A stretch of DNA of 64,000 bases from Guillardia theta CCMP2712 (GCF_000315625.1 NW_005434646.1:638534-702533), one strand, 5' to 3'. Shown: positions 1 through 64,000, counted from the stretch's first letter. Notes: a model not told the origin generated them from the letters alone. Made by a program: numbers and translations.

Positions 1-78
1 TCGCTCCCTCGCTCCCTCGCTCCCTCGCTCCCTCGCTCCCTCGCTCCCTCGCTCCCTCGCTCCCTCGCTCCCTCGCTC
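1..78. repeat. (TCGCTCCC)n octamer tandem repeat
   Basis: Directly visible perfect tandem array at the window start. Confidence 0.95.
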
Positions 79-286
79 TCTTGCTCTCATCTCACAACCT
101 TATCCTCTCGCTGCTTCCCCTCGTCTCATCCTCCCGCTCCCTCAGGCTCGCCCATTGCCACCATTTTCCATCTTCATTTAGACACCTGCCGGGTCCGCCC
201 AGTAAAGAAGCGTCTCCCCGTGGTTGAACAGTGAAGCCAACCTGCGAGACGGAGGGAGAGAACAAGAGACGAGGAGAGAACTACAA

Positions 287-385
287 GTAGTCAGTCAGTC
301 AGTCAGTCAGTCAGTCAGTCAGTCAGTCAGTCAGTCAGTCAGTCAGTCAGTCAGTCAGTCAGTCAGTCAATCAGTCAGTCAGTCA
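287..385. repeat. (AGTC)n tetranucleotide microsatellite
   Basis: Directly visible, one internal mismatch. Confidence 0.95.
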
Positions 386-432
386 GCAAGAAGCAAGAGT
401 TAGTTGGTTCCACAGTCCTGATCCTACCAGGG

Positions 433-1763
433 ATGAACAGGCAACGGGGTCTTGTTCTGGGGATCACTTCGGTCATGAACTCGATGGCGTGCATGGCAAG
501 GGATCCCTGCTTCTCCTACCTCCATTCAGGACGACCTCCATTCGGCGCAAGGCTTCCTGTCTCGACCAAATCTCAGCGCCAGCTTGCAGCGAGAGCGAAG
601 ATCGTGAGTCAAGCGCGAGATCGTGGGCAGGAGGGGACGGGCAGGAGGGACATCCGGGTCTTTGTGGGAGGACAACAGCTCTTGCACGGATCGACGGTAA
701 ACTTTGAGTCGTCGCAGAGCCACTACCTCGACAAAGTGATGCGCGTCATGGAAGGAAGTCACGTCAAAGTCTTCAACGGCTGCGATGGGGAGTGGTGGTG
801 CCGGATGGATCACTTTGACAAGAAGGGAGCTCGCGGTTCTGTCCCCTCCCTTGCCCTCGGCCGTGCCTGACCCTCCTACCTAGGAACCGTCACCGAGCAG
901 AGGCACACGTTCTCAGCAGGAAGCGACGTGTGGCTACTCTTTGCCCCTGTCAAGGGCGACGCCACGGAGGCCATCGTGCAGAAGGTGCTCGAGGTTGCTG
1001 CTTCCTCTTGCTCTGACGTTGCTGGCGGTTCAGGCAACAGAACTGGGTGTGCGGGGCATCCTGCCCGTCTCTACGCAGGCATGCTTGCCACTCCTGCGCT
1101 GATTCCTGTGACAAGGTCTTTGATAGAGGACTATCGTCAAGTCGATCAAGCACGAGAGGCTTCAGTCGATTGCTGTGATCAACTCCTGCCTTCATGCGCA
1201 GGACATTTGACGAGCCTGTCCCAGGTGGAGGCATCTGAGCAATGTGAACGACTGGATGTACCAGACCTTGTTCCCTTGCAGCCCCTGAACAAGCTGCTGC
1301 TCAAGTGACTTCAGGGACCTAAGCGTGTAGTCACTGATTCTTCCCTTCCAGCTGGCCATCAGACCGCAAACTTGTGGTCTGTGACGAAACTCGCGTCGGA
1401 GAGCGCGGCACTTGGGATACTCTGCGAGCGTTGCAAGGTGAAGCGAGGTTCGCTATGTTGGTGGGGCCTGAGGTAAGGAGGACAAACTCTTGCTTTCCTC
1501 ATGCGCCTGTGCAGGGTGGTTGGTCAGACGATGAGTTGTCCGGATTTGCAGAGCATCAGGCGGTAGCGCTGCAGCGTTAGCGGGGGAGGGGCAACTGACT
1601 CGGGCCCGGCCTTCAGGTCAAGATCGGTCTGGGCCCAAGAATACTGAGAGCAGATACGGCAGCCATCGCAGCCTTGACGCTGTTTCAAGTAAGACCCTGG
1701 GGTATGCTGCTGACTCGCGAGTTGGTGATTTGTTCTCAGGCGTGCCTGGGAGACTGGAAGTGA
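433..1763 (+). CDS. rsmE: 16S rRNA m3U1498 methyltransferase (RsmE family, SPOUT), multi-exon, probably organelle-targeted
   Basis: Spliced translation gives HYLDKVMRV..VFNGCDGEW, LLFAPVKG..IVQKATELGV, EASEQCERLDVP, LVGPEGGWS and LGPRILRADTAAIAAL..LGDWK*. Long N-terminal extension; exact start uncertain. Confidence 0.92.
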
Positions 1764-2320
1764 CGTAGACCTATCATAGTGTAGCATATATCAGCCCGGC
1801 ACATAACTACCCTGAGTGTCCACAATGCTCATAGCCCTTCATCATTAAGTTACGGGTTGTGCCTCAAGACGACGTCACTGACATCACTGTTTGGGGATGC
1901 GCCTAACTTAAACGATACATGTCCAATCAGCTGGTGATTCTCAGTCCTCGTGAGCACTGAAACCACACCCTAGCCCTGGAGCCGCGACTCGCTAAGACCT
2001 AGTAGGGGACGATCTTGGGAGCCGCGAGACGCAGGGCTCAGCACCGTCCGAATGTCCGACAGAGCTCCTGCACAAGGCTATGTCAAGTAGTTGGGGACTT
2101 TGTAGTCAGAGTAACAGTGTCAGACAGGTAAGGGATAACAGCATCTATCACAACTCATGTCACTTACTTACGCTACCGTACAGTACACGTCTCTACTTCT
2201 CAGGACTTCACTACTACACTCTAGCTAGCCTACTACACTCTACACACCGTCGGCAGCACCGTCGGGCCATGAAAGTGAAAAGGCTTTGAATGATAGAGGT
2301 AGTCAAGTCCTTACGTGCCC

Positions 2321-4528
2321 ATGGCATCCGTAGCGTGGGATGACGCCATGGGAGGGCAGCGTGTGGAGCTTGTCGATCTAGAGAACGAGCGATGGTACCA
2401 TCTCCTCTCGTTGCATGTTATTTTGGTCCTCAGAGCATGGACGATGCTTTCCCGCAAACTGAACGACTGTCCATTGTTAGGAATGGATTGAAGGGAAGGG
2501 TTCTGTGCAGAAAAGGAGCGAAGCATGCTGAAGACGAGCGGCTTCTCATCCTACTCGACAACGGCCAAGAAGGTATCCTTCTTCTTCTCCTCCTTCTCCT
2601 CCTCCTTCCCCTCCTCCTCCTCCTCCTCCTCCTCCTCGTTCTCCTCCTCTCTCTCTCTATTTCTTACTGCACGTGGAAGCCTTTGTGAAGAGAAGCAAGC
2701 TCAAGAACCTGATGCCCGAGAGAGTTGTCATCCGCAGCTTCAAGGGGGAGGGCGTCTCGATGGCAGCCGGCGATTCGATATCCTCCGCCAAGACCAGGAC
2801 TGATGTCAAAACAGAAAAGTCTCAGTCGACAACAGAGAATATCATGAGCTTCGAGGGAATGCCCACTGTTTGCATGAGCGAAGCTGCTGTCAAGTCGTTT
2901 GTTGAAAGAACACGACACAGTCTGTACGGCTTGCAGGATGCTTCGGGAAATGTTTGGGTTATGGACACAAAGCAAGACGTCCTGATTGGGTAGCTTGGCA
3001 CAATGTTTTCCCTTCCTGGTGATACCAGCCTTGTTAGGCGCTCGGCGAACTGCGGGCTAGTCCTGAATGAGAAAGAGAGCAGGTCGGTATCGGGGTATCA
3101 CTGCATCATACGGTACGACAAGAAGTCCGACGTCTTCAGGTTCAAAGATATCAGCTCCAAGGGATCCAAAATCAACACTGTCGAAATACACTGGAGGCAA
3201 GTGACACTCAGCGTCGGGGATCTGATCCAGATCGGGGGAGACAAGACTGGGGTTTCATTCGTTTTCAAGCTGTTCTCTGCTGAAGATCAAAGCATCAAGA
3301 AGGTAACCGTTGTCGTTCCCCTGCTACTGTTCGTCTTGTTTGATACCCATGTCCCGCCAGCTGATGGGAGATAGGACTGATCACCAGGCGAGGCAGGTTG
3401 GCAATTAAGTTAAACCTTTGACTCTGTTCTCGTTGGCCGTGTAGACTGGATTCTTGTCTTCTGCTCTCCAGCTGGATGACTTTATTGGCCTCAGGTAAAA
3501 TCTCAGGACCTTGCAAGCCAGCAGCAACACCGTCATTTAAGGTACCCTGAGAAAGCAACAGTCTGTTTGAGCCTGAATCCTTTTTCCTGACCGCAGAGGC
3601 GCGGAAGAAAATGCTCTGGTGCTCTATGAAGGGAGCGGCCCTGTAAGGCGGAGGTACCACACTCTTCATCAGAGTTCATCGGACGTAAGGTCAACAAGTC
3701 TTTCCGACGGCAGCGACTCCTCGTCTCCTTCGTTCAGCAGCCACAGCAGCCTCATGCTGTCTGACCGCCGACGGTCTGATGGCCCTCCTGCGCACAGGAA
3801 GCAGCGCGATGAGAAATCGTCAGATGACTCGTGGAGCGAGTGGTCCTCAGCAGCAGACGAACAACCCTTCCTTCGTCCTTCGACCCAGCCCAGCAGAGCC
3901 CGGCGAGCTGCCCCAACAGAGACTGCGCTTGTCCGTCGGGGAGCAGAGGCAGGGAGGCTGGTGGTAGGACCCAGCCTGCCAAGAGCTGAACATAGAAGTC
4001 ATTCAAGGGACGCCCCAGCTAGACATCGATCAGCAGGTTACTCGCGAGTCACATCATCGCGTCAGGACGCGGCAAGGAGCAAGTCGGGGAATCCCCGTCA
4101 GCCGCTTTTACCCCATGCGAGACAAGCAGAGGCAAACGGCTTTAAGCTCAACTTGGAAAAAATCCAGACAGGTGGGAAGAGTGCTGAAACGGCTTTTCGC
4201 GAAGATCTTTCTGAGCTCTACAGATACAAGAAGCATGAAAAGGCAGAAGCTCAGAAGAGGATCAAAGACATGGAAGATCTGAAGGAGATCTCGCAAAAGT
4301 GCAAAGATACGATCGATGCATATGATGTAAGCTTCTTGCGAAAGATCAATCTTGAGAAAGTGACTTAGAGCGCAGCAAAGGATCGCTCTAGGTAAGGAGC
4401 TTGCGAAGAAGTACGGCAATACAGTGTCTAATCCGGCATCTCTCCTCCTTCAAGAGCTCAGGTATGTGCAACATGGTCAAATGAATTGATCTGAATAGCT
4501 ATTCGTTATCAGAGCAAAGAAACATTGA
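2321..4528 (+). CDS. FHA-domain protein with Ser/Arg-rich low-complexity region and C-terminal coiled coil, multi-exon
   Basis: VLIG|RSANCGLVL...VSGYHCII...KDISSKGSKIN..LSVGDLIQIG matches the FHA signature (GR, SxxH, D.S.NG-like, GD.I.IG). Ends approximate. Confidence 0.75.
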
Positions 4529-7500
4529 ATAGTGGTAAAGCCACAAGCTCGCTTTCGTTGCATACTCAGCGTCGAGGAGCAAAATACAGCTTATGACGAT
4601 AGTTGGATATGAACTCTTTTCATGTCATTACTCTCAGGACACCGCATTCATTCCTTAACAGCCACATGGCAGGACCTATGCGCATGCACATATTTTCGCA
4701 GTGATGCTATAACATCATCAAGATTTATCGCAGCTTTCCCTCAGGATCACGGAGTGGGTTTGGCATGGTCTTGGCATGCTCCTTCCACTCAGGAGTAGAT
4801 GAGGGGCCGGGGGGTTCTGTAAAGCATGTGAGCTATAAGCAAAGCGACAGCATCTCAAGCCTACTTCGAATGCTTACAACGGAGGCGTAGCCAAGACCAG
4901 AGCACACCGCTACACCGACTACGGCTTGAACCCAAATTGGGCCTGTGGCAAAGGATCAGATAACAATGCTAATGCCTAAGAGGGGCATCCCATAGTTCAC
5001 AAAAAAACTGAAACATACTATCTAAACAGATTGATTGCTAAAGAGGCTTGACCACTGCAACACACACAAGCAAAAAACAGACGAAGCAGTGTTTTTACAC
5101 TAGGAAGCAGACGTGTAAGCAGAGGTGTATCGCGCAGGGTACAATACAATGACATCAAGGAAAACACCGAAAGATATTTGAAAGACAGATAAAGACTTTC
5201 TCGTACCGATTTACGAGATATGTTTGCAAACACAACTCAAGGATAATATTGGAACATAGTCAAGCAGGAAAGGAGTCGGAAGTGGAAAACAGAACAGCAA
5301 ATGCAAGTAGAGCATTAAGACATCATAGCAGTCTACGCGTGCGAGAGCCGAACCCATCCCAAGAGGATGAAAATTGAGAGTGCTCTCAAGAGGAAGGAAG
5401 CAGCGCCATGCTCACCGAGCTTATTCATTGCATGTGAAAGCGCCATTGCGACGGCGAGGCTGCAGTACTTTTAAAACAGAACCTCCAAGTGTTTTATGCA
5501 TTATTATTTGTACCTTATTCATATAAACTTCTAAAATTGTAGAAACCTTGCTTTGTAATTATACAATCTGTACAGAAGGAATTTATCAAAGACGCAACAT
5601 ATAATCGTTTAGTGTAGAAAAACGTATCATTTTTGGGTACTGAAACTTTCAATCATATATTTTTTTTTGTATGAAAACGAATTGAGTTCTGTAGTGTTTG
5701 TATTGTTCCTCTCAGTATTTATATTATTATAGCTCAACAGCTCCAGCCTCTGCGGCCCTCCAAGCTGGGTGGGTTGACTAAAAATCCGTGTCAGGCCGCA
5801 GGTCACTGAGGCCGTCAGGCCGTGCGGCACTCAGGCCAGCGGCGGCACCGGCCGGGCCCGGTCACGACCGCAGAGTCACGGCGGGTTCGGGCCGCGCGGC
5901 TGCCGGCTCAGTGACTCAGTGACCGGCGTACGGTACCGTAGTACCGTACGTGGTCTTAAGTTACTCAAAGGTCTGCCGGGCCGCCCAGGCGGCCCGGCGG
6001 CCCGGCGTCACGGCCGTGGCCGCCGCCGTGGCCGCCGCCGCCGTGGCCGCCGCCGCCGATTGAATGATCCGATGATCGGATTGGACGCCGATCCCGTTTC
6101 GAACTTGAGTTCATCGGGAGCCTATCGGTCCGACCGTACGCTTCGCCCGACCGGTCATCGGACTGAGACTGAGACGGTCAGTCACCGTACGGCCGGGCGT
6201 GGCCCGGCCAGTACGGTACGAGTACTTGAACTTGGGGCCAAAGCCTCGGCCCGGCGCGCCGCGCCGGGCCGGGGCCCGCGGGAGGCCTCCGAGTATGGCA
6301 GCCTGCCGCGTGCCACAGCTGAGTCAGAGACTAGTGAAGCGGCTACTCGGACGGTCGCGGCCATGACGAAGAAGAAGTTCTGACCGTCGGACTGTCATCA
6401 ACGGTTGCCGTCAGGCTGGCGAAGGGGACCGAACTTCCGCGAAGACGACCAGACAGTCTATTTTGGTATACAAATTGACGAAACGATGTCTTTTCGCTGC
6501 CACAAGTAGCTTTAAGAAGGCACCCAGTCACGAAATCTCGTTACACCATAACGGTCAAGCGTCGGAAATCCTGTCAGCTGGAATCTTAAAGCGATGTCAT
6601 CGAACTCGAAACGTTGCAATCACCCCTCACGAGCTTCGAGCTTTGTCTGAAAACTACTATATTCGCAATAAAGGAGTTTGTTGGTCACGCACGCAGGAGG
6701 CATCGGTTGGGATAAGTCTCTCAGCTTTCCATGATAGAGCGTTGAGATAAGGGATCGCTTCGGATGACTTCTTCCCTCATTTCTTCCTCCATGGGCACCC
6801 ACCCTTTTGTTGAATCTGACAAAAGGGGTAGCTCTCGGTCAGCGGAATACACGTTGACCTTTGTATCCATATTACTACACGTGTAATCATTGCACTCAAT
6901 CCCCGCTTACAGGGCAGGATCGACCAGTCGGGGTGGGGTAGAGAAAAAGCCGCATACAAGGGGGCTCTGGCCCTCAGAAAGGAGGGAGGACCACCGTGGT
7001 ACCAGTCAAAGGTACATTCTTTTTAAGAATACCAGGGGTGGGTAGCTGGGGGTCATGTCATCAATGTATTTTTGTGTACTTTTTGGTTAGAGCTGGGCAG
7101 GCTCATCCAGAAGGGGTAGAGATGGGGTGGGGGTGATGAAGAAGGTGGTGTATGGAGAAAATTACATGGGAGAATGGGGTACATTTGATGAATTAGGGAG
7201 GGGTGTACGTGTAAAGTGCTTTTGCTGTAGGAGACTGGATTGACAAGGGGTGGGTTGGGTGTAGGTAGAGATACTTGCAAAACCATGATTCAAGGGGTGG
7301 GGTACGTGACATGTCATCAGCTGCCAGGTATGGAATCCGCTCAAAAAAGGGGTGCCCGACGTACCCCACCCCCTACAACATAGCACATTTCTATATTCTG
7401 GAACCGGTATTTTGTAGTTTAACACCGGTGGTTTAGAGACTCTTGAACAACTGGACCCCCCACCCCTCGAAGATCTGACCCCCTGTCAGGATCCTGCTTG

Positions 7501-7848
7501 CCCTTCTCTTCCCGGAGATCACCTCACCCCCTTGCCCATCCCCCCACTCTCCCCCATCCTTTCCCGTTTACTCCTCCCTTTCATCGCAACCTCAACGTTC
7601 TATCCCTTGCCTGTTCTGGCCCCCTTCTTTCCTCTCATATCCTGCTCATTTGCCCGGTTTCTCGATCTGCCCCCTTGCCAGCCATCCGCTTCGTGCACCC
7701 TCATACGTTGTCCTGCCCCTGCTCTTTGTGAATCTTTGTGCGTTCGATTTGATTCCTAGGATCATCTCCATTCATACTCTCAAGTCTAGTATAGTGTTTC
7801 TTCCTTGACCACCGAGGGAACTTGGCCTTCTGGCCGCTGCGATTTATC

Positions 7849-9491
7849 ATGGCGATCTTGTCGAGGGGCATTCATCGCACCTACGAAGTTGGGAGAACTC
7901 TGGGAAAAGGGTCGTTTGCTACAGTGAAGGAAGGAAGACATAGAGACAAGGGCACACTCGTCGCTATCAAGATTGTCGACAAATGGATGAATTCTTTCCA
8001 TCAATCATCTCTGGAGCAGGAGATCCAGACTATGATGAAGGTTTCGCACCCTAACTGCCTCCGTCTGCACGAGGTGTACGACCAATGCGAGAAGACCTAC
8101 CTGATTCTTGATCTGGCAACCGGAGGAACCGTCATGGATCGCATCATTGCCCTGGACTTCTTCTCAGAGAAGCAGGCCGCAAAAGTGACAAGAGATGTCC
8201 TGAACGCGGTGGAATACCTGCACAACATCGGTATCACACACAGAGACCTGAAGCCAGAAAACCTACTCTATGCGTCCAACGATCCAGAATCCAAGTACTA
8301 TGATACAGTCAAGGTTGCTGACTTTGGACTCTCGAAATATATGGGTGAGAACGTTTCGATGAAGACTACCTGTGGCACCCCGAATTACATGGCGCCTGAA
8401 GTGTTGAATAGTGATGGTTTCGATGGTTATGGCCCTGAGGTGGACATCTGGTCAGTTGGAGTCATCATCTACACTATGTTGTGTGGCTTCCAGCCTTTTT
8501 TCGAGTTCTCAACAGCTGCATTGTTCCAACAGATTATGAAGGCTGAGTATTCATTCTTATCTCCTTATTGGGACCAAGTATCGAAAGAAGCGAAAGACCT
8601 CATTTCCAAGATGTTGGTTGTTGATCGATCAAAGAGACTTACAGCAATGCAGTGCTTGAATCACATTTGGTTCGATCAGGCGTACTCAAATGACTCGGTT
8701 GTGAGCACCTTGCATGGATCATTGCACACATTTTTGCTCGTTAGGAAACTTCCCATCTTTGACAACATCGACCCCAAGCTTCAGCAAGAAGTGATCAACA
8801 TGTTAAAGCCAAAGCAAGTTCCTTGGGGGGAGAAAGTCATCCAATCAGGAGAAGTTGCAGACTGTATGTACTTCATACAAAGTGGATCAGTATCTGTGAT
8901 GGTAGATGGGAATGAAATCGACCGTTTGGGTGCAGGTCAGATCATTTTTCTATCAAGGGGCTTTTTCTAACGAGTCTTTCTCCAGGCGACTTTTTTGGGG
9001 AAGTAGCTTTGACTGTCTCAGAACTTCGTACTGCCGACGTCATCTCGCTTGGAGCACAGTCAGGGACTCGCACAAACGTGGCGTCAAGCACAAGGAACCC
9101 TACCGAGCTTCTCCAATTCATGAGATCCGATTTCGAACAAATCTTGGCTAAGTTCCCCGTACTCCAGACAAGGATGCTTGAAGTCAGCCAGGTGACCGAG
9201 ATACCCTCGCGCATTGTCGCATGCTGACTTTTATCTCTTCAGAAACGTGTTCGTCGAGCCATCTCTTCGCGCAGGCCGTCAGAATCCCTAAGTCCATCAA
9301 ACCACAATCCATCAAGGACTGCGTCATCAGAGTCTGAGCATGTCTTCTCCGGCTCTTCCGATTGCTCGCCAGTGCTCTCTCCTGTTTCTGTTAGTCCCGT
9401 ATCCGCACCTGACCTCGAACTGGAAGCCATCAAATTCAAGAAAGGAAAGAGCAAGGTTTGGAAGAAAACCAAAGGATGCATCCAGCAATGA
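7849..9491 (+). CDS. CaMK1-like Ser/Thr kinase fused to a C-terminal cyclic-nucleotide-binding domain (paralogue 1); exons 7849-8935, 8986-9191, 9243-9491
   Basis: Kinase motifs GKGSFA, VAIK, HRDLKPEN, DFG, TTCGTPNYMAPE, DIWSVG. CNBD motifs MYFIQSGSVSV and GDFFGEVAL...RTADV. Ends KKGKSKVWKKTKGCIQQ*. Two GT-AG introns of 50 and 51 nt. Confidence 0.93.
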
Positions 9492-9720
9492 AGACAGTTC
9501 TTCTTTATATTTTTTTCTTAAGCTTTCTGCTTGTACATAATCTATTAACATTCTAGTGAATGAACATGAGTGAATGGGTGAATAGTCAGCACCAACTCTA
9601 CCTTCTCATATGACAGATCGTTAAATCAGCGAGCTGATTGAAAAGAATTTATTTTTGAGAGAAGGGATTCAAGAGTCCGCAACAGAAACCTTCGCCACGG
9701 AAGAATCAGAGGTTGTGTTC

Positions 9721-11095
9721 TTATGCAGCTTCCTGATTCATAGGATTTTCTGGAGACTTCTGCCACTGGCACACGCAAGAATGAGTGAGCAAGAACACGC
9801 AGTTTGCGCATCATGGAAACTCACGTTCTTGAAAATTATCTCCTTGATTTGAGAAAGCTTGAGGCCCGGATTTTCAGCCCTGATACCTGGAGCAGCGCTT
9901 CAGAGGAATCTTCACAAGTCAGCGAGCGATCAACGTGGGATCTCGCGCTCTTCGTACGCCTTGAATGCAGCCTTGCGTCTCCTCTCTGGGTGAGCATCCG
10001 ACTTCTCGTCCTGGGCACGTCGATTCAGCCAACAGGAAGCGAGGCGCTGATAGTCCTTCGCTCAGTTGGGGTCACCTCGGTGTTAAGGTTGGTGAGAAGG
10101 TCGGTCGCAGCATCGACACCAGATGCTTCCTTCCGCTGGATCCCCTTCTCTGCTAGCATGCGGGACTACAATTGTACACTCAAGATCGGCCGGAGGCTCG
10201 AGAGCAGGCACACCTCCTCCATCCTTAGGTGATTGATGTTTCGCTCGATCTCTGGCTCCTTGGAGGACAATCACTCCCAGCGGCAGAGAGCTGCGACTCA
10301 GCTCACCGGCTTCTTCTTCTCCTTCTTGGGAGGCATGAACATGAGGTTTTGTGCAATCTGCGCCTGTTGTACCGGGACGTTCAGTTGCTCTCGCAGACTC
10401 CAAGGGCAAAAGGTTTGTACCTGTGTGACCTTGGCGGGCTGAGTGGACTTCTTGTTGGACAGGGAGGCAGACTCCTCCTCCTACACGTGGGGCATGCCAG
10501 CATGAATGAACACAAGACAAGGAAATCCTATGACCTCAAGCTTCTTCCTCTCCTCCTTCCTACGGAGCTCCGCAAGGCGCTTTCCTCGGCGGCAGACTGC
10601 ATGCAAGGATCAGACTGCGCCCGATGGAAGGAGAGCCACATACTTGCTTGCTGCCGTCCTTGGATCCCTGCGACCAATAGGCATCCTCTTCTGCTCGGGC
10701 TGGCGCGCAAACGTCAGTGACATCGACTTTCAAAGGGGAGTTCATCAAGAGACAAGTGGTGTTCGTAACAAGCAGCAGGAGAAATGAGTTGAATGTGAAA
10801 GCTATGAAGTTTCGAAGATGGAGGAGACTTTCAGACGAGTGAACAGGACAGCGGGCTGCACGAGTGAGGTGGGTTGAGTCGGCAAAGAAGCAGGCAGAGA
10901 AGACTTGGGCGGAGAGGTCAGAGTTGGAGGGGATTAGGAGGAGGGAAGGAGAGCAAGGGAGGAGGAAGAGGGAAGGAGAGCAAGGGAGCAGGAAGAGGGA
11001 AGGAGAGCAAGGGAGCAGGAGGTCCCACATTTGGCCTCCTCGGCCTCAGCCTTCTTGTTGGCCTCCCTTGTCTTGGCGCCTTCCTTCTTGGGCAT
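9721..11095 (-). CDS. CCDC124: Coiled-coil domain-containing 124 / Lso2-like ribosome hibernation factor, multi-exon
   Basis: N-terminus MPKKEGAKTREANKKAE..EEDAYW. C-terminus HPERRRKAAFKAYEEREIP..ENPGLKLSQIKEIIFK.WQKSPENPMNQ, the hallmark CCDC124 tail. Confidence 0.88.
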
Positions 11096-11876
11096 CGTGT
11101 CGCACCCTATGGTCGGCCGCCGTGACGTGCCGGGCACACTGAGCCGGCCGAGCAACTGGGGCCCGGCAACCGCCACTGTGAGGGCCCCCGAGTCACTCTA
11201 AAGACTTCATATTGTCCTCGTACTGATTTTTGACTTAACTTTGAGTAAAGTGCTGACAGGTGACTACGCTCGGAGGTTGAATCCTCGTGATGATGATGAC
11301 TGCCTCGGATACCACCCCACCCACCAGCACAAAATTTGTAAGGTTTGTTGACCCCACCATCACTTCTGTACTTGCTGGTGTACCCATACAATTCATATTG
11401 AATAGTACCCGTTCTTGTACATAATCGGCTATACCCCCTTCGTACGGACCTTCAACACCTAACTACCCCTTGGGGTCGATACCTGCTTTTTGCGGATAGA
11501 AGTTAAAACACCCTACCCTCTAAAATCCGCTCACTCTGTACGGTAGGGTTATCTCTTTGACCACGCTTTACAAGACGAAAGATATTTGTTATGTTTGTTA
11601 GCTTAATCGGAGACTTTGAAATCTACACGTAAGATTTCAACACATGCCAAATAGTCTTCGAAAAGTTGCCATTTCGTTTTTTGAGAGTTTTTGACCGGAT
11701 GCATGCTGACGCCGCGGCCTGATGTCACTTGGGACATGAAGTGAAAAACTCTGTTTTCGAATACATTTTGGTATTTTGGTATCATTCATACCCCCTGTTT
11801 GCGAAAAAAAATTCTTTTCGGAATCTCGGCAAACCCGTAAATTCGGAAAGAGCACAGCGCAGGGCGGCAGAAAGCC

Positions 11877-12998
11877 ATGGTGAAATTAACGTACACAGGA
11901 GAGATTAGGACAAACTTCGACGTTGGAGAGACGATAGGAAGGGGATCGTTCGCAACTGTCAAACTTTGCACAGATGTCTTCACAAAGCAGCAGTTCGCAC
12001 TCAAGGTTGTAAGCAAAGATGACCCGGCGTTCGATGAGAAGAGCTTGGCCCATGAGGTCGACGCGATGATGAGAGTTTCGCACCCCAACTGCGTGCATTT
12101 ACACGGGGTCTTTGAAGAGAAGGGGAAATTTTTTCTGGTTCTGGACCTCGTTACTGGCGGGACACTGATGGATCGGATCATTGAGATGAATCACTTCTCG
12201 GAACAAGACGCGATTCACGTCACAAGGGACATCCTGGTCGCCGTCGAGTATCTGCATAGCATTGGTATCACGCATCGAGACCTGAAGCCTGAAAACTTGC
12301 TGTATGCTTCAGGAGACCCGGCGTCCCCGGACTACAATACCATCAAGATCGCGGACTTCGGGCTCGCCAAGGTCATGTCAGGAAGGAGCACGATGTCCAC
12401 TCCCTGCGGCACCCCCAACTACGTGGCGCCGGAGGTGATCGACCCCGCGAGAGGCTCCAAGGTCTACGGGCCGGAGGTTGACATCTGGTCGCTGGGTGTC
12501 ATCGTGTATGTCATGCTCTGCGGCTTCCCTCCGTTCTACCAGACCTCAACGCCCGCCCTGTTCAAGGAGATCTGCAAGGGCGAGTTCGGCTTCCCCTCTC
12601 CCTATTGGGATGGGATATCTTCGCAGGCGAGGGCCTTCATCCTCAAGACGATCGTGAAGCAGCCCAAGAAGAGGATGACGGCGTCTGAGTGCCTTGAGCA
12701 CCAGTGGATCAAGAGCGGATCGCCAGACGTGCGAGCTGGGAGCCTGCACAGCTTCCACAAGGCTTTCCTCCTCCTGCGCAAGCTGGATATCTTCGAGAGC
12801 ATCGACCCCATGCTGCTGCATGAGATCGCCAAAGTGCTCAAGACCGTCAGAGTTCGAGAGGGGGACTACATCATCCGAGCAGGCGACCAGGCCAACAGCA
12901 TGTACTTCGTGCACTCGGGCTACGTGCAGGTCTCTGTGAATGGAAGCAAAGTCGACATGCTCACTTCAGGTATCATCACTGAGATGACGAAGATGGGA

Positions 12999-13059
<61 letters not shown>

Positions 13060-13506
13060 CGATGTTCATGATGACGATGACGATTGTGATACTGGTTGGT
13101 CCTGACCTGCTCTGCAGGAGACTTTTTCGGGGAAGTTGCCCTCACGGTAGCAGCACACCGGACAGCAGACGTGATGGCCCTGGGTCCGATGCACAAGGAG
13201 CACGAGAGAGGGTCAGAGCACGTCACCGAGCTGTTCGAGCTCATGAAGAGCGATCTGGAGGAAATCGTCCGCACGTACCCCCTGCTGGAATCTCGTCTCG
13301 AGCGTGTCGGGAAGGCTCGGTTCAGGAGGGCTTCCTGTAGCTCAAGTCCGGAGCGAAAGGATACCGTCGATTGTCACAACGCTCCTCCGTCTCCTCGCCG
13401 GTCATATCGGAAGCTCTCGGACGTTGCGAGGAGAAATAGTGTGGATGGCCTCGAAAACTTGAAGAAGATCAAATCCAGGCGATGGAAAGCTTGCGTCCAG
13501 CAGTGA
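11877..13506 (+). CDS. CaMK1-like kinase fused to a C-terminal CNBD (paralogue 2); exons 11877-12969 and 13118-13506
   Basis: Kinase motifs GRGSFA, ALK, HRDLKPEN, DFG, STPCGTPNYVAPE. CNBD motifs MYFVHSGYVQV and GDFFGEVAL..HRTADV. Ends KKIKSRRWKACVQQ*. The poly-Met in the ORF track lies in the intron. Confidence 0.93.
12999..13060. repeat. (ATG)n microsatellite inside the intron of kinase 2
   Basis: Directly visible, within GT-AG intron 12970-13117. Confidence 0.9.
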
Positions 13507-13789
13507 TTGGTGATGGTGTTAATGTTTCTTTTTTTCTCGGAAGAGATGTTTTATATTGTTTTGCGTGTATCTTGTACAAATAAAGCCTAGTATGTCCCAT
13601 GCAATCGTGTCAGGCGTCGTTACAAGTTCAACTGCAATTGCTGTGGAATGAGGGAAGACGACAGAGACGAACTGCGCATTGACGAATCGCAAAGCCCATC
13701 GTGATGACACATGTATCATGTGGATCTTTATGATTATTGTGTAAATCTACATATTTTACAGCTGTTCTCCCTCTCGCGATCTGCGGCGT

Positions 13790-15160
13790 TCAGATGTACT
13801 CCAGTCGATCGAGGGAGAGCCGTTCACCTCTCTCCGTCATGGCCTCGCTGATCCAGGATTCCGATGAGGGTGATCTCGTCACGTGCTTGCAGCGAAGCTG
13901 AGCCGATCGCATCCTCGCCACCAGCCTCTTCCACCACACGGGCTCACGCGCCTCCATCGCCTCCACGTCGGCTGCTCTCATGCAGTACACCTCCATCGCC
14001 TCGGCTGTCGTCTCCTCGTTGACATAGCTCACTCCGTTTGCAACAATCTGGATCCTCGAGCGCTCGTCCACCTGGTGGTCCAGCAGCCCAAACATGCAGC
14101 CTGCAAGACAGGAGTCAGCACAGGTAGAGGACGGGGCGAGCAGGTTCCCACCTGTCGACAGCGTCTGCGTCTCGACGCCGTCCACGATCACCCTCACATT
14201 TCCGGAGCCCACCAGGAACAGATTTCTCCGCAGCTCCCACCCCTCTGCGATCACCTCCCCGCTCACTGGGCTCATCAGCTCGAACCTGCCTGTCATGTCC
14301 TTGAGCTTCTCGCAAGCCGGGTCGTCAACGATGTCCATCTTGCAGAGCAGCTGGAACGCCTTATGGGCAGTGTGACTGTCCCCGTGGGGATGGCAGTTTA
14401 TGTTGGACCTCATCTTCATCATCCATGGATGCGACAAGCAGCGAGCGGCGTCGGGGCGTTTCCTGGAGTCGGGCTCCAGCATCCTTGCGACAAGATCTGC
14501 CGCGTCCTCTTGACCCTTGCTATCACCCTTGGACCTCGGCCTGAGCAGGCCTGCGATCGGACTACGGAGCAACTGGGCAATTCTCCCCCTCGGATTGCTC
14601 GTCTCATGCGAATTTGCCTTCAGCAGGCGATGCAAGATCCTCCCAGCCATGGCTATGTCTTGCGCAGCTACTGACAGCCCCTCTGCGGAAGAGATCTCTT
14701 CGATCAGGTAGGAGCTCCCGAACCCTACGATCTTGACTGTGTCATCGCAAGAGACGATGACGTGCTCCTCCACTAGATTTCCGTGAACGATCCCATTCTC
14801 GTGCATGTGGTTGAGCGCGTCCAGGATTTGTGACATGATACCTGCAATCCTTGCCTCCGAGAATGCTGCCTGATAAGAGATCTCATCCGCCAGCGTTGCT
14901 CCTTCCACGAGGTCCATCACAAGATAAAGATCCTTGTGCTCCTCGTACACCTCGTGCAGCTGGACGCAGTTTGCGTGAGACAGTCGCATCAAACTCCTTA
15001 TCTCCGAATTTAGCGACCTCCCCTCCTTCTTGATCACCTTTACGGCATACTTGTCGCCGCATCCCCTGTGCGTTGCCTCCATCATTGCGCATCTCGCTCC
15101 GCTCCTCATCTTCCTGTTCAGCTCGTAGTGCCTCCCAAACTCCTTCGACAGGATCGCCAT
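13790..15160 (-). CDS. Pseudokinase paralogue (CaMK fold) with degenerate CNBD; 51-nt in-frame intron ~14101-14151
   Basis: N-terminus MAILSKEFGRHYEL parallels kinase 1 MAILSRGIHRTYEV. It keeps YAVK and LSHANCVQLHEVYE, but HRDLKPEN becomes HGNLVEEH, DFG becomes GFG and APE is absent. CNBD remnant LFLVGSGNVRV..GCMFG. Confidence 0.85.
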   Translation of the reverse strand: MAILSKEFGRHYELNRKMRSGARCAMMEATHRGCGDKYAVKVIKKEGRSLNSEIRSLMRLSHANCVQLHEVYEEHKDLYLVMDLVEGATLADEISYQAAFSEARIAGIMSQILDALNHMHENGIVHGNLVEEHVIVSCDDTVKIVGFGSSYLIEEISSAEGLSVAAQDIAMAGRILHRLLKANSHETSNPRGRIAQLLRSPIAGLLRPRSKGDSKGQEDAADLVARMLEPDSRKRPDAARCLSHPWMMKMRSNINCHPHGDSHTAHKAFQLLCKMDIVDDPACEKLKDMTGRFELMSPVSGEVIAEGWELRRNLFLVGSGNVRVIVDGVETQTLSTGGNLLAPSSTCADSCLAGCMFGLLDHQVDERSRIQIVANGVSYVNEETTAEAMEVYCMRAADVEAMEAREPVWWKRLVARMRSAQLRCKHVTRSPSSESWISEAMTERGERLSLDRLEYI

Positions 15161-15539
15161 GGCACCCGTTTCCTTCCGACGGCACCGATCGAAGGGGGCG
15201 CGATGCTGTTTTATAGGCTGGAGATTAGTCAGCAGGTCATGCGTCAAGGGAGTTGTTACTGTAGTAAAATGGTCATCATTAAGAACTCGAAGCCCTTTTG
15301 ACCCTATCCTCGTTGATCATTTCCTGGGAGATGGCATCTCAGCAATTGATTGCTGACAGTCTCGTGCAAAGCACCTGCTACGGAAACCCTTCTTTTCACG
15401 TCTTGGTCAACATGGGAGCGAAGGTGGCGGAAAATCGTCACGGCAGGCAAAGGAGATGAAAGGAAGAAGGCACATTGCTAAAGAGATATAGTGATGCGAT
15501 CAGTCGCAAGAGAGTTGCCCATTATTGACGTTTTAGATT

Positions 15540-17470
15540 AACACCTGGTTGTTTAGACCTTCATCTACAATCTGACTGCCTTGCTTCGATATCCTCTCCT
15601 TGATCTGACGGATGGTGTTGGAGTAATACTGTATCCCGCCCTCGTCCCTCCTGAAGCATCAAGCGATTGGCAAGAATCCACCCCCACCCATAGAGCAACT
15701 CACCAGGTCTGATCGCGAGCCTTCGAAGGCCTTAAACATCGACATGTCAGAGTTATTGGAGCGGTGAATCGCTTACGATGGTTGGGCGTCGCGCTTCGCT
15801 GGTTGCGAGGAACTTGCAGGTTGGGCTGGGAGTCTGTCACTTTGCATCTGGCAAGCGCACGTGAGCGGCAGGTCGACATGGCGGGTTCCGGCCTACAAGC
15901 TGCGACAAGTCGAGCCTCATGCGATGTGCGTTCTCCTCCACAAATGTGTCTTGCAGCTGATCTCGATACCCCGCACGTTGAGAGGAGAGGAGCGACAGGA
16001 GCTGCCTTGCTTGCTCCATGATCACTTGCCTCCTATCATACACCTGGCGACACGGGAGTCATCTCAATGCCGCGGGCTGCCATTTTGCTCGCCTGTGTCC
16101 CGTTGTCACCACCTGCCAACCTGTCGACTGGAGCGGAGACCTCACAAGGTGAGAGGACTTTCGATTGTTTGGGCTCCCCAATGCCGTCGGAACGATCATG
16201 ACCTCCTTTCCTGTAAGATCACTGAGTTCCTCTGTTGCAGACATTTAAATTTAAATGAAGTGACTTGAACCTATCTCCCTGCTCCTTTCCTCCTTCGCTT
16301 CTTGCAGCAGGGGCTGTCAATCGTTCGTTCAGTAACCACTTTCTCAGTCATGCAGCATCTGTTAAGAAGGGATACCGTCATGCTCTCTGCCTGCGATTAG
16401 AGAAGCCGTGCTCATCTTGACCTCCAATCGATCTAGCTTTTCCTGTTGGACACGAGGCACAACATACATGAGCACCAGCACCAGCAGGAGCAAGGGGGTG
16501 ACCTCGGCCTGCCTTCGGAGGTTTCGCTCTTCCTCCAACTCTCGCCTCAAGCTCTCTATCTCTCGCTTCATGGCTTCCAACGTGCTGTCGTGCTGACCAG
16601 CTTTCAATCTGCAGAGGGTGTTGATTCCAGCACTTCCAACCTCAGAAGAGATGGTCACATTGAAATCTGCTCCAGCAATTTCTGCTCCCGCTCCTCTGCG
16701 TCCATCCTCCTCCTCCTCTCACGCTTCATCATGTCCTGCAACAACGTTTCTGTTTCTGCCTGCGGATGGGCCTGCTCCGGCGCCGAAGCAGGGCGCGGGG
16801 ATTCACTCTTGGCGTTGGGTGACTTGGCTGAAGGAGCTATCGATCTGAGCATTTTCGTCTCAGAACAGGTGAGATCCAAGTAGAACTCTACATCACCCTT
16901 CAGACAAGGTCGTAGGGGAGGAGGAAATGGGTCTCTTGGCGTACTTCTCGGTAAAGCTTTCCATGTATCTCCTGCTGTACTCGAGACCTGGCCGCGCTCC
17001 CTTGGAAGAGGCAGAGCCGGTGAATCGATCCTCCACATTCTCATGCCGGGTGTTGACGATGGCGATTAGGGAGATGCTGCGGGGGCCCAGGTGCTCGTCC
17101 TCACGGGAGGCTTCAACCCTCACCGGCATGAACTTCGGCCCATCGACCAGGCACCGCAAGTCTTCAGCCTTGATGCTGACGATGTCTTTCCCAGCTACAC
17201 GATGAATCTTGTCCCCACATTGCAAGCCTGCTCTCGATGCCGCGCCATTCTTCTCTACTGAGATCACCTAGAGTAAGGAAGTCACTCTACACTGGGCTGT
17301 TATAATCGACTCACCCTCATGTATCCCCCATCTTGGTCCACCTCACAATACAAGCCGAGGCCTTGCCCTATCAAACGTGCAGCAATCGCATCGCAAGTCA
17401 CCATCGTCACAGAAGTCTCCGAATGTCTTCCAAGTGGCCACTTAGCGTACTGGCTGATAGTTTGGTTTGA
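15540..17470 (-). CDS. PDZ-domain and coiled-coil protein, multi-exon
   Basis: GLGLYC...VISVEKNGAASRAGLQCGDKIHRVAGKDI is a PDZ signature; downstream heptad-rich exons (EIESLRRELEEERNLRRQAE). Boundaries approximate. Confidence 0.7.
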
Positions 17471-18418
17471 TGCACTTCATTCTGCCCCTGAATGACATGA
17501 GCTTGTGAAGCTCTGATCTCCTGACCACTTGAATGTAAGATTCGACCTGTTTATTACCATTCCTGCTCTCTTCAATTCATATACTCCTATACCCTCCTCA
17601 ACATCTTTCCTCACGAAAGTTCTCTCTCCTCCGGTTTCTTTTCCGTATGGTTTCTGCTTGTTTCTTTCCTTAATCTTTCCTGCATGCTCTTTTCCCATCC
17701 GTCTTCAATAGCACAATTTTGTACTCACTTTGAATTTCTTCTCTTCTCCTTCTCTTCTCTTCCTTTTCTCTACCTCCCGTATCGATACCCATCCTTCCTC
17801 CCCACATCGCCTGGCATTAATATAAACATCTTTACCGTTCATTTCAACGGAAATGGTAACGGGAGTATGCCAATTTAAATCGATTAAATCGATTGAATCG
17901 TAGATTTATATCGATTGAGATCCATTTCAGTCTGTTTGTACCCACAGAGGAGGGACATTTGATACAAGGGGTGGGGTGGGGTGGGGTGGGGTGAGATCAA
18001 GTGATCAGAGCATAGGGTAATGAGGGGTGGGTGGTTGGAATTTGCGTGGGGTATGTTGACAAGAGGGGTAGTTCATATATCATTTGGGGCGGTGCGTGGT
18101 TTGGTGACCCGAAAAGGGGTATGAGGGGGTAGGGGTAACGAACATGGGTAGGGGGTTGCCTCTGAGGGAGAGGACTATGGATGGGTAGGGGTATGTTTTA
18201 CAGGTAGAGGGGGTAGGGTATCTAAAGGAAGCATGGCCGGGACGCAGTTGGTGAAGGAGATGATGCGAGGAGGAGGAGGAGGAGGGCGGGTGGTGAAGGC
18301 GATGAAGGTGAACGTGACGCGACGAGGAAGACAAGTCCCCTCTCGTGGATGTGAGCTGCTGTCGTTGAGCAACAGCTTCTGCTCATCACGAGCGACCCTG
18401 GCAAGGCACGAGGCGCAG

Positions 18419-19374
18419 ATGTGGCCCTTTGGGGCTGTGCGGGCATGGAGCATGGTTCATGGTCGCTGCTTGTCTGCAGTGGCGCAGGAGAACCGGAAGG
18501 TTGTTGAAGAGCTGAAGGTAAAGAAGCATGCGTCTCCGCATTCGAACGAGACGAGCTGCGCGACGCCATGTTCCACGGGATGCCCTGTGGTCTTGGCCCA
18601 GGAGCTCAATTGCTGGAACTGTGGGATGTCGCGGAATCATGGTCGCTGTGCCGAGCATATGTTCTGCGGTTCCTGCGGAGCCATGCAACCGCCGGCACCC
18701 GATTGCAACTACTTCGAGCTGCTTGGGATCGCAGAGGAAACATTTGACATCGACGTGCGGGTTCTCGAGCAGCAGTACAAGCAACTGATGATACAGCTTC
18801 ATCCCGATAAGTACATGCAGAAGAGCCTGAGAGAGCAGGAGTTGTCCGCGGTGAGTGCTCGAGTTGGTCCTGTGCTTCATGGCAGGCTCTTGTAACCCAT
18901 GATCCAGGCTCAAAGCTCGGTGGTGAACATTGCCTACGGAACCTTGAGATGTCCGCATGCACGGGCTGTGTACATGCTGAGGAGGTTGGGCCATAACTTT
19001 GATGAACACACGTCGGAGAGCAACCCGGAGTTCTTGATGGAGGTTCTGCATGGCTGCTGCATGAGCGATGGATCTGACGTTGCGTTGCCAGGTGATGGAA
19101 GTGTGCAGCGAGATCGATGAGAATGCGAGGAACCAGGAGAAGCTGTGCAAGATCAGAGACGGGTGAGCTCCTTGTGCTGCAAGACCTTGTGTTGTCTAAC
19201 TCCTCTCTTCCTCTCCTGTCCAGGTTCTACAAGCCCACCATGGACACGTTATGCCGTGAGGCGACGGCCGCGTTTGCTAAGAGAGACGTTGAAGCAGCTC
19301 TGGTCACCACCTCCAAGTTGCAGTACTTGAAGCGGATGAAGCAGATGCTGCATCATTCCATCGATGTAGAGTAG
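18419..19374 (+). CDS. HSCB: Fe-S cluster co-chaperone HscB/Hsc20 (J-domain with N-terminal tetracysteine motif), multi-exon
   Basis: CWNC..FCGSCGAMQPP, NYFELLG..FDID, LHPDKY, SSVVNIAYGTL..P..RAVYML, PEFLMEVME, KLQYL. The start could instead be upstream ATG 18233. Confidence 0.92.
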
Positions 19375-19499
19375 ATGAGCATAGACAGCAAGGACGTGCC
19401 GACTACAGCTGCAACTGAGAGCTGGGAGGAGCGAAACTTGCATGTTTACAAACAACCTTTGTTTTCTTTCAATGTACACGATTGACACGAGCATCAACG

Positions 19500-20187
19500 A
19501 GGTCAGTGAGGAGGAGAAGGGAGATGAGGCAACGACATGAGCTTCTTGGGTGCTGCTTGAGGAGACATCAACAAGACGTGCTGCCCTCCTCCCTTGTTGT
19601 CGGGAGAGAGCAGCAGCGCCGTCTCTACGTCCATCCGCGAGGCAGGAGGAGACTTGGAAAGGAAGCGCTTTCTTGCCGAGTCAGTGAGCTGCTCATGGAT
19701 GGTCGAGACCTGCCACCTCCATCACTCGCTGTGCTCGTAGTTGGTCTCCTCACCTTCTCCTCGATGCCTTTCTTCCACTCCGCAAGAACTTCTCGAGATT
19801 GCGCACGGGAGAGGCCGCGGTTAGTCGGGCTCCTGCTGGACGGGCTCCGCATGATGGGAGAAGAGACCTCGAGCTGGCTCGAGTCGACTTGGCTTCTGTT
19901 GGGACTGGAGGAGGAGCGGTACACCAGGGAGGACGAACGAGCAGCTGCTGCTCCTCGCTCTTGCTGCCAGAGTCTCTTCCTCGCCCTCGCCTGGTGGCAT
20001 CGGTAGGAGGATTGCAAGATGATGGCCTTCCTTTCGGCTAGAATGGCTGGGGGAGGGAGGGAGGTATCAGCCGCACAAGGCAGGAGAGAGGAGGCGTACC
20101 TTCGAAGAAGACGCTCGTGTCCATGCAAACTTGTGCTTCATCATAATCCTTCTCGATGTCGCAGACGAGCCGGGGGGACCTCGAGAC

Positions 20188-20224
<37 letters not shown>

Positions 20225-22385
20225 GAGCCTGCTGTTGCCTCCTCTTCTCCCTTCCCGCCAAGGATGATCTCCTCGTCATCCTGTGTCGGCAGGATCTTCC
20301 AGGACGTGCGCACGCTGACGTCATCTGCTCTGTGGGCGTCCGCTGTTACCTCCACCACCTGGAGTCCGCAGGCAGACAGCAGCTGGTTCTGTCGGGCGGG
20401 TCAGGGGGGAACATCAGGAGGCAGCTGCACTCACCGGCTGGTCGTTGACAAGCGACTGGTCGACGGAGTCGTTGAGCCAGAGGGACCGACGGACTTCTGG
20501 CATGCAGAAATCACTCGCACATGACGCGCGGCAGCACCTCCTCACCTCCCATGCATGTGGCAATCATGCTGTCGTCCACCGCCGCCTTCCCCTGTAGCAC
20601 ATCAGGTCGGGGTCGGTTGACGGGACCGGCACGACGGGCTTACCATTCGCTTCGCCTCTCGCACCAGATACCTCTCGGGAGAACACATTGTCCACATGAT
20701 CTTGTTCCAATGTCTGCCAACGAACCTCACTGGCTCTCTTAACCTCGAAGACGAGACCTCAGGATTCGCCGAGTCAGCTGATTGCACAACGTCTTGTCGT
20801 AAGAGCTTCTTGCGATGTGAGCTCGAGTCTGCCGCACGTCATCCTCTCAACCACCCCTGGTCATGCACACCTGAGACTGGAGGATCGTGATGGCTGCTGC
20901 TCTCCTTCTCCTTTCCTTGTCGATAGTCTGGCTGCGCAGACAGTCACTGCCAGGACCAGAAGCACGATGCTCTTCTTACACAGCCGAGTGTCGTCGTATC
21001 GACGTCTGCAAGCGACAAGCAGCAAGGGCTTGTAACCTGCAGCTGGTCAGCCGGGGGGGAGCGGGAGGGCATCGAAAGAGCCTGTTGAGATAGTCTCTTG
21101 AGATGGAGGTGAACTCGCTGGCCCGGAACTTTGACAAGCATGAGAAGAGAAAGGCAGAGACGCGACTAGTCACCTCGAGGAAAGAAGTAGCGCGGGTGAG
21201 ATGCCGCTTGTTCAATCTGACGAACTTCCTCGACCAGTGGCCGCGAAGAGTTTTCTAGAAGCAGTCAAGCAAAGAACGGCTCTCAGGAGTGAGAGGTAGA
21301 GGAGTGAGAGGTAGATCACCTGTATCTTGATGGCGGCAGAGATCTCAGCAGAAGAACACTTGTTCCTCTTACTTCTGTAACATCCAGTCATGTTGATCAA
21401 CCCGGACCAGACGTGCCAACATCACATGGCAGCACAGAACTTTCGGAGAGCCCTGACGATTTTCCTTGAAGCGAAGTGCTCCACCACCAGCATCCTCCTG
21501 CAAGATCTTGTTCAGACCACTTTGACCTTGAACGCTCTCCTCCACCTCTCTCTGGGTGCCAGTGAGAAAACCTTGGCTCCATAGATGGAGAGCATGACGC
21601 GGCTGTCTGCCATGGCCTGCAGACGGCAAGTTCAGCTTGGCCTCAAATCTGACGACCTAGCGATCTGCGTCACCTGCTCCTCGACAGGAAACAGCTCCCC
21701 TCTCGCTCGCCTTGTCCGCAGCAACCAGCCCCTACACCCTCACCATCACCAGTAGACAGCGGCCCCCTCCCTCCTGCCCTCACCTGACGCACTTCTGTAT
21801 CAAGATGACAGCTTTCTGATCTTCACTCGACATGATCGGGTGGTCCAACAGCTGATTGATGGTCTCGCACACCGACACGACATCTGTCCTCCTAGCTCAG
21901 CACAGCATGCACTGCCGTCAGGACTACCTCTCTTCGCGCGATTGATCCACGTGGATTGAATGGCTTCATACGTAGCTTCCTTGTCGACCTTGCAGAACTT
22001 TCCTGCAGTTGTCCCCTTCGTCGCTTCTTCCCTGTCAGAATAAACCGTCTGGGTCGAGGATTTCCCCTTGGAGGGAGCTCTCTGCGGGTTCAACTCAGCA
22101 CTCTCGGATGTTCTCCCGTCAGTTAGAGCGAGCTCACGCTGATTCTTTCCTTCGTTGTCAAGTTGTACTTCAACACGTAATCCTTGACTGGTCAACAAGC
22201 TCAGGCGACAAAGCACTGAGAAATGCACCGTACCTCCCGACTCCTTCCATAACAATTGCAGAGCTTGGAGATCACATCACGAGCGTCAGGTGAGTGGGAG
22301 AAGAAGCATCGTGTTCACCTTGCTCGGTCTCCTTGTTTGACTTGGACGACAAGGCAGCTTCTGTCTTGCGATGCTTTATCGACAT
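19500..22385 (-). CDS. IQ (calmodulin-binding) motif protein, multi-exon
   Basis: IQ-like motifs AAIKIQ|KTLRGHWSR and AIILQSSYRCHQAR, plus a poly-Q tract. Exon structure only partly resolved. Confidence 0.55.
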
Positions 22386-22842
22386 GGGTTCCTGTCTCAG
22401 ATGCCGCGCCGAACGCTCAGGACAGCACAGATGACAAGAGTTATATATCTCCTGCTCCAAGCGAACATCTTCCTTCTCCTCCTCCTTCTCCTCCTCCTCC
22501 TCCTCCTTCTCTCAATCAGGCTGTGTCATCCTGGTCTTGTCTTCCCCAGGCTCCTCAAGAAGACGTGGATACAGCGGCAGCCTTGCGAAGAAGTCTGGAG
22601 CGAGGGGAGAGGAAGGACAGATCAGACAGTGAGAGGGAGGGAGGAGGAGGAGGGAGGAGGGAGGAGTTCACCGAGGGGATGCATCGGCTGATCGATGTAA
22701 CTCTCCGCCATTAAATCGGCTGTACTGGGTGGGTGGTTTGAAGGATGTGAAAGGGGTACACTTGGCTTGTCCGGCTGGGGTGGGGTGGTAGAGGTGGAGA
22801 GCTGGGTGGGGTGGTGGGCGTTGATAGGGAAATCCCTGGCCA

Positions 22843-24918
22843 ATGCAGGCGAGACTTGCGCAGGTGCGAGCGACTTACGAGGGAGCAGGACAAGCGCATG
22901 TGCTGCGACATGTCGAGAAACTTTCAGAGGTGAGACAAGAGGAGGAGGCGCCTGCCTTGCTGCCCGTGCCATGCAAGCCCAACCAGACGGCTCTGAGAGC
23001 TTCGCTCTATTACAGGCTGAGCTGGCAAGCCTGGTGGAGCAGTTGGAGCAGATCGATGTGAAGCGCGTCCTCGAGACGTACAAGCTCTCCGTGCAAGATG
23101 CTTCCAACACCAGCAAGCTCTCAATGGTCGACCCGCTCCCTGAAGTGGCGAACTTCTCTCGCCTGTCAGCACAGATGCGCAGTGACTACGTCAGCAAGGG
23201 ACTGTCGTTGATCAACTCGGGGAAGGTTGGATACTTGCTCCTGGCAGGGGGGCAAGGGACGCGACTGGGCACGACAGAGCCCAAGGGATGCTACGACATA
23301 GGGCTGCCGTCGAAGAAGTCCCTCTTCCAGCTGATGGCCGAGAGGCTGACGAGGCTGCGGGAGATCAGCGGGAGGGAGGCTCCCCCCATCCCCTGGTACG
23401 TGATGACTAGCCCGATGACAGACGAGCAGACGAGATCCTTCTTTGTGAAGCACAACTTCTTCGGGCTGAAGGCGGCCGATGTCTTCTTCTTCCAGCAGGG
23501 CACGCTCCCCTGCCTCGACCTCTCCGGGAACATCCTCATGGAGTCGACGAGTCAGGTAGAGCCAACTATGTAGATTCCTTTCAATCCTTCGACAGCCTGT
23601 TCAGGGATGGGATGACGCGACGTGCAGGTTGCAAGGGCTCCTGATGGCAACGGCGGTATCTATCGTGCGCTGAAGAGCTCAGGAGCCTTGAAGGACATGC
23701 GGGATCGCGGCGTGAGCTACGTACATTGCAGCTCTGTAGACAATGCTCTCGTCCTTCCCGCAGATCCGCTCTTCATCGGTGAGAAACTTATCACTGTATC
23801 TGATCCAGTCTGCCCCTCCTCTTCCTCGCCATGCTGGTGAAATGTTTGACCTAATGCCGCCGATGATCGAAGAGAGTGGATCCACGAATTTGGAATTGCA
23901 CTTACACGGTTGTTGTAGGATACTGCATCGAAAAGAATGCTGATTGTGGAGCTAAGGTGCATGATACAACTCCGATTGTCAAAGAAGCTGAAGTGTTTTG
24001 CAGGTTGTTGCCAAAGCTGGACCTGATGAAGCCGTTGGTGTCCTCTGCGCTGCCGGTTTGCACCCCGTTGGTTGATCTGGCGAACATGACGGAGGGCGCA
24101 GAAGAGGGAGGAGCCAAGGTTGTGGAGTACAGCGAGATCTCACAGGAGGCAGCGCGAGAGATCGATCCTTCCACAGGGGCGCTGAGGTTAAACGCGGGGA
24201 ACATTTGTGAGTGAAGGAGGAAGGCGAGCTCGGAGAGATGACTCTGTTTGCAGGCAATCATTTCTACACTGTTGACTTCCTTGACATGGCTGCTGAGCTG
24301 TTGACTCCCTATCACATCGCCAAGAAGAAGATCCCCTGTATCGATGAAACGGGTGAGGATCCTTTCTCCTCCTCTCCTCCGCTGAGCTCGCCCAGGCCAA
24401 CACGTCACCCCGCAAGTAAACAACGGCATCAAGCTCGAGCAATTCATCTTTGACTGCTTCCCTCACAGCAAATCGTTTGCGTGCGCAGAGGTCCGTGCCT
24501 CGTGCCCTCTCCTCGAGCTGAACCTTCATGCACCGTCAGGTCATCCGTGAGGAAGAGTTTGGCCCCGTGAAGAATGCTCCCGGCAAGCGACTAGAGCCCT
24601 GATGCCTCCTGCTGACCTGTCCTCAGGATCCTCCGTGGACTCTCCCGACACTGCTCGTGCTCTCTTGCTCAATCTTGGGCGCAAGTACGTGCAAGAAGCA
24701 GGTGGGAAGATCGAGGGCGACGGGCCTGTAGAGGTGTCGCCGCTCCTCTCCTACAGGTTCTTGCCCCTCCTGATCTTGCATTCAGCGATTGAGGGGACAA
24801 TGGCAGGGGCGAAGGTCTAGAGGAGGCCTGCAAGGGCAAGACCATCACGGCGCCGACCATCCTGACTGGGTTGGGTGAGGTCGGGGGATCGAGGAAGCGG
24901 CAGGTTGAAGACCAGTAG
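22843..24918 (+). CDS. UAP1: UDP-N-acetylglucosamine pyrophosphorylase, multi-exon
   Basis: [54 protein letters not shown]...[46 protein letters not shown]. Confidence 0.96.
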
Positions 24919-25320
24919 GAGGATGCGGAATGTCTTTCCGTCGCGGCTTCATGCTTGCGCTGATCCTCATGAGGTAGGAGAGAGTCTCACCACTGGGCTG
25001 CTTATACCCATGAAATTCTTCTCTTTCTGCTTCCTCGTACCATCTCCTCGTTCTTGCTGGCTGCATCAATCAACTGGGCAATGTCGTCTGCCATGGCATT
25101 GCATGTGTTCGAGCATTGTCGGTTCTCCCTCCACTTTGCTTGCACTACTAGATGAGTTGAGACGCGCGGAGCAAGAGTTCGGTTGTGTGGGATGGCCAGC
25201 AGAAGAGAACAGGGGAGGGGAGGAGAAGGGAAGGGCAGAGAAGGCTCCTCGTCTACACATGAAACTAGAGACGGGGAGAGGTAACCATCTATCAAGAGGA
25301 TCAAGGTGCGGGGTATGAGC

Positions 25321-25321
<1 letters not shown>

Positions 25322-25416
<95 letters not shown>
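25322..25416. repeat. (CAG)n microsatellite
   Basis: Directly visible. Confidence 0.95.
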
Positions 25417-25418
<2 letters not shown>

Positions 25419-25427
25419 TCGAGAAGC

Positions 25428-27128
25428 GTGGAGCACAACTGGGAGCACAAGCAGGAGCACAAGTTTGTGGCTGTGGTCTGCCAACTTACGCGGTCATGCT
25501 ACTTTATAGAAGGGATGGTGGCGGCCAGGGGGAGGCGGTCGGGGAGGATGGGGAGAGCGCCGTGTGCATTCGGTTGTCTCGTCCTGTTTCAGGTTCTCCT
25601 CGGCATGCTGATGGAGGTACGGCTCTCTCAGATGCGATCATGGTTCGAAGATCCCAACCTCGCGCTCTCGGAATGGTTCTTCACCTCGCCTGATAAATTT
25701 GAGAATGTGCGGATGATGCGGAGGAGGGCGGGCGGCGCCATGGCGCTGGCGAAGTACAGCTGCACGTCAGTCCATGGAAGCCTTGTCGCTGACCCGCTGA
25801 CCCCCAGCCCGTCGCGCTTCTGCTTGAATGGCAGCTACAGTTGGGGAAGATGTAGTGAGGGGCGGTTTCTGTGCCTGACAACAGCAAGGGAGCATTGCTT
25901 GCGTTCGTTACGCAAATCTTCAGGCCTCTTTGACCGCCTCATGTTCTATCTCTTTGCTAGAAAGGACTGCGAGCTGTTGACGGGCTGCCGAGAGGTTGCA
26001 AGCAAGTACGGCAAGGTTGAGCACACCAAACAAGTCCCGACCTGCTTTAGGGAAGAGGTGCGGTACGCCTGCAGGAAGATGGACAAAGTTTGCTACATAG
26101 AACAAGGGGAAGTGAAACGGCTGGAGGATCTATGCTTGAGCTGGGAGGAGTCTGTCTCGTCCTGCGTTCCGGGGAACCAACGGCTCTGCCCCACTGCTCC
26201 TCCCGCCAACGTCAGCTCGGCAAGAGCGAAAGGCGAGGAGAAGAGTGCTTCGGAGGGTGGTCGGCCCAGCCTCTGCACTTACAAGGAGGCAATCTCAGCA
26301 GCTGAGTTGAGAGGAAAGAGGAGGAGCGTGCTGATGCGATGGGACGGGAGGATGTGTAACCACATGATCCAATACCTCTACGCTCGCTTGCTCGCAGACA
26401 CCCATGGGTATGGCTTGCGCGTCCTTCATGACTTTGGGTTACTCAAGCAATGTCCCGGCATCACGTTTGACCCTGTTGATGACGAGGATCGCGCATACAT
26501 CCCCGTTGAGAACGGGCTGTGGAACCAGAACTACCTCTTCTTCGCGTCGTCCAGAGAGCTGGCATGGCAAATCTTTGTCGGAAGAGAGAAGAAGTTTGTT
26601 CCCAACATGATCGTTGTGCACTTCCGCCGTCTTGAAGTAGATTATGGTACACCGATCCGAAATCCGCCATTGACTTACTACACTTCTATACTCGACAAGC
26701 TGACGACTCCGGAGAGCAACCTGTGGATAGTCACAGAGCCGGATCAGGAGAGGAACCCTGTAGTCCAGCACCTCGTACAGCATTATGGCGGGACCATACA
26801 CGGTCAGAGTCCGTACCTCGACTTTCTCCTGGGGTTGCATGCCGAGTATTTCATTGGGTCTGAGGGAACTTTCTCTTGGATGATCGCGTTCCTTTTCCTG
26901 GGCAAGAAGTTTTTCCTTTCCTACGATCCGGACATCTGCCAGGGCTCCGTCTGGTATCCGCTGCACCATCTCTTTATCCATGATGACCCGAGGGCGTTCT
27001 ACCTTCGCACAGATAACCTGTCGACAGCCTTGACGGCTGCTCAGGTCCTGAGCGAGGGCTCGAAGTTTTCAAGGTGCGTCAGTGAGCGAACTGATCAAGG
27101 TGCTCCCTGGGCCCATCCTGTTCGTTGA
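25428..27128 (+). CDS. Intronless type II membrane glycosyltransferase, GT11 (alpha-1,2-fucosyltransferase)-like, with Cys-rich stem
   Basis: Single hydrophobic anchor (CLVLFQVLLGMLM). GRMCNHMIQY resembles GxLGNQMFQY; IVVHFRR resembles VGVHxRRGD; also YY..IL and DFLLGLHAEYFIGSEGTFSWMIAFL (NSTFSWW-like). True start may be a downstream Met. Confidence 0.7.
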   Translation: MEHNWEHKQEHKFVAVVCQLTRSCYFIEGMVAARGRRSGRMGRAPCAFGCLVLFQVLLGMLMEVRLSQMRSWFEDPNLALSEWFFTSPDKFENVRMMRRRAGGAMALAKYSCTSVHGSLVADPLTPSPSRFCLNGSYSWGRCSEGRFLCLTTAREHCLRSLRKSSGLFDRLMFYLFARKDCELLTGCREVASKYGKVEHTKQVPTCFREEVRYACRKMDKVCYIEQGEVKRLEDLCLSWEESVSSCVPGNQRLCPTAPPANVSSARAKGEEKSASEGGRPSLCTYKEAISAAELRGKRRSVLMRWDGRMCNHMIQYLYARLLADTHGYGLRVLHDFGLLKQCPGITFDPVDDEDRAYIPVENGLWNQNYLFFASSRELAWQIFVGREKKFVPNMIVVHFRRLEVDYGTPIRNPPLTYYTSILDKLTTPESNLWIVTEPDQERNPVVQHLVQHYGGTIHGQSPYLDFLLGLHAEYFIGSEGTFSWMIAFLFLGKKFFLSYDPDICQGSVWYPLHHLFIHDDPRAFYLRTDNLSTALTAAQVLSEGSKFSRCVSERTDQGAPWAHPVR

Positions 27129-27181
27129 AGTGCACGTTCCCAGTCAGCGATGTGCACCAGCAGCCCCAGCCTCTGAACAGC

Positions 27182-27296
27182 AGAAGAAGAAGAAGAAGAA
27201 GAAGAAGAAGAAGAAGAAGAAGAAGAAGAAGAAGAAGAAGAAGAAGAAGAAGAAGAAGAAGAACATCAAGAAGAAGAACATCAAGAAGAAGAAGAA
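27182..27296. repeat. (AAG)n microsatellite
   Basis: Directly visible, just 3' of the glycosyltransferase stop. Confidence 0.95.
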
Positions 27297-27862
27297 TATG
27301 GTCTAAGCGACGGTGAAGTTGGACTGTCTCTCATTCTCAAGGACGTCTGTGCGTCCCATCCATATGGACTTGGAGGCAACAGAGATGAAAGGACTGAAGC
27401 TCTTGCTCTGCACTCAGTTAACGAGATGTGATGGAACGAAGATGCCGGCAAAAGAGCTCGAATGAAGGCCAGGGGAGGAGGCAAGTGGGAGGTCGATGAT
27501 AATCAGCCGAAGGACAAGGCAAATTTCAGTAGGTTCGAAAGGAGGGTCATCTTAAACAGGTCAGGGTAGAAATGAATGATCTCGATGTTTTCACGTCAGA
27601 GATTCATGTAGATCTCTCCCCTCTCTCCCGCTCCGGGCCTCCCTCCCCCTCCCTCCCTCCCTCTCTCTCTCCCTCTCCCTCCCTCCCTCCCTCCCTCTCT
27701 CTCCCTCCCTCCCTCTCTCCCTCTCTCCTCCAACACTGTCAAGTCTTCAAGTTCGTGCTGGTCACAATCAGGGCCCCTTCACTTGTCTATTGAAAGTTCG
27801 CTATCCTGAGGCAGACCCGTTGGACTTCGTGTTGCGCCTCAAGCGATAACAGTGGGGTCGCC

Positions 27863-30075
27863 ATGGCGACTTCCAGGTTGATGGCAGGTGAGAGGAGAGG
27901 AGAGAGGAGAGAGGAGAGAGGAGAGAGGAGAGAGGAGAGAGGAGAGGGAGCAGAGAAGAAAGATGATTTTTGCGGGCGGGGGTGGAAGAGGATTACATGC
28001 AGAGGCTTTGATGTTGTGCAAGAGCAGAGGCGTGATATTGCCCCTTGCTTCACCTTGCCTGACGTACGTTGGCAGCCATGCTGCTGGCGATGAGCTTGGA
28101 GCCATGCCGGTCAGCATTGTTGAGCTCCCACCTCTTCTCAAACCACAAGGGTGGATGCGGCAAGACGACCATCTTGTTCCACACTTGCGCAGAGTACGCC
28201 AGGCGGCACAAGGACGACCAGGTGCTGGTGATCGACACGACTCTGCGAGGAGACTTGTCGGAGCTGCTTCTGGGAGGAGACAAGGGAGCCTCTGGGAAGC
28301 AGGCAGTGAAGGCCCTGGCTCATCTTCGCAGCACCACCAAGCTGTTCCATCAAGCTGCTGCTATCCATGCAGCCGAGGGAGTGACCTACGGGACCCCTTC
28401 CTCTACCATTCGCGCGGCACTGGGGAAGATACTCGCAAAGGAAGGGAAAGATGCCGACGGAGATGATTCCCTGCTTGACATCGACAAGGTTGTCTTGTAC
28501 GAGACTCTTTCTGTCCTCTCGTCTCCTACCTTACCATCCCACTTGCATCGCTCACTTCACTCATTCTCTTTCCAGACTGTTGTGAAAGTTCACGACTTCA
28601 ACTCGTGTATTCCGGAGAACGTCTTCCTGTGTCTGGGAGGAAGTGGCCCCCAGACTTCGTTTCCTCAACAGCAGCGACAAGCCATCGCCGACACCATCCG
28701 GAAGGTAGAGCAAGTCTCGCTGTATGCGACTGGTACTGATGGCGGTATCAACGTGTGGCAGTATCTAGACAAGAGCTCGACGTCGTGGAGGCTGATATGC
28801 GACACTGACGGTGATCAGGTGAGTTCTAACGCCCTTGCGTGTTTTGGTTCATCTGCTCTACCACAAGGGCTTCAGCGATTACACCAAGATCGCCCACGCG
28901 CTGTGCGACAAGTGCATTATACCGCTCAAGGTACGGGATGACGTCGACGGCTCCTCCTCTACTGAGCTCTTGGCTGTCCCCCTACGCAGACAAACTTGAA
29001 TGATTTCTCGAATCGGTCGCATGAAAAGACCGATCGCCTCCCTCCTGACGTCTTTCTAGATGTATCCCTATGATGGAAGAGCTTTACCTCGCAAGACAGG
29101 TTTCCCTCCCCTCCTCTGGCCTTCTCCTCCTGCTCCTGCTTCTGACCCTCCATGAAACACTTGCAGAGCGGCGAGGTGCGAAGCTGTGTCCAGGTAGGAG
29201 GAGGGAGGGAGAGGAGGGCGGGAGGGGGAGGCAAGAACATGTTCCCTGACTGTTTGTTCTCAGCTCTTCATCTGGAACGAGATCGACGTACACAAGAACA
29301 GCCCGAGCTCGGTGCCTGCTGGAAGTTGCGACCTTCCACACTGACCAGACCGTCAGGTCTCCGGGCTCCTCACGCCCACCAAAGCAGCTCAGGGGATAAT
29401 CGGTATGCTCAATGGGCTCGTGGCGGAGGTGAGCGAGGAGGCGGAGGGACAGAGGAGTTGAGGACGATGGCAGGTGGCCATGACGTACCCTGATCTCTTC
29501 TACAACGCACCGCCTGCTGGTACAGTCCGTGGGAGAGAGTTGGACGTGGGAGTGGAGGAGGGGGGGAGGGGTTGAGACGCAGGAGACCAGGGCTGCTGAG
29601 AGCATGTCGGAGTAGAGGAAGAGAGGACAAGGAGGAAGGGAAGGGCAAGAGAGATGGAGGGAAAGAGACTCAGAGGAGTCAGAAGGTAGACGCTCAAGTT
29701 GCCTCAGATCGCTCCGACATTGATGACTTCGCTGGAGCCTCTACAATGTGCATGCGAACATTCGGAGTGACTGGTAGGATGCGAGCGCAATGTCGGAGAA
29801 GGGATGAAGAATCTGCGCAGGTCTGGCAGCGGCTGAGCACGGGATTCCTTTCTGCTCGATGAAGGTGACGAGCGTTGAAGGGGGAGGAGGCTGACGGGGA
29901 GGAGCAGGAAGGGAAGCTAGAAGGAGGGAGGCTGGCGTACGAAATCCAAGGGGATACCCTCAAGCAGGTGCTCAACCTCCTTGTCTCCTTGCGCGACTGA
30001 CAGACGATGCAGCTGACCAACAACATTGCTGAGCTCGCCGATCGCCTCGACGACCCCGCGTGGGGGAAGTCATGA
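27863..30075 (+). CDS. ParA/Soj-family (deviant Walker A) P-loop ATPase, many short introns
   Basis: FSNHKGGCGKTT, VLVIDTTLRGDLSELLLGG, Walker-B-like LICDTDG, ALCDKCIIPL, FIWNEID, AAAEHGIPF; ends LADRLDDPAWGKS*. 5' exons uncertain. Confidence 0.82.
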
Positions 30076-30199
30076 AAGCTGGTCTCTCCCCATCGGTGAG
30101 CGGGTGAGGGGAGGAGAGCATGTAACATGAAACCGGCGCTGGCCGGAAGGTGAAAGAATAACATAAGGAATAAGCTAACGGGAATACGCTACTGCTCCT

Positions 30200-33100
30200 C
30201 CCAGTAGTTCCGCGACGGCGAGACTTCTGCATCCTCGTCAAGGGGCTTGCGGCACAGCGAGCTCTAGTAGTACCTTGAGGCTCTTCCCTGCCGCGCTCCT
30301 CCCCATCCCCATCCCCCTCCCCTTCTTCGAAGGGATTAGCAAGAGGCACCACAGAATCCATGCCATTCCTGCAAGACCGTCAGCCTCCTCCATCTCCTTC
30401 CCCCTCCTTCTCCTCCTCCCTCTCCACCTTCCCCTTCCTTCGCTTTCTGCCCACCTGTCGATTCGGAAGCCTGGCCCCGTGACAAGGTTCTTGGGTGGCA
30501 TCTGAGTTGGCACTGGCTGGGGAGCTACTTGCCCGATAACGAAAGGTTTCTGAGCTGCGCGAGCGACGGAGCTCTCCTCCCCTCCTCCGCTGCTCTCCTC
30601 CCCCTTCCCCAGGAAATCTTCTACTGCGTTGTGATCGAAAGCGCTGTCCCCTCCTTGGACCATCTTGCCAAGATCACCGAGAAGGCGTTTGAGCTCCTGC
30701 CTCATCCATCAACAGGAGGAAGTTGCGGTGGAGGACAACTCTACCTTGGCCTTGGCCTCGTCCGTCTCAGAGGCAGCGGAGGAGGATGAGGAAGGAGAGG
30801 TAGAGGAAGGTTCATCCTGCTGTTCAGGGAGGTCACGGAGAGGACTCGAGGCTGCGATGGAAACCTGCTGAGAGATCTGCGACGATCGCTGCTTGATCGC
30901 ATCCTCTAAGTTATCCAGTCGCTTCTCCTGCTTTCGAGTCAATCGACCGCTCTAGATGATGGAGACCAGAGGAGGATGCGCGAGGCGTAACAAGGAGGAA
31001 CGACAAGGGCAGTTGGTGGGAGGGGGGACAATGAAGAACGTTCAAGTCCGGTGAAGAAAGAGAGGGGAGGAGGAAAATCACCATCTCGTTGAACTCCTCG
31101 CGCGTTACGGTGGAGCTCTCGCCGGAGTCGCTCGGAGGAGGTGGCGACTGCTGAGAGGCAACGAGAGGTGCTGGGCTGCTGCTCTCAACCTGGTCTGACC
31201 CAGCAGGTGCTGCGGTCTGAACCCCCTTGACGAGGTCGTGAAGAGGAGCGATGATCGCCTGCCACCTCCATCAGCCCCCCTCAACCACGAGGACTGTGCC
31301 ACAGCACCCGCGACGTGAAGCCTTCCGGCACTTTCGCTGCCCCCATCTGCCAGGAGTCCTCGATCGTTGGGCTCAGCTTCGGCAGCCATGACCATCCCCG
31401 CGATGAAAAACTCTGAAGGCAAGCACGAGTCAGCTCTGTCTTCTCCGTAGGCTCCTTTTTCATCCTCCTCTCCCTCCTTCCTCTTCTTGCCTCCCCTCCC
31501 CTCCCCTTCTCTCCCTCCACATCTCTCCCTCCTCCTCTCCTCCTCTTTCGACCTGCCCAGGTTGGTATCCCTTCCATTTGACTGGAGGAGCAGGGAGGAC
31601 ATATTCGTCATAGGTGCTCTTGGCGTTCCAATCGGAGTTGTCAGGGAAAATCAACTGAGCGATGAAGTGAGGGGAGAGCAGATGCCAAATCCCAGCAGAC
31701 CTTCAGTCCTGGGAGACGAGGAAGCAGAGGAGGAAGCTTTGGGACTGTGAGATCTATAGGAGCCGCCTTGTGGATCGGGGGCGGGGGAGGGGGAGGAGTG
31801 GAGAGCACAGGGCTCCAATGCGGCAACGGACCCTCACACTTTCCTGCCTGTCCGTACCCACAACCAGCCCTATCACAGCCTGTCAACCTACAGCCCTTCC
31901 GTTCGAACAACACGAACATCACCTGTAGTATCCATCCGGGCAGGGCAGGTTGGAGCATTCGCCGCACACAGTGTCCTCCATGCTGGTGCAGGAGGCGAGG
32001 GTGTACTGCGTGCTGCCGCACATGCTGCACGACCTGCACATCTTGTCTGACATGGGGGAGCACTCTTCTACTTGAAAGAAGCCCTGCGGGCAGGGGGCGG
32101 ACGAGCAGTTGGCGCACTGCGTGTCTCGTTCGCTGCTGCACGGCGAGGTCATGTAGGTCCCAACCTGGCAGGAGGAGCAGGAGGCGCAGGCGACATCCGC
32201 ACTGCGACCGCAGGTCTGCCTTGCAAAGTAGCCGACAGGACAAGCGCTGCATGGCGAGCATTGCGTGTCCTTCCTCTTGGAGCAGTTCTGTGAGTTCCAA
32301 TACCCCGTAGGACATGCCGAGCAAGGGCTACAGATGCGGTCGGAAACTGCCGAGCACGGAGCGAGCTCATACTGTCCTTGTGGACAAGGCGAGCAGTCGA
32401 CAGATACTGATGCATTTTGAGGCTGCAGAAGAAAGAGAGCAACAACAAGTCAGCAGTGAGAATGACAAGAAAGTTCATGGACATATATAATCCAAACCTG
32501 CTGAGGAGGAACCTGCTGGAGCAAGTCAGAGACGATGCAAGATCGAGCCATACCACGATGAAACGACCTGAGGTGAGAACGGCGCTGACTGTGGAGGGAG
32601 ATTTTGACCCCCGCCCTGCTCTGCAGGGAGCGGCGGGAATGCAGCAGACTGGGAGGCAGGAGGAGAATAAGGCGGGCCTTGTTGAGGAGGAGAGACAGCG
32701 CGGGAAGGAGCAGGGTAGCGGTAGGCTTGAGCTTGCTTCCTCTCATAGTAGGGAACCTCTGGGAAAACTTCTTTCTGCGGGTTCCCCTTGGGCCAGAGGT
32801 GCTCCACTACGCCCCACCTCTTGTCGTCCATCTTCCCGGCTTCCACCGGGTTGCTCTTCCTGTTCCACTTGAGCGTCCAGTCGCTCTGATCAGCCGGCTG
32901 TGAGGTCTTGATGTCGAACGTGGGCATGTCCTCTTCAGCTGGCTTCCCTCTCGAGCTCTCCTCCAGCTGCTGTCCAAGAGGCGCCAGCCTTGGCAGCGCC
33001 ACTGCTGGACTCCTGATGCTCGGACGAGGTCGCGAGTCCGACGGGACGGGTGGGGGGGGACTTAGCTTCGCATGCATCTGAGTTCGAGGAGCAGGTGCTG

Positions 33101-33482
33101 TCCTCCGGGTCAACACCTTACCTCCTCTTCTCTCCTGCTGATGCTGTTGTCTGGTAAGAGCTCTGACCATCCACATTCCATCTTTCAGCGCTGCTGGGTT
33201 CTTGTCTACCGCAGCGTCTGCGAGGCTCTCGGCCGACTGCCATCCAGGCTTTCCACTCCTCTTCCACAGATCTTTTGCTTTCAGAAAGCTTGCAGCAGCC
33301 TCGCTGTACTGCCCTTGCTTGGCTTGGAGGTGCCCTTCTGCAATGATCCGGACAGCTCTAGAGTATGCTGAAACCAGCTCAACCTTTGGGTTTGAAATGC
33401 ACACATAAGAGATCAATGCGATCAGGCAGGTTGATAAGCATGCTATGCCCACTAGACGCAGCATGTTCCTGTATCGACGCAA
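30200..33482 (-). CDS. Signal-anchored protein with TNFR-like cysteine-rich repeats; probably one multi-exon gene (the 3' part 30200-31600 could be separate)
   Basis: N-terminal hydrophobic segment LVGIACLSTCLIALISYVCI. Repeats PCSSERDTQC..C...C..G.FQVEECSPMSDKMC.SCS.C...QY....CTSMEDTVC..C at ~31900-32230. Confidence 0.6.
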
Positions 33483-33968
33483 AAATCAGCATGTAATCGT
33501 TTCGGAGGAAACTCAGACAACGGATCGCAGAACTAAACATGAGCATCAAACTCACCTTCCACGAAGAGATGGAGCGATTCGGTCAGTATCTTTCAGTCCA
33601 ACCCTCGCTATGTTCGTCTCTTCGCCATGATCCTCAAAGTTTGTCGCCTCCTCTAATATCTCCGATGTGCTGCCATGATCTATTTCGGTCGGTCCGTTGC
33701 GGACGGTTGCAGCGGGACCCAAACGGAGCTTGACCGTTACGATACCGTTGTGGATGGAGGAAATGATTTAAGCTAAAACAGTAAATGAGAAGTAAAATAG
33801 ATAACCTAAATGCATGCATGGGACGCGGAGAGTTGAGGTACAAGGGTGAATGACACAACGGGGTGGGGTGGTGAAAGCGAAGTCTCCACATGTTATAGGG
33901 GTGATAATAGGGGAAACCAGGGGTGAACACATATGTGAGGGGGTGGGGGTGATAAACGGGGAGCGATC

Positions 33969-36735
33969 ATGGAGCGGTGCACTAGCATGATGCTGATGCT
34001 GGGAGGGGCGCAGGCGCTGGTCATGCCGCATGGAATGTCTTGCGGGGGAAGAGGAAGCCTGACTTGCCTCAGAAGCTCCTCCTACATCTCCCGCCCTCCT
34101 CCCACGTGGTTCGGGAACCCGGGCGGCCTTTTACGGCCACTCCATTGCAGGGGTGTAAGCATCAGGTGTATGGGAGGGGGCGGGGAGGAAAAGGCTGGAG
34201 GAAGAGAGAAGGATCCCTTGGCTCCATACGATGATGCGATTTTCACGGGCGAGATGTACAAGAGCGGCGATGGAACCAAGGTTCTTGAGAGAAGAGACGG
34301 CACCAAGGTAGGGGACCGCAGGCATGCAAGGATCTAAGTGTTGATGGCAGGTGTTGCAGCGAGCAGACGGTGTGCAGGTTGTCAAGGTTCAATGCTCCGG
34401 GTTCTACTGTGTTGATGTGAATGACCGTGTGCGAGCTTCCTCCTCTTCCTCATACCCTGCGGCTAGGTGGAGTCGTTTCAGAAGCCAGGTACAGAATCCG
34501 ATCTGAGTACTTTGGTCACGACGGTGAGTCTGCGAGGGAGGGCCTGATCTCCAGCTCTTGCTCAAGGTGTTCTTGTGCTCCAGGTCAAAGTCATTGTGGG
34601 TGGAGTCGCCCCGCTGCTGATGCCATGGTGCATCAAGAACCAGGGATTGCTGGGAGGAACGCTTACGGTAATGAGGACCATAAAGAGATCGAGCTGATCA
34701 TTCCTCAAGATCGTGCTGGTCGGGATTCTCAGCTCCTTCACCGTCAAGCAGCTGGTGGAGTATCGGGTACACGATGCGCTCAGCCTGTGCAAGGCATGTG
34801 ACGCACGTGATCGGGGCGAAGGACGCTGTTTCAGTGGAGACCGGCCGAGATGATTTGACCTATGTCGATGTCGCCAAGCATGCGTTCGGGGTCTTGGGGT
34901 AGCTCTTGTTTCAGCATGCTTGCAAGTGCTGACACGTCCCTCCTTCCAGGGGCACCGCCGTCTTCGGAATGACGCTGGTCAACAGCCTGGTGAGAACGAA
35001 CCCGGTGAACTCAAGGTTGAGTCTTTTGCCAACAGGGTATTTGTGCGGCATACTCCGCTTTCATTGGAACAACTCTTTCTTCGCTTTCCTCGTCTGAGGT
35101 GTTTTCAACCCGCTCCTTTGTGCCTCGAACTTCAACGTATGATACGTGGCCTCGCAGGGCAACATCATTCACAGCCTAGTTCCAGAACTTTCCTCGAACG
35201 GGTCAGCACAAACATGTGCTACAGAGCTCGCTCATGACATTTTCCTTCAGTTTTCAACTGGCGGCTGCTGCTCTCATTCTCCCCATGAATGCCCTCGCGA
35301 GCAAGTGCGTTGATCTTACGTTCGCTTTCCACCTACTCAAACATTCCATAGCTCCCGCTTCCTCTCCACCGTTGCCTATCTTGGGGCTGGGGCTTTGACG
35401 GTTGGTGTTGGCGCGACTTGCTGGTGAGTCAATGGGATGCTGCTTGCGCCTCCTTCCAGTCATTTCAGTTTGATCGCCTCCTGTCAGGTACGGATTTTCC
35501 GTCACTCCGGATATTTTTGAAAGGCTTTTCACCCTACCCCTCTTCACATCGCCTGTAGAGGTTTGCACCAAGTCTTGCTAGAGACGTCTCTCCTGACAGG
35601 ACAATCTAGTACTTCCGATCGTTTGGAGTGATTCCTCTCCTGTTCTGGTTGGGAGAGTGGTCTTGATCTGTCCATATCTGAGTTTGTTCCAAACAGTGTT
35701 CACTTCGCTGTCCTGCCAATCGAGAGGAGTATGAAGAACAGACAAGCATTTCCTGAAGTCCTTGACAGAGCGACCTTTGCCTGCATTGTGAGACTGATGG
35801 CTCTACTGGCAACTCCCAAATAACCATTGACGTTCTTCCCGTTCTTCCCGGCAGCTGGCCAACTCTCTATTTGGTGTGTTGGGTTTTCTCTTCTTCGGAG
35901 AAGAGACATCGTCGGTCGTACTTGACAATCTAGGTGCGGACTTCAGCATTTGAGCGGAGAGAAGGGACTGACGAGCGGTCAACAGGCAATGGGTCGTTCT
36001 TGACGTGGGTGAAGCTTTCGCTCGTTCTGGACATGCTCGTCAGCTATCCGGTCATGCTCACATCGTCTCGAGAGATCGTTGAGAACGCCATCCTGGGAAG
36101 GTGAGACCTTCCCTCTGCTTCAACGAGCATGCAGTCTGTGAGAGTGCTGCAGTGAAACAAGAAACTCTCTGGTTCAAAGGCTGTTGATCAGGACGATGTT
36201 GATATCGACTGCGTTCCTCATCGCGCAGGTGACGCTTACAGGGATCTGATGTCCTTTCCTTAGATCATCTTGCAGATCAACGATGTGGGGAAGATTTGCA
36301 ACCTGGTCGGAGGAGTATGCCAGGTGCGCTCGGAGATCTCGCTTCCTCCCGCCCTACACTCCCCTGATCTCCCTTTCCTCCTCCTCTCCCTTTCCCCCTC
36401 CTCTCCCTTTCCCCCCATCTATCCCCGCTTGTCCATCACCACAGCCTCTTTCTCACAGCTGTGACGTCGCAGTGTGCTCTCGCTTTCATGATCCCTCCTG
36501 CTCTCGCCATGAGAGCTTCCAAGAACTGGGGCCGTCCAGGGAGCGCTGCTGGAGTGGAGCAGACTATCCCGCAGAGGGTGAAGAAGAGATGGAGTGGCGA
36601 CAAGAGTCTCTGACTAGTATGCAGACCGCAGGGCGAGTAAGCCCATATTCCCCTCGTTCCATGCTCGCCTACTTTATCATTTTCTTCGGCGGGTTCTCCT
36701 CCTTGGCAACCCTCTTCTCCTGTTTCAGCCACTAG
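33969..36735 (+). CDS. Amino acid transporter (AAAP/Aa_trans, SLC36/38-like) with N-terminal presequence, multi-exon
   Basis: KVIVGG..LLMPW.IKNQGLLGG, TYVDVAKHAFG, VLPIERSMKNRQAF, FGVLGFLFFGEETSSVVLDNL, VSYPVML...REIVE, NLVGG, LAFMIPPAL, and a final TM helix. Confidence 0.88.
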
Positions 36736-37559
36736 CAGCCTCCATTCCATGGCATTTTCTAATGCTCGCTTTTGATCATTTTCGAGCGGGGTACTTCAGC
36801 CCAGGATTTTTGAATGGTCGGCGCACTGAAAATTTGTACCAGAAACTTCGATAATGGTTGAAAGTATGTTTGAATCGGGGACCGTGTCGAGCAGTTTTAG
36901 GTTTACAAGTATTCTTGCTTCCTCCAAACAACAAGGTTTCAAACATTAAAACTATTTTTGACCTTACACGCTTTTACACGCCTGGGGGGTGCATATCCAA
37001 CCAAATCGCCTGCCCTACCCTTCCCCCATTGCTCTGCATCCGCACCCGCCGGCGCAGGCGGCGTTTATTTGAATCCCAGATGGCTCTCAGCCAATGGCTC
37101 TTTCATCTTATTCAAGCTCCAGGCCATCCAAGGTTGGATCATGTGTGAATGTTTGTACTTTTGCGGCATACTGCAAGACGACGTTTCAAACAGCTCGAGC
37201 TTGTTTTTCAAAGGAAGCTGTAGGAATCAGCATCGCCATGGATTCCAGAGCCTAGGGCTGTTTTCGAATCCTTTTGATGCTCATTGCAAGATGGAGAATT
37301 GCTCGTTTTTGGTGATCAAGCATCCACAACCCTCTTTCGTATGCTTGAGCTTCGAGCACATCTCTGACTGTAGAGTTGTTTGGTGTCAAGATTGTTTCTC
37401 GTAAAGGATCTCTCTGATTAGGCAATTGATTGTTGTTTTGGTTGGCATTCTACAAGACCCATACTTCCTCCTCTCTGTGTCAACCAAGCACATAAGCATA
37501 AGGCATGTCAGTCGTGTAGGCAACTTGATTGCAAATAGATCGCAAGTGTAAGATCGATG

Positions 37560-38720
37560 AACTATTCAACGCCATGAATGCCGGATGTGAATGAACTTCC
37601 CTCAGGACTTCTCAGTATCAGAACCAGCGAGCTAAGACATAAGGTAGAGTCTCCATTGAATATCATTCCTGCGAATGTAATGTTTTTATCAGTTGTGGGG
37701 AAGAGAAGCATGGAGACAAGCGGGTGCCCAAGCGAATAGGAACATCTTGCGGATGTAGGTTTGGACAAAGACGGCGATGATTCCGAGGTTGTGAAACAGG
37801 CAGCGAAAAGATGCTGAGGTTTTCGGAGTTCATAAACATGGCTTGTGACGAGCATGTCACACGTAAAGCGATGGAAAACAACAAACAAAAATTGTAAAGC
37901 AATCGAAAGCAACGAAAATCAATTGAATACAACAAACAAAATTCTTCTCAAACGTCTTACTCCTTGACTTCAACCACTGATTGAACATCTTTTTGACCTC
38001 GGTCATATCTCGACAAATCCGATTGTACTCCGCCGCTGAACAGAAAGTTGTTAGCGCCATCTTTTCAACGAGTGGTGCCGGGTTTGCAATCGAGAAGTGA
38101 GAGATTTCACAGTATTTATTATTTTCGATGTCGTCTTCATGAAAAAATATATACCCATGCACTCTGAAATTATCGTGGAGATCATCGTTGGCATGCTCCA
38201 ACATGCAAGGAAAGCTGAAGAAACACATTTTTGGTATAGCATTCATTTCATCCGTATCCTTGTAAATTGATTGATAACAATCACGGTTTCCAACCTTGTT
38301 CAAAATTCTTTTCAGGGCCACACAGGGCACTCGATTAGTTATAATGGTTTCGTCTACATGTTCCAAGAGGACTCCATTGTACATGATGTACACTTCGACA
38401 ACCTGTGCATCTGAGTGCAGCGATTTGATCATGCCCAGTCGATTCACTTCAACGCCCCTGTGATCTTCACACTGATATTGAACCCCTGTGCCAGGCTCAA
38501 GAATAATATTCAAATTACTGCTTGGCTTTTTCCAGTACATCCTGGGCAAGTCTCGATCATCAACTGACGTATGCAGGATCATTCGAAGCTTCAAATCTTG
38601 AGGTGTCTTTGACTCATCACAAGTCTCTTCCTGCTCCAAGAATGTATCGAAATCTTCCTGCCTTCGCCTCCCTTGAATTCCATTTGTTGCTGATACACGA
38701 CGGTGAAGATTCATTTGTTG
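37560..38720 (-). CDS. Hypothetical protein (AT-richer long exon ~37930-38720)
   Basis: About 260 open codons of globular-looking sequence; the 5' and 3' exons are unresolved. Confidence 0.55.
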
Positions 38721-39477
38721 GTGTCTATAACTGGAGCGCAAGGGAAAGGGAAGCAACGGGGAGGGAGGGGAGCAGGGGGGAGGGAGGGAGCAGGGAGGAA
38801 GGGAGGGGAGCAGGGAGGGAGGGGAGGGAGGGAGAAGAGCATTGAAGGAGGAGGGGAGGGATACTTGCAATGGAGATCTCAGGATTTTAATGAAAATTAT
38901 TTGCCTTTTGATCGGGGGCAAGGGGACCTGTGTTTCGGTGGCACCCTATAGACATGGGGTAGGTATCTATATAAAACAACCGGTGTAGAAAAAAAAGATT
39001 GCCGTTGCTAGCTGGCATACGACTCCTTGATTTGAAAACAAAAATACTTATTGGCTAGATTTACTACACTCGTCAATGGCTGACACTAATAAGATTTCAT
39101 GAGCGTGTATCGAAATATACGAATAACCCTACCCCCTCCATATCAGACAAACATACCGGTACACAGGGAAGAGAGCAGCCAAGAGGCGTGTAAGCCGGAA
39201 CTCAAATGCTTAAAACAAATATAAAAGAGTACTGAGTGGTACAAATCATTCTGGTACAAAATTGACTAAAAACTGTATGCTTATGATCAAATTAACAGGT
39301 ACAAGTGTTTGTTAAAAGGATATTAATTTATAATTGGGCATTAGTAAATGCCATGGAATGTCTGTCACCGCCGTCCATGACACGGTCAGTAGTCCGAAAC
39401 CGTACTGTACTCATAGCAAAAGCCCCTTGAATTTCAAATACATGAATTTGTTTATTATACTACTAGTTCTTGCGGCC

Positions 39478-42400
39478 ATGAGGATGGGAGGGTACCTGCC
39501 GTCGAGAACGAGGATCCCCGACTGTATCGATGACGCTCTGAAGACCAGCTTCGTTCAGCATCGACCGAATCGTACGAGTAAGGTTGTCATGCGCCGTGGA
39601 AGCTTGGAGGATCGGCGTTTGCAGGTCTGGAGATGATGTGCAGCAACGGAGGGATCGAGCTCGCGCTGACATCCATCANNNNNNNNNNNNNNNNNNNNNN
39701 NNNNNNNNNNNNNNNNNNNNNNNNNNNNNNNNNNNNNNNNNNNNNNNNNNNNNNNNNNNNNNNNNNNNNNNNNNNNNNGCCGCGGGAGAAGAACAACAAC
39801 GCCGACGACCACCATGATGATGACGACCAACAAGAAGCTCCCCCCTCCTCCTCCTCCTCTGCCCAGAAAACACACGACGCCGCCGCCGCCTCCTCCTCCT
39901 CCTCCTCCTCCTCCTCATGCTCATCCCACTCCTCCTCTTCTTCTGACGGCTCGTGGACTGCAGGCCGAGGCGAAGATGCTGCTATGTGAAAACCTAGCAG
40001 GTCGATGGCAAGCGAGCGAACAGACAGGTGAGGCTAGTAGGCGAGGAGGAGGCGGGGACAGAAACGTGACATGTCTTCTCCAAACAGCAAGCTTGAGAGT
40101 AGAATGGACTAACTTCAAGTTCGTCAACACCATCATGGTTGTCCTCTGACTTGTTCCTCCCCTCACGTGACTTGGCTTCTTCCGACAGCACGTCATTCAA
40201 GAGAACTTCCAGCAGTTGGAAACCTTGAGTCTAGACAATAACAGTCTCCAGAGCTTGCAGGAATGCCACTGTCCTCCTTCTTCCGCTGCTGCTGCTGCTC
40301 CTCCTCCTCCTCCTCCTCCTTTTCTTTACACAACGAATTTCACAGCACAAGAAAAACTCTGACGTCACCAGCAGACATTCTCCACTTTGTCGACTCTCTG
40401 TCCGTCCATTCGCAACCTCAGGTGAAACAATCTTCATTCCATCCACTCCCTTTGACTCCTCCATCCCTTCCTTCACCTCCTCCCCTTCACCGTCTTGCCT
40501 TCATCTTGGCTCGTCTCCCCTCCTCTCCTTCTCCTCTCCTGACAGAGCTGCTCTCTCTCCAGCCTTGCCAACAACTTCCTGGAGAGCTCGGAGGAGTTGC
40601 AGTCGTTGCAGGTGAGAGGTCACGGCCGATCTCCATCCTCCTCACCGCCTGCCAAGGGTCTGCAACTGAGAGAACTCCGACTGGAGGGAAATCCCTTCAT
40701 CAAGACTGAGGGAGCGGGTGAGCCCTTAGCCGTTCCTGCTCATCCTCCTGCGTTACCTACTCCTGTTCCTCCTACTCCTTCTCTAACTTCGCTCACTCCT
40801 CCTCCTTCCTGGCCTCCCTCTTGAACTTCTCCCCTCCCGTCGCCGTCTTCCTTGAGTAGCTCTCTGTTCACGTTGGCTGCTCCTTCCTCCTACCCCGTTG
40901 CTGACAGCCTTGCAGACAAAACAGGCTTTCATGGCGTCATCCGAGGTTTCTTTCCCACTCTGATCCTCCTAGACGGCAACGAACTCAAGCCGCTCAAGAT
41001 GTAAACGCCTTGCCCCTATGCCTGCCCTGCCCCTCCTCCTCCTCTTCCCCCCCCCCCCTTTCTCCTCCCCCTCCTCTTCTTCCTCCTTGTCCTCCCCTTC
41101 CTTTCTCTTCTGCTCCCCTTCCTGCCGTTCCCTACTAATGACTTCTCCCCTCCAGCGAATTCAACATCCCCGTCCCCACTTCTCTTCCTCCCAGCCTGGG
41201 AAATTTTTGGGAGGATCGGGTCTTGGAGAAGCCGATCTCCGACTTCATCAACGCCTTCTTTTCCCGCTACGACAGCAGCAGAAACTCCCTCCTGCAGGCC
41301 TACGTCGACACCGCTCTCTTCTCTGTCTCTATTCCCCACTACAAGCGCGACCCTGAAGCTGCTCGCCGCTCCACTCCCGAGAAACTTCCGACGCTTCCTC
41401 CCTCAGAGGCCAAGAACTACCAGGAGGTCTCCCGCAACCTCTTGGACTCTCACGGTGAGCAGTGGGGAAGAGAGAGGAGGAGGAGGGCAGGGCAGATCGC
41501 GGGAGGGAGGTGAGGGGAAGGAGGAGCTTTATTTTGATTTCTTTTCTGTTCAGACAAGACGAGCAAGAAACTTCAGAGCAAACGACTTGCCGTCCTAGCA
41601 ACCCTCGATAAGCTTCCTCCGACTCGGTGACCGTGCCCTCCCTCCCTCCTCTCCTCGTACTTGTCATCAGCTACTCTTCTTCTCCCTTCCTCCACTGCGC
41701 TGTCCCTTGCTCTTGCTGACAGCATAGGGTTGGATGGAGCAGGCACGACCTCTCAAGCTTCAAGGCCGACGCTTTCATTCTCCCTTCCGTCGGCTCCAAC
41801 GTGCAGATGTGCAAGCTGATGCTCACAGGCAACTTTCAAGAGCAGGTCTTTTCCACGTGGAAGGTACTCCTCCCTCCTCCCTCCTCCCTCCTCCCTCCTC
41901 CCTCCTCCCTCCTCCCTCCTTCCTCCTCCCTCCTTCCTGTTTTATTCTCTCTCTGCATCTCCTCGAGTCTCGTTCCCCCTCCTGTTCTCTTTTCCCGGTC
42001 TCCTCCCTCCTCTCCTCCCTCCTCTTCAATCTTTGTTAGTTTCCCTTCCTCGACCACTCCCGCCCTCATTGAATTCCAACATGCTGCTATAGTCCTTACC
42101 TCGCCTACAGGACAGAAGATTTCATCGAACATTCATTCTGTGCTCCCCCCCTCCGGCAGATTCAGCTTCTGCAGGATGGTAATCGACTGCTCTCTTCCCA
42201 TCCTCTTCCTCCTCCTCCTCGTCGACCTCCTTCATCTCTCTCCTCCCTCCTCCTCATTATTCTTCCTCAGGCAAGTTGCCATCTGCAACGACCAGCTCTG
42301 CATCCGCAACGCCTTCCAAGACGAGCGAGGGACACAGGTTGCATAACACCACCACCACCTCCTCCTCCTCCTCCTTCTCCTCCCTCCTCCTCCTCCTCCT

Positions 42401-43070
42401 CCTCCCTCCTCCTCCTTTTCTATCCTCTGCTCTCTCTTCCCTGCTTCCGTTCCCCAAATCTCTATCCGTACCCTCCCCTCTTGGTTCCTTACGTCTGCTC
42501 AGGTGCAGCAGCCTATGGAATCAGCTCCCGTCCAACCTCAACTGCCTCCTGCACCGATGGTGCTACCGTGTTCCTCTTCTCCCTCCCTCCCTCCCTCCAT
42601 TTCTCCTTCCCTCCCTCCATACATACATACATACATCCCCTCCCTCCCTCCCTCATCGTCTGCTCTGCTTCAATTCAACTCTGCCCACTTCATCACCTGC
42701 AAATTTCTTCCTCCCTGCTTCACCTCCTTCACTCTCTCACGCTTCTCCTCCAGCAGGCTCAGCCGACTCCGGATCAAATCTCTCTTACCAATCAGCTCCT
42801 GCAGCTCTGCCCCTGCCCCTCGCATGAGTTGGCTTTCCAGTGAGTCTCCTTCCTCCTCTTTATTCCTCCCCTTTCTCCTTCCCTCCTCCTCCTGTGCTCC
42901 ACTTGTCCTTTCCTCTCTCCTCAACGGCTCCTGAACTCAATTCCTGCTTTCGCTCCTTTCTCCTTCCCCTCCTCTCGCTCTGGTCACTGAATGTCCCTCA
43001 GGTGCCTCCAGCAGTCCAACTGGAATCTTCAAAGTGCCGTACAGAACATGCAGAACTTTCTCGGTTGAGA
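39478..43070 (+). CDS. NXF1: mRNA export factor NXF1/TAP/Mex67 (LRR + NTF2-like + UBA/TAP-C), multi-exon, interrupted by an N gap
   Basis: LRR LETLSLDNNSL..IRNLSLANN..LRELRLEGNPF; NTF2 FINAFFSRYDSSRNSLLQAY...ALFSVS, SRNLL, LDKLP, HDLSSF, FHRTFIL, ICNDQLCIR; UBA CLQQSNWNLQSA. Confidence 0.88.
39679..39778. other. Scaffold gap (100 N)
   Basis: Run of N. Confidence 0.99.
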
Positions 43071-43116
43071 CACTCTGTCACTCCTCTTCATGCCGCTGCG
43101 CTTCCTCCTCCTCCTC

Positions 43117-43216
43117 NNNNNNNNNNNNNNNNNNNNNNNNNNNNNNNNNNNNNNNNNNNNNNNNNNNNNNNNNNNNNNNNNNNNNNNNNNNNNNNNNNNN
43201 NNNNNNNNNNNNNNNN
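43117..43216. other. Scaffold gap (100 N)
   Basis: Run of N between CT microsatellites. Confidence 0.99.
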
Positions 43217-43749
43217 CTCCTCTTTCTTCTCCTTCTCCTCCTCCTCCTCCTCCTGCACCCTCATCCGATCTCGTTGCTTCACCTCCCTCCTCTGAGCCCC
43301 ACTCCCTATATTCATCCTCGCGCGAACTTCATTGAGGCAGTGGCCACTGTTGTATTTTCCTTGCCCTCCCCTCCTCCCCTCCCCTCCTCAATTCTCCTCT
43401 CCTCCCCTCTAAACTTCTCCTCCCCTCCTCCCCTCCTCTCCTCCCCTTTAACCTTCTCCTCCTCTCCTTTAGCCTCCCCACCACTTTTGTCCCTCGTTGA
43501 GGCTCATCGTTTGCATTGAGTTTAATTTTACAAACAGCACAACAAGCGGGAGCTCAAATGGCGCCAACATGAGAAAAGGAATGAGGCGAGTAGAATGAAA
43601 TAAACCCTCTCAGTTCCAACACGCCTCTGCTCTTCAATCATCTCCCTTGCCCTTCTTCGTTATCTCATTCTTCTCCTCCTCCTCCTCCTCCTCCTTCTCC
43701 TTACTCCTCCGTCCTTCACTCCTGTTCCCTCGTCCAGGTCTTCATCTGT

Positions 43750-45263
43750 CATGCCGTCAGTGCCGTCTAGCTGTCGATTCCCGCACCTTCTTCTGTCCTG
43801 ATCGGAGAGCGCCCGAGGGCTTCATGTCGCTCTGCGGTAGGCGAGTCAAGGCAGGGACAAGAGGGAGGGAGGGAACAGGCGAAGAGTCGAGGAGTTAGGA
43901 AGGTGCGAGCACGGACACTAGCAGTGGGAGGAGGAAACAGAGAGTGGAAGGAAGGTGAGAGAGGGAGGAAGAAGAGGAGCGAGGAAGAAGAGGAGCGAGG
44001 GGGAAGGGCGGAGGTTACCGCATCTTTGAGATTGTCCTTGTTCAAGCGCTGCATCCTCTTGTATTCCTCCCAGTTCCTTCGCTCCTCCTCGAGGTCCTCG
44101 ATGGTTTCTGGAGGGTGACATCAGACAAGCTTCCTTCCCTCCCTCCGCTGCCTTACCAACGTCCTTCCCGCTCCTCACGTCAGTGATATCTCCATCCGGC
44201 ACGAACTGCCAGACTTCGTCGTCCTCGTCCTCGTCCTCGTCATCTTCGTCGAGGTCGAAGAGGATCTCGCCTCCCTCCATCCCCAGCGTCTCCTCTGAGT
44301 CCTTGACATGCTGCTGGAAGGACACTTCCTCTATCTTTCCTCGCGCCAGGAACTCCTCGACGGCCTTGGAGGCTCGATCATCGTCGTACGAGTCATCGGC
44401 GACCATCGAGTTCTTCTTCATCTTCACCTTGTCCGCCATCACTTTCCACCTCCTCGGCACCTCGTCCCACGAGTCGATGACCTTAGATCCTCGCTTCATC
44501 TCAATCTCCTGCTTCTTCCGCATGACCTCCTGTGCCGCGAGCTGCTTTCCTTGCTTGGAGGACATCTTCCTTTCTTGGGCGACTGCATGGCGTACGACAT
44601 GCGAATCTCCACCGTCTTCTCCTCTACCGTCACCTCCTTGCGGTCCAGCGAGTCCAACGCCTTCTTCGCCTCCTCCATGGACACAAACTTGACGAACGCG
44701 AACCCGAGCGACGTCGAATTTCTCGCCTTGTCGCGAGCTATTTTGGCGGAGACAGCCTTGAAACCCTGGAAGAGCTTCAGGAGCTCGTCGTCGTTCATGG
44801 AGTAAGGGATGCCTCTGACGTAGAGAGTGTCAGGAATGAGCTGATACCTCGTCCTGTTCTCCATCCCCAGACCTTTGAAGTCCGAGACCCGAGGAGGATG
44901 TTCCATCACATCCTCCCTGAGTTCCCGCTTGAGAATGTCCTGGACATGTGCAGGGACTTCCTTCCTCTTCCTCTCTTTCCCGTCTTCACTGCTCATCATG
45001 ACAAGCTGGATCTTCTCACATGTTGTCCGTGGCGAGAGCACTGGATGCCTCTGTGCAAGCCTCCCCACCATTGCGACCTTTCCCTTCCCTCCTCCTAGAA
45101 TGGAACATCCTGAGACGAATGCTAGGGGTTGCAAGCTTGCGGTGGGATGAAAGGAGGAGGCGGCGGTGAGGAAAAAGGAGGAGGAGGAGGAGGAGGAGGA
45201 GGAGGCAGCCATCATCGCCGCCGCACAGGAGGCGGAGGAGAGGAGGCACAGCAGTTGGTGCAT
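43750..45263 (-). CDS. RRM RNA-binding protein with bipartite (plastid-type) presequence and acidic C-terminal region; apparent frameshift near 44570
   Basis: RNP2 LYVRGIP and RNP1 LGFAFVKF; N-terminal signal-like MHQLLCLLSSASCAAA followed by a Ser-rich transit-like stretch. Confidence 0.78.
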
Positions 45264-45851
45264 GGCCCCATTTTGGATGGGCGCACCTGCTGGTCAGTGA
45301 GGGGAAGAGGGCTCTGGCAGGGAAGACGTTACGACAATTGACAATTCCGTTACAGTGGCTCGTGGTGATCGGACACTGAAGAAGATTTCGGGATGTATGA
45401 AGACTATATGTGAGAATTTGGAATTTCATAATAAGATTTGGGAGAGCTTCCCGAAAGGGGCCCAGAACGGGCTCTCGGAGATAACGCCGTGAGGGATGAC
45501 CTACGCTATGAGCGGAGGGGAAGGGGAGGAGGACCAAGCCAGGGAGAGAGGGAGGGAGGAGGAGAGAGAAGGTACGAGGGTCTTAAGGAATGACAGGCTG
45601 CTAAGAGGAAAGAAGGTCAAGGTTCGCCCTTAGAAGGTAGGGAGGGGTGCGGGAGGTTGGAGGAAAGAAATGAATGCAATAACCCCAGCTGAAACTTTCC
45701 AACTGACCTGATTCGGCGACCAGCAGGAATACGTGTGAGAAGCTCCCTCGGGCAGATGAGAGGCTCCTTGCTGTAGGTCCTGCCGTCTTCGTGCGCACGT
45801 CGTACTACAAGTGTCAGTTGGAAGAAGCGGAAAACAAGCACTGTCTGATCG

Positions 45852-48800
45852 ATGTCGGAAATCATCCTCGGAGGTCTTGACTCCTTCAGCAAAGAAACGA
45901 GGTAAACTACACCCTCTTCCTTCCGTCTTGCTGACCTCTTCTCTTGGTTGCTTCTCTCCTCTCGCCGCATTGCCGCCCGGCTCGTCTCCTCCTTGTCGCC
46001 AGCATTCTAAATCAATTCCTCTTCCCTGCTCCGAGATCGTCCTACACATGGGCAAACTTCAGAGGAAAGATGATCTGTGTGGTGGGGCGGGAAGGGAATG
46101 TCGTTCCCTGCATGCTGATCCCAGGAGAGTCGTTGGCGTCCACCTCCGAGAAGAAGGAGCACGCGTCCTGCCTCGCCATCTACTGCCATGCCAACGGCGA
46201 GGATGTCGGTATCCTGCATGAAGCCGGCAAGTGGATCTCCGACCATCTCGGCGTTCACTTCATCATCCCCGAGTACCCGGGCTACGGCATGGCACCTGGT
46301 GCGACTCGCTGCCCCTTCCTCCCTTGCGCTCCTCTGACGTCCCGTGTAGGTCAACCCAATGAGCTGAGTGTGAACAGAAACATCCGGGCAGCGTATGAGT
46401 TTGCCGTGCACGGACTGCAATGGGACCCTTCCCACATCATCTTCGTGGGGCGATCGATCGGGACAGGGTAGAACTGACCTCCGCTTCCTCCTGCTGCCTT
46501 GAGTCCAAGGGAAATCCGTCGGAACTTGCTCGATTGCAGTCCCCCCCCTTCCCCTCTCCTCTCCTCTCCACTCCTCTCCTCTCCACTTCGCCCTCCCCTC
46601 CCCTTTATCGTCCCTGCCTCTCATCGTCTCGTTCGCAGACCAGCGGTGAGGATGGCGGCAGAAGTCCGCTGCGGGGGCTTGATCCTCATCAGCCCCTACA
46701 CGTCCGTGAGAGACATGGTGAGACAGAGAGGATGAGGACGGAGAGCGAGCGAGCGAGCGAGCGAGCGAGAGGAGAACTGCAAGAGAGAGGGGAGAGGAGA
46801 AGCACTGACTGCAAGCGAGAGGGGAGAGGAGGAGCACTGACTTGTCCCTCAGGTGCGCAGACACGCAGGCTCACTCACCTCGTGGTTGACTGCCGACTTG
46901 ATCAACATCTTCCCATCGGAGGAGACCATCCCCTTCGTCCGGTACCCACCCCCACCTCCATCCCCAGCTCCACCCTCACCTCCATCCCCACCTCCATCTC
47001 CACCTCCATCCCCAGCTCCACCCCCACCTCCACCTGCCTCGCTACCCAGTATTTCTCCTCCCCCTCCCTCCATCAACACTGTCGACACCCCTCACTCCTC
47101 CCAACCCCTCCCCTGCTACCACCACCATCACCACCATCATCAGCAGCACCTCCACTTCCTCCTTCCCCTTCTCCTCCTCCCTCTTTCCCTACCCTTCATC
47201 CTCCCCCTCCCCTCGAGCGTGACTGGAAATTCAGCTGCCCCCTCCTCCTCGTCCATGGCAGCAACGACAAGGTTTCGCTTCCTTGCATCCTCTCGATCGG
47301 CTCAGCCTCGCAAGCAGATCATTCCCTCGGAGCACGCGATGAAACTCTACACAGCTGCGCAAGTGGAGGAGAAGAAGCTGGTGAGGAGGTGGTGGAGGGC
47401 AGCGGTTGCAGAGAGGGGAATGGCAGCGACCACGAGGACGAAGACGAGGAGGTAGAGGAGGTAGAGGTAGATGACGAGGACAAGGAGGTACAGGACGAGG
47501 ATGACGATTAGGATGAGGAGGTCGAGGTTGAGGAACACAGGACGAGGAGGCAGAAGACGACGAGGGGGATGCAGCAGAGAGGGGAGTAAACTGAGTTGGC
47601 AAGCAGGTTCTCATCGAGGGTCTAGGGCATCACGGTCTTGATCTTCACCTCGCCGTCGCTCAGGAGGCTCCACAACTTTTCAACCTCAACAGCAAACCCA
47701 GAGTGATAACCCCTCCTCCTCCCCGTCATAACCCCTCCTCCTTCCCTCCTCCCTCCCTGTCATAACCCCTTTTTCGCTTTCTCTCTACAACTTTCCTCCT
47801 CCTCCTCCTCCTCCTCCTCCTCCTCCTCCTCCTCCTCCTCCTCCTCCTCCGCCTTCCCATCCTCCTTCTCACCTTTTTCTCCTTCAGCCGCTCAACCTGG
47901 ATAAATATCTTCGAGACTCTTCCCTTCACCGCAAGTCTATCGCGTCACCCGTTCCGGGTTACACTGCCTTTTCCTCCCTTTCTCTTCCTCCTCCTCCTCT
48001 CCCCTCTCCCTTTCTCTTCCTCCTCCTCCTCTCCCCTCTCCCTTTCTCTTCCTCCTCCTTCCCCTTACCCCTCTCCCTTTCTCCGCTGCCTCCTCTTGTT
48101 CTTCTTCGAGAGCTCGAGCTGACATTCGGTTGCAGCCTATGACGTTCGTTTCAAGTCTTGGTGTCTCCCATCCCTCCCCCCAGTGAGCTTTCGAGCCCCC
48201 CCTTCCCTACATTCCCTCCTCCTCCTTTTCATCATCCGCTTCCTCCTCCTCCTCCTCGTCATCCTCTCCTCCTCCTTTCCATCATCCGCTTCCTCCTCCT
48301 CCTCCTCGTCATCCTCTCCTCCTCCTTTTCATCATCTGCTTCCTCCTCCTCCTCGTCATCCTCTCCTCCTCCTTTTCATCATCTGCTTCCTCCTCCTCCT
48401 CCTCCTCGTCATCCTCTCCTCCTCCTTTTCATCATCCGCTTCCTCCTCCTCCTCCTCGTCATCCTCTCCTCCTCCTTTTCATCATCCGCTTCCTCCTCCT
48501 CCTCCTCGTCATCCTCTCCTCCTCCTTTTCATCATCCGCTTCCTCCTCCTCCTCCTCGTCATCCTCTCCTCCTCCTTTTCATCATCTGCTTCCTCCTCCT
48601 CCTCCTCGTCATCCTCTCCTCCTCCTTTTCATCATCTGCTTCCTCCTCCTCCTCCTCCTCCTCGTCATCCTCTCCTCCTCCTTTTCGTCGTCATCGTCCT
48701 CCTCCTCCTCCCCCTCCTTCTCCTTGTCTTCGTCTTCCTCCTCTCCCCTCCTCTCCCCTCTTCCTCCTCTTCATCTCCCCCCCCTTCCCTTCCCCATCGC

Positions 48801-49420
48801 CGATCGCTCAACGGCTTCCCTCAGGATCAGACTCCCTACCTTGTGGAGGAGGAGGAAAGAAACGCAGACAACAACAAGAAGGTCAAGTCACCGACCGGCT
48901 CCTCATGCCTCCTCCCCTTGCCCGCCCCTCCTTACCCCCGCCCCCTCGTTCTCACACTCACTTGGTCCTCGCAGATGTTGACAGATGAAATTTTTCGTGA
49001 TCATTTGCTGCGCAGCAAAGATGTAAGGCTCTTCTCCCTTCCTCCCTCTCCCTCTTCTTCCTCCTCTCTCCTCTTCCTCACTCATCGAACAGGTTAACCC
49101 TGCACTCTTCAAACCTTCTCCACATGTTGAGAAGGAGAAGGCCAAACAATTTTTCGCCACGGACAGCTCGGGCAAGGTTTGCGCACCTCTCAGAATCCTT
49201 GCTCCGTCTCTTGTCTTCGTCGTTTCCTCCGTCCTCCTCCTCCTCCTCCTCCTCCTCCTCCTCCTCCTCCTCCTCCTCCTCCTCCTCCTCCCCATCCACT
49301 CCCTCCCCTTCGCCTCCCCTCTCCCTCTCTGAGCTCCGCTCAAACTTCTGCCGCAGATAGTCTCGACCGACGAGGTCCACGCCAAGTATTCCAAGTTGTT
49401 TGTTTATTGAAGCTGTAAAG
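45852..49420 (+). CDS. ABHD17/ABHD12-like alpha/beta hydrolase, multi-exon (catalytic core 45852-47700)
   Basis: LFPAPRSSY, YCHANGEDVG, EYPGYG, PNE, GRSIGTGP (nucleophile Ser), LILISPYTS, LLVHGSNDKIIP..HA..LY, IEGLGH. 3' end approximate. Confidence 0.87.
48215..48690. repeat. ~50-bp pyrimidine-rich minisatellite (~9-10 copies, variable CCT count), intronic
   Basis: Unit CCTCCTTTTCATCATCCGCTTCCTCCTCCTCCTCCTCGTCATCCTCTCCT repeated head-to-tail. Confidence 0.92.
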
Positions 49421-52400
49421 TAGCGCCGAAGGAGCAAGAGAACAAGAGGGGAGGAGAGAGACGAAACTAGGAGCAAGACGAGGGAGGGGGGGAGGGACAA
49501 GTAGGGAGGGAGAATATCGAGGGAGCAAAGAGCTGAGAGGCGTCAAACTTGCCAGCACTCGACCAGCACTGGAGGAACAAGTCAGCAAAGTGAGGAGGAA
49601 GGCAGGCGTTCACCTCCTCTTGGATCTCTTGCCGCCGTCTTCCCTCCCATCGTCTCCTCCTCCTCAATCTCAAAGGAGGTCTGACGGAGCTGGTCCTCCT
49701 TCTCCTCCTCCTCCTCCTTCTCCTCCTCTTCCTCCTCCTCCTCCTCCTCCTCCTCTTCGCTCTCCATTTTTCCTGCTTCACTGCCCAAGTTGTTTCCCTC
49801 CTCTTCGGTATTCCCGATGCTGCTCAGTTCCAGTGGGTCGTTTGCTATAGACGAGGAGGAGCAGGAGGCCGCTCGTCCTTTCCCTAGGCTCCAATCCTCC
49901 TCTTCAACTTCCTCCTGTTCCCGCTCCAGCCTCTTCAAGATGAGCTTTGCTACATCCGTCTCCTGCTACTAGTCATCCTCCTCCTCCTCACTTTCCCCTT
50001 TGCCTCTCTCACCTGTTCTTCTCTCTTCCTTTCCCTCGCCGCTTGTCGCAATTGCGCACGCAGCTCCTCCACCTCCTGCATGTGCTCTATCGCCTGCTGC
50101 TGCAGCTCTCCCTGGTAGACAATGGCCGCAGCCTCTTGAGATTCCTGCAGTAGCGTTGAGGAGGAGGCGGCAGAGGAGGAGGAGGCAGTGAGAGGAGTGA
50201 GAGAAGGAGCGAGAGCGAGAGCGGGAGGATGGAAAGAGGAAGGTCAAGCAGGAGAGCTTACGATGCTTCTCTGTAGCGCGAGGATCTGCTCCTGCAGCTC
50301 TGATATCCTCTCCTCCTGTCTCGTCTGCAGGAAGTGAGAGGAGAGGCGAGCATCCTCCCCCTCTCGTCCCTCCTGCAGCATCAGGTAAAGACTCTCAGTG
50401 ATCGAGAGAGTCTCCCCTAGGAGGCCTGTGAGGAGGAGGACTGACTCCTGTGCTGCTGTCGAAGCTGCTACTTGCTTCCTGCTCGGCTGCGCCTGCCGTC
50501 TGAGCCGCACGGAGAATTCGATGGCAGCAGGAGGGCGAAGGAAGGAGAGCGTGACGTCCGAGCCATCCTGAGGCAGAGGCTCAGACCGAGCGAGAGAAGA
50601 GAAGAAGAGGCAAAGAGACGCGGAGGAGGGGGGCAGGAAGAAGGAACGAGGGAGAGGATGTGACGGGTCAGACGGGAGGGAGGAGGGGATGAGAGACCGG
50701 TCCCTGGACGAGGGAAGAGACTTCTTCTAGCCTCTTGTCTCTCACGCTGACGCCATCGATGGCTACCAGCACGTCTCCTCGCTCGATCGCTCCTGACATG
50801 GCAGCAGGCATGTCCTCGAGGAGGAAGTCGACCTGGCAGGGTGTTAGGAGACGAGGAAGCAGCGCGGTCTCACACCAGGAAGCTGGTGGCTGGTCGAGGG
50901 CGGGGTTTGAAGGAGAGAAGATTCTCGAGGTCCTGCGAGCCCAGGAGGGAAGGGGAGGATGAGGGAGAGAGGGAAAGAGGAAGGAGTCGCTCAGCAAGCA
51001 TCATGCCAACTCCCCCGATCGGCTTCTCTGCCTGCAAGTTGACCTCCTCCACCTCCTCTGCCCTCCTCGCCTCCGCCAGGAGTGTAGCAGCTGCCTCCTG
51101 AACCAACAGCGCCCAGGCGTCGAAGACTTGGCTCTTCCTCCTCCTCCTACAGAAGGAAGAGCTTCAATCAAAAAGAACAGAAGCGGGGGGAGGGGGGGGG
51201 GGGGCAGATGAGGAGGAAAGGACGAGGAGGGAAGAAGAAGCGGGAGCAAAAGAGAAGGGAGGACAAACGAGGGAGAATGAAGAGGAGAGCTGAGGAGGGG
51301 AGAGGAGAGGAGAGGAGAGGAGAGGAGAGGAGAGGCCGAGGGATTTCAAAGTCTCACTTTTTGATGTGAATGGTCTTGATCATGACTCGACGTTCATCTG
51401 CCTCATCCTCAGCCAACCGCCTCCTCCCCCCGTCAAAACCTCTTCGCCCCCTCCAGCCGAGGAAGCAGCTTCGCAAGTTGGATCGCAGAACTGCAGAGAC
51501 GAATGAGAAGGAGGCGAAAACGAGGTGAAAAGATAAAGAAGAGGAGCAGGAACATGAACATGAGGAGGAGGTCGAGGCAGGAAATCCCCTCTTATACTAC
51601 CTCTAGCAAGCAGCTGCTGAAACGAATAATTTCGCAGGCGGTGAAGTTGGTTCTGAGAGAGGGAGACATCTCAAGCGTCAATGAATCGCAACCACAACAA
51701 CAACCGCACAGACTTCAAAGACAACTACAATGACAGCGAGAAGGGAGCAGACTCGACTGGTATCTCATCGCTCGTTTCATCATCGTAATCATCACATGTA
51801 CCTTGTAGTCTGTCTTGAGCTGCGGAGGAACGAGGCCGATGTCAGTCAGCAGCATGTGACAGCAACAAGCTGACCGCTTCTCCATCAATCGCTGCAGACT
51901 TGCGCTTGCAGGAGACGCAGAACCAACTCTCGAGGAAGAGCCGCATGGTAGACCGAGCTCTAGCCACAGGATGAGACGAGGACAATGGGCTGGAGAGAGA
52001 AGAAAGGACATTGAGGAGGCAGAGGAGGCAGAAGAGGAGGGTGCGAGCAGGGGCAGTGAAGGTGCAGGAGGAGGCGAAGAAGACTGTTGAGCAAACGTTT
52101 CACCTCCTGGAGGCCACGAACATGGCGATGGAGCAGTGGATGGCGAGGAGGCGAGACCTGTAGGAGGAGACTGACTCCTCGACTCGTCGCGACCTGGCGC
52201 CCGTCAGACCCCCAGCGCAGCTCCAGCTGGATCACCTCTTCATCTTCGAGCTGTGCTCCCGATGCTCCGCCAGCACGATAAACGCTTCCTCCTGGTCAGG
52301 AGTAAGCAGGGTGGGAGGCAAGAGGCAAGAGGCAGCAGCGCTCTGACCTTCATCCTTCCTTCACGTTGTGCCCGTCTGTTCATCTCCAGCCTCTGCCATC

Positions 52401-52734
52401 GTCGCCTCAATCGCACATAAGCGATCCACTGTCGACATGCTGCCCGCGCTCTCGCCCCGAGCCCTCTTCCTCTTCTCATCCTGCCGGGCTCGGCAAGGGC
52501 AGAGGCTGGTCGCCGCTTGTCTCGATCAAGTTTGGAGAGCAGCACCTCAACCCGCGCGTGCATCTCATCAGCGAGAGAAGAAGCAAGTTGATCATGGTCG
52601 TGATAGCACACGAAGCATGAAAAATCTGTATGAGCATCCATTTTCTTGTTGGCAACCGGCTGTTCAAGATTTTTCTTTGGCATTGTGAGGAAGTTTTCTT
52701 TCTTTACCTGCGACGATCTCATGCCTTCACTCAA
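49380..52734 (-). CDS. Coiled-coil and PDZ-domain protein, multi-exon
   Basis: IGGVGM...VDFLLEDMPAAMSGAIERGDVLVAIDGVSVRDKRLEEVSSLVQGP is a PDZ signature; flanking coiled-coil exons. Boundaries approximate. Confidence 0.65.
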
Positions 52735-52999
52735 CTTCTCCTCAGCATCTCATCTGAACGAGGATTCAATCATCAGAGTCTAACCATCGATAACAGCCCA
52801 TTTCTGTCAATGATCTCCTCCCCTTTGCCTCCTCTCCCCTCCTCCCTCCTGTCCTGTCCTGTCACTACACGCACTCTCATTCATCTGTTTGACGTTTAAA
52901 AGTATTTTATTGTTGGGCATGTGGGGGGATGCGGCCAGTCTCGCCGGCTCCGACTGAGTTTCAGCTGGCCTGACGACTCGCCGCCGGCTGCCTAGCAGA

Positions 53000-54000
53000 G
53001 GGTCGAAGACACAAGGACGCGGGGGGAGGAAGGAGGAGAGGAGGAGGAGAGGAGGAGGAGAGGAGGAGGAGGGGCGGGCAGCTCAGCCTCCAAGTTCACT
53101 GGTCGGTCATCGGAGCAGAAGCGTCGGACTGTCGACTGCGAGGAAGAATTAGACTCAGGAGCAGAATAGCCGAACAGACGCACGAGCGAAGAAAATCTCT
53201 GAGCCAGAAGAGATGATCCTTGGAGGAAGATTCCGGCGGCAAGCCCTCGTAGAACACGGGCCTGACGACCCTCGTCAACTCTCAGATCGCAACGAGAACC
53301 TCCTTACTTCCGATTGATCTGATGCTCCACGAGGTCGATGGCAAGATTCCCCTCGCTGCCTTGCACGTCAGCAAGCCTTCCCTCCCCTTCCCGTCGCATG
53401 CACCACCCCTCCCCTTCCCCTTCTCATCCACCACCCTTCCCCTCATTTGCACATGCCTGTCCCTGACGTTGACATCCACCCCCGCTTCCACCAGGACCGC
53501 CTGCGAGGAGTCAGGGGGCAAGAGGAGGCGGCAGGAAGTTTCACCGCCGTCTCGTTGTGGCCGCACATGCAGGCGGTGTGCAGAGCCGTCTGCGAGAACG
53601 AGTTCAAGGCGTTCACTTCCGCCCCGAGCTCCAGCAGCTTCCCGACGACGTCAGTCTGACCGTCAAACGCTGAGTGATGCTGCAACAGCTCTTAGTCTCC
53701 ACCCCATCCTCCTCCTCCTCCCCCTTCTCCTCCTCGTCCAGTCCCCCCCCTCCCCACTCTCCTGCTCCTTTCGCCACCCCCCCCGGTCCCTCGTGATTTC
53801 CTACTCACAAGAGGTGTTCCTCCATTTTCGCTCCTCCCCTCCAGGTCTGCCCCCAGCTCCCGCACGTACTCGATCACAGAGAGGTTGCCTCTGCTGCAAG
53901 CGACATGCATGGGGGTGAAGTCGAAGATGTCGGGGTTGTGATGATTGATGTCTGCTCCGTCCCGTAGCAGCTGTGTAAGGTTCTCCCTCCAATACGGATT
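53000..54000 (-). CDS. Ankyrin-repeat region, probably the C-terminal part of the gene starting near 57170
   Basis: FTPMHVACSRGNLSVIEY..ELGADL, HSAFDGQTDVVGKLLELGAEVNA, TALHTACMCGHNETAVKL, VEAGVDVNVRD. Confidence 0.85.
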
Positions 54001-54106
54001 CTACGAAAGCTTGTAAGACGGGAAGGGAAGAGAACACCAAGAGGATGAAGATGATCAGCATCCTGATCAGGAGGAGGAGGAAGAGAAGAGTGGTGTGGAG
54101 GAGGAA

Positions 54107-54213
<107 letters not shown>

Positions 54214-54289
54214 ATTAGTGATGATATAGGGGGGGGAAGAATGTCGAAGAGGAGCAGAGTAGGTGCAGGATGAGGAGGATCTCTTACTA

Positions 54290-57167
54290 AGGGTATGGTC
54301 ACTTCCAGCCGCTCGTCGTCTTCAGTCGGGGGTTCAACGGATTCAGTGAAGTTGGAACCAGCGAAGATCCAAGCGAAGACAAGCGCGTTCAGCTCAGACG
54401 TGCGTGTGATGTTCCATCGCAGCAAGATCTCGAGCTGAGAACAGCAGCCAGTTAGCGGGTCACGGGAGGATCGTACGGTCACCTTGCGTGCCTCCTCACT
54501 GTCAGGCAGAACTTCTGGATCCTTGGTCTGCGGACGTCAGACAAGAGGAGGAAGAGGAGGAGGGAAGAGAAGGCGAGAAGAGGAGGAGGCTCACTATGTT
54601 GTCAAAACGCTCGCTCATCGCCTTCAAGTCTGCCTCCTTCTTCTTTCGCTCTTCGATGACCTTCACTGCCATCGTGCGGGCCTGCGGATGGAGTGAGTCG
54701 AGCTGACGGGTGGGAGAGGGCGAGTCCACCTTCTCCATGACCTTCCGCATAGTCCGTGAGTTCACTGCAGGCAGCAAAGGATGGGAGTTGGGGATTCGAC
54801 AGGACCAGTATCCCTTGGGGTAGAAGAAGTTTCGGGGGTAGAGCGGATGCTGAGTCTGCCCTGTGAGCTCTTCTTGCCCCAACACGTTGTGCCAAGCGTC
54901 GGGATCATCGGGATACACCAACTCCGGGTTCTGTAGCAGGTGTCAACCGTCTCGCCATGCATCGTCTGCTACAAGCAGGCAAGGGCGAGGGAGAGGAAGG
55001 ATGGAGTACCAGCCCTCCGAAGCGAGGTTTGTCGGAGAAGATTGCTCTTAGGGTCTCGTTGAGCCCAAAAACTTGCTCGGGGTCTGGGCTGATGAGAGCA
55101 AGAGGGAGGATCTCGTCGATCAGGTAGCGGTACACCTCGCTCTGGTCCCTACAGACGTCCAGCAGTCAATCGTGCTGTAGCCCCAGCAGTTGATGAGAAG
55201 CAAGTCAAACCTTCGGTCAAGAATCCTTGCAGCTTCTTCTTTGCTCATAGGACCATCCTCGGGATACCCAATCTAATCCCAGTCAAGCTGGAATCATAAA
55301 ATGTTTTCACACACCTCAAACATGTCCTGGCGAAAGTGCTTGACTTCTATAGCTCGTTCGAACTCGTATCGAGCCGTCTTGTTCCTCCTCCAAGTCTCCT
55401 TCACATGCCAAGGGACATTCTCAAATCCTTGCTTCAAGGCCGTGAGATTCCTGATGTACTCCAGCCTCCTCCTGGCGCTATTCAAGATCTTCAGGTCCTA
55501 TGAAATTTCACCACACATCACTTGGAGGCGATTGAAAGCTTCGAGAGGAAATGGCTTCACCAAGCCCTGTCGGTCGCAGAAGGCCTGAAGGGACTCATTG
55601 AAGCCTTCGCACGTCTGAAATTTTTTCAGATGTAAAGAGAAGGTGGCGCCATCACTTGAACCTGTTCCATCACTTGTTTGAACTTGGGAGTCGGCTCATC
55701 ATCATCGGTGTCGCTTATCGGAATGTCACCACCCTCTAGTAGCCAGACCTATCGAGAGACGTCAAGAGGAGAAGCAGCTAATGCATGCTCACGTCCTCCT
55801 TCGTCTTGTTGCTGTTTTCATAGTGATCCATATTGTAATCATCATCATCTTGCGGAATTCCAAAATTGGGTTCCTGCTTGCAGGCATGACGAGGAGGGCA
55901 GAGATGGTGTGTTGAGCACCTCCCAAGGATCTGTGCCGAAGACGGATTGTCGAATCTTGTCCTTGTGAAGAACGATGCGCGGGAGGTCCGGGTAAGGCTA
56001 CCCATCCAGTTACGCCCGTAAGAAATCATCTCAATACCTGTGGATGCTGGGCTGTTGGAATGGTCGTGGTGTCGAGGGCAGCCAACAAGGAATCCTCTGA
56101 ATCGGGTTCTCCTCCTCTCATCGCTCCCACGCCAAGTCTCTGCCCGTTGATTCCCTTGAATGCAGTCTGCTGTCGAGGTCAGAAAAGCTTCATTTCAACC
56201 AGGAATCATCTTCATCTGCATGCATGCGAACCTTGATGTCTCGCGCTTCGCACGGGTTGAGATCCCCGGCCTCCTCTTCGCTGAATACGTTCTGACATAA
56301 GATAGTGAATCTCAACAAGATGATGCATTCGATGTCTCACGGCATCCCGTATGTTCTGAACTATCTCATCAGCATTCTCCAGACTGTAACTATTAAAACA
56401 TGTGTCAGAAGGTGGTCAGTGCAACACAATCAGCAACGTTTGCGAAGCAATTGACAGCCTCGATGAATCATTCAGGAGATCACCACTGCACCTCTCGTCA
56501 CATGAGCGTTGAAATCAGAAGGCATGAAGTAACATCCTTACCAACTTTGTATGAGATCCTTAGAGGTTCGCAAAAGCAAAAGCAACTTGTTTCCCAAAAT
56601 ATCGGTCCTTGCATTACGTAGAGGCACGAAGATTGGGGCTGGGTTGTTGACGCTCTTCAATCCTCCCTTCTTGTCGTACACAGAGCCATCATTGGCCACA
56701 TGATCTCCATAGATCTCATTGACTGCAATCTCAGCAACTTTACCAGCAGGCAGCAATAGAGAATCAGGGTCGTCGTTCTCCTTCAAGCAAAGTCTGGTGA
56801 GCGCCCTCTCATGTCCCAGGCGATCTGACAGCGAAGCCTCGAGCTGTTCGGTCTTGTCCCTGAGCAGAGAGAGCTCCTTCACCGCCTCTCTCACTTGGCC
56901 AGCCTCCAGCCTGCGACCTCGTCGATCATTCAACGTGGAGTTTGCGAACTCAGTTGCATATGACAACAAGGTAAGTTCATGGACTTGGTCTTCTCCGTCG
57001 TCTTCCAACATGAAACCTTCATTGTTTGTCAAAGTGTCTGAGCATTGAACTGCTTCGAGATGGCTTCTTCGCAAGGGGAACGACTCGCTAACCAAGGCCT
57101 GAGATGCGTTTGACCGCCTGTAGGCACTAAAAACGATAAAGAGCAATAGAGTTCCTTTTCTGAGCAT
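54290..57167 (-). CDS. Large hypothetical protein with N-terminal signal peptide, multi-exon, likely contiguous with the ankyrin repeats
   Basis: MLRKGTLLLFIVFSAY signal-like start, followed by a series of minus-strand exons separated by ~50-nt introns. No domain recognised. Confidence 0.5.
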
Positions 57168-57884
57168 CCTCGTGGGAAACGTCCAGCGCGAGATCAAGTG
57201 TTTATGCAGGTTGTGCTTGAGTTTCTACTCGGATGGTCTCCATGGAATTGCTTCGACGAAGTTCCCTAAGATCGTATCAAGCTACCTCCGAAGTTGGTGC
57301 AGTTCCAAGTGACCCCTCAAGGCCTGTCTTGTGCAACCATGAAGGCGCTGAGCGTCTGGTATCAGCTGCGTCGTTCTCCTTGCCCTCTCCTCTCCTTCTT
57401 CTGCTTCACTCCCAGCTTCTTACTCAACTTGATCTCCCTGCATGCCGTCGCATCCAACCGTTATAAAATCGAGTTTAGAGTAACGGATACAAGAGTAACG
57501 GATACAATTATGACGGTTATACATGGGATATGCTAGTGGCAGGTTACTAGTTAAGTGTTAGTGATCAGTAGCGGCGTCCGATCAATGCTCCGTCAACTGC
57601 CCGCTCCATTCCCCTGAGCTCCCCTGCCGGATCTTCCAAGCTGGATGACTACTTGTGCACTACTGCCAGGTCCGGGCCTGAGTCTGAGGGACACGCGTCG
57701 GGTTTCCGAAGAGTCCGCCAGGCCGGAGCGCGGCCGCCCGCCCGCCGCCGCGGGCCCGGCGGAGGACAGGCCAGGCCCGATCGGACTGGGCCCGGTCAGC
57801 CACATCAGCTTTTTACGTGACGTCTTTTTTTAAAATTGTTTTAGGTCTCTATAGAGGTAAGAAGTTGACTGAAAAATTGAAGGC

Positions 57885-58874
57885 ATGGCGATGGCGATGG
57901 TGTTGAGGGTGTTGGCGGGACTGAGTTTGATGGCGGGAGGAGAGGCGTTTGTGTGCTATCAGGTCTCCTCCCCTCACTCTCCCCTAGCGTCTCCATCCCT
58001 CTGCTATCAGCACTCGAGATGTAGCCTCCCACCTCGAGCATGGACGAGGAGATCGAGTCGACCTGCCGTCACCAATGTGATGAGCCTGGAAGACAACAAG
58101 AAGGAGGAGAAAGTATTGAATGGGATCAAGCATCCTCGAGAACGATTTGTTGCTCTCACTCGTGAACTAGGCAAGAACTTGAAGCTGGAAAAGGCTCTAT
58201 CTGAGAAAGGAGTTCGGACTGTAGAGCTCCCGTGCATTGCTTTCGAAGCTGGCATTGACTCAGACTCTCTTCCTTCAGCTCTCAAAGAGGATTGGGAGTA
58301 TGTAGTTGTGACCTCCCCTGAAGCGGCTTCTGTCTTTCTAGACGCATGGAGGCTTGCCTCCCAGCCCTCCCTGCAGGTTGCCTGCGTTGGGACGGGAACC
58401 AAGCAGGCGCTACAAGAGGGAGGCATCGAGCCCGTCTTCATGCCCAGCAAGGCAACAGGGAAGACACTGGCTGACGAGCTGCCAGGACCTCAGGGCAACG
58501 GACGAGTCCTGTATCCTGCGTCTGCCAAGGCTCGCACGGAGGTACAAGGAGGATTGACGGCAAGAGGCTTCACAGTCACACGGCTCAACACCTACGACAC
58601 GGTTTCAGCCACATGGTCGGAGCAGGAGCTGCAAATGGCTGCGAGCGCTGCTGTCGTCGCCCTCGCAAGTCCGAGTGCAGTGAAGACCTGGGCAGAGAGA
58701 CTGGGAACCAAACAGTATGCGGCATGCATAGGAGAAACTAGTGCTTCAGCCTGCAAAGAGCTGGGCTTCGAGCACGTATTCTGGCCTGAGAGCCCTGGAA
58801 TCCCAGGATGGGCACAGGCTGTACATGATGCGCTAGAGGAGATGGAGAGTGCTGAAATGAGCAGGAGCAAGTGA
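57885..58874 (+). CDS. hemD: Uroporphyrinogen-III synthase, plastid-targeted, intronless
   Basis: VALTRELGKN..L, ELPCI, VVVTSPEAA.VF, ACVGTGT, FMPSKATGKTLA.ELP, VLYPASAKA, RLNTYDT, ASPSAV, ACIGETSA. Signal peptide ends GGEA-F and is followed by a transit peptide. Confidence 0.95.
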   Translation: MAMAMVLRVLAGLSLMAGGEAFVCYQVSSPHSPLASPSLCYQHSRCSLPPRAWTRRSSRPAVTNVMSLEDNKKEEKVLNGIKHPRERFVALTRELGKNLKLEKALSEKGVRTVELPCIAFEAGIDSDSLPSALKEDWEYVVVTSPEAASVFLDAWRLASQPSLQVACVGTGTKQALQEGGIEPVFMPSKATGKTLADELPGPQGNGRVLYPASAKARTEVQGGLTARGFTVTRLNTYDTVSATWSEQELQMAASAAVVALASPSAVKTWAERLGTKQYAACIGETSASACKELGFEHVFWPESPGIPGWAQAVHDALEEMESAEMSRSK

Positions 58875-59049
58875 AGATGAGTCAAGAGGATGGTGAATTT
58901 GTAGAAATTTTGAAGGTGCAGGCAGTGGCTCAATGGGCAAGTGCGGACCTCTAAGACAAGAAGGCCTTGTCGTTTCTTTCTGTACATACGAACATCGAAC
59001 GGCCTGGCACTTCTTTCTAACTGGTAGAGGGTGAGGTCAGTTGACGCAT

Positions 59050-60250
59050 CAACAGGCTTGATTGTCATTATCGTATTGAGTCTCGTCAAACTAATAAACT
59101 TGTTGAGTCGAATCTTGTTGCTTCCTGGTATCTTGGCCAGGCTGAAGCCCCTGCGAGAGCTTCCGGGCTAGCGCTCGCTTGATCTCTGCCTGAGCCTTCG
59201 CTCCTCTCAACTAGCTGGCACCAAGCAAGCACAGCTCTCACCTCCGCATGCGCAACTGCATCATCTCGTTCACTCGCTGCTTGGGTCATGGCGAGGCGGA
59301 GGCTGGAGGGATTTTCAGCTTGACTCAGGGGAGGAAGGAAGAAACGTACAGGGCGAGCTTCTTGTCTAGGCTCGTCTTCCTCTGACGCGCCTTCGCCAGC
59401 AGCTCCTCCTCCGCCACCAGTTGGTGCAGCAAGGCACTGAGCTTGTCCTCCATCTGTCGCGCGGAATGATAACCGTCACAACCATCGGGGCTGATGCTGC
59501 TCACCTCGTGCGAGAGTTTCTCCGCGTTCTCACAGAGGGGCCACTTGTTTGCATCCTCCTCCTTTGGAGTCAGAGGACGAGACCACCGCAAGGACGCAAG
59601 CGGGTGGGGAGGTCGGGCCGCGGGCTGCACGCCCTGGTCATGAGAGGGTTCTGGCGGCTTGCAGGACGTTGGAGGAGCTGCAGCGACTCAGATCGTCTCG
59701 TCTCATCGCAGATCGTCTGCTCTCACCTCTCGAACTGCCCAAGTCCACGTGGCGCTTCTTGATGAAGTCGCTGACCCGAGCTGTCGCCTCTTTCCACTCC
59801 ACGATCCCCCGCAGACTGTTGAGCAATACTCAGCGAGAGGGAGGAGGAGGATCACAAGGGGAACATGCTCGCGTTCTCCATGAGCAGCTCGCAAGTTTGC
59901 ATGCTTGGAAGAACTTTTCCTTCTCTGGTAGAGCCTGCAAGGCATGAGACTCGAGCGATTCTCATAGTCATGGCAACTTGCTGGACTAGAGAGGATCTTC
60001 TTGGCATCTCTTTCGACCTTCAGGACCAAGTCAATTCCTTCCTTTCCCCTGCTTCTCCTCCCTAGATCTCTTCCTATCAACTTGATCGCTTCTCTTCTCT
60101 ATCTCACCATCGAGAAACTCTCCACAATCGCATCAGCGTTGGCGCTGACTTGGATCTGACAAGCGTCAGACATCCTGATCAGGTCAGGATCGTTGTATCC
60201 AGCTGCCGATTCATCCTCATCTACCCCTTGCTCATCAGTTTGCTCGTTGC
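59050..60250 (-). CDS. Hypothetical coiled-coil protein, multi-exon
   Basis: Successive minus-strand exons with helical, charged composition (HQLVAEEELLAKARQRK, KVERDAKKIL). Confidence 0.4.
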
Positions 60251-60809
60251 TGGTGAGCGGATATTGACCTTGCGGCAGCGCTGTCGTCGAGGAGGGACGG
60301 AGGACCTCGCTATCACTGGGGAGAATGAGACGAAGGGAACGAGCAGCGCTTGGATGTTACCTGCTTTTGTCCAGCAGCAGCAACATGGCGTTCTGCGATG
60401 TGTGAGCGAAGGGCAGAAGGAGGAGGAGGAGGAGGAGGAGGAGGCGGGGGGGTGGAAGGGGGGGGGCGGTCACACCAAAGGCGCTCAATAAGGAAGTTGT
60501 GGCTCAGGTATCTCTGCGATTCCGCTATGACCTGGGCGAGTCGTGGGTCGAGTCTGGCAAGGAGCTGCAGATGCTTCGTGAGGTCTCACTGAAGTTGGGA
60601 CTTCAGTTGGAAAGTAAGCACACCCCTTCACTAAGGAGGCTTTTGCTGCCATTGCCCCAGCCGAGAAGCCAGCTGCACCCCCGAGCAACGGCCTATCAAC
60701 AACTTCCAGCAAGATGAAGAAAAAACAAGAACACACCTCTATCACGTGCGGCTAGCCCAATAGTGGGCTCTCCCGCAACAAACATTCAACGCTGATGACA
60801 TTCTGGAAC

Positions 60810-60909
60810 NNNNNNNNNNNNNNNNNNNNNNNNNNNNNNNNNNNNNNNNNNNNNNNNNNNNNNNNNNNNNNNNNNNNNNNNNNNNNNNNNNNNNNNNNNN
60901 NNNNNNNNN
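60810..60909. other. Scaffold gap (100 N)
   Basis: Run of N. Confidence 0.99.
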
Positions 60910-60910
60910 C

Positions 60911-61110
60911 CATGAGCATAGTCGGGAGATCCAAGAAGAAGGAGAAGGAGCTCCTGGCCTGGGATGAATGGCTACGAAAGAAGCTGCCGACCAAGGTGGA
61001 ACAAGATCGCGGGCTGAAACTGGAAGATATGGAGATCGTCATGAATTGGAAGGTTAGCCGCGCCCTTTCCTTGCTTCAATGCTCACGCCTGTTAGTGGAC
61101 GAAGGGGAGG
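60911..61110 (+). CDS. Fragment of a conserved hypothetical protein (truncated)
   Basis: KELLAWDEWLRKKLP...LKLEDMEIVMNWK|WTKG looks globular and is followed by a plausible GT-AG intron. Confidence 0.4.
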
Positions 61111-62200
61111 GGGTTACCACAGACTTGCAGTATCTCTCCACCAAAATATTGTATCTCGACCTGTCAAGAGCCTCGCTTCCGTTCACAGCCTCTTCCACCT
61201 TCAGCGCGATCAGTCTGGAGCACCACGACGATGAAAGGGAGGGAGGGGATGAAGCAACCTGACATTTGCCGACGGAGATTCTTTCCCTAAGATCCGACAA
61301 GGTCCGTTCTTTCATCACGATCTGACCCTCGGTCATCGAACCTTCAAACCGATCGGATCTACAGCAACCTGCTGCCCCAGTGTCTTCTTCACTTCGGACG
61401 CCACCTGCCCCCCGCTCAGAGTGTCATTGAGCTCCTCGCTGAGCTTCTGGAACTCGAGGTTCGCTGCTGCCAGCAGCTGTCGCTCGTCCTCATCGTAACC
61501 CTGACCGCATGTGCGTCACTCACCCGCACACTCAGAGTTATGCAGTGAATGACGACAAACGAGAGGAAGGAGGAGGAAAGAGTGAAAGCAGCGAGGAGGT
61601 CAGAGGAGTTGAGAGGAGGCGGAGAGAGGAACCTTTGGCTGGTGGTCGATCATGGACGAGGGATTCGCAACAAGCAGCTCGTCCTCCAACGTCTCAATGT
61701 GTCCACAGTTCTCTGCGAAGTTGACAAACCGATAGACGTTGTGCACCATGTGCATGAGCTCGGTAGAGGCCATCTGAGAGTCTTGGCACTTGTCCCGCGC
61801 CTGAGCGATCATGAGGGACAGTAGCTTCAGGTAGGTGTCCAGCTCTTCCACTCGCCCCGACTCCTTCGACTTGGAGAAGGCGTTGACAAGGCGCGAGAGG
61901 AGGTGAGGAAGGTGAGCCTGGCTCTCCTTGGACAGGTTCCTCCTGAGGGAGTCATCGAGCTCGTAGAAGTCCTCTATCCTCTTCTCCACCATCCAGTGCC
62001 TCGAGCCGAAGGTGGCCCGGACGAGGAAGACGGTGAACGGCCTTGAGATCTCCTGTCTGATGTCGAAGTCGACGACTGTGACGTGAAGGTCATGCTCTTG
62101 CAAATGAGCCTCCGCCTGTCCCTGTCTAACTTCAGGTTTTCGTCGGGCAGATCGCAGAGCTCTCGGCATGTTGACGTACTACATGCTTCAACCCCCATGC
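61100..62200 (-). CDS. PX (phox homology) domain protein, multi-exon
   Basis: VTVVDFD...PFTVFLVRATFGSRHWMVEKRIEDFYELDDSL...LPHL...RVEELDTYLKLL...VYRFV follows the PX pattern. Confidence 0.75.
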
Positions 62201-62465
62201 CTTCTTCCGCCCTCCTCATCAAACCCACACATACACATTCATTATCCTCCTCCTCCTCCTCCACTCACTCGTTCTTGTCGCTGGCTCCCTGCCATGTCGG
62301 CCGGAAGTTGCAAGCTGAAAGTTTGACCCACAGAAAAAATGAAGAACTTTCCAACGCTTCAACGTTTCAAAGTTTCAAAGTTTCGGCATGCATGGTTGGA
62401 TGAGTCTGTGGATTGTGAGCTGGGCGGCGATGCAGGAGGGAGCGGGGGGAGGCTGACTTGCGGCC

Positions 62466-63775
62466 ATGGGGAGGCACAAGAAGAGAGATCCATCCCCCCT
62501 CCAGCAGCTCGAGCAGCTTCAGCCCTTCAAAGCCGCTGAGAAGCGGTTCAAGCGCTACCAGGGCCTCCGCACCGACTTCTCAGACGTCCTCAGGTTCCGA
62601 CGCGAGCTGACCCAGGGGCCGCAAGACGTGGAGGCTCATGCTGTACCGGGGCGCGAAGGACTCTTCGTCTTCCCTGGTCTGCTCTCGGCCTCGGAGCAGA
62701 TCTCCCTCCTCGAGCGATGCCTCAAGGTCTACCCCCGTCCTCCCCACAAGTCAAACCTGCTGCCGCTGCATGGGCGTGTGAGTTCTGCCGACGGGCTGAA
62801 GGTGCTCTGACGAGGTTTGTTCAGATCGACGACCCATGGGCACAAGAGCAGCTGGTCGCTCAGCTGTCTTGGGTGACGCTCGGCTATCAGTACGACTGGA
62901 CCGCAAGAAGGTACCCTGAGGAAGAGAAGTTTCCGGTCCCTCAAGTGCGCAGCCCCAGCACGAGGACGGAGCCTCTGATCAGGATGCAGGAGATTTGTGC
63001 ACTCGTGGATGAGGTCTCGAGCCGGATGAAGAGGAAGCAGATCGTGCCTGAAGCCGTCATAGTCAACTACTACTCGCACTCCCGCACGCTCGGGGGGCAC
63101 CTGGATGACGTGGAACCAGATCAGGTAGGGAGCTCGGCTTCCTACTCTAGCGCTCACCATACGAGCAGGAAAGCCCCATCATCAGCATCAGCCTGGGCTG
63201 CTCTGCTGTGTTCCTCGCTGGCGGCCGGACCAAAGACGAGGAGCCAATACCTCTTCTTCTCCGCAGTGGAGATGTGATGGTGAGAGAAGGATAGGGGCAG
63301 AGGGAGGGAGAGGGGGGGAGTGAGGGGAGAGGGAGGGAGTGGGAGTGGTTTGAAAGAGAGAGGGCGAGGAAGGGAGGGAGGGGTGACGGACTGATTTCGT
63401 CTCAGGTCATGTCGGGCGAGTCGAGGAGGTGCTATCATGGAGTTCCGAGGATTCTCAGTTGGGGTGAGCTGAACGTTAGCTGGACGTCTTGATGCCAGCA
63501 CGCGCTCAATGCTCTTCTCATGAGCGTCCTCGTCGCAGAAGAAGAAAAGGCTTACTTCCCAGAGGCCCAGCAGCTCGTCTCTCCCGCCGACCTCAAGTAC
63601 CCCTTCCTCTGGGGATCGCCAGGACTGTGACTGTGGCACAGAGACCGGGGCGAGGACGGTGAAAGGATGATGGAGTATTTCAAGGTGAGCGATACCTCAT
63701 GCGAAGAGGCCTTTGAGCAGGAGCTTGCAGTCTCATCGAATTAACCTCAATGTCCGACAAGTTCATTCCAACTGA
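62466..63775 (+). CDS. ALKBH1: AlkB homologue 1-type Fe(II)/2-oxoglutarate dioxygenase, multi-exon
   Basis: LSWVTLGYQYDW, PEAVIVNYY, TLGGHLDDVE (HxD), PIISISLGCSAVFL.GG, LRSGDVMVMSGESRRCYHGVPRI, RINLNVRQV. Confidence 0.93.
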
Positions 63776-63864
63776 AGCATCCGTTCTTCCCTACCATGTT
63801 GAGGAAGCCAACGGCGAGCACCTGGACAGGAGGAGATTGACGAGTTGCCTCCTGCACCTAACGA

Positions 63865-63992
63865 ACTTCTCCCTCTCCTTCTCCTTCTCCTTCTCCTTCT
63901 CCTTCTCCTCCTCCTCCTCCTCCTCCTCCTTCTCCTTCTCCTTCTCCTTCTTCTCCTTCTCCTTCTCCTCCTTCTCCTCCTCCTCCTCCACC
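63865..63992. repeat. CT-rich (CTCCTT)n/(CCT)n microsatellite
   Basis: Directly visible. Confidence 0.9.
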
Positions 63993-64000
63993 TCCCATCA

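What the first reader, a model, noticed from the sequence alone, without database searches (positions are those of the whole stretch)
9420..13506. Both active kinase-CNBD paralogues end in polybasic + C-x-Q-Q tails (CaaX-like membrane anchor, or displaced CaM-binding helix)
Seen, but hidden from the ORF track for kinase 1: the tails are KFKKGKSKVWKKTKG-CIQQ* and KKIKSRRWKA-CVQQ*, conserved although the preceding Ser-rich linkers are unalignable. Known: a terminal Cys-a-a-X plus upstream lysines is the K-Ras-type membrane signal, and X=Q is accepted by farnesyltransferase, though Q at a2 is non-classical. The KSxxWK element also recalls the CaMK1 calmodulin-binding helix (KSKWKQA). Inference: membrane-tethered cNMP sensors, possibly with residual CaM input, as if the CNBD inserted between the kinase and its CaM-binding tail.
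Basis: partly seen in the sequence, partly recalled or inferred. Interest (0 to 1): 0.7.

Follow-up and report, generated by a model that had tools for sequence, protein, structure and literature searches.

The report
Farnesylation-type tails on algal cNMP kinases
Two neighbouring kinase genes of the alga Guillardia theta end in a lysine-rich stretch followed by Cys-x-Gln-Gln, a tail kept across cryptophyte relatives that most likely receives a farnesyl lipid and tethers these cyclic-nucleotide-sensing kinases to a membrane.

Summary
The window is Guillardia theta nuclear DNA. Public transcript-derived proteins match both spliced models exactly.

The membrane-anchor reading is well supported, though lipidation itself is untested.
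- Among 64 cryptophyte kinase+CNBD cluster representatives, Cys sits exactly at -4 in 21. No other position among the last 12 exceeds 4, and 0 of 98 CNBD-less CaMK-like relatives have it.
- The last residue is always Q, S or M, the farnesyltransferase type. Residue a2 is never D, E, K or R.
- On a tree built without the tails, the box occurs in several deep clades.
- CKQQ is a proven farnesylation box (LKB1, NAP1L1, Pex19), and yeast data accept Q at a2 and favour Q at X.
- G. theta has a farnesyltransferase beta gene, and its NAP1 locus holds a downstream open frame ending CKQQ.
- AlphaFold gives the last ~53 residues of kinase 2 pLDDT below 50.

The displaced calmodulin-helix idea is not supported: the Trp is not conserved, too few residues follow it, and no similarity or consistent helical amphipathicity was found.

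Verdict: a new member of a known kind of signal, on an uncharacterised kinase family.

The parts
7849..8935 (+). Kinase 1 exon 1: CaMK1-type kinase domain and first half of the CNBD
   Evidence: Pfam Pkinase E = 4.6e-74 and cNMP_binding. Identical to P0125 residues 1-362.
8986..9191 (+). Kinase 1 exon 2: second half of the CNBD (phosphate-binding cassette FGEVAL...RTAD) and C-helix. It follows the 50-nt GT-AG intron 8936..8985.
   Evidence: Sequence. Matches P0125.
9192..9242 (+). Kinase 1 intron 2 (51 nt, GT-AG, in-frame stop), at the boundary between CNBD and linker. It is retained in transcript P0124, which would give a tail-less protein.
9243..9491 (+). Kinase 1 exon 3: RVRRAIS motif, Ser/Pro-rich linker, polybasic stretch, CIQQ and stop
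   Evidence: Translation. Identical to the end of P0125. The Hanusia phi orthologue P0026 also ends KGCIQQ.
9432..9476 (+). Kinase 1 polybasic stretch KFKKGKSKVWKKTKG (9 Lys in 15 residues)
9477..9488 (+). Kinase 1 CaaX-type box CIQQ (stop at 9489..9491)
11877..12969 (+). Kinase 2 exon 1: kinase domain and first half of the CNBD
   Evidence: Pfam Pkinase E = 4e-72 and cNMP_binding 29.1 bits. Identical to P0123.
12970..13117 (+). Kinase 2 intron (148 nt, GT-AG) with an (ATG)n microsatellite that reads as poly-Met in the ORF table
   Evidence: It is spliced out in transcript P0123.
13118..13506 (+). Kinase 2 exon 2: second half of the CNBD, RFRRAS motif, linker, polybasic stretch, CVQQ and stop
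   Evidence: AlphaFold gives residues 441-493 pLDDT below 50.
13462..13491 (+). Kinase 2 polybasic stretch KKIKSRRWKA (6 Lys/Arg in 10 residues)
13492..13503 (+). Kinase 2 CaaX-type box CVQQ (stop at 13504..13506)
13790..15160 (-). Third paralogue, a degenerate kinase + CNBD (HGN for HRD, GFG for DFG). It ends ...DRLEYI* with no polybasic stretch and no Cys at -4, and serves as the contrast case.
   Evidence: ORF translation. Pfam Pkinase match is only partial.

Best explanation
Each tail is a farnesyltransferase (CaaX-type) signal preceded by a polybasic stretch, at the end of a disordered Ser/Pro-rich linker. Inferred mechanism: cytosolic farnesyltransferase puts a C15 farnesyl on the Cys at -4. 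The lipid plus 6-9 nearby Lys/Arg then hold the kinase + CNBD module on the inner face of an acidic membrane (plasma or flagellar membrane, by analogy with K-Ras4B and LKB1), so a cAMP/cGMP rise is read out next to membrane substrates. Shown: the sequences, their splicing and expression, family-wide conservation of the Cys position and of the residue types allowed at a2 and X, predicted disorder of the tail, and the enzyme gene in the genome. Inferred: lipidation itself, which membrane, and whether the last three residues are then cleaved and the Cys methylated. A conserved Ser/Thr inside the basic stretch (K-[S/T]-K-x-C) could allow phosphorylation-driven release, as at K-Ras4B Ser181; that part is speculative.
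For: 1. Both tails are real and expressed: stored transcript-derived proteins are identical to the spliced models.
2. Cys is at -4 in 21 of 64 family representatives, at most 4 at any other of the last 12 positions, and 0 of 98 CNBD-less CaMK-like hits.
3. X is Q (11), S (9) or M (1), never L or F. Residue a2 is Q (16), V (3), C (1) or H (1), never D/E/K/R. No K/P/R occurs at X although the context is Lys-rich. These are the rules of the yeast all-CXXX screen (PMC10320760).
4. On a tree of kinase + CNBD with tails removed, the box occurs in the slow 'core' orthologue group (CVQS, CTQS, CSQQ, CHQQ, CNQQ, CKQQ), the kinase 1 clade (CIQQ), the kinase 2 clade (CVQQ, CSHQ) and two further deep clades (CRVS/CAVM, CVVS). 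Named sources are Guillardia, Hanusia, Rhodomonas, Teleaulax and Cryptomonas.
5. Precedent: CKQQ is 100% farnesylated on the yeast reporter and in LKB1/STK11, NAP1L1 and Pex19. Endogenous LKB1 is almost fully farnesylated, and the Cys-to-Ser knock-in loses membrane association (PMC3898322). The CxQQ neighbours readable in the truncated supplement (CAQQ, CCQQ, CDQQ, CEQQ, CFQQ) score 3.7-4.9 against a cut-off of 3.
6. Pathway in G. theta: a farnesyltransferase-beta-type exon best matches PDB FTase beta chains at E = 2e-18, against 2.5e-7 for the Rab enzyme. There is an alpha-subunit repeat and Rce1-like genes. The NAP1 locus has a downstream open frame ending EECKQQ*, and the Pex19 locus one ending CNIM*.
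7. AlphaFold gives pLDDT below 50 for residues 441-493 of kinase 2. This fits the roughly 11-residue flexible hydrophilic linker that PrePS requires (PMC1175975).
8. Three other family members end in a hydrophobic 19-residue stretch (Kyte-Doolittle 2.0-2.3) that looks like a tail anchor, suggesting C-terminal membrane attachment is a family theme.
Against: There is no biochemical evidence for any cryptophyte protein, and the specificity of cryptophyte farnesyltransferase is unknown. Q at a2 is outside the classical aliphatic rule. The exact yeast scores for CIQQ and CVQQ could not be read because the supplement is truncated in the library. About two thirds of family representatives lack Cys at -4: some are truncated or intron-retaining models, others truly end differently, so the anchor is not obligatory. 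The counts are not phylogenetically independent. A clear isoprenylcysteine methyltransferase was not found: the Pfam ICMT search was blank, and one PEMT-superfamily exon scores 26.3 bits against a cut-off of 24. Farnesylated CKQQ proteins such as NAP1 are not membrane-bound, so farnesylation would not by itself prove a membrane anchor.
Confidence: 0.72

Rival explanations
1. The tail is a calmodulin-binding helix displaced from its usual place after the kinase domain by insertion of the CNBD.
For: KSKVWKK and KSRRWKA superficially resemble the start of the CaMK1 calmodulin-binding segment. The kinase domain is CaMK1-like: its best PDB hits are CaMK1, CaMK4 and CaMK1D. Kinase 1's tail has a marginal helical moment, with 6.8% of shuffles as high.
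Against: Trp occurs in 5 of the 21 CaaX tails and is absent from most core orthologues. Only 6 or 9 residues follow the Trp, too few for a second hydrophobic anchor. Gly and Ser interrupt the stretch. AlphaFold shows pLDDT below 50 and only a 5-residue helix. Kinase 2's tail has a helical moment below the shuffle mean. The tails find no PDB chain at E <= 10. They give no BLASTP alignment at E <= 100 to the post-kinase regulatory segment of the nearest CNBD-less cryptophyte kinase. This reading also does not explain the fixed distance of the Cys from the C-terminus.
Confidence: 0.05
2. The Cys is farnesylated, but the lipid serves protein-protein contacts or nuclear/cytosolic functions, as in NAP1 or the Ydj1-type 'shunted' CaaX proteins, and the Lys-rich stretch acts as a nuclear localisation signal or nucleic-acid binder rather than a membrane signal.
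For: CKQQ proteins include non-membrane proteins (NAP1L1, Pex19, Ydj1-type reporters), and such boxes may escape cleavage and methylation. K-rich runs resemble classical nuclear localisation signals. No clear ICMT was found.
Against: A polybasic stretch directly abutting the farnesyl-Cys is the K-Ras4B/LKB1 membrane arrangement, and LKB1 loses membrane association without its Cys. Sister family members carry hydrophobic tail-anchor-like C-termini in the same position, which points to membranes. In the yeast Ras-based scores, which depend on full processing, CAQQ, CFQQ and CCQQ score 4.1-5.5, so CxQQ with a non-charged a1 may well be fully processed.
Confidence: 0.12
3. The conserved Cys is S-acylated (palmitoylated) or has another role such as redox or metal binding, and is not prenylated.
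For: Cys next to basic residues near a terminus can be palmitoylated. Three family members have Cys at -5 rather than -4.
Against: Palmitoylation does not require a fixed distance from the C-terminus or a restricted last residue. Here Cys is at -4 in 21 sequences, with X limited to Q, S or M. Palmitoylation of a soluble protein usually needs a prior membrane signal.
Confidence: 0.07
4. The shared ending is a neutral leftover of common descent with no function.
For: The two genes are paralogues, so sharing a tail is not two independent events.
Against: The linkers have diverged beyond alignment (E = 0.12) while the box and the basic stretch persist across clades separated by 0.5-1.5 changes per site. 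The degenerate third paralogue has lost the tail.
Confidence: 0.03

Closest known systems
LKB1/STK11 C-terminal tail (…KIRRLSACKQQ)
   Same: It is a Ser/Thr kinase ending in C-x-Q-Q with basic residues and a phosphorylatable Ser just upstream. The Cys is farnesylated in vivo and promotes membrane association (PMC3898322; PMC10320760). A paper title found (PMC5490199, not read) states that LKB1 binds membranes through phosphatidic acid.
   Different: There is no homology of the tails, which arose by convergence or independent acquisition. LKB1 has a1 = K, whereas these tails have I or V. LKB1 has no CNBD, and its kinase belongs to a different branch from the CaMK1-like domain here.
K-Ras4B hypervariable region (polybasic stretch + CVIM)
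   Same: A Lys run abuts a farnesylated Cys with no second Cys for palmitoylation. The core orthologues' ...GKKKDKSKMC closely mimics ...KKKKKKSKTKC, including a Ser near the Cys (the K-Ras4B sequence, the Ser181 switch and calmodulin binding of the farnesylated tail are from my own knowledge).
   Different: The box is non-canonical (Q at a2) rather than aliphatic. The cargo is a kinase, not a GTPase. Processing after farnesylation is unknown.
NAP1/NAP1L1 and Pex19 CKQQ boxes
   Same: These are proven farnesylated C-x-Q-Q endings. G. theta's own NAP1 locus has a downstream open frame ending CKQQ.
   Different: They have acidic or neutral upstream context and do not act as plasma-membrane anchors.
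Lipid-anchored cGMP-dependent kinases (mammalian PKG II; apicomplexan PKG isoform I) and farnesylated rhodopsin kinase GRK1
   Same: PKG II and apicomplexan PKG are cyclic-nucleotide-regulated kinases, and GRK1 is a signalling kinase; in all of them the site of action is set by a covalent lipid (own knowledge, not tested here).
   Different: PKGs are AGC kinases with N-terminal CNBDs and N-terminal acylation. Here a CaMK-type kinase carries one C-terminal CNBD and a C-terminal prenylation box.
CaMK1 autoinhibitory / calmodulin-binding helix
   Same: The kinase domain is CaMK1-like, and there is a short K-S-x-x-W-K resemblance.
   Different: Position, length, conservation, predicted structure and sequence similarity all fail.

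Membership tests
CaaX-box substrates of protein farnesyltransferase | Cys exactly four residues from the C-terminus of the expressed protein | tested here: met
   CIQQ* and CVQQ* appear in the genome and in transcript-derived proteins P0125 and P0123.
CaaX-box substrates of protein farnesyltransferase | Last residue of the farnesyltransferase type (S, M, Q, A, C) rather than L/F (geranylgeranyltransferase-I type) | tested here: met
   X = Q in both genes. Across 21 family tails X is Q (11), S (9) or M (1). Q at X is a positive pattern in the yeast screen.
CaaX-box substrates of protein farnesyltransferase | Classical rule: aliphatic residue at a2 | tested here: not met
   a2 = Q. The updated rule is met, since only D/E/K/R at a2 are restrictive, and CKQQ is a proven substrate.
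CaaX-box substrates of protein farnesyltransferase | Flexible, hydrophilic linker of about 11 residues before the Cys (PrePS) | tested here: met
   The PrePS requirement is read. The tails are rich in K, S, G and T. AlphaFold pLDDT is below 50 for residues 441-493 of kinase 2.
CaaX-box substrates of protein farnesyltransferase | Conservation of the Cys position in orthologues | tested here: met
   21 of 64 family representatives in several deep clades and five named genera, against 0 of 98 CNBD-less relatives.
CaaX-box substrates of protein farnesyltransferase | The organism encodes farnesyltransferase | tested here: met
   A beta-subunit exon at G000:C53 best matches PDB farnesyltransferase beta chains, E = 2e-18. 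One alpha-subunit repeat lies at C52. The full gene models were not built.
CaaX-box substrates of protein farnesyltransferase | Covalent farnesyl on the Cys | not testable with these tools
   This needs labelling, mass spectrometry or an enzyme assay.
K-Ras4B-type polybasic + farnesyl plasma-membrane signal | Cluster of Lys/Arg directly upstream of the prenyl-Cys, with no nearby second Cys | tested here: met
   6 Lys/Arg in the 12 residues before the Cys in both genes, and net charge +5/+6 over 20 residues. No other Cys lies within 40 residues upstream of the box.
K-Ras4B-type polybasic + farnesyl plasma-membrane signal | Removal of the last three residues and carboxyl-methylation | tested here: inconclusive
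   Rce1-like genes are present. The Pfam ICMT search was blank. One PEMT-superfamily exon is just over the ICMT cut-off at 26.3 against 24 bits.
CaMK1-type calmodulin-binding autoregulatory helix | Basic amphipathic helix of about 18-20 residues with a Trp anchor and a second hydrophobic anchor about 13 residues on | tested here: not met
   Only 6 or 9 residues follow the Trp. Kinase 2's tail moment is 0.20 against a shuffle mean of 0.31. AlphaFold gives only a 5-residue helix at pLDDT below 50.
CaMK1-type calmodulin-binding autoregulatory helix | Sequence similarity to known calmodulin-binding segments, and conservation of the Trp | tested here: not met
   No PDB match at E <= 10. No alignment to the regulatory segment of CNBD-less relative P0042. 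Trp is present in 5 of the 21 CaaX tails.
CaMK1-type calmodulin-binding autoregulatory helix | Ca2+-dependent calmodulin binding | not testable with these tools
   This needs a pull-down or a titration.

The most novel reading that the evidence does not exclude
Membrane tethering by the C-terminus may be the invariant property of a cryptophyte-specific class of CaMK-type cyclic-nucleotide-dependent kinases, met in different paralogues by interchangeable devices: a polybasic farnesylation box, a transmembrane tail anchor, or basic-hydrophobic endings. In the farnesylated members the tether may be switchable in two ways. The conserved Ser/Thr in K-[S/T]-K-x-C could be phosphorylated, giving a farnesyl-electrostatic switch possibly driven by the kinase's own cNMP-activated activity. 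Alternatively, retention of the conserved intron at the CNBD/linker boundary yields a tail-less soluble isoform.
Probability: 0.2. Interest if true: 0.7.

Novelty: new member of a known kind. Interest (0 to 1): 0.45.

Why it matters
The kinase + CNBD proteins of cryptophytes are uncharacterised; databases name them 'cGMP-dependent protein kinase' or 'CaMK I' automatically. A conserved farnesylation-type tail says where they probably act, at a membrane next to cyclases, channels or flagellar machinery. It also gives a cheap handle for testing this: Cys-to-Ser mutants, farnesyltransferase inhibitors and GFP-tail reporters. The tails add natural, evolutionarily conserved C-x-Q-[Q/S] boxes with aliphatic, polar or basic a1 residues to the short list of non-canonical farnesylation motifs known from LKB1, NAP1 and Pex19. 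The work also corrects a truncated public gene model for kinase 2.

Tried and rejected
- **RNA reads:** Transcript-derived database proteins served instead.
- **Yeast scores for CIQQ, CVQQ, CSQQ and CVQS:** the supplements of PMC10320760 are truncated alphabetically, and PMC9231725 holds none of them. Only CxQQ neighbours with a1 = A, C, D, E or F could be read.
- **Full-text search for these four boxes:** nothing relevant was found.
- **Region-restricted word search with the CNBD + tail:** few hits. The profile search worked better.
- **'Amphipathic helix' reading of the ...MFKS endings:** dropped, because their helical moments are no higher than shuffles.
- **G. theta paralogue of the CSHQ protein (L003):** the genome reads GWCSGCLL... 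past that point, so I do not count it.
- **G. theta versus Hanusia identity, tail against linker (84% against 72%):** too close a pair to be informative.
- **Isoprenylcysteine methyltransferase:** inconclusive.
- **Not used:** the large HMM search (costly, and no claim here rests on absence of relatives) and a complex prediction with calmodulin (I do not claim binding).

Full report
**What is there.** The window is nuclear DNA of the cryptophyte alga Guillardia theta (G000 contig C28). Stored NCBI proteins of strain CCMP2712 match it exactly.

Between 7849 and 15160 lie three paralogous genes. Each combines a CaMK1-type kinase domain with one C-terminal cyclic-nucleotide-binding domain (CNBD). 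Pfam gives Pkinase E = 4.6e-74 for kinase 1 and 4e-72 for kinase 2, plus cNMP_binding. The best solved relatives of the kinase domain are CaMK1, CaMK4 and CaMK1D.

**Gene models and the observation.**
- Kinase 1 is 7849..8935 / 8986..9191 / 9243..9491. Its GT-AG introns are 50 and 51 nt long.
- Its last exon encodes a Ser/Pro-rich linker and ends KFKKGKSKVWKKTKGCIQQ*.
- Kinase 2 is 11877..12969 / 13118..13506. Its 148-nt intron carries an (ATG)n microsatellite that reads as poly-Met. The protein ends KKIKSRRWKACVQQ*.
Stored public proteins are identical to the two spliced models instead.
- P0125 (513 aa) is XP_005833974.1 and also an MMETSP transcript. P0123 (493 aa) is an MMETSP G. theta transcript, UniRef A0A7S4JP04. 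The last exons are therefore expressed as read.
- The two proteins are 47% identical overall. Linker plus tail alone align only at E = 0.12, through an RxRRA motif and the tail.

- A word search with kinase 2 and a profile search with 25 full-length members found 64 cluster representatives that carry both domains. Those that a source names are nearly all cryptophytes.
- Cys is exactly at -4 in 21 of them. No other position among the last 12 exceeds 4. None of 98 CNBD-less CaMK-like hits has it. Fisher p = 3e-10, but this is not corrected for shared descent.
- The boxes are CVQS, CTQS, CSQQ, CHQQ, CNQQ, CKQQ, CIQQ, CVQQ, CSHQ, CVCS, CRVS, CAVM and CVVS.
- The last residue is Q (11), S (9) or M (1), never L or F.
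- Residue a2 is never D/E/K/R, and X is never K/P/R, although the upstream context is up to 60% Lys.
- Named sources include Guillardia, Hanusia, Rhodomonas, Teleaulax and Cryptomonas.
- G. theta itself has a further copy elsewhere, XP_005833132.1, which ends KKKKACSQQ.
- On a maximum-likelihood tree of kinase + CNBD with linkers and tails cut off, the box is found in five places. These are the slowly evolving core orthologue group, the kinase 1 clade, the kinase 2 clade and two further deep clades.
- The simplest reading is an ancestral tail kept under selection and lost or replaced several times. The root and the direction of change were not tested.
- Most tails also share K-[S/T]-K-x-C just before the box.

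**Is C-x-Q-Q a credible farnesylation box?**
- The all-CXXX yeast screen of Kim et al. [quoted passage not shown] It measured 100% modification of CKQQ on the Ydj1 reporter.
- Its rules are restrictive rather than prescriptive. D/E/K/R at a2 and K/P/R at X block modification, and Q at X is a positive pattern. All 21 tails obey these rules.
- The stored supplement is truncated before CI.. and CV.. The readable neighbours CAQQ, CCQQ, CDQQ, CEQQ and CFQQ score 3.7-4.9 on the Ydj1 scale, where the cut-off is 3.
- CAQQ, CCQQ and CFQQ also score 4.1-5.5 on the Ras-based scale, which depends on full processing.
- The PrePS paper (PMC1175975) lists LKB1's CKQQ as the known exception with Q at a2. It also defines an ~11-residue flexible hydrophilic linker as part of the motif.
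- Houde et al. 2014 (PMC3898322) showed that nearly all endogenous LKB1 is farnesylated. The Cys433Ser knock-in loses membrane association.

**Is the pathway present in G. theta?**
- Three prenyltransferase-beta loci exist.
- An exon at contig C53 best matches solved farnesyltransferase beta chains (E = 2e-18, against 2.5e-7 for the Rab enzyme). The locus at C9 best matches Rab geranylgeranyltransferase beta.
- An alpha-subunit repeat and Rce1-like genes are present. A clear isoprenylcysteine methyltransferase was not found.
- As an internal control, the NAP1 locus has an open frame just downstream of the NAP domain that ends EECKQQ*. An open frame downstream of the Pex19-domain match ends CNIM*. 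I did not confirm either as a spliced exon.
- If the NAP1 frame is the gene's last exon, conserved substrates of the enzyme keep their boxes in this species, including a C-x-Q-Q one.

**Structure.** AlphaFold2 of kinase 2, run with the family alignment, gives mean pLDDT 79 and pTM 0.76. The kinase and CNBD fold well. Residues 441-493 have pLDDT below 50, apart from a 5-residue helix at 486-490. This suits an accessible lipidation signal on a flexible tether.

**The calmodulin reading.** It fails every test I could run.
- The Trp is not conserved, and only 6-9 residues follow it.
- The tails match no PDB chain at E <= 10.
- They give no alignment at E <= 100 to the post-kinase regulatory segment of the closest CNBD-less cryptophyte kinase.
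- Kinase 2's tail has a helical hydrophobic moment below the shuffle mean, and kinase 1's is marginal.
- Calmodulin binding to the farnesylated polybasic tail, as described for K-Ras4B (own knowledge), cannot be excluded. It would be a consequence of the anchor, not a displaced CaMK helix.

**Wider pattern.**
- Three family members (one from Hanusia) end in a hydrophobic 19-residue stretch (Kyte-Doolittle 2.0-2.3) that looks like a tail anchor.
- Others end in Lys-plus-hydrophobic motifs (...GKLSNMFKS) or have Cys at -5. I do not call these amphipathic helices, because their moments do not exceed shuffles.
- The degenerate third paralogue in the window (HGN for HRD, GFG for DFG) has neither a basic stretch nor the Cys.

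**Verdict.**
- The CaaX-type anchor reading is well supported by comparative and literature evidence. I put about 0.7 on in vivo farnesylation with a membrane role.
- The calmodulin reading is not supported.
- This is a new member of a known kind of signal, the LKB1/K-Ras4B type, on an uncharacterised algal kinase family. It is useful and testable but not very surprising.
- Lipidation itself, the target membrane and any switch remain to be shown.

Noticed in passing
window 11877..13506: The NCBI gene model for kinase 2 (GUITHDRAFT_157702, P0121, 294 aa) stops inside the gene and lacks the CNBD and the tail. The MMETSP transcript protein P0123 (493 aa) gives the full product. The core orthologue elsewhere in the genome is likewise split into two NCBI models (GUITHDRAFT_157803 and 159653).
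   Followed up: yes
window 9192..9242: Intron 2 of kinase 1 lies exactly at the CNBD/linker boundary and is retained in an MMETSP transcript (P0124, ending ...IVAC*), which would give a tail-less protein. Contig-derived proteins of the core orthologue (P0150, P0115, P0187) also read into non-homologous sequence right after the equivalent point (...QIGQ). This may be regulated or may be unspliced noise.
   Followed up: partly
window 9246..9266 and 13318..13335: A conserved R-[V/F]-[R/K]-R-A-[S/A/I] motif lies at the end of, or just after, the CNBD C-helix across the family. With Ser it is a Kemptide-like RRAS site, and with Ala it resembles a pseudosubstrate. It is a candidate autoinhibitory element placed after the CNBD.
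   Followed up: no
window 12990..13080: An (ATG)n microsatellite inside the kinase 2 intron reads as poly-Met in the ORF table. A 98%-identical ENA variant (P0001) reads through a different version of this intron, so the intron sequence appears to differ between sources.
   Followed up: no
window 13790..15160 (- strand): The third paralogue is doubly degenerate. HGN replaces HRD, GFG replaces DFG, and the Arg of the CNBD phosphate-binding cassette appears to be lost. It also lacks the polybasic stretch and the Cys at -4.
   Followed up: partly
window 7849..7869; alignment A1 columns 69-76: Most cryptophyte orthologues start MGILSKG, while kinase 1 and the pseudokinase start MAILS (Gly2 replaced by Ala). 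Whether the Gly is N-myristoylated is unclear, because the residue at position 6 is Lys, which is atypical.
   Followed up: no
L019:2300-2442 (G000:C28, Cys codon at 342436); L023:2049-2201: An open frame just downstream of the G. theta NAP1 domain ends EECKQQ*, the conserved farnesylation box of NAP1. An open frame downstream of the Pex19-domain match ends CNIM*. Neither was confirmed as a spliced exon.
   Followed up: partly
proteins P0025, P0175, P0176: These kinase + CNBD family members have a strongly hydrophobic C-terminal stretch (Kyte-Doolittle 2.0-2.3 over 19 residues), which looks like a transmembrane tail anchor in place of the CaaX box.
   Followed up: partly
L003:2030-2120 (G000:C13): The G. 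theta paralogue of the CSHQ-ending protein P0017 reads GWCSGCLLILVAPTFLSPVF* in the genome instead of GWCSHQ*. It may have a different ending or an unrecognised splice; this is unresolved.
   Followed up: partly
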